Positions 1-64,000 of a stretch of DNA of 64,000 nucleotides are shown here, piece by piece; position 1 is the first letter of the stretch, and each line of letters opens with the position of its first letter. The stretch comes from Bugula neritina (Eukaryota > Animalia > Bryozoa), in contig OZ037768.1 in the NCBI GenBank assembly GCA_964035545.1, positions 4,496,741-4,560,740 of the forward strand, written 5' to 3'. Under the pieces are notes generated by a model that was not told the origin of the DNA, ran no database searches, and saw only the letters and a program-made list of their open reading frames with translations. The translations under genes and the position numbers were made by a program.

Positions 1-22
1 AAACGTTCGTATTTTACTGCAG

Positions 23-3000
23 AGAGATGATTTTTGTGTTGTTCCGGGATCAAAATGGTCTGCTAAAGAGGAGTTGAAACTTCTGGAATGCATTGAATCC
101 TGTGGCTTAGGTAACTGGTAAGTGAAGCACTGATAAATAAAGTACAAGTAAATGAAATGCTGGTACATGAAGTGTTAATAGGAGTCACTGAAAGTTGCCC
201 CTTGTACTTTAGCTCTAAATGTCTACCAATATAACAAAGGCAATGAGAGCCAGTTTCTTGTAATGAATCTTATTACTGAGTATAACTCTGTCTGTTTGCA
301 TTTTACCTTTATTTAGAATCCTTTAGACATTTCCATTACTATTCAGTTTAAATTCAATTTCACCCCTGCGTAGAGGATGTATTATGGCAACAGATAGTAA
401 TAAAAAGCTCCTAGATTTGTTTGTGTAGCAAGTTATTGGGGTTTTATGCTGTGCGTACCCACATTTTTGCTACTAGTTTCTACTCTTTCTATCACTAGAG
501 GTTGGCAGCATGTGCAGTATCATCTCCCCATTCGTACAACAGCAGCGGGTCACAAGTCATCAGTATTTAATTATTTTGTTGACAGGTCTTCTATAGCAAC
601 ATATCTTCCCGGCAGAAGTGCTAGGGAGTGTGAGAAACACTACAGCTCTGTCTTCCTATCAGTAGACATGATATCCTCAACACCAGGTGAGTACATAGTC
701 TAGACTCTAGTACATCTACACTTGGTATACTATATGTGGATATAGTCTAGTACATCTGTACTTGGTATACTATATGTGTATATAGTCTAGTACATCTACA
801 CTTGGTATACTGTATGTATATATAGTCTAGTACATCTACACTTAATATACTGTATGTGTATATAGTCTAGTACATCTACACTTGGTATACTGTATGTGTA
901 TATAGTCTAGTACATCTACACTTGGTATACTGTATGTGTATATAGTCTAGTACATCTGTACTTGACTCTCTTTCTCTCTAACAGGTCTGAGGGACATGCC
1001 TGCTACTGGGTTAAGAAGGCCTATTCCATATAAGCATGTAGGTGAGTATACAGACACCATTTCTGCTGCCTTCTACCCTTTTATTATATCATGCCTCATC
1101 TCTACGTCTCTATGCAAATCTAAGCACAAAGCCTCATGGTTTGAAAAGCTTTAGGAGTTCACTACTCTGATATTGGCCTTGGTTATGCAAGAGCTTTGGA
1201 CTTGATTTTAAATATTGCTGCTTCATAAAATTACTTTTAGAAGTGTTTAGTAGTTGTCTATCCTCTGTATACATGTGTAAACAACTCCGTATCCTGTATT
1301 TCAAGTAGAGTGAATAATATTAATTGTGATGTTGCATACAGTTAGCAATCTACCTCCGAGGCCAGCCGTAATGTCTGCTGCTTACAACGAGATATCAGGC
1401 TATATGGCTGCTAGGGGAGATTTCTCTACTGAACACGACAACCATGCTGAGCTCATTGTCAAAGATATTGACTTCACTAAAGAAGCTGAAGGTGATTTGC
1501 ATGATATTTTAGATGATCAAAGAGGAAATACTACAGTTAATAAACAACGTTTAGTCCAAAATGGATGCGCTAAAATTAAATTAGATTTCACGTGACCTGC
1601 TTTTTTATAAAATTTTAGTATCACTGTGTGTCAACCTGTGTTACAATTTCATTATCATGTTTTTATTGCTTTTACTTTAGTAAACAGAAGTTTTCAGTTT
1701 ATTAATTTGCTGTTTACTAACTTTCATTCTAAGCTCTATTTGAGTGACTAATAAGTTCTGTGTGCCCTTCAGTAGAAGAGGTTGAAGGTCACATGGATCT
1801 CTGCCTAGCTCTGGTAGATATATACAGGTTCAGGGTCTTAGAGAGGGAAAGGAGGAAAAGGTATCTAATTTTCTTACTACCACAACACAAAATATCTTGT
1901 TACATCTTTTTGCTATTTTTTATTAAAAATAAAATTCATAATCCAATTAGCCGGCTACCAGCAACAGCTCATATAATTTATGCTAGCTATTAGTAGTAAT
2001 GTCAATATTTGGAGTTGCCCTATCTTTTATAAGTTAAATTGCCTCCTTTGTTATATACCAAGAGTTCTAGTTGGCAAACTATGGTTATCTTATTAGGTTG
2101 AATTGAAAATGCCAATGCTATTAGCTCACATTGCTGCATATTTGGCTTTCATTTATATAGAAAAGTAATAGCTACACTTCTTTTCAGCTGAGCAAGCTCA
2201 ATAATTATAACCTGGTCATTGCTCCTTGGGTGACTATCTTACTAATATTCAGGAAGTATTTGTAATATAGTTTATAAATGCAGCATGATTTATAAAGTGT
2301 GGTCATTCTGTAAAATGGATTTGCATTTTTGGCACTTGGTTTTATGTTTAACTAAATTTCTTTTCTTCAAAGAATTTTTTCTCCTGTAGTAAGCAAGATT
2401 TGAGTTATAACCTCCAGAGCACAAGAAGATTTTACAATAATAGTCTAGGGACAATTGTTACTTTGCTTAAAGTAATCATAGAAGCTGTTTTGTCTTTATA
2501 AACTGTTGGCTATTGTTATTTTACCAGTATTTGCAAAATAATGGTCAAATCCAAATATTAAATGCTTCCAATTTTATTTTATTGTTAAAATTTATCCTTT
2601 TTAAAATAATAATCGATAGTAAAATTAAAACAAAAATTGATTTTAACCACTAAGTCATGCTATTGTAATCAGGAATTAAAACTACACCATCAACTGTGTT
2701 CTTATGTCACCAACACATATATTTTCTATACAATGTGAACATGTTTTACTAAAAACATCAAAAGTTCGATTTTATGGAAACTCCTAAATAGTTAAATCTA
2801 CAATCATTGTTTTGTTTGCATAATATTTTATTAGTTTTAGCATCAAGTGTTTGAATAGCAAACATGGAGCTTCTAGTTTAACTTTTTATCGTTGAAACAT
2901 GCGCCAAAAATTCAATTCATTGCTTTAAAAAAATTTAATTTATTAATTTTATAGAATAGTAAAAGAATATGGCCTGCTCAACCCCCACTCTACCGACAGT

Positions 3001-6000
3001 AAGTTGTTTGATTGCATTCCATATTTGTATTATATATTTAATATTAAATAGAATCTAGGGGTTAGAGCACCGACTTAGTAAACACAAGGTCGGTAGTTCA
3101 AATCCCAGTAAAAGCCATTCCTGATGTTGGGAAGAGCATCCAGTCATAATTGCTCCCTTGCCACCATGGAAAACAAGTTCTTAGCCCGATTTAATAAAAA
3201 CTCTTTTCACCAGAGGTTCTCACAGGGATGGAGCCTATACACGTATATAAGGAGTTTTATTTGATATTAAATAGTTATGTAATGTTTGGTGAAAGCTGAT
3301 CACTGTATTTATGAAAGAAAAATGTTTGAGTCAGTGAGTTCCACCTACGCTGCTGTGTCTAGTACACGATGGTCAATTACCACTACGCCGTATAATTAAA
3401 TGATGTCACCATGCATTGATAGGTGATTTATTTTATTAATATTGGAGCTAATTTAGTGAATTATATGCTGTAAAATTCTTAAGGTGTTGCACAGTTGGTA
3501 TTCGGGAACAATAGACACCTGAAATGTTTGATTGGTGTGGATGAAATTTCACTCCCTTTATTCTACTCCTTTGCAGATACCTGGGTGAATGTTGACTCAC
3601 ACTTTACTTGCTGTCCTTTTAACAGAAACTCATATTTCACACCAGTTATACATGTATGTCTATTTTAAGGTGAAACTTCAGTACAAAGCGTCTAATATTC
3701 GTATTGTTGGGAAATTGATGCTAGCATTATTTGAAAAGTCTCAATGCTTAAAGAATGGACGCCATATCAATATACATATTGCTGCAGGCTGGGTGTTCAT
3801 GTAGATGAATTACCATACCTTATATGGCATTCCATTATATACTACATAATAGACAAAAATACTTTATATATGAATATTCTACAATATAAAGTTATGCCAA
3901 AAAATATGCAAGAATAACAGAGCATTGTGCACCTGGCTCACACTATTTTATAAACGAGCTGTATTACTCATGGTTTTATTTAATGCTTTATTATATATTA
4001 AATTAAAAACTATTGAATAATAAGATAATTTATTAGTAAAGTTTTGCACATGTCAGCTTTTATTTAGTGCAACAGGTTTTTTGTAAAGTCAATGTTTTGT
4101 TGTGAAATGATGCAGAGTTTAAAATTGTAATTTTATTCATTGTAGTGCAAAGATTGAATTAAAACAACAGTTGAATTAAAAAAATTTCAAATCGGAAGCA
4201 GTTTTCTAATGATATAATGTAACTTGGCAAAAATCATTATCAATACAGTGTGTGCAGCAGTAAAAGTAACAAATTTTAAACTAAGGTTAAAGGTCAACGC
4301 AAAGCCTTTAATATAAAATTCATCTTGAGTCTGGTTGTGCCAGACTAAAAACAGAAATACTGATAATACTACTTTTAAACTGGGTTTTCAGATTTATCAT
4401 TCACTCTCGTAATTATTATGTGTATAATGTGTAATACTTCACAGTGTGTGCAGTTTCTCTTCTGCTAATATTTCAGTGTATTTCTCATCACTTCTACGTT
4501 GGCTGAGCAATGACCAGGTTTCAGCTCTACAAAAGTGCATGAGACTGTTACCTGCACAGCAATTCCTACAATACATCGAAGGCTTAAAAGGTAAACCCCC
4601 TCTTTGCTTCACCAGTAGTGCATACAGTTTCTGATTTATGTTACTATATGCAGTTTCTTTTCTCTCTCTGCATCATATCGGGTGCTTTTTACCATCGAGG
4701 AAATTGTGTTGGGTCAGTCAGCTTTGTTATTATTGTTATACCTGGCGTGAGAACAACACATGGAGTGCTAATGCTGGCATAGTAGCAGCTTGTTGTGAAG
4801 GAAATAATGTTGGGAAATGCTGTGACCTTGTGTGTAGAGGCTGTTCTCAGTGTGTCGCTGACCTGGTGGGGTAAAGTGAATCTGCTGACGTGGGAAAGTG
4901 TTACCTCCACAATGTCAAGGCCTTTGATAAAAACTTCAAACTTTTTTTCAAAATCGCGTATCAAAATAACTTAAATAAAATAATAATTCTAACTTTTTAT
5001 TCAGCATTTTGATTCATCAAATGAAACGTCTTCAGTAAGCTTTTAATTCGTAAAAATTGTCAATCGTAAAATCCAAACTCTAAGTTTGTAAAACATTTTT
5101 TCAACAAAAATCATATTAACTTGAAAATTACCTTCTGGAGTTGCTGCCCTAACTATTAGCTGCCCTAACTATTTGCTGCCCTAACTATTAGCTGTGTTCT
5201 GTTTCACATCACAGTTGAGGCAAAGTTGAAGAGTGAAATAGGAAAGCTGTTTGATGCCAGGAGAGAAGGATTGACCCGAATACATCAGATAGAAATACAT
5301 GAAAAGTTGAAAGCCCGCAGAGCCGAGACTAAGAGGAAGTCTACTGCTCTAATAAACTGCATCAAAAACCTGCAGGTAAAGCATATCATCCACTAAATAG
5401 CAGCATTACTAGAGGATTCTAGGTCTTTTATGGCATGTGGTGGTATCCCCGTAAGCTGGTAAATAAATCTCACATCAGCACAATTTTTTGTATTTGTGTT
5501 CTAATAGCCATTAGCATAGCAAAGCATTTATGATTTGGAACTGGAAAAAAGTATTTTGGAGAAGTGATATTTATATATATATTTTTTATATTTTACTTTC
5601 CATATTTAGAACTCTGAAAATAGTGCTCTTGGCACTATATATGTTTTTGGATCAGCCATTAAATCAGTCACACATAATCTGATGGATGATTTCCACCTGT
5701 TAACAAACATCTAATTATTAGTTTGATAGCCTGCAACTTTGTAGAACTGGTCACTGTGGCTTTATTCAGTGCTAGACAAGAGGGTACGAATTTTAGCTAA
5801 ATAGAATCAATGAAGTCTAGTTTGTAGAATATAGCAGGCAGATAGATGGTAGACATCTTTGTTAGTTATAGTATAAGATGATGCACTGCCCATAGTCTTA
5901 TATAATACTCTAACTACTTTAGTATAAGCAGGTCTTTGTTTGTGAAGCACTATTTTTAGGCACAAAGTAAATAAACATGGCGTAATTTATAAAAACATAT

Positions 6001-8547
6001 GAAGACCGGCTCAGAATTATTCTTGCTTCTTCTCTGTTTGTTGAACTCATAACTAGATAGAAAAATAGGCTGGTTGATGAAAAAGTTACTAGCATGGCGC
6101 AAACGTCAAGTTAATGTTATCAAATATTAGATTCTCTAGCTTAAGCGATATTTCTATTATCAGAAATGCTTGCATAAACTTTGTGAAAATTTAACCAAGT
6201 TCCACCATCTATACATTACTTTTTTATGCTACACATTGGGTCTGCCCCATCTTGCTATGGTAAAAATAAGGGCTTAGTTTATGCCTACTTTATTTCAACA
6301 ATTGCAGAATGAAGCAACTTGGCAAAGATACATAGCAAAAACTTCTATAGCAGATAAGATAGGTACGGCTTCTGCTCTGCCCCACCCAGCTTTAGGTGAG
6401 TTTTTTTAATAATTTTCTTAGAAGTGTGTATAATATAATTCAGCAATAAATAGAGCTTTAGCTACTTATTCCTAGAATTTTTTAGTATGAAACAGTATTC
6501 GAAAATCTAACTTTATAAAATAAAGTGACATAGATATATAAATTTTAGCACATTAACAAAGACTGCCATTGCTTGAACTCTAGTTGGTTTCTAATTTGTA
6601 CAATTACTTTGATGGAACTGCTGGTGCATAATAAATTGTGCATATCATTACTGCCATAAGAAAACTGTTTACAGTAATTGATGCCTGTTCATTATGACAT
6701 AGCAATCTTTTGAGTCAGGCTTCCATGTTATGTGTTTTATTTCATATAGAACTGTTAGAGCCTTTCTGTGTTGTGTAGAGTGTATGCTTAGAGTGTATGC
6801 TTAGAGTGTATGTGTAGGCAGCAGCGTGAGGTTGCTCAATCTCTAGGTTGGTTGCATCATCGTGTTATACAGCAGTTACACTATTTACTACGGTGCCACA
6901 CTGACTACCAGCCACTCTTCTGCACCATTGATTGCATATTCTTTACGGTCTTTTTATGTAAATAAATTGTGTTTATTACTATACAATTTATCTTGCATTT
7001 ATTATTATTATTATCATTATTATTAAAACTATAAATGGCTTGGGAAGTTGTCCGCTCTTTGTTGAGTACTAGATTGTAATTATTGCTTAATTAATTGCAG
7101 AAAGCTAGTATATATTTTTTGTCTAAATTAAAGTCACTTGTTTACAATTTTTTATAGGTGAGCTAGTTACATTTTATTTAACAAATTTCTCAAACTTCCA
7201 ACCTAATTTCATAGAACATATTATTCTGTTAAAAGTCAAGTGAATACAATCAACTTGTTTAATTAAGTTGATTTAGTGTAAATTGGTTGAGGATTTATTT
7301 CATGCCTTCAGGACATGTTATGTAATAGTTTCACAAACACATGATTGCCTTGCATACTGCATTTCAAGCCTATTTAGTCTTTGTCAGCCATCTATTAGCT
7401 CACTGGCTGCTTGCTTTTGCGAAAAAGTCAGTTTACAATATTTGCTTGCTAAGGGGTAAAGAAATTGAAGGTTGCATTGTGAGACAGCACTATATGTTTA
7501 CTACTACCAAAAGTGAAATAAGCCACATCTCTAAACATCTTTCTGGTCTGTGAAGTGTCGAAAGAGCATGACAATTTAGGATATTTTGTATTATTATGTA
7601 TTATTTAAAATTCTTAGCCGACTTTATTTCCACAGTTTTCAGTTTGTAGACTAAACTCAATACAGATTTGGAAATGCTCCAAATTTATGAGAAATACTGA
7701 ATGTCTGACATTGCGTTGAAATTGTTAGTATGGTGGTTGATTGCTTGTTGTGAAATCGTCTTAGTATTTGATACAGGCCATTAACAAGTGATAGGTATGC
7801 AGCACACTGTATGATTATTATACACTTGCGTGGCCAGCTGCAAACTTACAGATGCTTGCAGAGCTCAAAACATAATCATTTATTGGTTAATCCATTTTCA
7901 AAGAATTAAAAGTATTTATTACAGTATGATGCTGTTTTTATGGCAAAACAATTCCAACAATTTATGTACTTGCACATGTATACTACTGTGATCACTGGAG
8001 ATGACTCTACTTAGATAAGTTTATCTGCTTATGTAACGCGGATGTTGTGTAATTTGTTGAGCCTGGTTTCTTTACAGGTAGAAAGCAGCCTGGCCCTCTT
8101 GAAATTCACAGTCTCCCAGGCTACGAGAAGATAAATGCCAAGGAAAGAGAGGTAAAATAATTAATTTCAAATTCTCAACTTCTGTACTTGTTTTAAAATC
8201 AGTTTATGACAAAATGCTGGATTTATTTAAAATAATTTTTTTGTTCCTCAGCTAAAAGTTTGTTGTTTTTTGTAAAATTGAAATGGGCTTCATTTTTGCA
8301 TTATTTAGTCATATATTGGTTTTTTCTATAATGATAACTCAGCATTTTCTTTTAGTTGTGTTCAATGGCTCGACTGGTTCCCAATGCCTACCTTAACTTC
8401 AAGAGAGCGCTTATAAATGAATGTCGAAAGGATGGCTTTTTGAGACTAGCTAAAGCTCGGACTCTCATTAAAATTGATGTGAACAAAACACGGAAGATAT
8501 ATGACTTTCTCCTGACACATCAGATGATCAACCAGGAACCAGTGTAA
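23..8547 (+). CDS. TADA2A: Transcriptional adapter 2-alpha (ADA2a), 5'-partial. Exons approx. 23-117, 586-686, 985-1041, 1342-1491, 1773-1860, 2955-2998, ~4477-4590, ~5215-5375, ~6308-6395, ~8078-8151, 8356-8547
   Basis: Spliced translation gives a SANT domain (KWSAKEELKLLECIESCGLGNW...ECEKHY), the ADA2 motif GYMAARGDFSTEHDNHAE, ERERRKRIVKEYGLLN, and a C-terminal SWIRM domain (ARTLIKIDVNKTRKIYDFL). Exon phases are consistent across GT-AG introns. Confidence 0.93.
697..965. repeat. 40-bp minisatellite (TAGTCTAGTACATCTACACTTGGTATACTGTATGTGTATA), ~6.5 copies, filling a TADA2A intron
   Basis: Directly visible tandem units inside intron 687-984. Confidence 0.95.
3054..3239 (+). mobile_element. 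tRNA-derived SINE, 5'-truncated copy
   Basis: TCTAGGGGTTAGAGCAC (A-box-like) ... GTAGTTCAAATCCC (B-box-like), ending TCTCACAGGGATGGAGCCTATA. Homologous to inverted copies at ~46808, ~52925 and ~59388. Confidence 0.8.
5143..5193. repeat. 16-bp tandem repeat (GCTGCCCTAACTATTA) x3, just upstream of an acceptor
   Basis: Visible tandem units. Confidence 0.85.
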
Positions 8548-8827
8548 TAATTATGAGAATTTATTGTCAAAACAATTTTATTACGCAAATGTAAATAGAT
8601 GTACATTAGAATAAATCATTATTAGCAAAACATAGTTTTGCAAATTTTGATATGTTTTCAATAAATTAAATCAATTGCAATTCACAAATTTGAAACTAAC
8701 TAAAGCAGTCATAATACTTAACCTCGAATGTTGCAATCGGAAGATAAGCAAATTACTGAGCTTATGAGTTCAACCACATGACGCTGTGTTCAGGTGTTCT
8801 TCTTCAACTTACTTGTTCTACAGCTCA

Positions 8828-10151
8828 TTACTGCTCCGTAAGACGAGTCATTTTCATGCTGTCGGAGTTGCCCATGATGCGATCAGCAATGTGAAACTTG
8901 CTGCATACAAGGCAGATAGAGTTTATCAATAGTATAGACAGGTTGATTGATGCCAACACTGTTAAAGTCATGAGCTGGCTAGAATCAACAGGTGTGCTGT
9001 CTGGGGGTGATCTAGTAGGCGCTGGATTGGTCGTAGGTACTGGCACTATGCGTCCAGTACATTGAGATGAGTAACCAGATAAGGTGAACCCATAGGCCAT
9101 TTGTATAGTAGCCGAAGTACACCTGCAATAACATGGAACAAGATAGTTTAATGGTTTAAATTGCTGAGTCGCAGTTGGAATAGCATTTTTGTCTGCTTCA
9201 ACACATCTGACAGAAATTCACATGGTCTGCACTATCGAACAATTACCAAAAACATGACTGGTGTAAATTACTACCACCTTTTGACAAGATATTATTTTAT
9301 ACTTGACATGTTGCCTGTTATTTAGCAATGCTTAGCTTACAAGTTATAAAATGTTCACAAAACCGCTGCCTAAAAGCATTTAAAACTCAAGTTCAAAGTT
9401 ATGTTGATATACAAGTGATTCCTAATATTCAAGTATTGATGACGCTGTCACTCACCTGGCTAGTGATACAACGTACTTGGAAGACTCTCCATCATCAAGT
9501 TTAAAGACTTTCTTACCAAAGCACTCCAGAAGCAGTGTGCCATTTTTTACACAACCTGAGAACTTATCTTCCTGATTGAGAGTTATCACATTTCCGTGGG
9601 GGCTCGCCTTCACTGTTTCAACTTTCTCTTCACAGGCAGTGGTGGTATTCCATTTCTAAATCATAGGCTATGCTGGTATCGCATTTGTACACAAATGATT
9701 CATCATTACTATGCATTGATACGCTTAAAAACAGGTGGGGGGGGGGGGTTTGGCTGGCTCGCAAGAAGTATATCAACATTTTAAACAAATCTTAGAGTAC
9801 CCCAAGCAGACATTCAAGTTAAAATTTCATGTAATATAACATATTAGAAAGTTAATGTAAATTGTACATACATCTTCACATCCACAACAAAGACATACGA
9901 GATGGTGTAGCACTTACCAACTCTGAATCTTGTTTATACAGTAGCAGCTGGATAGGGTTCTCATATGCCACTTTCTGACTGTACAAAATGGTGAAGGTAA
10001 ACTCTAACGTTGATTTAGAATTGTAAGTTGCACTAAGGATGTCTTCATACCACTGTTCTGTAGCTCTTAGCTCGCCTTCGCTTACACAGTCTTGAGCTGA
10101 AACGGCACCTAATAACAGGACTAGAAACTGAGCCACTTTGAAAGTAGGCAT
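8828..10151 (-). CDS. Single-pass type-I membrane protein with a TMEM145/GPR180-like GOLD ectodomain. Exons 10151-9918, 9655-9456, 9122-8828
   Basis: Signal peptide MPTFKVAQFLVLLLGAVSA. Ectodomain pattern LLLY..CEEK..NVITLNQEDKFSGC..LLEC..KKVF..YVVSLARC..IQMAYGFTLSG resembles, from recall, the TMEM145 N-terminus. It is followed by a P/T/S stalk, one TM helix (LMTLTVLASINLSILLINSICLVC) and a short tail. Splice phases (0, 2) are consistent. Confidence 0.75.
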
Positions 10152-12151
10152 AATTTTTTTATGAAATTTTTTTCGTAGCCTGTTCAAAGCACATACAGTC
10201 TGCTAATGACAGAGCTTTGTCGTTTTGACCACTTGTGGATCCTCCCCCTTTTAAACTTTGTCACGTTATATACCTTAAATATCAGATTCACCAATTGTGT
10301 TTTTTCAAGTGTCATAAAATATATAATGGAAGCTCTTCAAATGATCGCATTATCTTACTATATCTCTATATATATTGTTCAACCTACGGCTGCATCTTTA
10401 TTTGTTGTAAATTATTAGGTGACACTGCGGGTTTTTGGGTTGCACTTTTCAAACAGTAGCCTACAGTCATTTCCTATCTGAAAGTTTAGTTAACAATTAA
10501 AACTTGTTTCATCTTCAGCAAAGAATATGCATGCCACTTTTGAGATATAAAATCACCTCTTGTGAAAGTCAAAAACTCAAATTGTAGAGCCAGCAAGTTC
10601 TTTTTAATCACAATCTAATCAGACCTATGAATGCTAAGCCCTCAACTTTACTGTGAAGCTCTAGACTTGGCCACACAATTTTCTATAGAAATAACATTGA
10701 TTGCAGCTCTTCTTCTATATTAAACCTAAAATCAATCAAATCAAATCAAGAGTAATGATCTTAAGCTATTGCTCTGTTAATCTCCCCAGGGATAAGCCTA
10801 AGGCGGCTGATGTTTGTCATACAGTAATTGTCTGATTGCTCCATAAATATAATATACTTTTCTAATCAAATCTAATTGTATTGTATAAGTCTTGCATTTT
10901 GCAATATGATTTCATTTGTTCAGTTAGATGTAAATTTTCCCAGGAAGTGTTTGAATAAAGTGTTAGTGACTGTTTATTCCACTGTGGCTGTTTCCCCCAC
11001 CTCCCACACTAAGTCAACAAACCTAGCACGCTGCATGGTCGTCAAGCAGTGTTCCGTTCATCTCCTCACAATCTATATTTCCTCCCACCAACCACAGTAA
11101 CTCAAATTGTGTATAACTAATTACAAAAATATATATTTAGATATAATTATATTAATTCATCTTTAATTTAGCTCTAATCAAATATTGGCTTTATATTAGT
11201 GGTTACATAATTTTTACAATCACGTTAGATATCAGTGTTTTATTTATTCTCCATTTTGTAATTACCCTTCATTTGACATAGTATACTCACCTGTGCACAA
11301 AAAAGCTCACCTGTAGGTTTGACAGCACTTATTTGTTGGCAGACATTTAATATTTATGTTGTGTTTATGTAACAACTGATAGTACATCTGCAAGCTCTGT
11401 ATGATCTCTTATGTAAGAGTATTTGTTTAGCTGTCTAAGATATTTTGTCACAATTTATTCTTAGTGATACATTTTTATGTTGTTGAAAGCAAATAGTATT
11501 AAAATTATATATTTGTGCTATACTTTGTACTATACTTGAAGATATATCGTACTATATACTTGAAGTTATACACAAAATATATTATATTATATATACTTTT
11601 ATATATATTATAGGACATATTATACTATGTTATATAACTTACAGGTATAATTACCATTTGCTACTGCATGTCCACTGATCGAAAATGTACACCCATCTAA
11701 TTAAAAAATTTAAATTGAAGTAAATTTTAATTATAAGTAAGAATTTAACAAAACGAAATAAAAGCAGTGTGACTCTCATATTATTGTGTTGCAGAAAACG
11801 TGTCTTTCAAAATATTTTATCTGTAAATTGCAATTTTTATTCTGCCCATAAAACATCTGTAGTAATACTTGAGTAGGTAAACAATCCTGTATAAATTCAA
11901 TTATTAAAACCTGTCATTTCTGAGTTCTGATTAATGATACCATTTATGGTCACCTTTAGTTAGACTAATTGATCTGTTCATCTAATCATTAATTATTATT
12001 ATGCAATTAACTCACATGTGTTTAGCAACAATTGTAATGGCATTTTTATGTGGATGAAGATTGGCTTATCATTGAGCGAGCACATTGTATATGCTATGCT
12101 GTAACAACACTGATTGCCTATAAATTACAGCTTCACTGATCATATCTATCA

Positions 12152-12161
12152 TATATATAAA
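12152..12161 (+). promoter_or_regulatory. Candidate TATA box of the neuropeptide gene
   Basis: TATATATAAA ~85 nt upstream of ATG 12244; AT-rich background lowers specificity. Confidence 0.4.
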
Positions 12162-12243
12162 GCCTCTCAACTGTGTAGCATCACCTGCTAATCTCTGTCA
12201 TCCGCTCAGTGCATCACACATGTAAAACGTATAGAAAGTCAAC

Positions 12244-13198
12244 ATGGAACTTACTGGCTCTACACATTGCTTACACTGTGTCTTATTTCGACTTCAGTGG
12301 AACTTCTCTTTAAACAAAAGGTAAGCAGTTTGTATTTTTAAAGTAAAAGTAGAAATTTTGAGAAAAAGAAATGCAATAATCGGGCTATATGCTAATAATG
12401 TTATGTTACTAATAACAGTTCTCAAATTATTTGCAGAATAAAATAAGTGAAATACAATCTATCTTAATTTATCATTATGTTTAAAGTTAATTGCTACAAT
12501 ACTGGAAACATATATGCAAATATCACAAACAAAAATATTGAATTGTAAGTAAGAAGAAGCGCTTCAGGGAACAGTGTTTGTACCATAAGAACTTTGTCCA
12601 TATCAATTGTTTTTCAGCAACTTGTAGTTAATTAATATCAAAACTTAACAATAATATTGTTTGACAAAAATTTGGCAACTTTTCAATTTTTCCTTGACTT
12701 ATTTTCAACTGTTTTGTTTCCTTTTACAGATGTGGTTTCACCGTGTATTCAAGGATACTATTATTCACAATACTTCTTCTGTCGCTTTTGCCTGATGGGG
12801 GAAAAGCTCTCAGCCTTAACAGACTTCTCAGGCAACCTACAGCACCCCTTCTCAGTACCCCGGACACCGGGAGTAGCATAGAGCCCCCCATAAACCAGTA
12901 TAATTATCTTCAAAAATTGGGCAACAAAAACACCTTGCGAAATTATTTGAAATCATTAAGTAATAACAAGGAAATTAAAAAGTCAACAAAAGTATCAACT
13001 GAAAGCAATGAAAACTGGGATGGTGGGCTTTTAGCCTTTTCACTCTATAACAAGCAGCAATCTTCTAATCACCTTCGTGGGTTAAATAGTGGAATCGTTG
13101 CATTGTATGACCCTATGGGTGGCGGGCCTTGGGGGAAAAAGAAAAAGCGATCGCTACCAGAGAACTTTGACTTTGACTACGAAGGAGATGACTTATAG
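12244..13198 (+). CDS. Secreted neuropeptide/prohormone precursor. Exons 12244-12320 and 12730-13198; predicted amidated peptide ...YDPMGGGPW-NH2
   Basis: The ATG exon joins in frame (AG|A) to the 151-aa ORF. Hydrophobic signal segment ILLFTILLLSLL; C-terminal W-G-KKKKR amidation/cleavage site followed by an acidic tail (SLPENFDFDYEGDDL). Confidence 0.75.
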
Positions 13199-16100
13199 AA
13201 CATTTCGTGCGTGTGTCTACAAAGTGCCAAATAGTCGTGATATCTATCACATGTTAGAGCTACAAACATTGTCTGTATTATTGTTCTCTAATTCCTGCCG
13301 TCCTATTTTGTGTTCAACTATCACTTTTTATTTATAATACTTATATATATATAAAAAATTTAGACTTTCAACATTCCACGAATTTATGAAAAATAATTAA
13401 CAAGAGGTCATACAGAGTCCGAATTATATTAATTTATTCATCATGATTACATTTACATAATTTATCAAACCTCCCTAAAATATTAATATTATTGTGCCTA
13501 CAACACGGAGTGATTCAAAATTTATTTTGTTATATAGTTTTTCTAATATTATTTTGTTTCCCACACATGTGATTCATCAGATCTTTATATTTTTATATCC
13601 CAATAAAAGGTCAATTGCAGCAAAACACATCTGATTGTATGTCCTATTGCCATTTCATATGTTGTTTCAGCGGTCACTGCAATTCAGTCTTCAATTTCAA
13701 CACATGATAATTTACTTCCTGTTGTCAAACATGTACAAATTGAAAAGCTGGGCTAAAAACAAAAAATTATTGAGCAAAATATATTTCTTACTGCCCACAT
13801 TGAACTATAGCTTTACTGCTGTGTAGGCTAGACTATAATGATTTTAGCACCAAACTATAACAATGGTACTAAAATAATTGTTATGTTCAAATGTGCTCTG
13901 ATTTGCATTATGTGTGTTTTATTTAGAACCTAACTTTTAATTATTGGTATTATTTTCATATAAGCAGTAAAATGAAACATCATTGTTTTAGTTTAATAAC
14001 TCTACAATACAATACAATTGTTGGTTAGTAAACAGTGTGACTTGCATTGTTTTATATACTAGATAAATTAGGATTGTATACACATGTATACCAAGACATA
14101 TAAAGAGGCAGTCTGTAATTCAGATCTCATCATTGTTTTACATTTTAAAATGCAAAAAATCTAAATGTGCTGTTTATCATAGCATTGTTTTTGTTTACGA
14201 AAATCTTGGGAGCTGGCTATAATTATTTGTTTTCCCAAACAACAGGTATATTATAAAGTTGTCTACCTTTCTCTGTTTTGTGAGAGATGCTGCGCGGTAC
14301 GTCAAAATATTGTTAGAAACATATATTGCATTATTACAATATTATCAGAAATTGCACAGGTTAGTAGAACAACACTGTAATGGCACTTCTACAATAGATG
14401 AGAATATAACAAAAATGTATTGATAATTAAAGAGTAGGGTAAATATTTCTATGATTGAAAAGAACATATAGAAACTAAGTTTTTGGAAAAAAAGCACAGT
14501 TATTAAAAATCTTCTCTGAGAATTTGTTTGAAGGAATTCAGAGTAGCTAAAACATTCACTTGGTGTCTTCAGCTGCTAAGCTTTCTAAAAATACAACTAA
14601 TATATAATTATTGAAGCACGTGTTTATTCATTATAGACTAAATATAACTAGTTGTACTGTAAAAGTAAATTAGTAAATTATACAGCATAATATTATGATA
14701 ATGGTTGTTGGTACATATCAGCATAACTGGCCAGTAACATGAGCCAGATCTATTAATTCTTTTCAAAATATATAAATCAAGTTGTTCTAGCTTTTATATT
14801 TGAGGCAACGCCTAGAGTATATATAAGCCTAATATAAAGCAGGTCGTGGTGATGTTAAGATGAACACCTGTTCACATCTGCTCCTGCGTTACAGTAAAAA
14901 GCCCTCAAACCTTGTTACCAGCATAGTCCTTAGTCTACATAAAAGGATGTGTAATAGTAAGTGTTGGTGTTTGTTTATTGAATTCCTTTTCACAAACATT
15001 GTCCATCATTTCCTCATTACATTATGTCACTATAGAGATAAATTTTTTCAAGCCGTGTCTACGCTTTACTGCAATGTCTATTTGTTTCATATATCCGGAA
15101 CAGTACAATTAAGTTACAACCTTGAGCTATGATTCAATACAAAATATTTTCTTAGAACATGAATAACTCTTGAAGCATAAAGTTTGAAGCTGACCAATTA
15201 TGGTTTCCACGCCATTAGTTTAGGTGAAGCATTACTCAGGTTGTTGAATCTTTGTGTTGTGACAAGCTATAATCTCTGTAGGCATGTTTAAAGAGTCATG
15301 TTAGTATGCTGTAGAGTACGGCCATAGTTTGGACTATTGTCTACGTTTTATAGTGTAGATCAGTATTTGTATTCATGATAATATCATGTCTTAATTAGAT
15401 TGCATGTATTGGAAACTAACTTTTCATTAAAAATTGATTTGAATAAACAACCCTAAAGTTCTACAATATGTTCAATTTAATCAGCATTATACCTATCTTG
15501 ATAGTTTTTTATCATTTAAATTGAATGTAATATGATATAAAATAAAACTCTGCATATGGATTAGCACAACAAAATACATTGTATGATGGATAGGTTCCAG
15601 TAGATTACCCACAACTCCAAAACTATACAAAAACCATCAGCAGGGTCTTGGACCAGCTTAGTTGTTTCAAAGATAGATGAAGGTTCAGATATATTTCAGA
15701 TATCTTGCATTGCTGTAAAAGAAATTATGTTCTCACAAGATGTTGGGTATGAATTGTGTATAACAAGATAAAGAGCTTTAGAATTTTGCTGCTATTTACA
15801 GCTAAACATCATTTTCAACTTAAAACTTATGCATAATATATTATATAATACACAGAATAAACATTACATACATGATATATACTTGGTAGATGCATGATAC
15901 ACATAATATCTGTGTACTTAGTAAATAAATACTGCTTTTCAGGTATGGCAGTAATCCGAAAATTCAAACCAATAATTTCGAGCAGCTAGCATCACTAGTG
16001 GATAATAGTAACGGTTGTCCGCTTCATCACAGGTACTGTAGCAGAAATAAATCCAGGATGTCACTGCATTCCATTGTTGAGGACAGTTGCTTATAGCCAA

Positions 16101-17608
16101 GATTAAGTTGAATAGTACTATAATAATATTATCCGTTAGCTTGTTGATGTGTCATGAAAAGCAGAGGAATAGGTTGATGCCTTTAGATAATATCTAGATT
16201 CCATATGTGAAACTAGAGATAATGAGGAGAAATCAGGAAATCATCATCTCACATCCTATACTAATATATTACGGTTGATGGACTTAGATATCCTTTAGAT
16301 AACAGAAGATACGGATTTTAGAATGAAGTCATATAATTATTATATATTTAAAATGAACATTTTCATTGTAATTTCAATAAATAAATCATAAATGGCTCAT
16401 TATTGATTAGTATGAAAACTTATTACAAAACAGACTCCTACATATAAATTATATATATCAATATGTATTTATATTATATCATCATGACATGATGCTAGCT
16501 CCTATAAACCATAACATTAAAATTTACTAGAAATATCAGTAATCAAAATTTGCTCAAGACAAAGAGTAATTGAGAAATTTTATTATATAAAAATGTAGAT
16601 AAAGTTATTAATTTTACTATGAATTGTTCTATTAACTAGGCATGCGTGGCTATTGGTTTACAAGTAAGCTGCCGGCGATCATTATTGAAACTCCTAAGTG
16701 AAAAAGAGCCTTTAATACTTAGTAAATCACCTAAGTTTGTTGTTGATAATATCTGTTTCGTTTGTATCTTGTGTTAGACTACCTTAATGAGTCATACGTG
16801 TCCATATGAGAAATGACTCATGACCGTTCTATAATAATTATACTTCACAACTTTTGGAAACACTGTATTCAATTATCTGTGAAGAAGGAAATTTGGAAAA
16901 CCTATAACTGCATACTATAACAAAACATTCCCATATTTCGCAGCCCAGCTGCACTGTCACAGTACCATTTGAAGCATTGTTTTCGTTGAATTAATTAAGT
17001 TCTTGTGTAAACACATGTAATATAAATAGAGCTTTTATTCATTAAAAGATTTTCTATGAAGTTTGAATATTGTATAATAATCTAGCTGAATCATCACATG
17101 ACTGCATAGCAACTTCTCGTTGTTAAACTTTGCCAAATTTACTAACAAGTACCATAAATTTAATTCTGAGAAGTCGCAGTTTATGCCAGCAAATTTCATG
17201 TAAAGAGGAATAACAAACTAACATTTATTGTAATATTTACATCACATCATTGTCTCTTAAATAACATGGATACAAATAAATATATGTTTTTGCTCTTTTC
17301 TTAACCTCAACCTAAATTTTAAAAAGTTATAAAACATAATTTGAACTGATCTTAAAATTAAGATCTTGTGATTTTCACTTAAACCAACTTGGTTGAACAC
17401 ATATATAAATCTGTGCATTACGTTGAATGATTATAGACTATTATTAATATATTGATTACAAAATAGAGTATTATATGATATAATATAGCAGCACAAAGAC
17501 GATAAGTATTAATTATACTTATAGAACATATATAATTTCTATGTAGCATTATCACTGGGTATATAAGTATAAAAAACTATAATATATTGAAGCATAAATT
17601 GTACAGCT

Positions 17609-19388
17609 CTATTGGTTAGACGAACTACTGTCTACACTCTCCCCATCATCAAAACCTTCTACCTCTTTCACCAAAGCTCTTTCCAGTATTACTCGGCCTT
17701 CCTTATACCTGCAAGCAACAAAAATACTTACGGTACATTTTTTTATACAATTTATCTTTTAATTTATGACTTGGATTACAAAAGTTTGACCCCAAAAAAA
17801 CTATAAAACAGTTTAAAAATGAATTTGAGTCAAGTGCTGTTAGTGCATAATAGGATTTAGTAGAACGAGAAAAGGTTGAGTAAGAATCCAGGCTATTTAA
17901 TGAAAAAGTGGTTATTTTCCATGCTGCCATTGGCAAAATAAAAAAAACTAAAAATGGAATTGCTTCAAGAAAAACATTAAATACACTAATTGTAAGCATT
18001 CATGTGGTATGTGTACAAATATTGTCAGGGTAATTTAGTTTATGTTACTATTTTAATGTGTACATGTAACCGACGTTATATTAGAAGCAGTGCAAACCAC
18101 TCTCTGCTGGTTCCTTACCATTAAGGCACCTACATCACTATTCTATAATACCTCACACAGAGAAACTTAGTTTATTACTATTTTATAGTTTGCTCTAAAA
18201 ATAGAAAATTGGCGGTTTAACAGTAAACAGTAAAATCTGATTGGGTCAGTATTTGAGCAGTCACAATATTTACATATAATATCTTGTCACAATGCTGGAT
18301 TAGCAATGCATAGCTTTATGCTTTAAGACAGTCATCAATTAGTAATTATTTTCTCTTTTCATGTGACAACTTCCACTTTTGTCCTTACTGAGGACTCCAA
18401 TATTTAGTCAAAAATAGTAATGAGGAAAAATTATTTGTGCTGTTTATTGGGCAACACTCCAAAGAAATAAGGCTAAAAAAGCCTGCCATTCACGCTACTC
18501 AGTGTTGCATCATAGTATTTGTCAACAATGCTGTGTTTGTATATATAGAGACATTACAGCTGCCAACCACTGCCTATAGTATACAAAAACACCAACCTTT
18601 GGCCTTCTTCCACAGCAAACTCATAAACCCATCCTAGTTTACAGTTACAGTTTTTGCACGCAACATCTCTCACCATGTGACGGCCTGTTAGCATGACTCT
18701 GTCTTGTAATTCACTGTATCTCAGGTTCACCACCTCAACGGAGAATAAAACACATAAGGAGCCCAGACTACCTAAAGTGCTACTTGTCTCAATATCCCTA
18801 TACAGCTTATACACTAGATTTAGTCAATCAAGAGACATAAATATTGAGTGCTGGCTAGTTTATTGGACAATTGAAGATTTGAATAATGCATTTCAAATGT
18901 AGAAATTATTTCCAATAACTAGTTGCAAGACACTAGAGTTTATCATCAAGCATCATGTGGTAAAGTTTAAATAAGCCATGAGTTGTTTCAGTAGACGTTT
19001 ACCAAAATTAAAGGTGCAGATAACTTCCATAAAGTATGTAAATCATAGAAGCTTACTAGCCATAGAAGCCTAGTGTTGGCAATACATTTTATTATAAGAA
19101 AAATATGAAAATTGATTCTAATGAAAAAAAAACAAAAGTTTAGAAGTTCAACATTTTACTAAAAAAGTTTTACATGCAACCAATAGCGAATTTCATTATA
19201 GTCTATAGAACCAAAATAAACTAAATATTATAATAAATTTTATTCACCTTATGAAAAAGAAATGCCCTGCCAGTGGCTCCAGTAAACCGAGTAGAAAGAA
19301 GCTGGTCTCTATTCGTCAAAGGGGCGGTACACTGAGCACATGTGAATATTCTCTTCCCACCAAGATGCTCCAAAAATACTCGCCCCAT
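17609..19388 (-). CDS. YPEL5: Protein yippee-like 5. Exons 19388-19248, 18733-18597, 17708-17609
   Basis: [20 protein letters not shown]...[71 protein letters not shown]; two CxxC zinc motifs; phases consistent. Confidence 0.96.
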
Positions 19389-20744
19389 TTTTCAGTTAAA
19401 ACTGCGAAGTATAACATTCTTTCAAAGCATACAAATCCCTGTAATATACTATATATACAGTGTTAAGTTCTTCTGTTACTACGTATACACATTTTTGTCA
19501 AGACATGTACCAATTAGCTTTAAATACCCTACTCAGTAATTGAGAATCCTAAATTTATTTCTCTGTTAGTTTACACTTTACAGTAAAAACCTGCTAGAAA
19601 GGTTACTATAATATTATATTAATCATTAGATACTTTGTCTAATATATTAGAAACAACCATGTAGAACATCAGTTGACAATTTGAATAGTTTCTGTAGCTG
19701 ATCATAACATTAGTACATAATATTATGCCGCATCAGTGTCAAAATGTTGCCTCAAACCTATATTGAGCTGTTTACAATGTTTGGTAAGTATTTTGTCAAA
19801 CAATACAAAGGATAATTTTATTAAAATGTCAACAGTCCCAAAAAGATTCAGTATGCGCATAACATATGCTCTGTTAATTTATTAGGTGTTCATAGAATTT
19901 GATTTCAGGCTAGCTGAAAAATTATAGATTGCCCTATTCAGCTTTAAGTAAAAAGTACAGCTATAAGATCAAAAAGCAAATATTTACAAACATCAGTAGA
20001 AAAAGTAAAATGCTACAATCACATTTTAGTTTGAAAAAAAACAAAATGTGTATTTCAAAGTACAAATTGTACTTCAAGTAGTAAGTTTATGCTACCCATA
20101 ATTTAAATTAAAAGACTAAAATAGGAAAAACTTTACAAACTCCTATAGAGTAAGGCTAGGTGACCTACCAGAAATGTGGTAAGTGCTGATTAAAAAAAGA
20201 TATAAATAGGGATACAACTATGCTAACAGTTAACAACTTATTTCAACAAAAATATTAGAATAAACTGGTTGGGCTTTCAAAACTTTGAGTGTTATACAAA
20301 ATTAAGTGTAAGGTTATAATAATAGGTAGTTATAATCATACTGATACCCAGAGTTACACTCGCACTGATTTCAAATTAGTATCTCAACAATCGAGTAATT
20401 TAGTTCTACTTTAATTACCATTCCAAACCATATTTCATAGAGATAACTGGATAAGCATACTCATCGCCCGCATAAGCACAATCCTAATGATACTCACATT
20501 ATGTTCATCATGATGATTGTTAAAAAATCCAAACTTGTACTTGTAAATTAATTTTAGTGAGAGTGAGGTAGTTTAACTTTAACCTCCTCATTATGAACAA
20601 TAATTCAATAACACTACGAATTTATTAACACTAAAATTAGTATTACAATATTTGTAATTGATTTGTTTCAAGTCTTAGTATTACTTAAAGTTTAACTTTT
20701 AAAGTTCCTTCAACTGTAAATATTATTAATTAATTACTATTTTC

Positions 20745-20970
20745 ATCATGATGATAATAATATTAACTAAAAATTATATTATTAATATTATTATCAAACA
20801 CAATGATAGTGAATCAATGACTAGGATATTGAGTTTGACTATAAAACTGACTCTGAGTACCACTATTACCATCAGTACTAGTAATAGTGCTAGTATTACT
20901 ATTACAGTAATATTATTACTATTAGTATTACTATTAGTATTGCTATTAGTAGGAATTACATTTACTCATT
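20745..20970. repeat. Degenerate (ANT)n/(TAC/TAT/TAG)n low-complexity tract
   Basis: Triplet-periodic simple sequence. Confidence 0.7.
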
Positions 20971-21245
20971 TTGATTTAGTTTTACTATCAATTGTTTTAC
21001 ATAAATCATCATATTAGGTAGGTTTTTATACTGCACAACTTGAAATTACAATTAAAAAATGGTGTAAAATAGCTAACTGTTTATTTAATTAAAGTTGGTG
21101 TTTTTTTTAAGTTCATTACATCTATTATAGTAAAAACACAGTTATTCATGATCAAAACATATCTAAACCGATGATTGTTTTGGAAATATTATGTTTTGGC
21201 ATTAGTGACGATGATTTGATAGGTTACTGCAATAATTCAAATTAT

Positions 21246-21411
21246 ATTACCTATCAGAATCTTTTGGACTAGATCTAGTGCGAGAACGATGAAAATTGTT
21301 ATCGCTACAATTTAATGATACCAACACAAAATAATACATTCAAACGGATTAAAATCAGCGCGTTGCCCTAGATATCCTTGCACATTACTTTTTGAAAGAT
21401 AGAAAGTAAAT
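21246..21411. promoter_or_regulatory. Putative bidirectional promoter and first non-coding exons of YPEL5 (-) and MTX2 (+)
   Basis: Head-to-head genes; locally CpG-richer core flanked by an outward-facing minus-strand donor (AG|GTAAT at 21250) and a plus-strand donor (GTAAAT at 21406). Inference only. Confidence 0.35.
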
Positions 21412-21774
21412 CAGTCTCACTGAACAGTGGTTGGTGATGGGATCAGTGATGCTCACAATGAATATGATGGTCCTTTTTCACTTTTCATTTTAATTATTGA
21501 TTATTAATAAATGCTTGTACTTGTAGTAATATAGTTTAGTTTTTTTAAGTTGCAGCTCATTCCACCTCACTGTATTAACTTTAAATTGCTTTAAAGTTAA
21601 AACTTGAAGTTGAAGTTTGATACACTTACAGATTTGATCATCATCATGATCATGATGCACCATTAATTTTCAAATTAAGGCTAAAAGAGTAAAACTAAGA
21701 GTAACTGTAAGTGATATATTGATAACATTCTGATCATTATGACTAACAGATAATATCACTATGTAATATGACCC

Positions 21775-22060
21775 GATGACGATAGTCATAGTATAAGTAT
21801 AACTATAAGTATAACTAGTATAAGTATAACTACTACTAGTACTAGAGACAGAGTATTGCTATTAGTATTAGTAATACTGATTAGGATTAGTATTCTAATA
21901 GTATTAGTATTACCACTACTACTGCTAATAGTAATAGCAATAACTAATATTATTACTATTATAATTATCTAATAATAATACTACTACTTTACTACTATTA
22001 CTGTGTTAGTATTACTATTACTATTAGTGTTACTATAGCCATAAGTATTAATAATTAACT
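21775..22060. repeat. Degenerate (ANT)n low-complexity tract
   Basis: Triplet-periodic simple sequence (AGT/ACT/ATT/AAT). Confidence 0.75.
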
Positions 22061-22901
22061 TATTATGTATGATGTTTCTTTAAAAGTATTTGTTAATAAC
22101 ATTAAGTATAAGCCTAAAAATGTTATTTATTTTTAAATTTATTGCACTTGCAGCTCTAGCTTTTTTAAATTTTTTTTTGTTCTTGACTAGTGACTTGTAA
22201 GCATTTTGGATCCTAATGATCAATCATTTAATGATAATCAATCATAGTAATATTAATTCTAGCTTATAGTTGTGGCTGGTGGATTCTAAAACCTGTTAGT
22301 ACATCTTCATAAGTTTCAGCAGTTATTCAATTACTTGTTAATACTTTCTGATAATTTTTATTTTTTTTATTTTACCTTTTTTATTTTGTGCTGTTTCAAA
22401 TGAGACAATACATGTAAATATATTATTTACTTTTTGTTGTCGTAAAATCACATATTAGATAAATTTGAGGCTAGCGCTGTAGTTCAGTTTGAGAATTTAC
22501 TCTATTGTTTAATATAGAGGTTATACTATAAATTAAATTAACAGCTGTTATTTTAACTATTGAAATTTGTGTGATACATAGTTTTGGATATTTTCTTTCC
22601 AGATATTTAATTCTATATTTAGAAGCCTGCGGCAGCTTTCATTGTAAACAGGTTTTGTTAATTGCCAGTTTTCGCTTGTTTTCTTGTTGCAACAACTATA
22701 CAATTTGTTCTTACTTCAGTTTAGCATTACAATTGCACATTGTAATACATATATAATCATTTGTAAGTGTAGCTGCAATTAATTTACTATAAAAGTTATT
22801 ATTTCAGGGTTGTATTGCTTATGAAAAAAGTTGAAGACAAAGAATTAGATTGTTCAAACTAAGAGTGTAATTGGCTGTGAGATTTCTTCGCAACAGCTTG
22901 C

Positions 22902-25900
22902 ATGTCCTTGCTGCAGAGTGTTATTGCTGGAATGGGTATGAAAATTACACTTGTTTGCAGAGTTTGGTCCAAGTTACTTTGGGGTCATTTGCTTGGCTCA
23001 GTGTAACTTTGACTCAGCTCTGCTGACGCATGCATTAATTAGATACAAGTTGTATAACTCTGAAACTCTCAAATCTTGTTGCTTTAGGTTTTGCTTTACC
23101 TGTACTGTAGATAGTAACTGGGCGGAGGACGCAACTCTGTATTTCCAAGATGAGTTGACAGAAATATCTCTGCCAGACTTTGCCAAGTCTCTCAGCTCAC
23201 GAACTCTTCTGCAAATGTACAAACTGAAGTATCGCACGGAGAGGCGCAGCAACGCCGAGTTCATGTCTCCCACTGGTACTGCACGTTTTCATTTTCTCTC
23301 ATAAGATTCTACTAATACACTAGTCCTAGTATTCTACAGTGGGTTGAGTTTAGTTCTATTGCAATGGTTTGAGTTGTGTTCATTTCTTGTTTCTTGTTTC
23401 TTACGAACATAAGTCACTATAAATTGAGTGTTATAATTTGTTGACTATTTGTTGATAGGAAAAGTTCCAGTCTTTAGACATAGCGGTGCTCTACTTACTG
23501 GATTTAATGATCTAGTTTCCTATGTTAATATTAAGGTATGACATCGTTACTATTATTATTATAAGAAAATATCTTTGTCTCATTTGCAGTTATTTTTAGA
23601 TTATATCTCAAGTACTGACTGTTTATTGAAAAAAAACCACTTCTTTTGCACTTTTTTTGTATTTTGAGTGAATATCTGTGGGTAGCGTTGGCTTCTAGCA
23701 TGTGATGGTGTTTACCATAATATTGTCTTATTGTGGAAAGATACTGCAATATGTTTTGTAGTTGTCTTCTCTTAATCATAGTTTTTTCAACTGTCACTTT
23801 CACAGGTTTAAGATGTAAATTAGTTGTCATGAAGCATATTGTGGTAGATTTTTGACATTGTGTTGATATTTTAATCATTTTGTTTGCGATAAAATCTTTT
23901 AAAAGATTAAATCTACTTTTCACCTCCTGAGTTAAAGAGTATTTATTACACTAGTTGAGTTTAGTAAGAGGATATTCTGCATGAAGAAAGAATAGTGAAT
24001 TTATTTTTAGACCAAAAGTCTTGATTCCCATTTGGATGATAAGGCTAGGTGTGAGATGAATGCATACATGGCAATGGTGGAAGGAGTGTTGAGCAATGCA
24101 GAGGTGTACATAGCCTGGAATGACTCCACAGTAGCCAATGAGGTTAGCATGATGTGTATTTGTGCACATGTAATACTCACACTAGATAGTGTAATGTTTT
24201 TAGCTACCTGTTTGCATATCGTAAAGGTGTATTCTATTGTTGAAAGTTTTAAATCCAACCTATATTTGAGTTTTATATGAAATTTTATAAAATCAATTTT
24301 ATAGTTTGTACTCTTGCCATGGCTGCAGTGAAATTGGCCGAGCATCAGAAATACTTTAATTTCTGAATAAAGTGAAGTACTCTAATATAATTACAGGGAG
24401 TTGTCGCCTTTCTTTTAAAGTACAGCAAACCTGTATTTAAAAGCAAGTTTTCAGAAATATTGTTTTATTTTCTAGCAGTTTGAATTTGTCTACCCTTTAT
24501 TTTCTTGAGTGGAATAATGGCATTCCAAGTGAGGACTCATGAATGGCTTTTTGTAGTGATTTTAAATTTGGACAACAATTTTTTGATTTCATATTTGAAT
24601 TTTTGACATCGTATTTGTAGTGTTGATCAGATATGAGCTAATATGTATTATGGATATTTCCTCCATATAATTATAATAAGTTAATTAATATTCGTCTAAA
24701 CTTTACCTTTGCAACTGATCATCTGGAATAGGACACTAATTGTAGCAGTCATAGTATACAAAGTAGCTTTTCTGTAACTTTTTCAGATGTCTGCTTTGAA
24801 TAGCCTGAGACCCTAAAATTAGTCAATAGTTCCACACTAATGTTGGTAGATCCAATGCTGTATTTCAACTCAATCAAATGGTTTAGTTGAATGTGAAGCT
24901 CCAAATAACCTCTACTCTGTTTACATGCACACGTAACCTCACTAACCTATCACAATGAGAAAGCCTTCACTGTTTTGCTATATACTCTCTGTTGCTAGGT
25001 GACAAAGCCCCGGTATGGTTCCACATATCCTTGGCCTCTATGCCAAATTATCCCATACTTTAAACAGAAAGAAATGATGAAGATTTTGAATGCTCAAGGA
25101 TGGTGCGATATTTCACAGAGCGAGGTTAGTTGCTTTTGGAGTTGTTTACTCTCAACTGAGCTGTTCCTAAAAACATGCCCTGTAGTTTCTATGGTATATT
25201 TTCCCAATCTAGACTAAGAAAATTTTACAAGTTGGGTTTACATCTTTTTTTTGTGCCATTCGAGCAGATTATATGGAGATGTTGACATAATTTATATATG
25301 GAAAATGAATTAAACAATGACTAGAATGTAAAGTTTACTTCATTGTTAATGTACACATACTGATCCAAAATTTCTATAATTAATAGTTGTTTTAGACTGC
25401 TAATTATTGTTGTGGCGGCATTGTCACACCATGTGTTTGTGCTGTAGCCTGCAGTGGCGCTTTGCTGTTCTTGGTTAGAAACCAAAGGCTAATTTCCCCA
25501 CACAGTGTGCATGCATGAGAAGGATTGTCCGTTAACTTAAAGCGATCATATTTAATCCGGATATAGTGTATGTAGAAAGCATATGACGCTCTCAAGTCCT
25601 AAAATATCAGTTCAATATATGTATGGGTGTACCATTTATATCATTGTACATCACGCACATACACAGGTCCTACTCTGGTCAGTACAAGGAACATATTTGT
25701 CAGGAAAAGATTAAGTTTGATGGATTTATGTTTAATCTTAATAGGATGCTGTGACATTGACTGTGCAATGGATTTAATTTTTTCAAAGTTTTAGGAGCTG
25801 TTGAAAACTTGTATGACTTTATATTATTCTTTTTCCTCATAAAATTATGAAATCTATAAATATTGGAATTTTTAAAATATCAGTCGCTTATTGATGTATC

Positions 25901-28657
25901 GTAATTACTTTCAATCTTTTGCAAGTATTTCCTGCTTTGAACAGCAGTTTTGTAGTTCTGAATATTAGAAAAAAATAATCAATTCAATTACTCAGAGAAA
26001 TCAAATGAATATAGTGCTACTGTTGTAATATCTAGCATGTTTGTATTTGAAAATTAATTTTATTTTCAAATGGTTAAAATAGGGTTTAGGATTCAAAACT
26101 AGAAATTGCAATTTTAAATGTGATTCTATAGTTTCTGTAAGAAGAAAATTCGACTATTTCTAATTTATACACGGATGTTATTACTTTTAAACAAAAAGTG
26201 GCACTATAACTTTCAAAATTTAAAATTTTTATTGTTTCATTTACAAAGTTTCATTTTTCACTCTTTTCTTTCCAAAATTTGCAACTCTTTGCTACAGTGT
26301 GCTTTTTCACCATTTTTCTGATAGTGAATATGAGAAAGAAGGCATAATTTTTACTTTCAATAGTTTTGATGAACACTCTGTCTTATTTGTGCCAAAAACT
26401 GATTTTGTGTAGTTTTTCCATACTCTAATGCTTACCAGGGGAATCCTCTGTAAGTGTAATGTAAGTCAATTTGAGCATAGAATTGTTGCTTATGTACTGA
26501 ATATATTAGTTGTGTAAGCTTTTAAAATAGAATTTGGTTTTGCATTACTTGACTTTTATATTCAAACTCCCCTGTTCCATGCCTTTTATCTCAATACTGG
26601 GTATGGAGTGTTACCATGACATATCCCCTAACTAGTCTTAGACAGTACTCTTACTCAGGCTAAATACTGGCTGTATTTTTACCCACCAACTAATTCTGAT
26701 CTCAAAATTTGAATATTAAAGAAATCTGCATAAAATTTGCACTTTTTCATTTCTCTCCTGGTGTAATTATTTTCAAGCAGATACAACTGCGTCAATCAGT
26801 GTTGCGTATTGTTAAGAAGCGTTGCACAATAAAGATACCAGATTACCAAAGTGTGTATCTTTGTTGACAGTTATTGTGTTATTGAATGACAACATACCAC
26901 AAGTTGCTGGCATTAAAATAGAAATAGCATATATTACTGCTCTCACTGGCCAATACCTTGTCCTGTTTGGTGATTGCTAAGGCTGTTGACAAGTGGTAAC
27001 TTTGGGATAAACAGTTCGTGACTTATCTAAATTTTATCATTCATTTTTTTTTTTACATTTTCAGTCAATGGACTGTGAATTTGATTTGCTGCAATGTTTC
27101 AGTACTGCAATTAATTTTAGTACTCAAGTATGAATCGAATAATAAATTCACTTAGAATTTGAGCAGTATCATTATACCTCTACACTGTATCATTTAGAAG
27201 CTTAGCAAAACATATAAAACAATATTGTCCAGTATTAATGATATCATGCCAGTGAGTTATTATTTTACCTACTGTTCTTGCTATTGAGTTTTTGGGTTCT
27301 AATGCTATGTGGCTTTTTTTATAACTCTTAAAAACATTATACTTTCATGAATCTAGACTAACATCTCTTTAAATCAGTGCACTGCTGTAGATTATATCAC
27401 GTTTTATTCATAGTAAACTTTATGGGAAGCTTAGCACAAAGTAGCCCATGAATAGCCTATGAATCTCAGAGGCAAGTGGTGCATATGTTCTTCAAGCTTT
27501 TTAAACTGACTATTTAAGGTAAAGCTGTATATTTTAGGTGTGTGAAAGAGTGAGAAGATGCTGTCAAGCGCTGTCAGTTAAATTGGGAAACCAGCAGTTC
27601 TTCTTTGGTGATCAGTAAGTGCATTTCCTAAATATTTATCTAGTAAACATGCACATCTTAGTGCATGTTATTCCTACATGCAGTTGATAAAACTGTGAAA
27701 GAAGTTTTCTTTTTACAAAATCAGTCAATTTGAGAAGAACTACTAAGTTTACTAGTTTGTAATGATGATGGTGAATACAAAAATGTGTGTTAAATGGACT
27801 GTGCATGTTAAATAGGCTCTACATATTTGCATAAATAAAACTTTCATAAAAATATTTGTGTTGGCTAGTCTGATAATACCCTTCCCTAGCCAAGGAAGCC
27901 GTTGTGTAATACTAATAATATGAAGGAGTTATGATTCGCCTATTTCCTTTCGTATAGGTTTGAGTAGCTGTTTCGCGTCATAGAGATCCTGTTTAGTATG
28001 TAGGTCAATCAGCTATCAGTTTCACCTCTTGGGTATTTCTAGCTTTAGTACGTCTTTCAGCCTTACTTATGTAATGTTGATTCTGGTAGCAAGTCCATGA
28101 GGCATTGCAGCTTTAAGATTTGTTGCATTAACAATATTTATCCTGTTTGTTAGTGTATATAATTACTTGTATCTTATATAAAAAAAAACATTAAGATAAA
28201 AAAATTGAATTGAAATTAATTAAGAAACATAATGAATAATTAATTGTATATTATAGCTGATAAACAAGCATATATAATTAATTATAATGGATTGTATTAT
28301 GCATATTTATTTATTTCAATTCATATTTGAATTCAATTTATTTCTGCTGTTCCCCTCTCTTAGACGGTTACAATCTAGTATTTAGTTATTAACAACATGT
28401 GCGTACCACGTGACCATCTGCAAGGCTGCAGTAACTAGTAATAACATATTTTCTGCAGAGTAACTCCACTAGATGCTCTGGTATTTGGCCACTTGTTCGC
28501 TATTGTCACCACTGTACTTCCCAACAACCTGCTCTCCTCTGTCATACAAGACTTTGACAACTTGCAAGAGCTACTCAGGCGAATAAATGAGACATATTTC
28601 ACTGATGAGCAAGTTGTCTCCCCAAAGATGCACGCTAAGGCCAAAGAATCCAGATGA
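22902..28657 (+). CDS. MTX2: Metaxin-2. Exons 22902-22935, 23111-23275, 23459-23535, 24011-24142, 24999-25124, 27538-27614, 28459-28657
   Basis: MSLLQ..WAEDATLY..RSNAEFMSPTGKVP..EMNAYM..RYGSTYPWPL..CCQALSVKLG.Q.FFF..LDALVFGHLFAI matches metaxin-2 motifs along the whole length; all phases consistent. Confidence 0.95.
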
Positions 28658-28777
28658 TGTTATCGTGGCTCGTATGCACTTTTTTCTCATTTAGGTTTGC
28701 TTCAGTATTTTTATACCTGGCAATGAGTGGGCTATCATATTTTCTTGGGTTTCATCTTGTGCTATAGTATAGGAAGT

Positions 28778-28853
28778 GACACATGTAGGGAGAGATATAT
28801 ATGTCACATGTAGGGAGGGGTATATATGTCACATGTAGGGAAGGGTATATATA
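28778..28853. repeat. Short ~24-26 bp tandem repeat (CACATGTAGGGAGRGRTATATATGT) x3 in the MTX2 3' region
   Basis: Visible tandem units. Confidence 0.75.
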
Positions 28854-31083
28854 TTCAAATAGAAATCTAGAGAAGGATTATCTTGAATTCTGTTTCCTTC
28901 TGCCTATTTTTGTTTTATGACTGCTGTGCTTTTGTGGTTTGGATAATCCATAATAGATTACTGCATTGCAAAATGTTATTACATGCTCTTTAACAGTTAA
29001 TGTATCCTCTATCTTATATGATATTGTATAATAATGTATATTACTGTATGGTAGTGCATATTATTATATGATAATGTATATTATTGTATTGTATATTATC
29101 ATTTGGTAGTATATATTACTACATAGTAATATATGTTATTGCATAATATTGCTTTTTGATTTTGCCTGTGGAATTTTGATAGTATATTTGTAATAGTTTT
29201 TACTGCTAGAAATAATTATTGTACATATCTTTGATAAAATATTTTGTAATCAAGTTTTAAGATCTGTAATATATTGTCAGCGGAGCAGGTAATATTGACA
29301 CTAATATTCTAGCTTCGAAAGCGGCTGTCTTCAGGGGAATTAGATATTGAAATCATTTCACTGCTTCCAAATGTAAAATAATATCTCAATAGAAATTCCC
29401 CAGACTTTGTGAGTTGCTGGCTGTGTATTTTTTGCCTGGTATTAATGCTGACTCTCATTCCCATGTAAGACTCAGTTTCCTTAATATTTGTTTGATTATG
29501 GTCTAATTATTCAACTAATATATTATAGCATTGTAAACATGGTATGCATGATTTGTGTCCAGTCTCAATAGTTTCCAAGAATGTAATGTAAATGATTTAC
29601 ACACAACACATGGTATTTTGGCAGGTCGTTGTTATAAGATTGTATGTCATCAGTTTCCTTGTACTGGCTGGTGGCTAGCAGTCAATTTTGGCTCAGCATG
29701 CAAAGGCTTGCACTTGTGCAGGGAGTGTTGTGCATAATTACCATTTCCTTCTACATGACAATAACCTGCTACTTATCTAGTCTTGGTAATACACAAAGCA
29801 AGGAATTAGGACTATGAGGAAGCATATCCTCCTTTCTATACTCGCTACTTCATGTAATGATTCTCACAGCCATGCAAAACAAAATAGTATAAACATATTT
29901 TACTGCTAGCTCACTTTGATGGATGATTCATGATAATTATTATATGGTTGATGAATAGACCATATTTTCCAGCATTCTGCGACATGCTGTGGTTTTAATA
30001 CATTAATTTTTACTTTTTTAGCATTTATAATTAATGAGCCAAGTGATAGAACAGGCTTTTTAGGTCATGCATGATTTTAAAGAAAACGACAATTTTTTTA
30101 AAAATATTACCGACAGAGTATAACATATTATTTTAGTTTCTACAAAATGTTAGGACCTTAATTGCTAACTTTTTTCTTTATGTTGTGGTAGCATGTAGTG
30201 GGAAGTCCTCTATATTTTAGATTTGTGATATTTATCTTTACTTGAGCACACTCATATATAGCATAATTGAAATAAAATTGATTTCTTCATAATTAGCTAA
30301 AAACAGTCCATTTTTAATTTAATAAGTACAATTTTATAATAAGAAAATTATTTCTTATAATTTTACAGACTTGATATATAAAAATGGGTTTCACCAACTT
30401 GCTAAAATATTATATTTCAAGTCTAAATAATGTTTTTTTTTGCATTCATGCAACGGTTCAAGTAACTGCCTTAAGAAAAGCTTACATTTGACAATTATAT
30501 TGAAAAATGACTACAGCATCTTAGTCATATTTCTTTGATTTAGATTTTAGGCGTTGAAGATTGCTCTGGTTTATGTTTCTTGACTAAACTTCCGAAGTGA
30601 AATGTTATCGCCCAACAAATAGTAGATCATTTAACATGGATGTTGAGAATAAAAGTTGTGTGCTAGATGTGTCATCTTATAGTAATTGCTAACAGTTGTT
30701 TTGTCTCATCCATGTTTAAGTACTTGTAATTAAATTAGGTATTTTTACCAGAAAGTGCTATAAATCTACATTAGCATAATAATAAAAGTAGTATGTGATG
30801 AAATTCATGTTTTTGTTTATGTGACATACGCCTTTGATATAATTAGAATACGGGTCATTCGACTCTGACATCATTCACCTTGGAAACCATCTAAATTTAT
30901 GGTTGCTAAGAAACAAACCTGTCAACCAAATCCGACTATGAAAGTGTTCTGATAATGACAGGATGTGACCTTAAACAGTTGATATTCGCTGCTATGTAGG
31001 CAGGTCTGATAGAGTCTTCGAATATAAAATAAGGCTAGTCACAGCCATAAACCATTTACATTTTGATCTAAACAAGAGCAACT

Positions 31084-34000
31084 ATGATTTTATTAACAGC
31101 GTGTGCTGTTTTAGTTCTTGGAAGCCAGCTTACCTTTGCTAACAAGTAAGTACACAATACTACTACGCAATACTGCTACAATACATAATCATCGTATAAC
31201 TTCACTGTTATGCATATTTTAATAATTTATTTAACTCAATCAGTTAATAAGTTTGACAGCATAATAAAATTTGTGTTTTTAGTGAGCCGGGGTATCTAAT
31301 CACAGCTCCAAACAGATTTATTCCTGAAAGACCAGAGACAGTTTGCATTGATCTCTACAATGTGGCAGATCCAACTCAAGTCCATCTCATCATTTCCTCT
31401 GTGTGGATACCGAGATCCTGGAGGAACCTACCAGAAGGTGTTCGTAATGAGACTCTTGATCAGGCCATCACACAGATATCTCCGACAGGTTGGATACATT
31501 ACTGATACATACTAGTGGTAGACATCAAGTAGCTTAGTATTTTACTTGAGCTACAGAAAATTCTGTCCTCTTTATATTTGCTGTTGGGGGTTTTTATAGA
31601 GTTATAAAATGTGAAGCAGTTGTGTACTAATACCAGGAATTGAAGTTGATTTATTTGGGTTATGCATGTATGAAAGTAATTAATGACAGCAAGTGATGAC
31701 TTTTTTACAGTATGTTAAATATTTTACACCAAGAAGCTAGAATTAGACATTCATTTGAAATTAAATGTTTCAAATTTTAATTATCTGTAACCTCAATGTT
31801 TCATCAATCAACAAAATATCTATGAAATGTATACTCACTGTAAATACACCGAATTGTCTGTGTGACCCACACTTATATACTGTATGCACCCTGACCTATT
31901 TTGAACCATATAGTGTATACTTGTATGTCTCTAGATATATTGTACATAATTATATGATACGCTTACTGTGTTTACAGAAAAGTCTAAATGTGTGACACTT
32001 ACTGTACCCAAGTTTCCAACCACTGACAGACCAGATCACCTGCTAATAGATGCCAGGGGAGTGCCACTAGCCAACACCGACACTGGCTACAGGTTCCAGG
32101 ACTCCATGAAAGTAGCGGTCCTTGGCAGGTGGTATCAAACTGACATCACCTTCATCCAGACAGACAAACCTATATACAAACCTGGACAGCTAGGTAAATA
32201 TGGGTGCAATTGTTTTAAACTTCTAACTCTGATGGTGGGCACAAGGCATTTATAAAGTTGATTTCTAACAAAGTTGCTCACTTATTTTGATCACTGGGAA
32301 TGTTCTCAAAAATATTAAAGCTGTTGCTGAACAAATTTTCAACAGATTCTTTCGAAATTAAGTGCTCAAATACTGAGCTGAAATAGTTTTGCAGAATTTG
32401 ACAATTTGATACCAAAAAATACTTTGGGGTAACTAAAGTTTACATCTGATTAGACAATCTCCTTCTTAATAACTGTCACCAGAATCACTGAAATGTCAAA
32501 TTATCTGTTCTTTTTAACCCGCCATCAGCATATCGTTAGACTATTTTCCTCGTCCAAGATTTTTTCATTTTCAAAATCATTTTCCTATGTAAAATGCCGA
32601 TGCTATCGAGGATTGGCTGGCCATAATGCCTTATCTTTTCTTTTCAAGTTATTTTTAGTGCAAGTTTGAAATATCTTATTACAGCTTCTAAATTGTTGAT
32701 TGACAGAAAATCCAAAATGTTATTTTCTAAGATGAAATGTATCTGATTTGACATCTGATACCATCAGCTTGAATATCAATAGTTTAATAAACAAATCAAT
32801 AGTTCAATAAACAAACCATTATTTGTTTACAGTAAGAATTAGAATTCTCACGCTGGACAACCGTCTTCTTCCTTCAAACGATATGGTAGGTTTTTACGTA
32901 ATAAAACATTACATCTGCCATGCCTATGAAATGTTATCTTTATATTTAATATATTATAATTGAACACAACCTGTTATAAAGTGAAACTTAATACATTTTG
33001 GTATTGTTAGCACTTGATGTTATTATAACTTACTTAATGTACTTAAACTAAGCATCTATATTCTATACTCATAATGTGACTTACCTGGGATGTTTAAATT
33101 CAATTTTAAATTAGATTCAAACTTTATTTAATTTATGTTTTGCAGATCAGCAGTGTAACTATTGAAACTCCAGCTAAGATAAGAGTAGAGCAATGGAATA
33201 ATCTCACTTTAACTAAAGGTAGGTGTTCACTCATTTCTCTCACCTTTGACTGCCTTACCATAAGTGTTACACATGCTGCAAATATTGTTGAGATCTTGTG
33301 GTTGTTGAACACAGCTGTTACCACATTATCCCAACAGGTGTAAGCACTGTCTGTTAGTTGATAGACTGACTACTTGTTTATGGTATAAAGTGTTGGTAAA
33401 ATTGCGTGGCATTTTTATTTTGACTATCGTAAACACAAAATATATTTGTAATGTGGTTTGGTGTGCTGTTTCCCAGAAAGAAAACGTACAAACGTAGCAT
33501 CTAGTTCTCAGTCTATTTCTTATTTGTGTCATGTGTATCTCTTTACATGTTAAAAGTGCATCACACTCAAAGGTGTTAGAAACTAGCTAAAGTGGTACCA
33601 GTTTACTAAAATTGCCACGTAAAGCATATCATATACATACATATGGATATTCAAAGAGATTAATAATATATACATGTATTAGTGATAAATCACCTTTTTA
33701 TGGCTCATTTCAGGGTTGGCACTGAGTGTATTATAAACTTGACTAACCATCTTGTATTTGGGTCATTGAATTCTTAATATGCTGGCAATGGTCAATGTTT
33801 TGGCCATAAAAAGAAAATGATATGGAAACAGTATACAATAAAAAACACATCAGCATATTCTGAAACCTTCAACTATATTTATTTTTACATAGAATACTTT
33901 ATTTCTTTCATGTAGGTATGGCACAGTTAGAATTCCAGCTTCACGATGAACCAGAAATGGGAAATTACCAAATAAAAATGAGAAGAAATGACAAAGATGT

Positions 34001-37000
34001 TTCCGAAACATTTGAAGTCAAAGAATATGGTGAGTATATACGTCACAACACTGGTAACCATGGAGATTCTATTTTATTAGCTGTTATTCATAAAAATATA
34101 ATGTTGAATGATATAAGCTGTTAGATTTAGCTGTAAGTAATATTACTAAAGTAACATCCAGCTTAACGCACATTAAAACCCCTGGATTAGTTGAACTAAA
34201 TGTTTTTCTGGGTTGTTTGGTCTTTATGTTGTCATATTTAATCCTAAGATTAACTCGTTGTGATTAGTGAATCTAAGATCTGTAAGTTCTGTACTTGTAT
34301 TCTATTGTTTTTATTTTCAGTTCTTCCCAAGTACGAAGTGACAATTGAACCACCTAAATACATCACCTTCCAAACTGAAAGAGTAATTGCTAAAGCCTGT
34401 GCCAAGTAAGTCTCGGTTTCTCCTTTCTATAACTTTTCACTTTTATTTTAGAAGCTCTATTTGCATGTTAATATTGATTTCATTTCTTCATAATATGGCT
34501 GGCTTCTTCGTGATATGAAGATAATTATCACAAACTTACGTCTTTACTGCATTCATTCAAAACATAATTTTTTTTATAATTTTGCAACACCTGACTTGTA
34601 CAGGTATACGTTTGGTCAGCCTGTCAAAGGTGTATTGGAAGGCAGTGTGTGTGTCAAAGAGAGAACTCACTATTTCCGCTTCAAGAGATCTTCACCTCTC
34701 ATCATAGACCCCTTCATAGGAGCTCCTGGACCTGTTGATCCAAATCCTGCCGGCAATTCCTATTGTACTCTTATAGAGGAGCCTGTAAGTTCTGAAATAT
34801 TGATAGCAGATTACATAATAGAGTTCATTGGTGTCTGTAAAAGCTAGCTTGCTTTAAGGAGATTTGAAGTGTTTGTGATTATTTAGAAAAAATGAATTGA
34901 ATTAGTTTTTAAAATTTCGTAACTGCAACTATTTTATCACTGTGGTTGAACTATATGATGATAGCAATGAACTGTGAACTGTGAACTGTGAACTGTGAAT
35001 AGCTGAACTGTGAATAGCTGAACTGTGAATAGCTGAACTGTGACTAACTAACTATGACTAGTCACTGTTTAACTATGACTATAGTCTCTATCCAACTAGT
35101 AACTAGTAAGTGTGACTAAAGTTTTAATGATTTAATTTTATTAACAGTTGGTGGATGGCTGCTACACTATCAACGTGAGTAGAAGTGATGTTGGCTATGA
35201 CAGGTATTCTACCTTCCAATATGGAGTTAGGTTAGAAATAGAAGGACGGGTTAAAGAGCAAGGCTCAGGTGGGTTAACTGTTTCAACAATTGAATATTAT
35301 TTTATATATCTCCCATGTACCATTATATACTATTCTATATATCCCCCCATATACCATTATATATTATTCTATATATCCCTCCATATACCATTATATATTA
35401 TTCTATATATCCCCCCATATACTATTATATATTTTTCTATATATCTCCCATGTACCATTATATATTCTATATATCCCCCAGGTACCATTAAATATTATTT
35501 TATATATGCCCGTTTTTACACTATCTTATACAGTATATCCACTATATATTATATATGATAATTGGAATAACTTCACTTTTAACCAAAACTAAATATATTT
35601 CGTTTATTTTTTATAATAAGCTATATACAAAGAATTGCAATATTATATTATTAAGTGTAAATCTTCAATTTCAAATGTTTATTGCTGGCTTGCGATTTAC
35701 TAATCAACCGTTCACATGTTTATAATATGTATGTGTTTACGATTTATGAAGCTGTTTAAATACTGTGTTCATCTGGTTTGTATTTTCATATTTTCTAGGA
35801 GTATATCTGAATGCTTCAGGACATACTCTTTACTTTCAGCAATACAATATTAAACTTAGCTTAGAAGGTCCATCGAAATTTAAGCCCGGTTTACCATATA
35901 ATGCAAAGGTGAGTTATTACGCTTGCATGCTTTCAACACCATTCAATTGTTTCCATTCATATTTCAAAGTTTTGTGTTATTTTCACGTTTTACGGTTTTT
36001 TCAGGTAGTTGCCAAGAGACTAGATGGAAAACCAGCTGCGCTAGAGCCAATAGAAATAACTATTAACAATTGGGGAGTCAATGGACGTTATAGTAAGAGT
36101 TACGTCACAGATTCAGCTGGAGAAGTGAAGTTCAGTATCCCACCCGTAGCGCAGGATCTGCCAAACTATAGCATTCAGGTACAGAGGCTATAGAATTGTA
36201 TAACCTGCAATGTTTGTAATCACTGTTGGTGATAGCATGTGTTCCAGCTATATATGAACTCTGATTCTCTTTTAACAGGCCAGAGCCACGGCATACAACT
36301 CTTCCTTCTGGAGCTGGAATAGCCCGAGTGCCTACCTGTACGTTGAGGGCTGGTACTCTCCATCAGGTTCCTTCCTACAGATTATTCCCAACACTGAAAC
36401 TCTTACCTGTGGCTCCCAGGCTACATTCAAGATTCAGTATACTACAAGCATAGCCTTAGATACAAAACTTCAGTATCAGGTAATACAGCTTTTTAAATCC
36501 TCACCTATCTCTACTCTGTCCTGTTTGGGTAGAGGGAATACAAATTTATAATTATTATAACATTATTTCGTCACACATCTTACACTTAGTTGATTGTTTG
36601 TAAAAACCCTTCTGGATTGAATTATGCAGGTGGTTGGACTGGCAGATATCGCTGATACTGGGTATAAAGCTGTTAGTTTGAACCTGAACACTGCAGTGAC
36701 TGAGCCAGACACTGAGGATGTGTGGGACCGCAGTCCGCGCCCCCGCTGCTTTTACTACTGGTACCGCTGCGTCTATGAGTCAGGTCAGTCACTCTACTAA
36801 GTCATTGTGCTAATACGTTTCTCACCAGTTCTCATCATTCCCCACGGTTTCTCACTGTATTCATTTTATTCCTTGCAGATAACAGTGAGAAATGTGAACA
36901 CATTAAATGTCAAAATAATTGTACATTTTAGTATTCAAAGTGACAACTAACTACAGTCTCAATAAGAAGAAATAAATTAGCATTATTGTGTTACTAATAC

Positions 37001-40000
37001 AACTGATTAGCTGATGAGTTGTTTTCTTTATATACAGAAAGTCCGGCAGACACCACTACTACTACCACGCCTGCTCCTACTCAGTTGGTTACGGCTACAC
37101 ACAAAGGAACACTGACTCTAACTGTAGATGTCACTGCAGAGATGTCTACAACAGGCAGACTTGTTGTTTATTACATTAGGCCAGATGGAGAGGTCGTTGC
37201 AGATGGAATAGACTTCAAAGTAGAGGAATGCACCAACAATAAGGTGAGAATGTGTAATTACTGCTGAACGTGAACTCAATTTTTGTAGCATGTGTTTACT
37301 ATGTTTTTAGTTTCAACTATTGGCAAATGATAAAATATTGATATTTGTTTAAAGGCTGAGATGAGATTCAGTAAGGCTGAGGCTAGACCCGGAGAGCCAA
37401 TAGACATCAAGTTTACAGCGAGTCCAGACTCGTTGTGTAGTTATGGTATAGTAGACAAGAGTGTGTTCTTAGAGGGCGGAAACAACCAGCTTAGTCTGTC
37501 TACAGCCCTTAATCGTATACAAAGTTTGGCTCTCAGAGAATGGTCTGGGTGAGTTTTTATTGGATAGAGTTTTCGCCATAATAATTTACAATGTTAGCCT
37601 ACATGTTTTGTGTATGTTAATTTTTTCAATGCTTTATTTGAATTAAAAATATAGTTATTTTATATGCCACAACCTGGTGGCATATGAAGAGTATAGTGAT
37701 TATATAAAATATATTGTATTTGTATTGTTTTTAGAATATACGTCTCTCAAACTGCACACTGCGGTGATGTACCTAAAAATGGTGAGTCCAAAGCAACATT
37801 AACTATGCTGCGACATCTAATAACAATGGGCATTGTGGTTCTATTGTTTGAAATTTAAATTATTATTAGTTTTCAACGATATATTTTTATAGTATGGCTA
37901 TTATATTTTAGAATCTCACTATTTCTACTGGTCTGTGCCATACGATGATTCAAGTGAGGGTTTCAAGACAGCTGGGCTCTCCACAATGACTAATCTTAAT
38001 CTCAGAACAAGTCCTTGCAACCTCAAAAGCTACATACGCTGTATGTTATATTCTAGTTTATGTGTTGTTAGCTGAATATCTATGTCATTGAATGCTATTA
38101 AATTTATTACAGGTTGAAAATTGCTTTCCCTATTAGTTTAACATTTTTCTATTTTCAAAATTTTAGACCAGTTTAGGGCAAAATCAGCATCAAATGGAAA
38201 TTCAAACAGTTTTTCATCTGCTGGTGCACCTGGAGCACCTGGTTTTGATGGCAGTGAAGCTGTCTTGTCAAATACTGCTGCTAGAGATGGTGCCCCAGCA
38301 CCAGCCCCAGCGCCAGATGTAACTAAAACCGTGAGGACATTTTTCCCTGAAACATGGCTGTGGGACTTGGTAGATGTAAAGTGAGTTACTGGCTGGTGGT
38401 CAGTGTGGAGGGGTGCTTATCGCTTACGGTGTAGGGTGCTTATGTCATTTCCTGTATTTAGATTGGTACAGAACCTCAAGCCGCAGGTTCGACTCTCCTG
38501 AAGTTGCCATGATGCCAGCAGTAGCTTCGATGGGAGACCCAATCATGTCTCGAGCTGGAAGTATAATGGATGACGACTTCTCTTCTGAAGACCCTATTAC
38601 TCAAACTGTTAGAACATTTTTTCCTGAAACTTGGTTGTGGGATTTGTTAGATGTTGGGTGAGTGGGAAACTGCTCTGTCATATGGAGGGAAACTTGCTTT
38701 GCTCTTAATAATAACGTCTGCTTTCATGTTTGTAATTAGTAACAATTATTATATATGGTAATGGTTAATGACTAATTTCATCTGTATGCTTTGGTCAAGA
38801 TTGCTACTAGAGTCATTGCCCGTTGTAACTGCGCATTTACCAGATCTATGTAAGCAATTGCTAGATATCTAGGTTGTATTTTTGCTGAAAAGAAAAAATT
38901 TGATAAAATCATGCCGGTTCTAAAATACAGTAACATGTGTAACATATGTGGCTTATAATAAATAAAGACAGCAAAAAAGTGCTTTGCTTTCAAATTTTAC
39001 CAAGATTTTTAATGAAATTTATAAGCTTGAAGTTAATATTTAACAGGTTATAAATATGTAATTTACAGTTTTAAAGCAAAAAAAACCTAGCACTATTGAT
39101 AAATTAATATAAGACCTAGCATACAGGTGGTAACTAATAATTATCAAGTCAAGGGTGGAACTGGGCATAATATTTGTGTTGAATTACTATATACTAGCTT
39201 GTCTATTGTATGTTATACTACTATTATATTTACTTCAATAATTCTCTGTATCATCAAACTGTTTATCTCTGCTTGTGATTACTCACTATCTGACTTCAAG
39301 TGTTGGATCTGTTTGATTTCTAGAGCATCTGGTGAAGCTACGGTACCATCCACTGTGCCAGATACTATTACTGAGTGGGTTGGTAATGCTGTCTGTATGA
39401 GTGATGCTGACGGAATAGGAATATCTCCACCAGCTTCCTTGATAGCTTTCCAGCCTTTCTTTGTATCAATGAACTTACCGTATTCAGTTATTAGAGATGA
39501 ACAAGTACCAGTAGCTGTGACTGTCTCCAACTACCTCTCCAAGTGTATGGCTGTAAGTTAACAGAACATCTCAAGTTTTCACCTCATTGTTATGACAGCA
39601 GGTTGAAGCTACTTTCACACTGTAGGACTGTTTTAATCATCATTAACCACCTATAATGAATCATGTCTTTTCTGGTTCTCTACATACTTATGAACACAAC
39701 TGTTGGGATACGCTAATACCCCCCCCCCTTCCTCGCACCTAATCGCTAGGATTTGTGTCATAAAAACCATTGTTTTTGTTTAGTATATTGTTTATTTTTG
39801 TGGTGTGGTAAACTTATCAATTTTTGTATATCATACAGATTTAAAAAAACTTTTTGTTAGCATAAGTATATCACATTTGCAGGTGTCATTGAGTATAAAC
39901 CCATCTACAGAATATGACATCAAAGGCAAACCTTCAGGGTTCACCTGTGTATGTGGTCAAGATACTGCTACTAAGACTTTTACTATCATCATGAGAGAAA

Positions 40001-43000
40001 TTGGTGATGTCAACGTTTCTATTACTGTAAGTTTTATTTGTTTACTCCTATAACATACAGCAATCAGTTTATGTATGATGTTAATAACAGTGCTGTATGT
40101 TGTACATGTTGCATATATTATATATTAATTGTAATACTACTGTATACTATAAATGTGTGTGTATATAACGATCATAATATTTAGTCGTTACTGTATATAG
40201 TGTGTATGCAATTTCTATAAAATATTTACCTGCTGTATCTTAGGCTGAGGTTGTAAACAATCCCTCAATATGTTCCGGAGCTGAAATGTCTTCTCGTATC
40301 GGGATGAGTGACACTGTAATCAGACCTCTGATTGTTGAACCTGAAGGAGCTCCCAGAGAGTATACAATCAGTGACTTTGTCTGCATGACTAGACCAGATA
40401 CAGGTAAGTTGTCTGCATAAAGTATGGCAAAATAGAGTTGAGTTTGTCCACAATTCAGTTAATTGGTTTATTACGTTCACTACATTCAATATTGATAATA
40501 TTTATTTGTGAAGTTCTGAGAATTAAAAGTGAAAATATATTTTAGTGGTCAATCAAATATGATATTTAGTTTTTGACTATATATTTCTTTACTAATTGTT
40601 GTCATCTTTTAATTTTGAGAGTTAAGAAATATATCAGTAGTAGAGGGGTGTGACAGGTGTTGGTTTTGAGAGTATTCACCTGTAGTCTGAGCACTAATTA
40701 AATTCTGTAGTTATTTTTAAACTCTTTCTTTTAAGAGTTGATCATACTGATTAAGAGTTTAAAGTTTTTGAAGCATCAACTTGCAGCTATGAATAATTAT
40801 TTCTATATGTTATAGAATCTTCAAGTGGCTCAGTCACTGAGAACTACGCACTCTCTCTCCCTGACCCTGAAAATCTAGTTGAAGGTTCTGAGCGAGCATT
40901 TGTCAAAGTGGTTGGGGACGTCATGGGCCCTGCCCTCACCAACTTTGAGCGTTTATTGAGAATGCCATATGGCTGCGCTGAGCAGACTATGGTCTCGTTT
41001 GCTCCCAACATATTTGTACTCAAGTACCTTGAAGCTATCAATAAAGACAATGGGGATGTGAGAACCAAGGCTATTAGATACATGAAGTCAGGTATGTAGA
41101 TTCTATCAATTTACTAATGCTTCTTAAGTAAATTAAACCTTTATGAATAATCAGTCGCAATGTTCAGATTTCAAAGTATAATCCGTGTCAATATTTTTCA
41201 AGGATATCAAAGAGTGCTGACTTATGCACACAACGACCAGTCCTACAGCTCCTTCGGCACTTCTTCACCTGAAAAGCCAGGCAGCATGTGGCTGACCGCT
41301 TTCGTTGTCAAATGTTTCGGACTGGCACAGCCCTACATCTACATTGATAAATCAATCCTGTCTAAGAGTATAGATTTCTTTGTTGGACACCAGGATGACG
41401 ATGGCTGTTTCCCTCAGGTTTGTTGTTTTACTTTTGCTTGGACAGCTTTAGAAGTAACATAGAAGTTAGAGAAGAGAGTATGCTATACATGTTGACCCTG
41501 CTTATGCTAGACTATTGACAGCTGTTGTTATTGGTGTTGTAGATTGGTACAGTACACAACAAGTATATGCAAGGGGGATTTGGACAGTCTAGGAATAATA
41601 CTAACAAAGCAGCACTCACAGCATTTGTAGCCATTGCAATGCTAGAGTCAGGAGTAGAGAGAACAGAGCAGTCACTAGTCAATGCATTCAGATGTATTGA
41701 TCAACAGACATATGATGATGCCTACACACTATCTATAGTAGCCTATGCTTACTCCATATTTGATGATTCCACTGTGGGGGCGGTTAATACCTATCGCAGA
41801 CTGATGAGCATGGCTAAAGGTAAGTAAAGTGTCTAATTTATTTTGTAAGTTTTAGCTAAAGGTTAGTGCTGCTATTGAAAGTTTTATGGAAGTTTTTTCA
41901 TACTTGTAAACCTTAAAAATACAAACGCTAGCTTTTCTCTGTAAGTCAGGTTTTGCTAGTCAGCTATTAAATGTATTGGTTGTCATTGCAGTTATTCTTT
42001 CCATGTTCCAGTTGATGGATCTTTAACATATTGGAAAGCCAACGAGAACGAGCCAGAAGAGCCAGTAATACACTGGTGGTACTACAGGCCCAGATCTGCT
42101 GACACTGAGACCACAGCGTATGCCCTGCTTACCAAACTCAACACCAGACTCTCTGTCCAGCAGAAGATCTCTGAAGGTCTTCCTATAGTCAGATGGCTCT
42201 CCACGCAGAGAAACCCGTGGGGAGGGTTCGGATCTACCCAAGATACGGTCATTGGTCTACAGGCTTTATCTGAATACGCTTCACTCATCTATCACGATGG
42301 ACTTCAAGCTTCTATCGTAGTTTCGGAAACTGCAACAAATAACCAAGTTGCTACGTTTGAATTGAATGACGTCAACAGTTTTGTTGAATTTACTGAGAAA
42401 ATTCCAAGGGTTACAAATCTCACACTGAGCTCTACAGGCAAAGGATGTTTCCTTATGCAGGTTAGTCTTTCTCAGTGATAAGATGTCATTGAACTTTGTA
42501 CAAAACAAAAATTAGGAGTTTTCATTACATAATAAAAGTTGACCTTCTGATACAGCTTTCGCAATACCGTTTCAAATCTAGTAAACCTAAAGGTCAACTT
42601 TTTTTACCGCTAGCAATAGTCAACTTCCAGCTTAAGGAAATTGCCACAAACATACATATGGTGTTTACGATGTTGAATTCATTACATATATCGCATGTTG
42701 TTATTTTCACTGACAAGTATGTAAAATTTTTGCAGGAATATTTAATTCTTATAATGTTGTAGACAAATGTGAGGTACAACATAAACCAACCTGATAAATC
42801 TCGTCAGCCATTCCGCACAACCGCCAGAGTGTTCAGAAAGAGAGGGTCACCTGAAGCATGCAAGAACAGGCAACTCCGTATCTGCACCAAGTAAGTTCAG
42901 CTTTACTTGATTATTAATTGTGTGATTTTATTTATATTATGTTGTTAGTTATAGTATGTTAGTACAAGATGCACTACTAGGCCAACTCTGTGTATAGCAA

Positions 43001-43758
43001 GCATTGTGAAGAGCTGATGTCACATCAAGCTGATCTGTACACACAGTCATACCTAGAGATCTTGTTACATACTGATACAGCAATGTAAGCCTGCCTACAA
43101 CTGGTCTGTTCAATTACTTCAGGTACACGGGTGAAGGAGGTGTAAGTAATATGGCTATAGTTGAGGTGAAAATGGTTTCTGGTTGGGCCGTTGATCTGGC
43201 CACCCTTAAGCCTCTGGTTAAAGAAGAAGAAAATGGTATTAGAAGATATGAGGTTGATAAAAATGGAGCCATCCAGCTTTACTTTGACTCGGTAAGTCAC
43301 TTTATCAAATTTATTTAAATTTGTGTATAATGATTGAAAAGAAGCATTGAAATGATTTGCATGATTTTCAAGTAAATTTTTTACATGAGATAATTTACCA
43401 TATTTATTTTAGTTGGGAGCCACACAGAAATGCTTTACTCTGGAAGTTAATCAACATACAGATGTGAAAAATGCTAAGCCAGCTGTTGTTACAACATATG
43501 ACTACTATAAGACTGGTGAGTAATCTATATGTGTTATAATTTAAATGTCTTTTGAGTTTTTTGTTGAAAAATACATAGAATAACACATTATAATATAAGT
43601 ATGCTATAATTACTCTTATGCAATGTTTTCAAGTCTAAGCATTTTAATCAAAATATAAGTATTTTGTAATTTTAGAACTTCGCCAAGAGCTAGAGTACAA
43701 GATATACAGATGTACACGAAGAGTTCCTGTTGAAAAGCGGCTGCCAATTCTCTTTTAG
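31084..43758 (+). CDS. Alpha-2-macroglobulin-like thioester protein, copy 1 (~30 exons, two alternative bait exons)
   Basis: Signal exon MILLTACAVLVLGSQLTFA (31084-31145); FIQTDKPIYKPGQ; FEVKEYVLPKYEV; YTFGQPVKG; DGEVVAD; VDKSV; RTFFPETWLW; VPDTITEW; [16 protein letters not shown]; thioester [10 protein letters not shown] (40971-40985); WLTAFV; [21 protein letters not shown]; SNMAIVEVKMVSG; YDYY; stop at 43756-43758. No C3-type RRRR/ANATO/C345C and no GPI-like tail seen. Confidence 0.93.
34968..35085. repeat. TGAACTG heptamer / 16-bp GAACTGTGAATAGCT repeat
   Basis: Visible tandem units in an intron. Confidence 0.85.
35290..35555. repeat. Degenerate ~33-bp minisatellite (TACCATTATATATTATTCTATATATCCCCCCATA)
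   Basis: About 7 imperfect units after the donor near 35268. Confidence 0.85.
38167..38380 (+). CDS. A2M copy 1 bait exon A (alternative)
   Basis: TAG acceptor, GTGAGT donor, phase 1 to 2, open frame YQFRAKSASNG..GAPGAPGFDG..RDGAPAPAPAPDVTKTVRTFFPETWLWDLVDVK. Confidence 0.88.
38462..38657 (+). CDS. A2M copy 1 bait exon B (alternative)
   Basis: TAG acceptor, GTGAGT donor, phase 1 to 2, open frame YWYRTSSRRFDSPEVAMMPAVASMGDPIMSRAGSIMDDDFSSEDPITQTVRTFFPETWLWDLLDVG. Confidence 0.88.
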
Positions 43759-44377
43759 AATATTTTATTCGCTGACTTTGCATGGACTAGCTACCAGTTT
43801 ATAATGTATTATGTGTTTGTTTCAAATATTGCAAGTTTCCTATTTGAAGTAAAATAACTTAACTTATTCTCAGAGTTGACAATTTAACCAATGGATGGAC
43901 TTAAACTCAACAATCTCACTGGTTGATATTGAATTTTGTGATGACTCCCATGGTGCTATATTAAAAACTTAATATTAAACTGTAAGATTGCTATTTCTTA
44001 TGCTACAATATTATGATTTAAATAAATTTAAAAAACTTGTATTCAAAATTTTCCCCTTGTATTAAATCACACTGCTTGTTTGCTTAAATATTCCTAAAGC
44101 TTCTACCCATCCTGTTCTCTTGAGTTGATTTATTTTCAATATTGATATAAGATTATGTTTGCTGTAACCAAATAATACTAAAATGTATATATTAAACATC
44201 CAATTGTCATAAGTATGATGCTTTCTTTTTGCTCATAAATATTTTCCAATAATTTGCCTTCTATTGAAAAGATAACTCTATAAATATAAAATACACCATT
44301 CTCATGTTTCTTAGTCAATCTGTAAAAAGGCTATACATTGATCAGATTTTATTTCTAATTAGATGTTATTTTGTATG

Positions 44378-44572
44378 TAATATAATATAATACATTATGA
44401 TACAATATAATACAATATGATACTATATAATACAATATGATACATTATAATACACTATAATACAATGTAATACGATATAATACAATATAATATAACATAA
44501 TACAATATAATACAACATAATACAATATAATACAACATAATACAATATAATACACCATAATAAAATATAATT
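44378..44572. repeat. (TAATACAATA)n decamer satellite
   Basis: Visible tandem units between the A2M paralogs. Confidence 0.9.
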
Positions 44573-45027
44573 TAGTGCTTTGTTTGCTAAAATTATGAGT
44601 TTTCAATTAATAAGCTGATAAATATTTCATGCAGAATATGCTTTTCCGGTCTACAATGGTTCCACAACTACTGTAATAGTTTAGGGACTTTAGCATTTCA
44701 TTAGTTTCCTTGCAAATTTAATAACAAATTTAGTTTTATTTGAAAAGTTTATTTTAAGCTTGAATACCTGGTGCGACATTTACTCTTAATATTTTAAGGT
44801 GAGTTTTTGAGATGGAAGTTTTCCACTATATATGTTTGCGCTTTACTTCATCACACAACAAACAGCAAATGTTTGCTTTATTTCAGCAAGTTTTGATTCT
44901 ATAGTAAAAGTCAATTTATGGATTGAAAAATATAACAATCATGCATGTGGCTATGAAACAGAGTACGCTATATAACATATATGTTTTTAATGCAATTTGC
45001 ATTGTGTTACTCTACCATTGTAACAAG

Positions 45028-45099
45028 AGCTTTTTGGCGAAAGCTTTTTGACGAAAGCTTTTTGACGAAAGCTTTTTGGCGAAAGCTTTTTGGCAAAAG
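45028..45099. repeat. 14-bp tandem repeat (AGCTTTTTGRCGAA) x5
   Basis: Visible tandem units. Confidence 0.9.
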
Positions 45100-46385
45100 T
45101 TTGTTAACTGTTAGCTATTAATGTCAGGATATGAGTCAGTGCAGCTAAAGAAGTGGAGGAGAAAAGTTATCTGTATTTACTTCACTCACAGTTTTTATTG
45201 TGTGTTAAGATGCACAAAACTTTCAATCTATTGAAAGAATAATTGTAAGTATTACATTATTTTTTGTTCCTATTTATACGAAAAGTGTTTAAGCAACAAT
45301 TGTAACTAATGAGTGTAAATTAAACTGAATTATTGATAGTTTTAGGTTACAGTTTTTTATATAAAAATATATACATCCTTTCTCATGCAAACAGTTCATT
45401 CAACTTGACCAGCAGTTAACAAAACATTGTTATAATTTTTATAGTATGAGCCAAAAACACACTTTATGAAATTATTTTGATTGGTTCAAATAAATCATGA
45501 AATGCGCAAGTTTTTACATGTTATTTTAATAGTTAGACAAGCAGTCTAGCACCATCAACCACAGTTGTGATTTTTATGTCATTCAAATATTAAGAAATGT
45601 GATTAAAAATACTCCCTTTTTGTAAATCACAACTTTTATTGAACAAAATGTTACAAAATAGTTATTTATAAATATAGTATAGATGCCAGAAATGTAAATG
45701 GGGTGGTGAATTATTTCTCAATTCATTTACTCCTTAAAGGTCAATGAACTATGACGTTTTAGTTCATTGCAGAAGGTAATACTGTAGTTAGAAGTAGTTC
45801 TGTACACTCACATAATAGAGAAGGGGCGGTGTTGCTACACACTCAAACTCTTAGATAGTAGATATTTTGCTGAGCTGTCATGAGGTGGCTAAGCTGTAGG
45901 CTATAAATTTAGCATTATATGCTTCAGGTTTGAGCTGCTATGACTATAAAACTACCACATGAAGTTGAATTAGGAAAGCTGCTAGTCTCTAGTGTTACAT
46001 AGCTCAATATTCATCTGCATATTTATCTGGTTATTTACTTATTTATCTATTATTTGTTTATTGTTATATTTAATCATATTCCATTTATTGTCATTACAAC
46101 AGAAAACTTCACATTTTATAGCAGCACATTTGCACAAGTCAAGTATTGAGTATCTGTGTAAGTGAATTGCAAGTGACTTTTGTATGTAGATAGGCATTAA
46201 CAAGCTACTTTTCTAAATAACAAGATACCCGACTGAGTGGGCAAAACTGGATTTAGCAACAAGCAGAAATACTTGCGTTGCCATGGCTACTAAACATTTA
46301 TTGAAAACAAGGATGTACACATAAGGCATGCCAGGTATATAAAGTGCAAGCAGGTTTCCAGTCTAATAAACTAGTTTCTCTGATT

Positions 46386-49300
46386 ATGAGAGCAACTATG
46401 CTAGCTTTAGCTCTCTTTGTGCTGTGCTGTCTCTACACTCCAGCTCTCTCAATAGCGAAGTAAGTTTCTCTGCTAGTTTTTGCTTGTAATAATGATAAAT
46501 TAGTCAAGCAAATTATAAACATTAAACTAAAAGTGGTAGTATTTTTTAGATTAGCTTTTAAAATTAACATTCTATGCTAACTCATATGATAAATATTTAG
46601 TTATTGAAAAACACTTCTATAAGTGTAACTCGATTTAAATGCTTTTATATTAGCTGTTTCACTGTAGTCACAGTCATGCTTAAAATAAAAGCTATATACT
46701 CTTCACTCTTTTTATAGCTATAATCACAATCAAAACATTAGTAAAACTAAATATAATGATTGTTTAAAACATTGTTTACAATTATGAGAAAAAAACTCAC
46801 GAAAGCTTATAGTCACTATCCCTGTGAGAAACCCCTGATGAAAAGGGTTTTTGTTAAAGCGGCTAAGGACTTATTTAAATGAAGCACGGGAGCATATATG
46901 ATTGGATTCTCTTCCTAACATCACCAATGGCCTTTGTTGGGGTTTGAACCCATGACTTCATGTTAACTGGGCAAAAGCTTTAACCCCTAGACCACAGCTG
47001 CTCCATAATCATGAGAAAGATCTGTAGATTATTTAAATGCAATGTTAATTGAAGATCTAACCTTCTTTGCTTAATATTTGATGTGCAAAATATTTTTTGC
47101 TCTATAATGGTTCAATATTTGAACTTTTTATTTGTAAAGTTTTCTATAGGGAACATTGAAATCTTAAACTACAATTGTGTAATTCTCAACAAATTGTAAT
47201 TTATGTTTATTAATGCTAATATTTGTAGAAACCCGGGCTATCTCATTACGGTGCCTAACAGATGGATTGACAATAGACCAGAAACTGTGTGCATCAACCT
47301 CTACAACGCAACAGAACCCATCTTAGTAAACATCACAGTATCACCAAAGTCGTCATATACATATCGACAGTACCATCATGCACCAGCAGCTAATCAGGAA
47401 ATACTTGTCCACCAGTCTGTCATCATAACCAGTCATGGTAGGGGCACCTAAACAATTAACTACATGTTTGAAACAAAATGCTGCTGCTGCCGCCGCCGCT
47501 GCTTCGTAGAAATATCAGAACATTTTGTACAACACATGCATGTTGATGCTTATCAATAATAGACTTATTACACCTGCCTGATGTTTGTAGAGCAAGTTAA
47601 ATGCCTTTCACTGACAGTACCTGAATTTCCACGCCGTAAATACCCAAGACAACTCCGAATAGATGCTGTGGGTGTGAGTTTATCTGGAAATAGTACAGAG
47701 TTACACTTTCATGACTCTACTATGGTGGAGTACTTCAGGAAGCATTCTTATGGTTCCATCGAGTACCTTTCATTTGTGCAGACAGACAAATCAGTCTATT
47801 CACCAGGGGACCTAGGTATTTACCTTTTGCAACAGTTTGAAAATGTTTTTATTTTTATAGAACAAATAAACTGCCAAATATGGCTGGTCAAAAGGTATCA
47901 AATTCGTAAAAATTAAACTAAGCAAAACATAAAATAAAGCTTTAAAAACTTTTTTCAAATAAATTAAAGCAATTTATTAATCTTTATAAATATACGAAAC
48001 TTTTTCTATTATATTGTCTTTATTATTGATCAGAGCCTGCCATAAAAATTCTTTTGTCTTTGAATACTCAGGCTATATTAGCTCACTTTCTAGACTCTTA
48101 CTGCCTTTGGATTTTAAATGTATGTCTGGTTTCTGCACTTTTAGTGAGAATAAGAATCTTGACTATTGATACACTGCTAAAGCCTTCTATGGATATGGTA
48201 AGATTCACACATAACCTAAATGTCTATCTTCTGTTTACTTGTATATATATTTCTCTCTGTACGAGCAACAAAATCTTTCACCTTAAGTTGGGTAAACTGA
48301 GATTTTTTAAATTAGAAAAGCCTTTCCAAATATTATTACTTTTTTTATCATCAATATGATAATTAATGGCAATAAAGCCTTGTAGTTCATAAGTTAAGTA
48401 ATGATACTTAACTTACAGTCTCTGTTTTAGCAGAGTTCGTCTCATTTACTCGTATAATGGTAAAGCAAATGGCAAATGATAAATATGCATTACTTACAGA
48501 TAGAGAGTGTAACGATTAAAACTCCAAGCAGAGTGGTAGTTGAACGTTGGGCAAACCTCACTCTTACAAAAGGTATGATTCATGTGAGATGTTATGAAAA
48601 TGAAAATAATTTATTATATCAAATGTTATATAGCAATATAATATAGAGGCTAGTGTATTGAATGATTGTCTTTAATTAATTTTCTAGTTACAAATACTTA
48701 ATAAACTATGTTATATATTATATCATGTCTTACTTATTTATTTATTTATTTTGGTTCATTATACCAATTCTTGTCTGCGTACAATGTCAAGAGTGCTCAA
48801 AAATAACAATACTAAACAATAGGTGTACAATAAATTATTTCTTGAGATGTGTTATGTATTATGTAGAGCAGCAGTTATATAAAAGTTGGCATTTAGTTAT
48901 GCAGATATATCGTGTCGGAGCTCTATCATTAGCATAAATTTTCATAAAACTTTATAAAATGGTCAGGTCCATTATAAACTAAAAGTACAAATTATGTTAA
49001 TTTGAGTCAATCTGTCTCCTTAGACTTAACAATACTTACCCAAATAAGTTTTATAACTGCACAGCTTTGTAATATTATGTCATCATGTTTATAAAATAAT
49101 ATGTGGCAATTTTATTTATTTTGTTTATTAGGCCTTCTGCAACTTGAGTTTCAATTGAACAAAGAACCTGAATTGGGAAAATATAGAATCTCTATGGTTA
49201 GAAGTTCTACTATGGTAGACGAATATTTTGAAGTAAAAGAATATGGTACGTATTTCATATTTGAAGTCTATTGCTTATAATGAAAGAGTAGACCCTGAAT

Positions 49301-52076
49301 AATTAATTTTAGAAGGAACTAAAATGTAATATGTAGGCATCTCAACTCTAATACAGTGAAAATAACCTGGTGTTAGTAAAAACTGATTCACAAAATCATG
49401 ATTATTTTCAAATACTTAATTTCGTTATATCAAGCATCAAACGCACACATCTTAAGCTCTGATTCACAATATATGTGTGGGTCTGGAGCATTTTATAGCG
49501 AAATACCTTGATCAACCACCAAATAAATGCATGTAGAATGTGTGACTTTTGTTCAAAATTGAATAAATTTATTTGAATACAAAATTTCTAACTTTTATTT
49601 AAATAAAAACTTCATTTATCTGTCTAGGGCTTGTGTTTAGAAACTGTTGCCATGCAAGCCCCGCCTATTTCCTCAAGAGTTTCCTCATTTGGTGCCCGTA
49701 TATTCATGTTTCCTCTTCTTTGTAGTTCTACCTAAGTATGAGGTAACATTGACCACACCTTCTAAGTATCTTACTCTCCAGACCGAGGCAGTGACAGCCA
49801 AGTTGTGTGCCAGGTATTAACTTACTAATCATGTATTACATACGTAGTCCTATGGTCACGTGATTGGATTATAATTGTTACAAGCACTCTTTAACCACAT
49901 CAATAAAGCTCTCAATAGACTAAATATGCTTTAAGGCAGACCTTAAACTTAAACTGGAGTCAAAAAAGCTTATTTCATATTTTCAGATACATTTAATAGT
50001 CTTGCACTGAAGGAAGGTAAACAATGTCTACTTCAGTTGTGTACAATTAATATGATTTACTGCATTACTCAATACAATCTCATCAGATTTGCCAATCATG
50101 TTAAATCAAAATCTGCACTGTTTTAATCCATGGCAATGCTTGTTAAAGTGTCCCATTAAACAGCTGAGCCTTGAAAAAATACTCGTAGTTTTTGCTAAAC
50201 AACCACCCCATATTACCATTTTCAATATAAAGTTGTCGTTATATGGGTGCACTAATGGAGAAATTTCAAAAACTCAAGTTTTTAATTAATGCTGGATTAT
50301 TAGGTTATAGTGCGTTTCTAAAAATAAACATACTAAAGTAAAACACACACTGCGTGAGCAAAATTTTGCTGTAGTTTTATTTTTTATGTGATCTTTTGTT
50401 GAATAATTGATCAATTTTACTATTGTAAATAATACCTATTGCATGCATGACTGATTACTTACTGTACGGAAGTATTTCCTTATTTTGTAACACAACTTGG
50501 CACATGTTTTTATTTTAGGTATTTGGCTAATTTTTATATCAAAGCTTTATTATTTCATAAAGTTTTAAATTAATGCAAGGACCGCCATATAATATTTTAA
50601 AAAGGCAGTTTCATTCCTCAGCATGATGCTTACATGATGAAGTGTTTGTCTCAACTGTAATAGGTACTTAAATACTGCAGTACATTAACTTCCACTGCTA
50701 AGTAGTACCTAATCATTAGTATATGAATCAACTGTTGAAGATTTATTAACCACAAAAGCTAATAAAGAAATAACACTGAGCTCTTTCCATACACTGCCAG
50801 ATACTACCAGAATTATCTATTTCTTCTTATTAGGTGAAATCATGTTCAACCATAAAACTTTTAGATAATATTAAAACTATATGCTTTATATTAGCAATAC
50901 TAGCACATCAAAGTCCTTATGATATGCAATTTAAACTAGCGCAGGAAAAGGTTCGAAAGTCAATGCCGTTTTTCACTACCTTAGAATATAATTTAATGCT
51001 TTAATGCTAAGTTCAAGGATATTTTCATAAATTTCGTACTATAATTGGAAAAATTAATGGCAACAAATAACGTTAATGAAATACAGCTATATGACGGCCA
51101 TTTTCACATAGCGGCCAAGATAAATTATTAAAATAAAGACACAATTCACTGAGATGAAAGTATCAAACATATGTAGTTTTCGAACATTTAAACGTAAAAC
51201 TATTTTATTAATGAGTATTTTTCACATTAGACTAACTTTAGTTTTATTGATATATTTTGTAAAACAGGTACACATATGGTCAGCCAGTACGGGGCATTGC
51301 AGAGGCAACTGTTTGTCTAATGAAACCAGACTACTACCATCGGGGATATTACTATTATGATTCAACTCCCAAAGTGATAAAGTGCGTGCTTCTAGAAAAT
51401 CAGGTAAAAATCTTATTTGTATTTAATGTAGTCAGTGCAAGATCAAAGAAATTACTTATAAAATGTGTCTGTGCTGGGTTTAAGTTTTAATGAGAAGTCT
51501 TTACTTAATTTTCATGCAGCTTTTATTATCTTAAAAATATGTTAAAAAACAAGTTTGATGTTTCCTTTTCTTTGCTAATACAAAAGTTGGATTATTTTAC
51601 CATTGCATTAAATTATATGTTTCTAATTGCTTTTAAAATTTTTATTTTGCAGTTTTTATATTTGTACTGCCTGAAAGTTAGTTTATTTACCCAAATATGC
51701 TGATAATATTGCAATAAGCAAACAGATGCTGCCATGTCATCAGAAATCTGTCATGTTACATATAAACTAGGTTACAGTCTGAGGTTCACTTTGAACCAAT
51801 GAGATGATATGTTTTATAGCTGAATGATGGCTGCTACCAGATTAATGTGAGTCGTACTGATGTAGGATACCACCAGCACTACTATAGGCATAATTACTAC
51901 AGTCTCTCAGTACGTATTACGGGGCGTGTCAAAGAACAGGGGACAGGTGAGTGTTACTCTAAGTCTAGTTTAGAATGTTTAATGATTTCACTGTTTGTTC
52001 TTAATTATCATGTATAACATAACAGTTTATCAGTGAGTTTGAATTTATGATATATCCAATGATATAGGAGCCAAAG

Positions 52077-52116
<40 letters not shown>

Positions 52117-55100
52117 TATATATATATATATATAATTGTGTCATTCTTTGTGTAGGCGTATACATTGAGGCATCCAAAACCACTCTCTCCTTTAGGAGGG
52201 AAAATATTAAACTGCAATTACATGGGGCAGACAAATTCAAACTTGGTATACCCTATTACGCCAAGGTATGCATCAACTCTCAGCTACATCTAATATAATA
52301 TTTAATTGTTTTATAGTCTCTGGTTGTGAAATATTTCATTTTTATACTTAAGTGTAACCTTGAGTTGGAGCTTGAAAATCTATTTAGCAAGAAAATCTTT
52401 TAAATTTTTCAACGCTTTTTATAGTTTAAAACAGTTTCTAAAACTGTTGAAAGTTGGAGATTAATTGTAAAGCAAAAAACACACTTTAAATTTCATGCAC
52501 ATATAAGTGAATTGATTTTTGGCAAATTTATTTCATGATCATAAACAATATTTTATCTGAATAAACAGCTGACTGCTAAAAGATTAGATGGCAGTCCAGT
52601 AGAAAATGTGTTAGTTGACATCACCATCAACAATCTTCTGGGTAAAACCTTTACAACCAACAAGGATGGAGAAATCAATTTCAGTGTCACACCTCAGCTG
52701 AATGGAAACTCTGGAAACTTCAGACTGGAGGTAATACAATATTAAATGCATGTTTGCAGTCTGTTTTAATATTCTAGTTTGACTGCTTGAGAAGACTCTT
52801 CCAAGATTTTATTTGCCAGGTCTGGCAGATTATAAAGTTTCAGTGTTGAGAATATTTGGACAGCATCAAAACTACAATAGAGCTTTCATTAAATTCCTAA
52901 ATATTACAGAAACTTATGCAAGTTTATAGTTGCTACCCCTGTGAGAGCCCCTGATGGAGAGGGCTTTTTAGATTAAACTAGGGACTTGTTCATACGTGGC
53001 AATTATGACTGTATGCTCTTTCTAACGTCACCAATGGCCTTTACTGGGAATCGAACCTATGACTTTGTGTTTACGAAGCCAGCACTCTAACCTCTAGATC
53101 ATGGCTGCTCTCTTAAATATTACTGAAAGAACAAAAGTTAAATTTCAGGCTTCAGGGAGCACTAGAAGTAGAATCAGCAGCTCATTTGACACCCCAATAT
53201 CTGGAACATCTCTTTCGCCACAACAAAGATATTCGCCGTCTGGCTCCTTCATACAGATACAGCCTCTCGACAGAGCCCTGACTTGTGGCTCCGTGGTCAC
53301 CTTCCACATTCAGTATGCCTCAAATATTACTTTAGCAACTCTGCTACATTACCAGGTATGTATACACGCAGACTGCAGCTTGTGCTATTTGCGTGCAGTC
53401 CATTGGCCCAATGCTTTACTGTGTTGATTCAAATAAAACTTAGTTCGAGCTCTTGAACTTTTACCTCTCACTCTAAGTGAAAGTTTTGAATATAAATATG
53501 AATAAACTAAAGAGCCAAAGTTCTTCAAACAAATAAGTGAAGACTGTACAATATTTGATGATTGAATTTATTGATATAACATAATGTAACTGTACATATT
53601 TTGTATTTTATAGGTTGTTGGGCTGACAGACATTGTGCAAAGTGGCTCCGTACCAATCACTTTGAGCAATTCTTCAGAACACACCCGGAATGTTGACAAT
53701 GGTTGGACCTGCTATTACCGCTGCCTGGTTACCAATAGAGAAGAAATTAGTGAGTCAAACGATTGAGCACATTAATTTTAAAATAAGTTTTTACTTTTGT
53801 GGGAACAACTCCCAATATTACAGCTTTGTAAACTTCAATATGAGTGTTTTATAAGGGCTTCCACTCTCATCCTATCATTATAATATTTCTATTACAATTT
53901 CCAAATTAAAGGAAAAACTTTATGCAGCCAATAAAAATAAGCAACAAGTCAACATGTGAATATGCTATTTTTCCTGATATAATAAAATAAATGAAATCTA
54001 TCCCATATGTATGTAATTAATTAAAAGAAAATATTTCTTTACCTAATTACTCAATTTAGAAACTCTTCACACTAATATATTTACCACCTAGTAATTTAAC
54101 CAATTTGCTAAAAGTGAAATTAAGTATAAGAATAGTTTTCATATTATACTTATAAATAGTGCCTTTCAGTTTTATAAATATTCTTTTCCCCTAAACATTC
54201 ACCAGAGAAATTATAAAGAAACAGCGTAATGCCCTACTAACACCTGAGTGACCTATTAATGCAGATAGTACACTGGGAGTAAATCACACAACAATCCAAA
54301 GTCCTTTAGAGATGAACACTCAACAAGTGTTGGAGTTGAATGTAACAGTAACGCCAGAGATGTCTAGCAAAGCAAAGCTTGTTGTTTACTATATCAGACC
54401 AGATGGAGAGGTTGTTGCAGATGAAACAGACTTCCAAGTAGAACCTTGCACAAACAACGAGGTAACACACATTAATTCGTTGAGGTGACTTAAAAACTTT
54501 TGTTTACAATTATTGAATCAATTGAAAAGATCACATTAAAACATTTTATGGAAAATTGCCACCTCAACTGCTGGATATTATGTACTCATTATATGCCCGT
54601 GAATTGCTTAAAATCTATAAATAGTTTTGAAATTAAAATATTTTGCAGAGCATGGTAAAATACATTCTTTATTTTGCAGTTTTTCAATGCTGTGTAAGAA
54701 CAATTTTTCAATCAGCTGTGCCCAAAATATTACTATGTGAACTCTAATGCCATAATACTAATTTAGAATATAAAAATTTAAACACATTTATAGCCATTTT
54801 TATAAAGCCAAAAGAATATGCCAGAAAATCTATAATGCTACATGATAATACTCGATGCAAATGGTTTTATAAAGAATAAGTTGAGGTTTAGTAAGGCTTG
54901 TAGCATGTGTTTACTATATTTTCAGTTTCAGCTATTAGAAAATGATAAAATATTGTTATTTGTTTAAAGGCTGAGATGAGATTCAGTAAGGCTGAGGCTA
55001 GACCCGGAGAGCCAATAGACATCAAGTTTACAGCAAGTCCAGACTCTTTGTGTAGTTATGGTATAGTAGACAAGAGTGTGTTCTTAGAGGGTGGAAACAA

Positions 55101-58100
55101 CCAGCTTAGTCTGTCTACAGCCCTTAAACGTGTGCGAAATATTGGTTTATCAGAGTGGACAGGGTTAGTCATAAAATTATTATGATTGAGAAAACTGTTA
55201 GCTATGACTAGAATATAGAAAATTCTTGAATAAAAAATATTTTCATTTGTTATAAAACGCTAAAAAATGGAGTTGATACAAAAACTGGTTAAACTTATGC
55301 TAAAATCTATAAAGCAAGAATCTAAACTTTGTTTCATTAACTTAAAATTATATAACTTCATGCAGTTAAAATATTTATATACCACATAAATGCATGCCTC
55401 TTTTTAGGAATCCAATACAATCTACTGGAGAATTTTATTGTGGGCTCACTCCAACCAATGGTACGAGTTTAATTACATTTTCTTAAGTAACCTGAATGTG
55501 TACCTTTTAGCTTATTATTATTCTAAGCATATGTATATTATGTATATCTGAGCATTTTACGTATACTTGTAAGAAAACCTACTAAGATGTAAAACTGCCT
55601 TCATCTTGTAGATACTCACTACTTTAGTTGGGAGGTTAAAGAGGCACAGGATGCTGTAACTGAGTTTCACGAAGCAGGTCTTGTCACTATGAGTAACATC
55701 AGAGTGAAGACGAGACCGTGTGTTCTGTACGCCTCCCGGAGATGTTAGTATACTCTTTCTGTAATGCTATGCTTTAGCTCCCGTATTCATAGTTGGGTGT
55801 ACACTGTTAGCTTGTAAAAACCTGCTGTTATACATTAGTGTATTTTAACAACATGATTTGGAAATGTTTTAATTGTTTTCTAAAATTAATGATGTACACG
55901 TGTCTTTCAGCCTGTGGCGGTACACCTAGCAGATACTCTAGCCGAGGGCTGCAATGTAAAGTGCCAACACCTAGTAGCAGGAATTCGGGTAGCATACCAG
56001 GTTCACCAGGTAGAGATGGTTCACCAGGTGAGCGTGGTGAACCAGGTCAGCGTGGTGAACCAGGTGCACCTGGCCAAGATGGTGCACCTGGTGCTCGAGG
56101 TTTTGATGGGCAAGATGGTGCCCCAGGTGCCCCAGGCAGAGATGGTGCAGCTGGACAGCCAGGCCAGCAAGGTGCGTCAGGTCAGCGAAGCCGAGCAGGT
56201 CAGCGTGGCCAAGATGGTGCACCAGGCTCACCTGGCCGAGATGGTGCACCTGGCCAGGCTGGTGCTCCAGGTTCTCCTGGATCAGCTCAGGAAACAAACA
56301 CACTGAGGACATACTTCCCGGACACCTGGTTGTGGGACCTCATTGACATTCAGTGAGTCCTTCAACTTATTTTATATTCTATTCACCGTAATAGACTTTC
56401 TGTCTTTTAACAAATACAAATACAAGATTTTAATTTCATGAAATACATATAAGAAAAGGCTCCCTTTATAGAAAATACTGTTTTAGACCTTCTGGTGAAG
56501 CTACGGTACCATCCACTGTGCCAGGTACCATTACTGAGTGGGTTGGTAATGCTGTCTGTATGAGTGATGCTGACGGAATAGGAATATCTCCACCAGCTTC
56601 CTTGATAGCCTTCCAGCCTTTCTTTGTATCAATGAACTTACCGTATTCAGTTATTAGAGATGAACAAGTACCAGTAGCTGTGACTGTCTCCAACTACCTC
56701 TCCAAGTGTATGGCTGTAAGTTAACAGCACATCTCAGGTTTTCACTTCACTGTTATGGTAGCAGGTTGAAATAACCATATCAAATTGATTTCAAATATAA
56801 TAGCTGCAAATATATTTAATTATAACACCAATTATATGGCCATTAACTCACAAAAGCTTGGGTAAAGTATACATGTTTTGATGTAAGCAAAAAAAGACTG
56901 TCATGTCCTTACACATGCCTATAGAGAAAATAGGCAAATACATTTTGGTTTAAAAACTAAAATAGTTCTATTTTTGTAATATAATTATATAAGTTAATTG
57001 ATAACATACTTTGCAGGTGTCATTGAGTATAAACCCATCTTCAGAGTATGAAGTCAAAGGCAAACCTACAGGGTTCACCTGTGTATGTGGTCAAGATACT
57101 GCTACTAAGACTTTTACTATCATCATGAGAGAAATTGGTGACGTCAACGTTTCCATTACTGTAAGTTAGATTATTTGTTTACTCTTATAGCAATAATATA
57201 AATATTATAAATTTATTTATGCAGTAAATAATGATGTTGTATGCTGTACAGTGTACATAATGTAGAATATATAATATATTATATTATCAATTGTAATACT
57301 GTTATATACTATGAATGCTGTGTATATGTGCGTGTGTGTGCGTGTGTACGTGTGTGTGCGTGTGTGTGTGTGTGTATAATGATCATAATAATTAACTCAC
57401 AACTGTATAATTATAATGTGTATGCAATTTCTATAAAATATTTACCTGCTGTATCTTAGGCTGAGGTTGTAAACAATCCCTCGATATGTTCCGGAGCTGA
57501 AATGTCTTCTCGTATCGGGATGAGTGACACTGTAATCAGACCTCTGATTGTTGAACCTGAAGGAGCTCCCAGAGACTATACAATCAGTGACTTTGTCTGT
57601 ATGACTAGACCAGATACAGGTAAGTTGTCTGTATGACTAGACCAGATACAGGTAAGTTGTCTGCATGACTAGACCAGATACAGGTAAGTTGTCCGTATGA
57701 CTAGACTAGATACAGGTAAGTTGTCTGTATAACTAGACCAGATACAGGTAAGTTGTCTGCATGACTAGACCAGATACAGGTAAGTTGTCTGCATGACTAG
57801 ACCAGATACAGGTAAGTTGTCCGTATGACTAGACCAGATACAGGTAAGTTGTCTGTATAACTAGACCAGATACAGGTAAGTTGTCTGCATGACTAGACCA
57901 GATACAGGTAAGTTGTCTGTATGACTAGACCAGATACAGGTAAGTTGTCAGCTTAGAGGATGACAATGTTGAAATTTTATAGCCACGTCATTTTTGCTAG
58001 TCATTCCAATGTATGCTATATTTTTGTTGTAACTTAAACTCATGCTTTGTTTTAGTGTTTCTAATAAAATATCGAATTAATTGTACTGAATCACCAAAAA

Positions 58101-61100
58101 TTAATGATGACTTTTAAAGCACTGTTACTGGCGTTTGTATACTGAATCAAAGCTGTTTTAAATTTGACTAATTTTAAACTTAATTGAGAATCGTCATTTA
58201 AAAATAGATCTTTTTCAAGTAACCATATAGAATAATAAAATATAACTCATCTGCCATAAAATTAAGAAGTTGTGTTCCCAGATAAACTAGATTTTCTTTG
58301 CTTCCAGGTACTAATGCAGTGTACTCCACATATTCAAGCAATTACGAACTTCTTTTACCTGAGTCATTCGACATGGTTGATGGTTCTGAGCGAGCATTTG
58401 TCAAAGTGGTTGGGGACGTCATGGGACCAGCCCTCGCCAATTTCCAACACTTATTGAGAATGCCATATGGCTGTGCTGAGCAGACTATGGTCTCGTTTGC
58501 TCCCAACATATTTGTACTCAAGTACCTTGAAGCTATCAATAAAGACAATGGGGAAGTGAGAGCAAAGGCTATCAGATACATGAAATCAGGTACCTAGCTT
58601 GTCTACTAACTCATTTTCATGCAATAAAGTGTGTTTTCTGAAAAAAATTCTCTGATCCTATCAAAAAGAACAATTCAATATGTTATAAGTGACTACTAAA
58701 ACAAGTAGTTTTGTATACATATTGCATACTTTATTGTCAAAACTGGTAAAAATGTATCATAATAAAGTAGTTTTACCATATTTCTTTATTATGCCTTCAA
58801 ATAATTTATCTTTTGAACAATTTCAATTTGCTTGTTTTACCCTTGTGACTGAAAACCATTTCTAATGACAAGGTCAAGCTTCTATTATTCTATAAAAGTT
58901 AAAATTTTACTGTATTAATTGGTTGTACTTTCAGTAAAAAATGATTTTATTGACCTAATGAAAAATGACTGCAGCAAACTTCAAATTTTCTAATAAGTTG
59001 TAGTTTGCATCATACATAGCGTTACAATTAGGCTTGGTGCAGTTTTTCCTCAACAAACTGCAAGTTTCTTATTTTTAACAGCTTATTAATAAGATTGATG
59101 ACTTATCATTCCAGGGTACCAGAAAGTGCTGACGCATGCACACAGAGACCAGTCCTACAGCTCTTTTGGCACTTACCGGCCAAATTCACCAGGCAGCATG
59201 TGGCTGACGGCGTTTATAGTCAAATGTTTTGGATTGGCGCAGCCCTACATCTACATTGATAAATCAATCCTGTCTAAAAGCATAGATTTCTTTGTTAGAC
59301 ACCAGGATAACGATGGCTGTTTCCCTCAGGTTTGTTGCCTTATAAATAACTTCTATTGATCCATGCATAGAGAAAAACTTAATAGTTTATAGTCACTACC
59401 CCTGTGAGAAACCCTGCATGGTGGAAAGGTTTTTTTTGAAACGGGCTAAGGACTTATTGATATGTGGCATAGAAGCAATTACGACTGGATACTCTTTTTA
59501 AAGTCACCAATGGCCTTTGAACCCATGACTACAGGTTTACTACGCCAACGCTCTAACCCCTAGACCGCTGAGGTTTCTTAAAAATAGACCATCATATCTA
59601 TACTATAATATTCCATCACAATAATATAATACAGAGCTGAGCACTGTTATGCGTATTCATGTATATATCAGCCTGTCTTGTTGTAGATTGGTACAGTACA
59701 CAACAAGTATATGCAAGGGGGATTTGGACAGTCTAGGAATAATACTAACAAAGCAGCACTCACAGCATTTGTAGCCATTGCAATGCTAGAGTCAGGAGTA
59801 GAGAGAACAGAGCAGTCACTAGTTAATGCATTCAGATGTATTGATCAACAGACATATGATGATGCCTATACACTATCTATAGTAGCCTACGCTTACTCCA
59901 TATTTGATGATTCCACTGTGGGGGCGGTTATGTCCTATCGCAGACTGATGAGCATGGCTAAAGGTAAGTAAAGTGCCGAGTTTCTGTTGTAGGTTTCATG
60001 CAACTCTTGGATTAGTTTCTGAAATGGATCATTAAATTTCTACTTCGTATTGTCATCAAATTTACAATTTCTTTATATTTGTAATTAAAAAAGGTTTGCA
60101 AATTACATATAAAATTGGGGGTTTTTCAGAAAAAAAACATTTCATATGAGCAGAAAGCTTAAAACTTATTAAATTTACTCGGCATAAAAATAAGTCTGAT
60201 AAATTTAAAAGATATAGAAAAGTAAAAGTGTCACATGAACACGTTATGTAAGGTTGAATTATACTTTAAAGATGCACCACATTTCCGCTACTTTGTTTCC
60301 GTACACTGCAGAATATGTGTATAAACTTGCAGTACACAAAACATTATGTTGATTCAAATCAGTCAGTTTAAAGTTTTCCAAAGATGCAGAAAATGGCAAT
60401 AAGTCTTTAGACATATTTCACATCAGCCATACACCCTAAAAGATTTTTTAAAAATTTTCGAGGTAAGGAAAAGAAAAATATTTAGTAAATACAATTGTCG
60501 CTCATACTATAGCATTACTTTGTATTACTAAATGAAAAGCTAAATATGCATCAATATGTTATACAGTGAACGGACCACTCACTTATTGGAAAGCCAACGA
60601 GAACGAGCCAGAAGAACCAATAATACACTGGTGGTACTACAGACCCAGATCTGCTGATACTGAGACCACAGCGTATGCTCTGCTTACCAAACTCAACACT
60701 AGACTCTCTGTCCAGCAGAAGATCTCTGAAGGTCTTCCTATAGTCAGATGGCTCTCCACACAGAGAAACCCGTGGGGAGGGTTCGGATCTACCCAAGATA
60801 CGGTCATTGGTTTACAGGCTTTATCTGAATACGCTTCACTCATCTACCACGATGGACTTCAAGCTTCTATCGTAGTATCGGAAACTGCAACAAATAACCA
60901 AGTTGCTACGTTCGAATTGAATGATGTCAACAGTATCGTGGAATATACTGAGAAAATTCCAAGGGTTACAAATCTCACACTGAGCTCTACAGGCAAAGGG
61001 TGTTTTCTTATGCAGGTATTGAAGAGTCCATGTTACTGTATTGTATACATTATATCATATTGCCTTTAGCACCTTTTCATAACAACGTGGAAATGGTGCA

Positions 61101-62891
61101 GCTATACCCCCCTATTATATTTACATAAACATAACAATTCCTATTGCTTTTGAACTGATTGAAGTTAAATTTTATATTAGGACAAATTACTGTATATTTA
61201 CCAACATCCTGAAATATTATAATGAATATAAGCAGATCTTTCTTGACTCACTGATTGCAGGTGAATGTGAGATATAATATTAACAAGCCTGACAAAGATA
61301 GGCAAGCTTTTCACACTACATCAAGAGCTTTTAATAAAAGAGAGTCTACAAATGTCTGCAAAGGAAAGCAACTCCGAATATGTACCAAGTTAGTTATTGG
61401 TATATTGTGTACCTGTATAAAACTGCATATAAACTATTGTTTTGACATTAAATACATTCTAAAATTTATAAAATATAATTCTTTTCAAGAAATATTGATG
61501 GATAATAACCAACAAGAGATACGTAATTTAAAGAGTTAATTTACTGTATATTCGAATTGTATAGATATAAGCATATCATGTACTGAACTTGCATGGTGTT
61601 TTTGTTGAGGTTCTTGAATTTAAAAACCCAGGAAAAACATGCTATAGTATATTTACACTGCAGGTATACTGGAGAAGGCGGTGTGAGTAATATGGCAATA
61701 ATTGAAGTCAAGATGGTTTCTGGCTGGGCCGTGGACAAGGACAACCTCAAATCACTGGTTAAAAATAAGGAAACTGGTATAAGAAGATATGAAGTAGAAA
61801 AGTCAGGAACAATTCAGCTTTATTTTGACTCTGTAAGTGACTGATTTGTACTCATGTACTTATCTGTAGCGTGTAAGGAACTTTGCCTCTAGCCTTTGTA
61901 TAGCAGTTAGCCAATTGATGTCAAATGGAAATTGTTCATATTAATACTTTAATAATAATGCTGTAGCTGTTCCAAATTTCTTCCATTTCATTCTATTAAC
62001 AAATACACATATCTATTACGTTAATCTCTCTAAAGGATGAAAATAGGATGCTTTATGTTTTAGTTGGGAGCTGCTGAAAAATGTTTTTCTCTAAATATTA
62101 CACAACATACAGATGTGAAAAATGCTAAGCCAGCTGTTGTTACAACATATGACTACTATAAGACTGGTAAGTAGTACTAACTGAATATTGACAATAGATT
62201 ACATTTTACAATGATTAAAATACCTACATACAGTTGAGTACTTTGGCACTGTAATAAACTAGACTATTTATCCTTACCATCAACACATGCAGAAGTTGCT
62301 GCTTGGTTTATCAACTTGAACATTGCATCTTACAGTACAACCTATACAAGTAGAGCAGGTATTAGAGAATTATCTGCTCTATATCATCACCACAACAGTA
62401 TTGTTTAGAGCCAAACCTGTTTGAATACTGATGCAAAATATTATGTAGTGTGATTAAGTTAAAGTTAAAATATTGTTTTTCAACATGCACGTTTTCTATG
62501 AACTTTGAATAAAAAAATGTTTGCATTACGTAACTGGTGATATATTCAACATCTATGTTATACTTATTATAGAGTAAAAACTGAGTAGCATCTAAAGATT
62601 TATCACATCATGAAAAATAAGCAGTTTAATATAAAACTATATATTTATATGAGCAATAGGTCTGCAATTCCTTTTGTATTTAAACAAGTAAATAATGGTT
62701 TTGTAGAGTTAAGACAAGAGCTGGAGTATGAACTTCCTGCCTGTTATGAGATCAACAACTCAACATCAACCACAGTACCAGTGACTACAGCTTCAGTGAC
62801 TACAGTACCAGTGACTACAGTACCAGTGACTACAGTACCAGTGACCACTACTCAGAATCAAACTCCCACTTCTAACCAAATACAAGTCTAA
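46386..62891 (+). CDS. Alpha-2-macroglobulin-like thioester protein, copy 2, with a collagen-like bait region and Thr-rich tail
   Basis: Signal exon [22 protein letters not shown] (46386-46459) preceded by TATATAAAG at ~46336. Same exon series as copy 1: [45 protein letters not shown] (58469-58483), GGFGSTQDT. No frameshift found in the exons I traced; stop ends at 62891. Confidence 0.93.
46808..47003 (-). mobile_element. tRNA-derived SINE
   Basis: Reverse strand reads GCAGCTGTGGTCTAGGGGTTAAAGC...GGGTTCAAACCCC (A/B boxes) plus a body shared with the other copies. Confidence 0.85.
52080..52133. repeat. (AT)n microsatellite
   Basis: Visible. Confidence 0.95.
52925..53110 (-). mobile_element. 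tRNA-derived SINE
   Basis: Shares CCCTGTGAGA..CCCCTGATG..GGACTT..TCACCAATGGCCTTT..GAACC..CTCTAACC.CTAGA with the other copies. Confidence 0.85.
55911..56352 (+). CDS. A2M copy 2 bait exon containing a (Gly-X-Y)32 collagenous tract (56000-56287)
   Basis: Phase 1 to 2 exon ending in [15 protein letters not shown]; 21 GXY + SRA + 10 GXY. Confidence 0.92.
57325..57376. repeat. (TG)n/(TGCG) microsatellite
   Basis: Visible; the paralogous intron in copy 1 (~40153-40165) has only a short TG run. Confidence 0.9.
57593..57949 (+). repeat. 32-bp tandem array duplicating an exon end plus splice donor, 11 copies
   Basis: Unit TTGTCTGYATGACTAGACCAGATACAG|GTAAG; donors at 57620 + 32n up to 57940. Confidence 0.96.
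59388..59570 (-). mobile_element. tRNA-derived SINE (small internal deletion)
   Basis: Same family motifs (ATAGTCACTACCCCTGTGAGAAACCC...GGCTAAGGACTT...TCACCAATGGCCTTT...CTCTAACCCCTAGACC). Confidence 0.85.
62768..62850 (+). repeat. Coding 15-bp repeat encoding (TTVPV)n
   Basis: ACTACAGTACCAGTG units in the last exon of A2M copy 2. Confidence 0.88.
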
Positions 62892-63614
62892 CTCCATACA
62901 CACTACAGCCAATTGAAAAATTGAATTTTATCAAAAACAAAATTTATTAATCTATATTTAATCAAGATTATTCATACATGCATATGTAAAAGATATACAT
63001 CTTGTCTTATATTTCAAAAATATGGAAATGTCAGAAATAATTAATTTACTAGATGTTGGATACCATCAGCTATACTCCCACTTTTTCTCTGTTATTATCT
63101 GCATATACTAGGTATAAGAGAAAACTTAGCTTACTGTCAAATAGCCGCAATTATATCCTAGCTTAACTAAAATGCACAAATAAACTCATTTTATAAACTT
63201 CAGAAAACGTATTAAACTTCAACACACAATCTGCAACAAACCATCACAATAATATGTTGTTTTAATGAATGTCTTTTAGAGAGAGAGATTTCAAAGAGGT
63301 TGAATGAACCAAACTAAACTCACTGAAAATAACCAGCGATTACACAGATTTAATGAGCATAATACTGATAGCACCATTTCATTTTAGCCTAAACTGAAAA
63401 ATTCACTAAATTCAGTCTACTGAGTTTTATACAGAGCATACGCGGCAGCAGCTAGCATATATTATGTCTATAAGCAGTTTAGCAGCAGCAATTTATCTAG
63501 CGTTGTATCAGATAAGAGTTAATATCTATTTTGTGACCAGCACAATGTAACTAAGCATACTGCATGCTGCAGCTGTAATTTCTCAGAGTGATAAAGCTAC
63601 AGAGTAAGAAGGCG

Positions 63615-63774
63615 TTATTTCTCTATAAGTGATAGCGCTAATATCTTCTCCAACTCTTCCTGCTCATTGCGTTCCATCGCTTCTCTGTCTGTAATGGACC
63701 TTTGAGCTTGTTGATTTGAGATTTCTAAGGCCATCGCCAACTGTGAATCATAGTCTAATGGGTGGTTTGGGTGG
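63615..63774 (-). CDS. ANKRD13: Terminal exon of an ANKRD13-family protein (tandem ubiquitin-interacting motifs); rest of gene lies outside the window
   Basis: After a TGCAG acceptor: HPNHPLDYDSQLAMALEISNQQAQRSITDREAMERNEQEELEKILALSLIEK*. Two UIMs and the SL-x-EK ending are typical of ANKRD13A/B/D. Confidence 0.8.
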
Positions 63775-64000
63775 CTGCAAATGTAATTAATAAAACACCA
63801 TCATAAATTTTTTAAAGTTTTGTATCTATGATATAAATACTAAACAGGATAGCTTCTTTTTATGCTAAACATAGTGACAACATATTCCCAACTTAATACC
63901 TGATGATAATCAACCACATCAAATAAAAATTAAAATGTACATTGAAATAGTGCAAGTATAGCAGTTGTAGGTTATATATGTAGATAGTTATATAGAGTAG

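What the first reader, a model, noticed from the sequence alone, without database searches (positions are those of the whole stretch)
55911..56352. Alpha-2-macroglobulin with a collagen (Gly-X-Y)32 bait region: candidate collagen-mimic protease trap
Seen: the exon in the bait position (after TRPC, before [10 protein letters not shown]) encodes 96 aa of GXY triplets ([36 protein letters not shown]...) with one G-to-S break. Pro is at the Y (hydroxylatable) position, as in true collagens. Established: the bait sequence determines which proteases trigger A2M trapping and is normally a short, disordered, non-repetitive peptide; M9 collagenases (Vibrio, Clostridium) and gelatinases cut GXY sequence. 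Inference: this paralog is a decoy specialised to trap collagenolytic proteases from pathogens, predators or endogenous remodelling. Alternatively the tract could trimerise. I know of no described A2M with a collagenous bait, but cannot search.
Basis: partly seen in the sequence, partly recalled or inferred. Interest (0 to 1): 0.9.

Follow-up and report, generated by a model that had tools for sequence, protein, structure and literature searches.

The report
Macroglobulin protease trap with collagen-like bait
A bryozoan gene for an alpha-2-macroglobulin-type protease trap carries, where the short "bait" peptide normally sits, an expressed exon encoding 32 collagen-type Gly-X-Y triplets; I found no description of such an arrangement, and it gives a directly testable idea for how a trap could be tuned to collagen-cutting enzymes.

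Summary
Exon 55911-56352 (+) encodes 32 Gly-X-Y triplets: 31 of 32 have Gly, there is one Gly-to-Ser break, and Pro occurs only at [18 protein letters not shown] follows, and it aligns to human A2M residues 727-744, the end of the bait. The flanking exons hit A2M_BRD, A2M, TED (thioester GCAEQ) and A2M_recep.

RNA contigs from two studies join 55743 to 55911. One of them, plus a third study, joins 56352 to 56487. The exon length (442 nt) makes skipping frame-breaking, so it is a constitutive exon of an expressed gene. The exon is single-copy in the genome.

The gene is copy 2 of a tandem A2M pair. One of copy 1's two alternative bait exons keeps a short GAPGAPGFDG / RDGAP remnant, so the tract probably arose in place, and its internal repeats are multiples of 9 nt.

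The function is inferred. I read it as a long, Lys-free, gelatin-like bait. Nine Arg residues mean trypsin-like enzymes should also trigger it, so exclusive specialisation for collagenases is not supported.

A three-chain model of the isolated tract passed its controls (0.49 vs 0.00). Geometry and the lack of a trimerisation domain argue against a triple helix in the intact protein.

Searches found no A2M with a collagen bait, but I did not search the joined full-length model.

Earlier scan notes cover only the neighbouring copy 1 exons.

The parts
46386..62888 (+). A2M/TEP gene copy 2 (approximate span, from the candidate signal-peptide exon to the stop after the Thr-rich tail)
   Evidence: A chain of ORF blocks hits Pfam MG3, MG4, A2M_BRD, Collagen, A2M, TED and A2M_recep. 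The outer exon borders were not determined.
46386..46459 (+). Candidate first exon with signal peptide [22 protein letters not shown]
   Evidence: ORF and GT donor. Inference only; there is no RNA evidence.
54265..55163 (+). Two exons (54265-~54461 and ~54949-55163) encoding the end of the A2M_BRD Pfam domain
   Evidence: PF07703 at 42.3 and 25.5 bits. RNA joints 53749>54265 and 55163>55408/9.
55408..55460 (+). 53-nt mini-exon
   Evidence: RNA joints 55163>55409 (X4) and 55459>55611, cut +1 (X1, X4). AG and GT sites.
55612..55743 (+). Exon before the bait exon (...[25 protein letters not shown])
   Evidence: RNA contigs in X1 and X4. The reading frame runs on into the next exon.
55911..56352 (+). 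Bait exon, 442 nt: Cys-X13-Cys Ser/Arg-rich leader, (GXY)32, and the conserved MG6 strand
   Evidence: Translation. Joint 55743>55911 (GT..AG) in X1 and X4. Joint 56349>56487 with ACA between in X1. Loose end GACATACA before 56487 in X14. Single copy in the genome.
56000..56287 (+). Collagen-like tract of 32 GXY triplets (21 + SRA break + 10)
   Evidence: Pfam PF01391 at 68 bits. Internal repeats of 9, 18, 27, 36 and 45 nt.
56300..56350 (+). [17 protein letters not shown], the conserved strand that follows the bait in A2M proteins
   Evidence: Aligns to human A2M chain 6tav_A residues 727-744, E 0.0013, and to A2ML1, C3 and C5 at the homologous place.
56487..56715 (+). Exon encoding the A2M domain (PF00207)
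   Evidence: 86.9 bits. The RNA joints seen at 56715>57017 probably come from the near-identical copy 1 transcript.
58469..58483 (+). Thioester motif GCAEQ in the first TED exon
   Evidence: TED_complement at 65.5 bits.
59102..61066 (+). Three further TED exon blocks (ORF-block limits, not splice sites)
   Evidence: PF07678 at 77.3, 43.7 and 79.9 bits.
61587..61841 (+). A2M receptor-binding domain exon block
   Evidence: PF07677 at 48.4 bits.
38167..38380 (+). Copy 1 bait exon A, which keeps the GXY remnants GAPGAPGFDG (38223-38252) and RDGAPAPAPAP (38283-38315)
   Evidence: Its length mod 3 is 1, the same as the collagen exon.
38462..38657 (+). Copy 1 bait exon B, not collagen-like
   Evidence: Its length mod 3 is 1, so including both A and B would break the frame.

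Best explanation
This is the constitutive bait exon of an intact, transcribed alpha-2-macroglobulin-type thioester protein. The gene is copy 2 of a tandem pair in a bryozoan genome, which earlier scan notes name as Bugula neritina.

The usual bait of about 40 residues is replaced by about 137 residues: a Ser/Arg-rich leader with two extra cysteines, then 32 Gly-X-Y triplets. I propose that in the intact protein the tract is a single, flexible, gelatin-like chain that loops out of domain MG6. Cutting it anywhere would release the conformational change and expose the GCAEQ thioester, as in other A2Ms.

From its sequence, the tract should be cut by two kinds of enzyme. One kind cleaves Y-Gly bonds in unwound collagen (bacterial M9-type collagenases, gelatinases). 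The other is Arg-specific serine or cysteine proteases. Enzymes that need hydrophobic P1' residues have only one site.

The tract most likely grew in place, in steps of 9 nt, from a short GXY seed that copy 1's exon A still carries.

Shown: the sequence, its position, splicing, single-copy status and the repeat structure. Inferred: chain conformation, protease range, trapping and the direction of evolution.
For: Position and family:
- Exon-by-exon Pfam hits run MG3, MG4, A2M_BRD, Collagen, A2M, TED x4, A2M_recep.
- The motif right after the tract aligns to human A2M 727-744.
- The reading frame is continuous across the RNA-supported junctions.

Expression:
- Spliced contigs with no intron coverage in X1 and X4 (two studies) join 55743 to 55911.
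- X1 joins the exon end to 56487, and X14 (a third study) shows the same junction as an 8-nt loose end.
- At 442 nt, skipping the exon would shift the frame.

Bait-like properties:
- No Lys in 96 residues. Lys in a bait is autoconjugated by the thioester (PMC8267569).
- 9 Arg and 14 Y-Pro.
- Human A2M still folds and works when its whole bait is replaced by 13 Gly-Gly-Ser triplets, and the inserted sites then decide which protease triggers it.

Origin in place:
- Copy 1 exon A shares GAPGA(P/R)GFDG and RDGAP at the protein and DNA level.
- The tract has repeats of 9n nt.
- RNA alleles differ by 9-nt indels.
- No collagen gene in the genome is more than about 75% identical over a long stretch.

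Constraint: Gly is kept in 31 of 32 triplets, while the non-Gly positions of the repeats are only about 40% identical.
Against: - No biochemical evidence of any kind.
- In human A2M, bait length and cut position affect trapping efficiency. A 137-residue loop might be cut outside the cage, so trapping could be poor.
- A three-chain model of the isolated tract forms a parallel helix along its whole length, so a folded state is not excluded.
- The direction of change (expansion in copy 2 versus decay in copy 1) is not resolved, because I had no outgroup.
- The N-terminal limit of the bait rests on my recollection of the human sequence. The PDB search with the preceding exon found nothing.
Confidence: 0.55

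Rival explanations
1. Neutral low-complexity expansion. Bait regions tolerate almost any flexible sequence. The GXY tract would then be a by-product of replication slippage on a 9-nt repeat, serving as an ordinary broad-range bait with no collagen-related role.
For: Repeat periods of 9, 18, 27, 36 and 45 nt. 9-nt length differences between the reference and RNA contigs from three studies. A bait made only of Gly-Gly-Ser triplets is tolerated by human A2M. Bait exons are hypervariable, and often duplicated, in this genome and in other invertebrates.
Against: The repeats are old: non-Gly positions are about 40% identical. Yet Gly survives in 31 of 32 triplets and Pro is strictly at Y. Copy 1's homologous exon shows what a tract that has lost GXY periodicity looks like. 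The tract keeps its register in alleles about 6% diverged. Slippage favours 9-nt steps by itself, so that last point is weak.
Confidence: 0.25
2. Structural collagen helix. Tracts of three subunits form a triple helix, perhaps after the chain is cut upstream, as in two-chain C3-type proteins. This would either oligomerise the protein like a collectin or C1q bouquet, or present a native-collagen mimic that only true collagenases can open.
For: Three copies of residues 14-130 of the exon peptide were modelled as a parallel, in-register bundle over residues 27-124. The score was 0.49 against a best control of 0.00. In the tool's calibration this mark was reached by 21 of 30 proteins solved as pairs and 0 of 23 solved as single chains. 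The three runs agree in at least 95% of contacts, and partner pLDDT is at least 77. 14 of 32 Y positions are Pro, which is hydroxylatable. Two extra Cys (55913-15, 55955-57) lie just upstream and are absent from copy 1. A dibasic RR precedes them.
Against: The pass may be from memory of solved collagen helices, and the job differs from the tool's calibration. No coiled-coil, C1q, NC1 or other nucleation domain flanks the tract; the flanks are MG6 strands. By my own arithmetic from standard geometry, 96 residues of helix would be about 27 nm long. The uncut chain offers about 37 residues on one side and 4 on the other to return to the same domain. Known A2Ms are monomers, dimers or tetramers. 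There is no X-Pro, there is one Gly-to-Ser break, and there is no furin-type RXXR site.
Confidence: 0.12
3. Recognition element. The tract serves as a ligand for collagen-binding microbial adhesins or host receptors, making the protein an opsonin-like TEP rather than an inhibitor.
For: The homologous position carries functional modules in relatives: the anaphylatoxin domain in C3 and LDLa in MCR (PMC7016707). Copy 2 also has its own Thr/Pro/Val-rich tail.
Against: There is no Lys for MASP/C1r-type binding (my recollection of that motif). Most collagen receptors need a triple helix. Nothing in the data points to a partner.
Confidence: 0.08

Closest known systems
Human alpha-2-macroglobulin and its bait region (PDB 6tav, 7o7l and others)
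   Same: Same domain order. The conserved strand after the bait aligns. It has a thioester CxEQ and a receptor-binding domain, and the bait is Lys-free.
   Different: The human bait is about 39 non-repetitive residues. Here it is about 137 residues, of which 96 are GXY. The thioester motif is GCAEQ rather than GCGEQ.
Engineered 'tabula rasa' A2M, in which the bait is replaced by 13 Gly-Gly-Ser triplets plus chosen substrate sites (PMC8267569)
   Same: A repetitive Gly-rich bait whose inserted residues decide which protease triggers it. This shows that such a bait can work.
   Different: It is artificial, 32-39 residues long and not collagen-like. The one here is natural and 2.5 times longer.
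Ovostatin (hen egg-white macroglobulin), studied with collagenase and thermolysin (Nagase and Harris 1983, as listed in the references of PMC7016707)
   Same: A member of the A2M family biased towards metalloproteinases, including collagenase.
   Different: It has no collagenous bait (my recollection, not checked here).
Invertebrate TEP/A2M genes with alternative bait exons (BgTEP2, BgA2M, CfTEP, Drosophila TEP2; PMC7016707)
   Same: The same hypervariable exon position. Copy 1 here, and a third TEP locus, have two tandem bait exons each.
   Different: Copy 2 has a single bait exon, and none of the described exons is reported as collagen-like.
C3/C4/C5 (anaphylatoxin domain) and MCR (LDLa domain) at the homologous position
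   Same: They show that this site in the superfamily accepts whole foreign modules.
   Different: Those are folded Cys-rich domains. This is a repeat tract that probably grew in place rather than being shuffled in.
Collectins, C1q and ficolins
   Same: A collagen-like tract in a secreted innate-immune protein.
   Different: There the tract lies next to a trimerising neck or head and forms a stalk. Here it is an internal loop of a globular domain with no such neighbour.

Membership tests
Alpha-2-macroglobulin / thioester-containing protein superfamily | N-terminal macroglobulin (MG) domains | tested here: met
   Pfam MG3 at 28.7 bits and MG4 at 28.3 bits on single exons. Other N-terminal exons are too short to score.
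Alpha-2-macroglobulin / thioester-containing protein superfamily | A2M_BRD (PF07703) followed by A2M (PF00207), with the variable bait between them | tested here: met
   PF07703 at 42.3 and 25.5 bits, PF00207 at 86.9 bits. The post-bait strand aligns to human A2M 727-744.
Alpha-2-macroglobulin / thioester-containing protein superfamily | Thioester domain with a Cys-x-Glu-Gln motif | tested here: met
   TED_complement hits on four exons. The motif is PYGCAEQTM at 58469-58483, with Ala where GCGEQ has Gly. Whether the thioester forms cannot be tested here.
Alpha-2-macroglobulin / thioester-containing protein superfamily | C-terminal receptor-binding domain (A2M_recep) | tested here: met
   PF07677 at 48.4 bits.
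A2M proper, as opposed to complement C3/C4/C5 | No anaphylatoxin domain at the bait position and no C345C/NTR domain at the C-terminus | tested here: met
   The bait exon hits only Collagen. The last exon hits no family. Only exon-wise scans were run.
A2M proper (protease inhibitor) | Bait cleavage triggers conformational trapping and covalent capture of the protease | not testable with these tools
   Needs recombinant protein and protease assays.
Collagens / collagen-like proteins | Long uninterrupted Gly-X-Y repeat | tested here: met
   21 + 10 triplets separated by one SRA triplet. PF01391 at 68.1 bits, above the 27.2-bit cut-off.
Collagens / collagen-like proteins | Adjacent trimerisation or nucleation domain | tested here: not met
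   The flanks are a 29-residue Ser/Arg-rich leader and the MG6 strand. No other Pfam family is on the exon or its neighbours.
Collagens / collagen-like proteins | Formation of a triple helix | tested here: inconclusive
   The isolated tract in three copies was modelled as a parallel bundle, 0.49 against a best control of 0.00. This may reflect memory of solved collagens and ignores the A2M context.
Collagens / collagen-like proteins | 4-hydroxyproline at Y positions | not testable with these tools
   14 Y-Pro are available as substrates. Needs mass spectrometry.

The most novel reading that the evidence does not exclude
The tract is a true triple helix shared by three macroglobulin subunits. 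These could be intact, or cut at the dibasic site upstream in the manner of C3. The result would be either a trap that only genuine triple-helix-unwinding collagenases can spring, or a collectin-like bouquet of thioester heads. Either would be a quaternary design unknown in the A2M/TEP superfamily.
Probability: 0.1. Interest if true: 0.85.

Novelty: new variant of a known kind. Interest (0 to 1): 0.6.

Why it matters
The bait sequence is the specificity switch of macroglobulin traps, and engineers now rewrite it to obtain selective inhibitors. This gene would be a natural example in which the bait has become a 96-residue collagen mimic. It would show how innate immunity or matrix remodelling in a sessile marine animal can target collagen-degrading enzymes.

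It would also give a ready-made template for collagenase- or gelatinase-directed A2M designs. In addition, it documents a collagen-like sequence probably arising inside a non-collagen gene by stepwise 9-nt expansion, with the decayed or ancestral state preserved next door in the paralogue.

Tried and rejected
Searches for a relative with the same architecture:
- An exhaustive HMMER search of the exon peptide against 1.84 billion representatives returned only collagen-like hits. The seven whose match ran past the GXY tract carry Collagen and no A2M-family domain; one also has an RT_RNaseH_2 hit. The gene's own product is not in that library.
- A word-indexed search among proteins of 80-255 aa gave 98 hits. 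All carry PF01391 and none carries an A2M domain.
- The ESM Atlas by features gave collagen fragments only.
- A scan of JGI metagenome contigs that included the pattern YFPDTWLW gave 19 loci. I translated five of them, including the three whose match seemed to reach the motif, and those five are ordinary multi-exon collagen genes. The other 14 were not translated.
- These blanks are weak. The length window, and collagen hits swamping the lists, could hide a full-length relative.

Exon capture from a collagen gene: a search of the own genome found one exact copy. Otherwise it found only 65-75% matches over long stretches, to the giant collagen genes 12.5 Mb away. I therefore rejected recent capture.

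A second, alternative bait exon in copy 2: the introns on either side are only 167 and 134 nt, so there is no room.

A PDB search with the preceding exon, meant to fix the N-terminal bait limit, gave no hit.

Literature: 'macroglobulin + bait region + collagen-like' returned 4 papers that, by title and abstract, use the terms in unrelated contexts; I did not open them. 'Thioester-containing protein + collagen triple helix' returned 0. 'Macroglobulin + bait + Gly-X-Y' returned 0.

Many high-depth pieces laid on 55955-56151 come from other collagen transcripts. The contigs on 56515-58590 come from copy 1. I did not count either as support.
Full report
**1. What is in the sequence**

Read from 55913 on the + strand, the stretch 55911-56352 has three parts:
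- a 29-residue leader, [29 protein letters not shown];
- 96 residues of Gly-X-Y (56000-56287);
- [21 protein letters not shown].

Of the 32 triplets, 31 start with Gly. The exception is SRA at 56189-56197. Pro fills 14 Y positions and no X position. The tract has 9 Arg, 7 Asp, 3 Glu, 1 Phe and no Lys.

No other run of five or more GXY triplets exists in any frame of the 64-kb window. Pfam Collagen scores 68.1 bits.

**2. The gene around it**

The window holds two tandem genes on the + strand, copy 1 at about 31.2-43.6 kb and copy 2 at about 46.4-62.9 kb.

Scanned exon by exon, copy 2 hits these families in order:
- MG3 and MG4;
- A2M_BRD (two exons);
- Collagen;
- A2M (86.9 bits);
- TED_complement (four exons);
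- A2M_recep.

The thioester motif reads PYGCAEQTM (58469-58483). The strand that follows the GXY tract aligns to human alpha-2-macroglobulin residues 727-744 (6tav_A, E 0.0013). It also aligns to the homologous place in A2ML1, C3 and C5. In the precursor numbering I remember for the human protein, the bait is 690-728. The tract therefore ends where the human bait ends.

The upstream limit rests on my recollection of the human sequence. I place it after ...VKTRPC in exon 55612-55743. A PDB search with that exon found nothing. By that limit the bait is about 137 residues, against about 39 in man.

**3. Is the exon used?**

I laid contigs from four public runs on 53000-58900.

- X15 covers the introns and is DNA.
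- X1 and X4, from two different studies, have no depth in most introns and show GT..AG joints.
- Both contain a contig that joins 55743 to 55911 (133 letters on the shorter side) and runs on through the GXY tract.
- X1 also joins 56349 to 56487 with ACA in between. That is the 56352>56487 junction with one synonymous difference.
- X14 is an oligo-dT metatranscriptome of a biofilm. One of its contigs starts with GACATACA and then follows exon 56487-56638.
- These contigs also revealed a 53-nt exon (55408-55460) that the ORF list had missed.

Across all these junctions the reading frame is open. The exon is 442 nt long, so leaving it out would shift the frame. No contig joined 55743 to 56487. 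I take it as a constitutive exon.

Two cautions apply. The contigs laid on 56515-58590 (depth 655 in X1) carry copy 1 sequence at their divergent end, so they show copy 1's structure, not copy 2's. The very high depth over 55955-56151 comes from other collagen transcripts.

**4. Variation**

The RNA contigs differ from the reference by about 2-6% in the copy 2-specific exons. Inside the tract they also differ by gaps that add up to 9 nt (near 56066-56076 in X1, X4 and X14) and by another 9 nt at 56214 in X4.

The exon occurs once in the 216-Mb assembly. These contigs are therefore alleles or sibling lineages, not paralogues. The GXY register survives in them. This is only weak evidence of selection, because slippage on a 9-nt repeat favours such steps anyway.

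**5. Origin**

Tandem Repeats Finder sees periods of 9, 18, 27, 36 and 45 nt inside the tract.

The two gene copies are 92-96% identical in many 3' exons, including the intron edges. Their bait exons do not match by blastn.

Copy 1 has two bait exons, A (38167-38380) and B (38462-38657). Both end in TVRTFFPETWLWDL, and both have a length of 1 mod 3, so they must be used one at a time. I checked their borders and phases, but not their expression.

- Exon A contains GAPGAPGFDG and RDGAPAPAPAP. These align with [10 protein letters not shown] and [11 protein letters not shown] of copy 2 at the protein and DNA level.
- Exon B has nothing of the kind.
- A third TEP locus on another chromosome has two ordinary bait exons.
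- The best other DNA matches in the genome are 65-75% identical over long stretches.

I conclude that the tract was not recently captured from a collagen gene. It shares ancestry with copy 1's exon A. Without an outgroup I cannot say whether copy 2 expanded a short seed or copy 1 lost a longer tract.

Within the tract, the non-Gly positions of repeat units are only about 40% identical, yet Gly is kept 31 times in 32. This fits constraint on the periodicity better than a very young slippage product.

**6. How it probably works**

Established knowledge, as stated in the papers read:
- The bait is exposed and protease-sensitive. Its cleavage triggers the conformational change and the thioester (PMC7016707).
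- Human A2M folds, tetramerises and works when its whole bait is replaced by 13 Gly-Gly-Ser triplets. That version is inert to 12 proteases until a site is added (PMC8267569).
- One Arg suffices for trypsin.
- A generic Pro-X-X-hydrophobic motif gives MMP sensitivity.
- A Lys in the bait gets autoconjugated.
- Bait length and cut position change trapping efficiency.

Inference from these facts:
- A Lys-free Gly-rich tract is a workable bait.
- Its 9 Arg make it open to Arg-specific proteases.
- Its 31 Y-Gly bonds make it a gelatin-like substrate for enzymes that cut before Gly. I recall bacterial M9 collagenases and gelatinases doing so.
- Its single hydrophobic residue (Phe in GFD, also kept in copy 1's exon A) gives little for enzymes that need a hydrophobic P1'.

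**7. Could it be a triple helix?**

Three copies of residues 14-130 of the exon peptide were modelled as a parallel bundle over residues 27-124.
- The score was 0.49 against a best control of 0.00.
- In the tool's calibration the mark was reached by 21 of 30 proteins solved as pairs and by 0 of 23 solved as single chains.
- The three runs agreed in at least 95% of contacts, and partner pLDDT was at least 77.
- The tool warns that a pass can come from memory of solved complexes and that three copies lie outside its calibration.

Against a helix in the intact protein:
- No trimerisation domain flanks the tract.
- There is one Gly break and no X-Pro.
- Known family members are monomers, dimers or tetramers.
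- By my own arithmetic, a 96-residue helix (about 0.29 nm per residue) would be about 27 nm long. The chain must return to the same MG6 domain with about 37 residues on one side and 4 on the other.

The helix would be feasible only if the chain were cut upstream, as in C3. An RR precedes the two extra cysteines, but there is no furin-type site. I give this reading about one chance in eight to ten.

**8. Is it known?**

Three full-text searches for the combination found nothing relevant. Sequence searches with the exon found only collagens:
- representatives;
- short proteins;
- the Atlas;
- metagenome contigs.

These blanks are weak. An architecture query (Collagen between A2M_BRD and A2M) has therefore not been run.

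Modules at this position are known in the superfamily: the anaphylatoxin domain in C3 and LDLa in MCR. I therefore class this as a new variant of a known kind.

**9. Verdict**

The feature is real, expressed, single-copy and unusual. Its family membership is clear, and its mechanism is inferred.
- Interest: 0.6.
- Confidence that the exon is part of the mRNA: about 0.9.
- Confidence in the gelatin-like single-chain bait reading: 0.55.

Noticed in passing
window 38167-38380 and 38462-38657: Copy 1 has two tandem bait exons that end in the same conserved strand. Both have length 1 mod 3, and they are separated by 81 nt. They are mutually exclusive by frame. Only exon A keeps GXY remnants.
   Followed up: partly
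window 54898-61017 versus 37283-42462: The two gene copies are mosaic. Several exons in the bait-proximal and 3' parts, with their intron edges, are 92-96% identical. The N-terminal exons upstream of about 54.3 kb and the bait exons give no blastn match. This suggests gene conversion that spares the bait.
   Followed up: partly
window 57657-57966: An intronic minisatellite in copy 2: nine overlapping blastn matches spaced about 32 nt apart. Its unit matches the exon-end and intron-start sequence of copy 1 (40377-40418).
   Followed up: no
window 58469-58483 and 40971-40985: Both copies have GCAEQ instead of the usual GCGEQ thioester motif.
   Followed up: no
window ~62700-62888: Copy 2's last exon runs past the conserved C-terminal Cys into a Thr/Pro/Val-rich repeat (TTVPV x4) of about 45 residues. 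It looks like a mucin-type tail. Copy 1 instead ends soon after the Cys (near 43.7 kb).
   Followed up: partly
L003/L004 (G000:C2:17632565-17636717, minus strand): A third thioester-protein locus has two tandem, non-collagenous bait exons, both ending in VRK(V/A)FPESWLWSN.
   Followed up: partly
   Followed up: no
window 55913-55963: Two cysteines 13 residues apart (SCGG...LQCK) sit just before the GXY tract and are absent from both copy 1 bait exons. They could form a small loop or inter-chain bridges.
   Followed up: no
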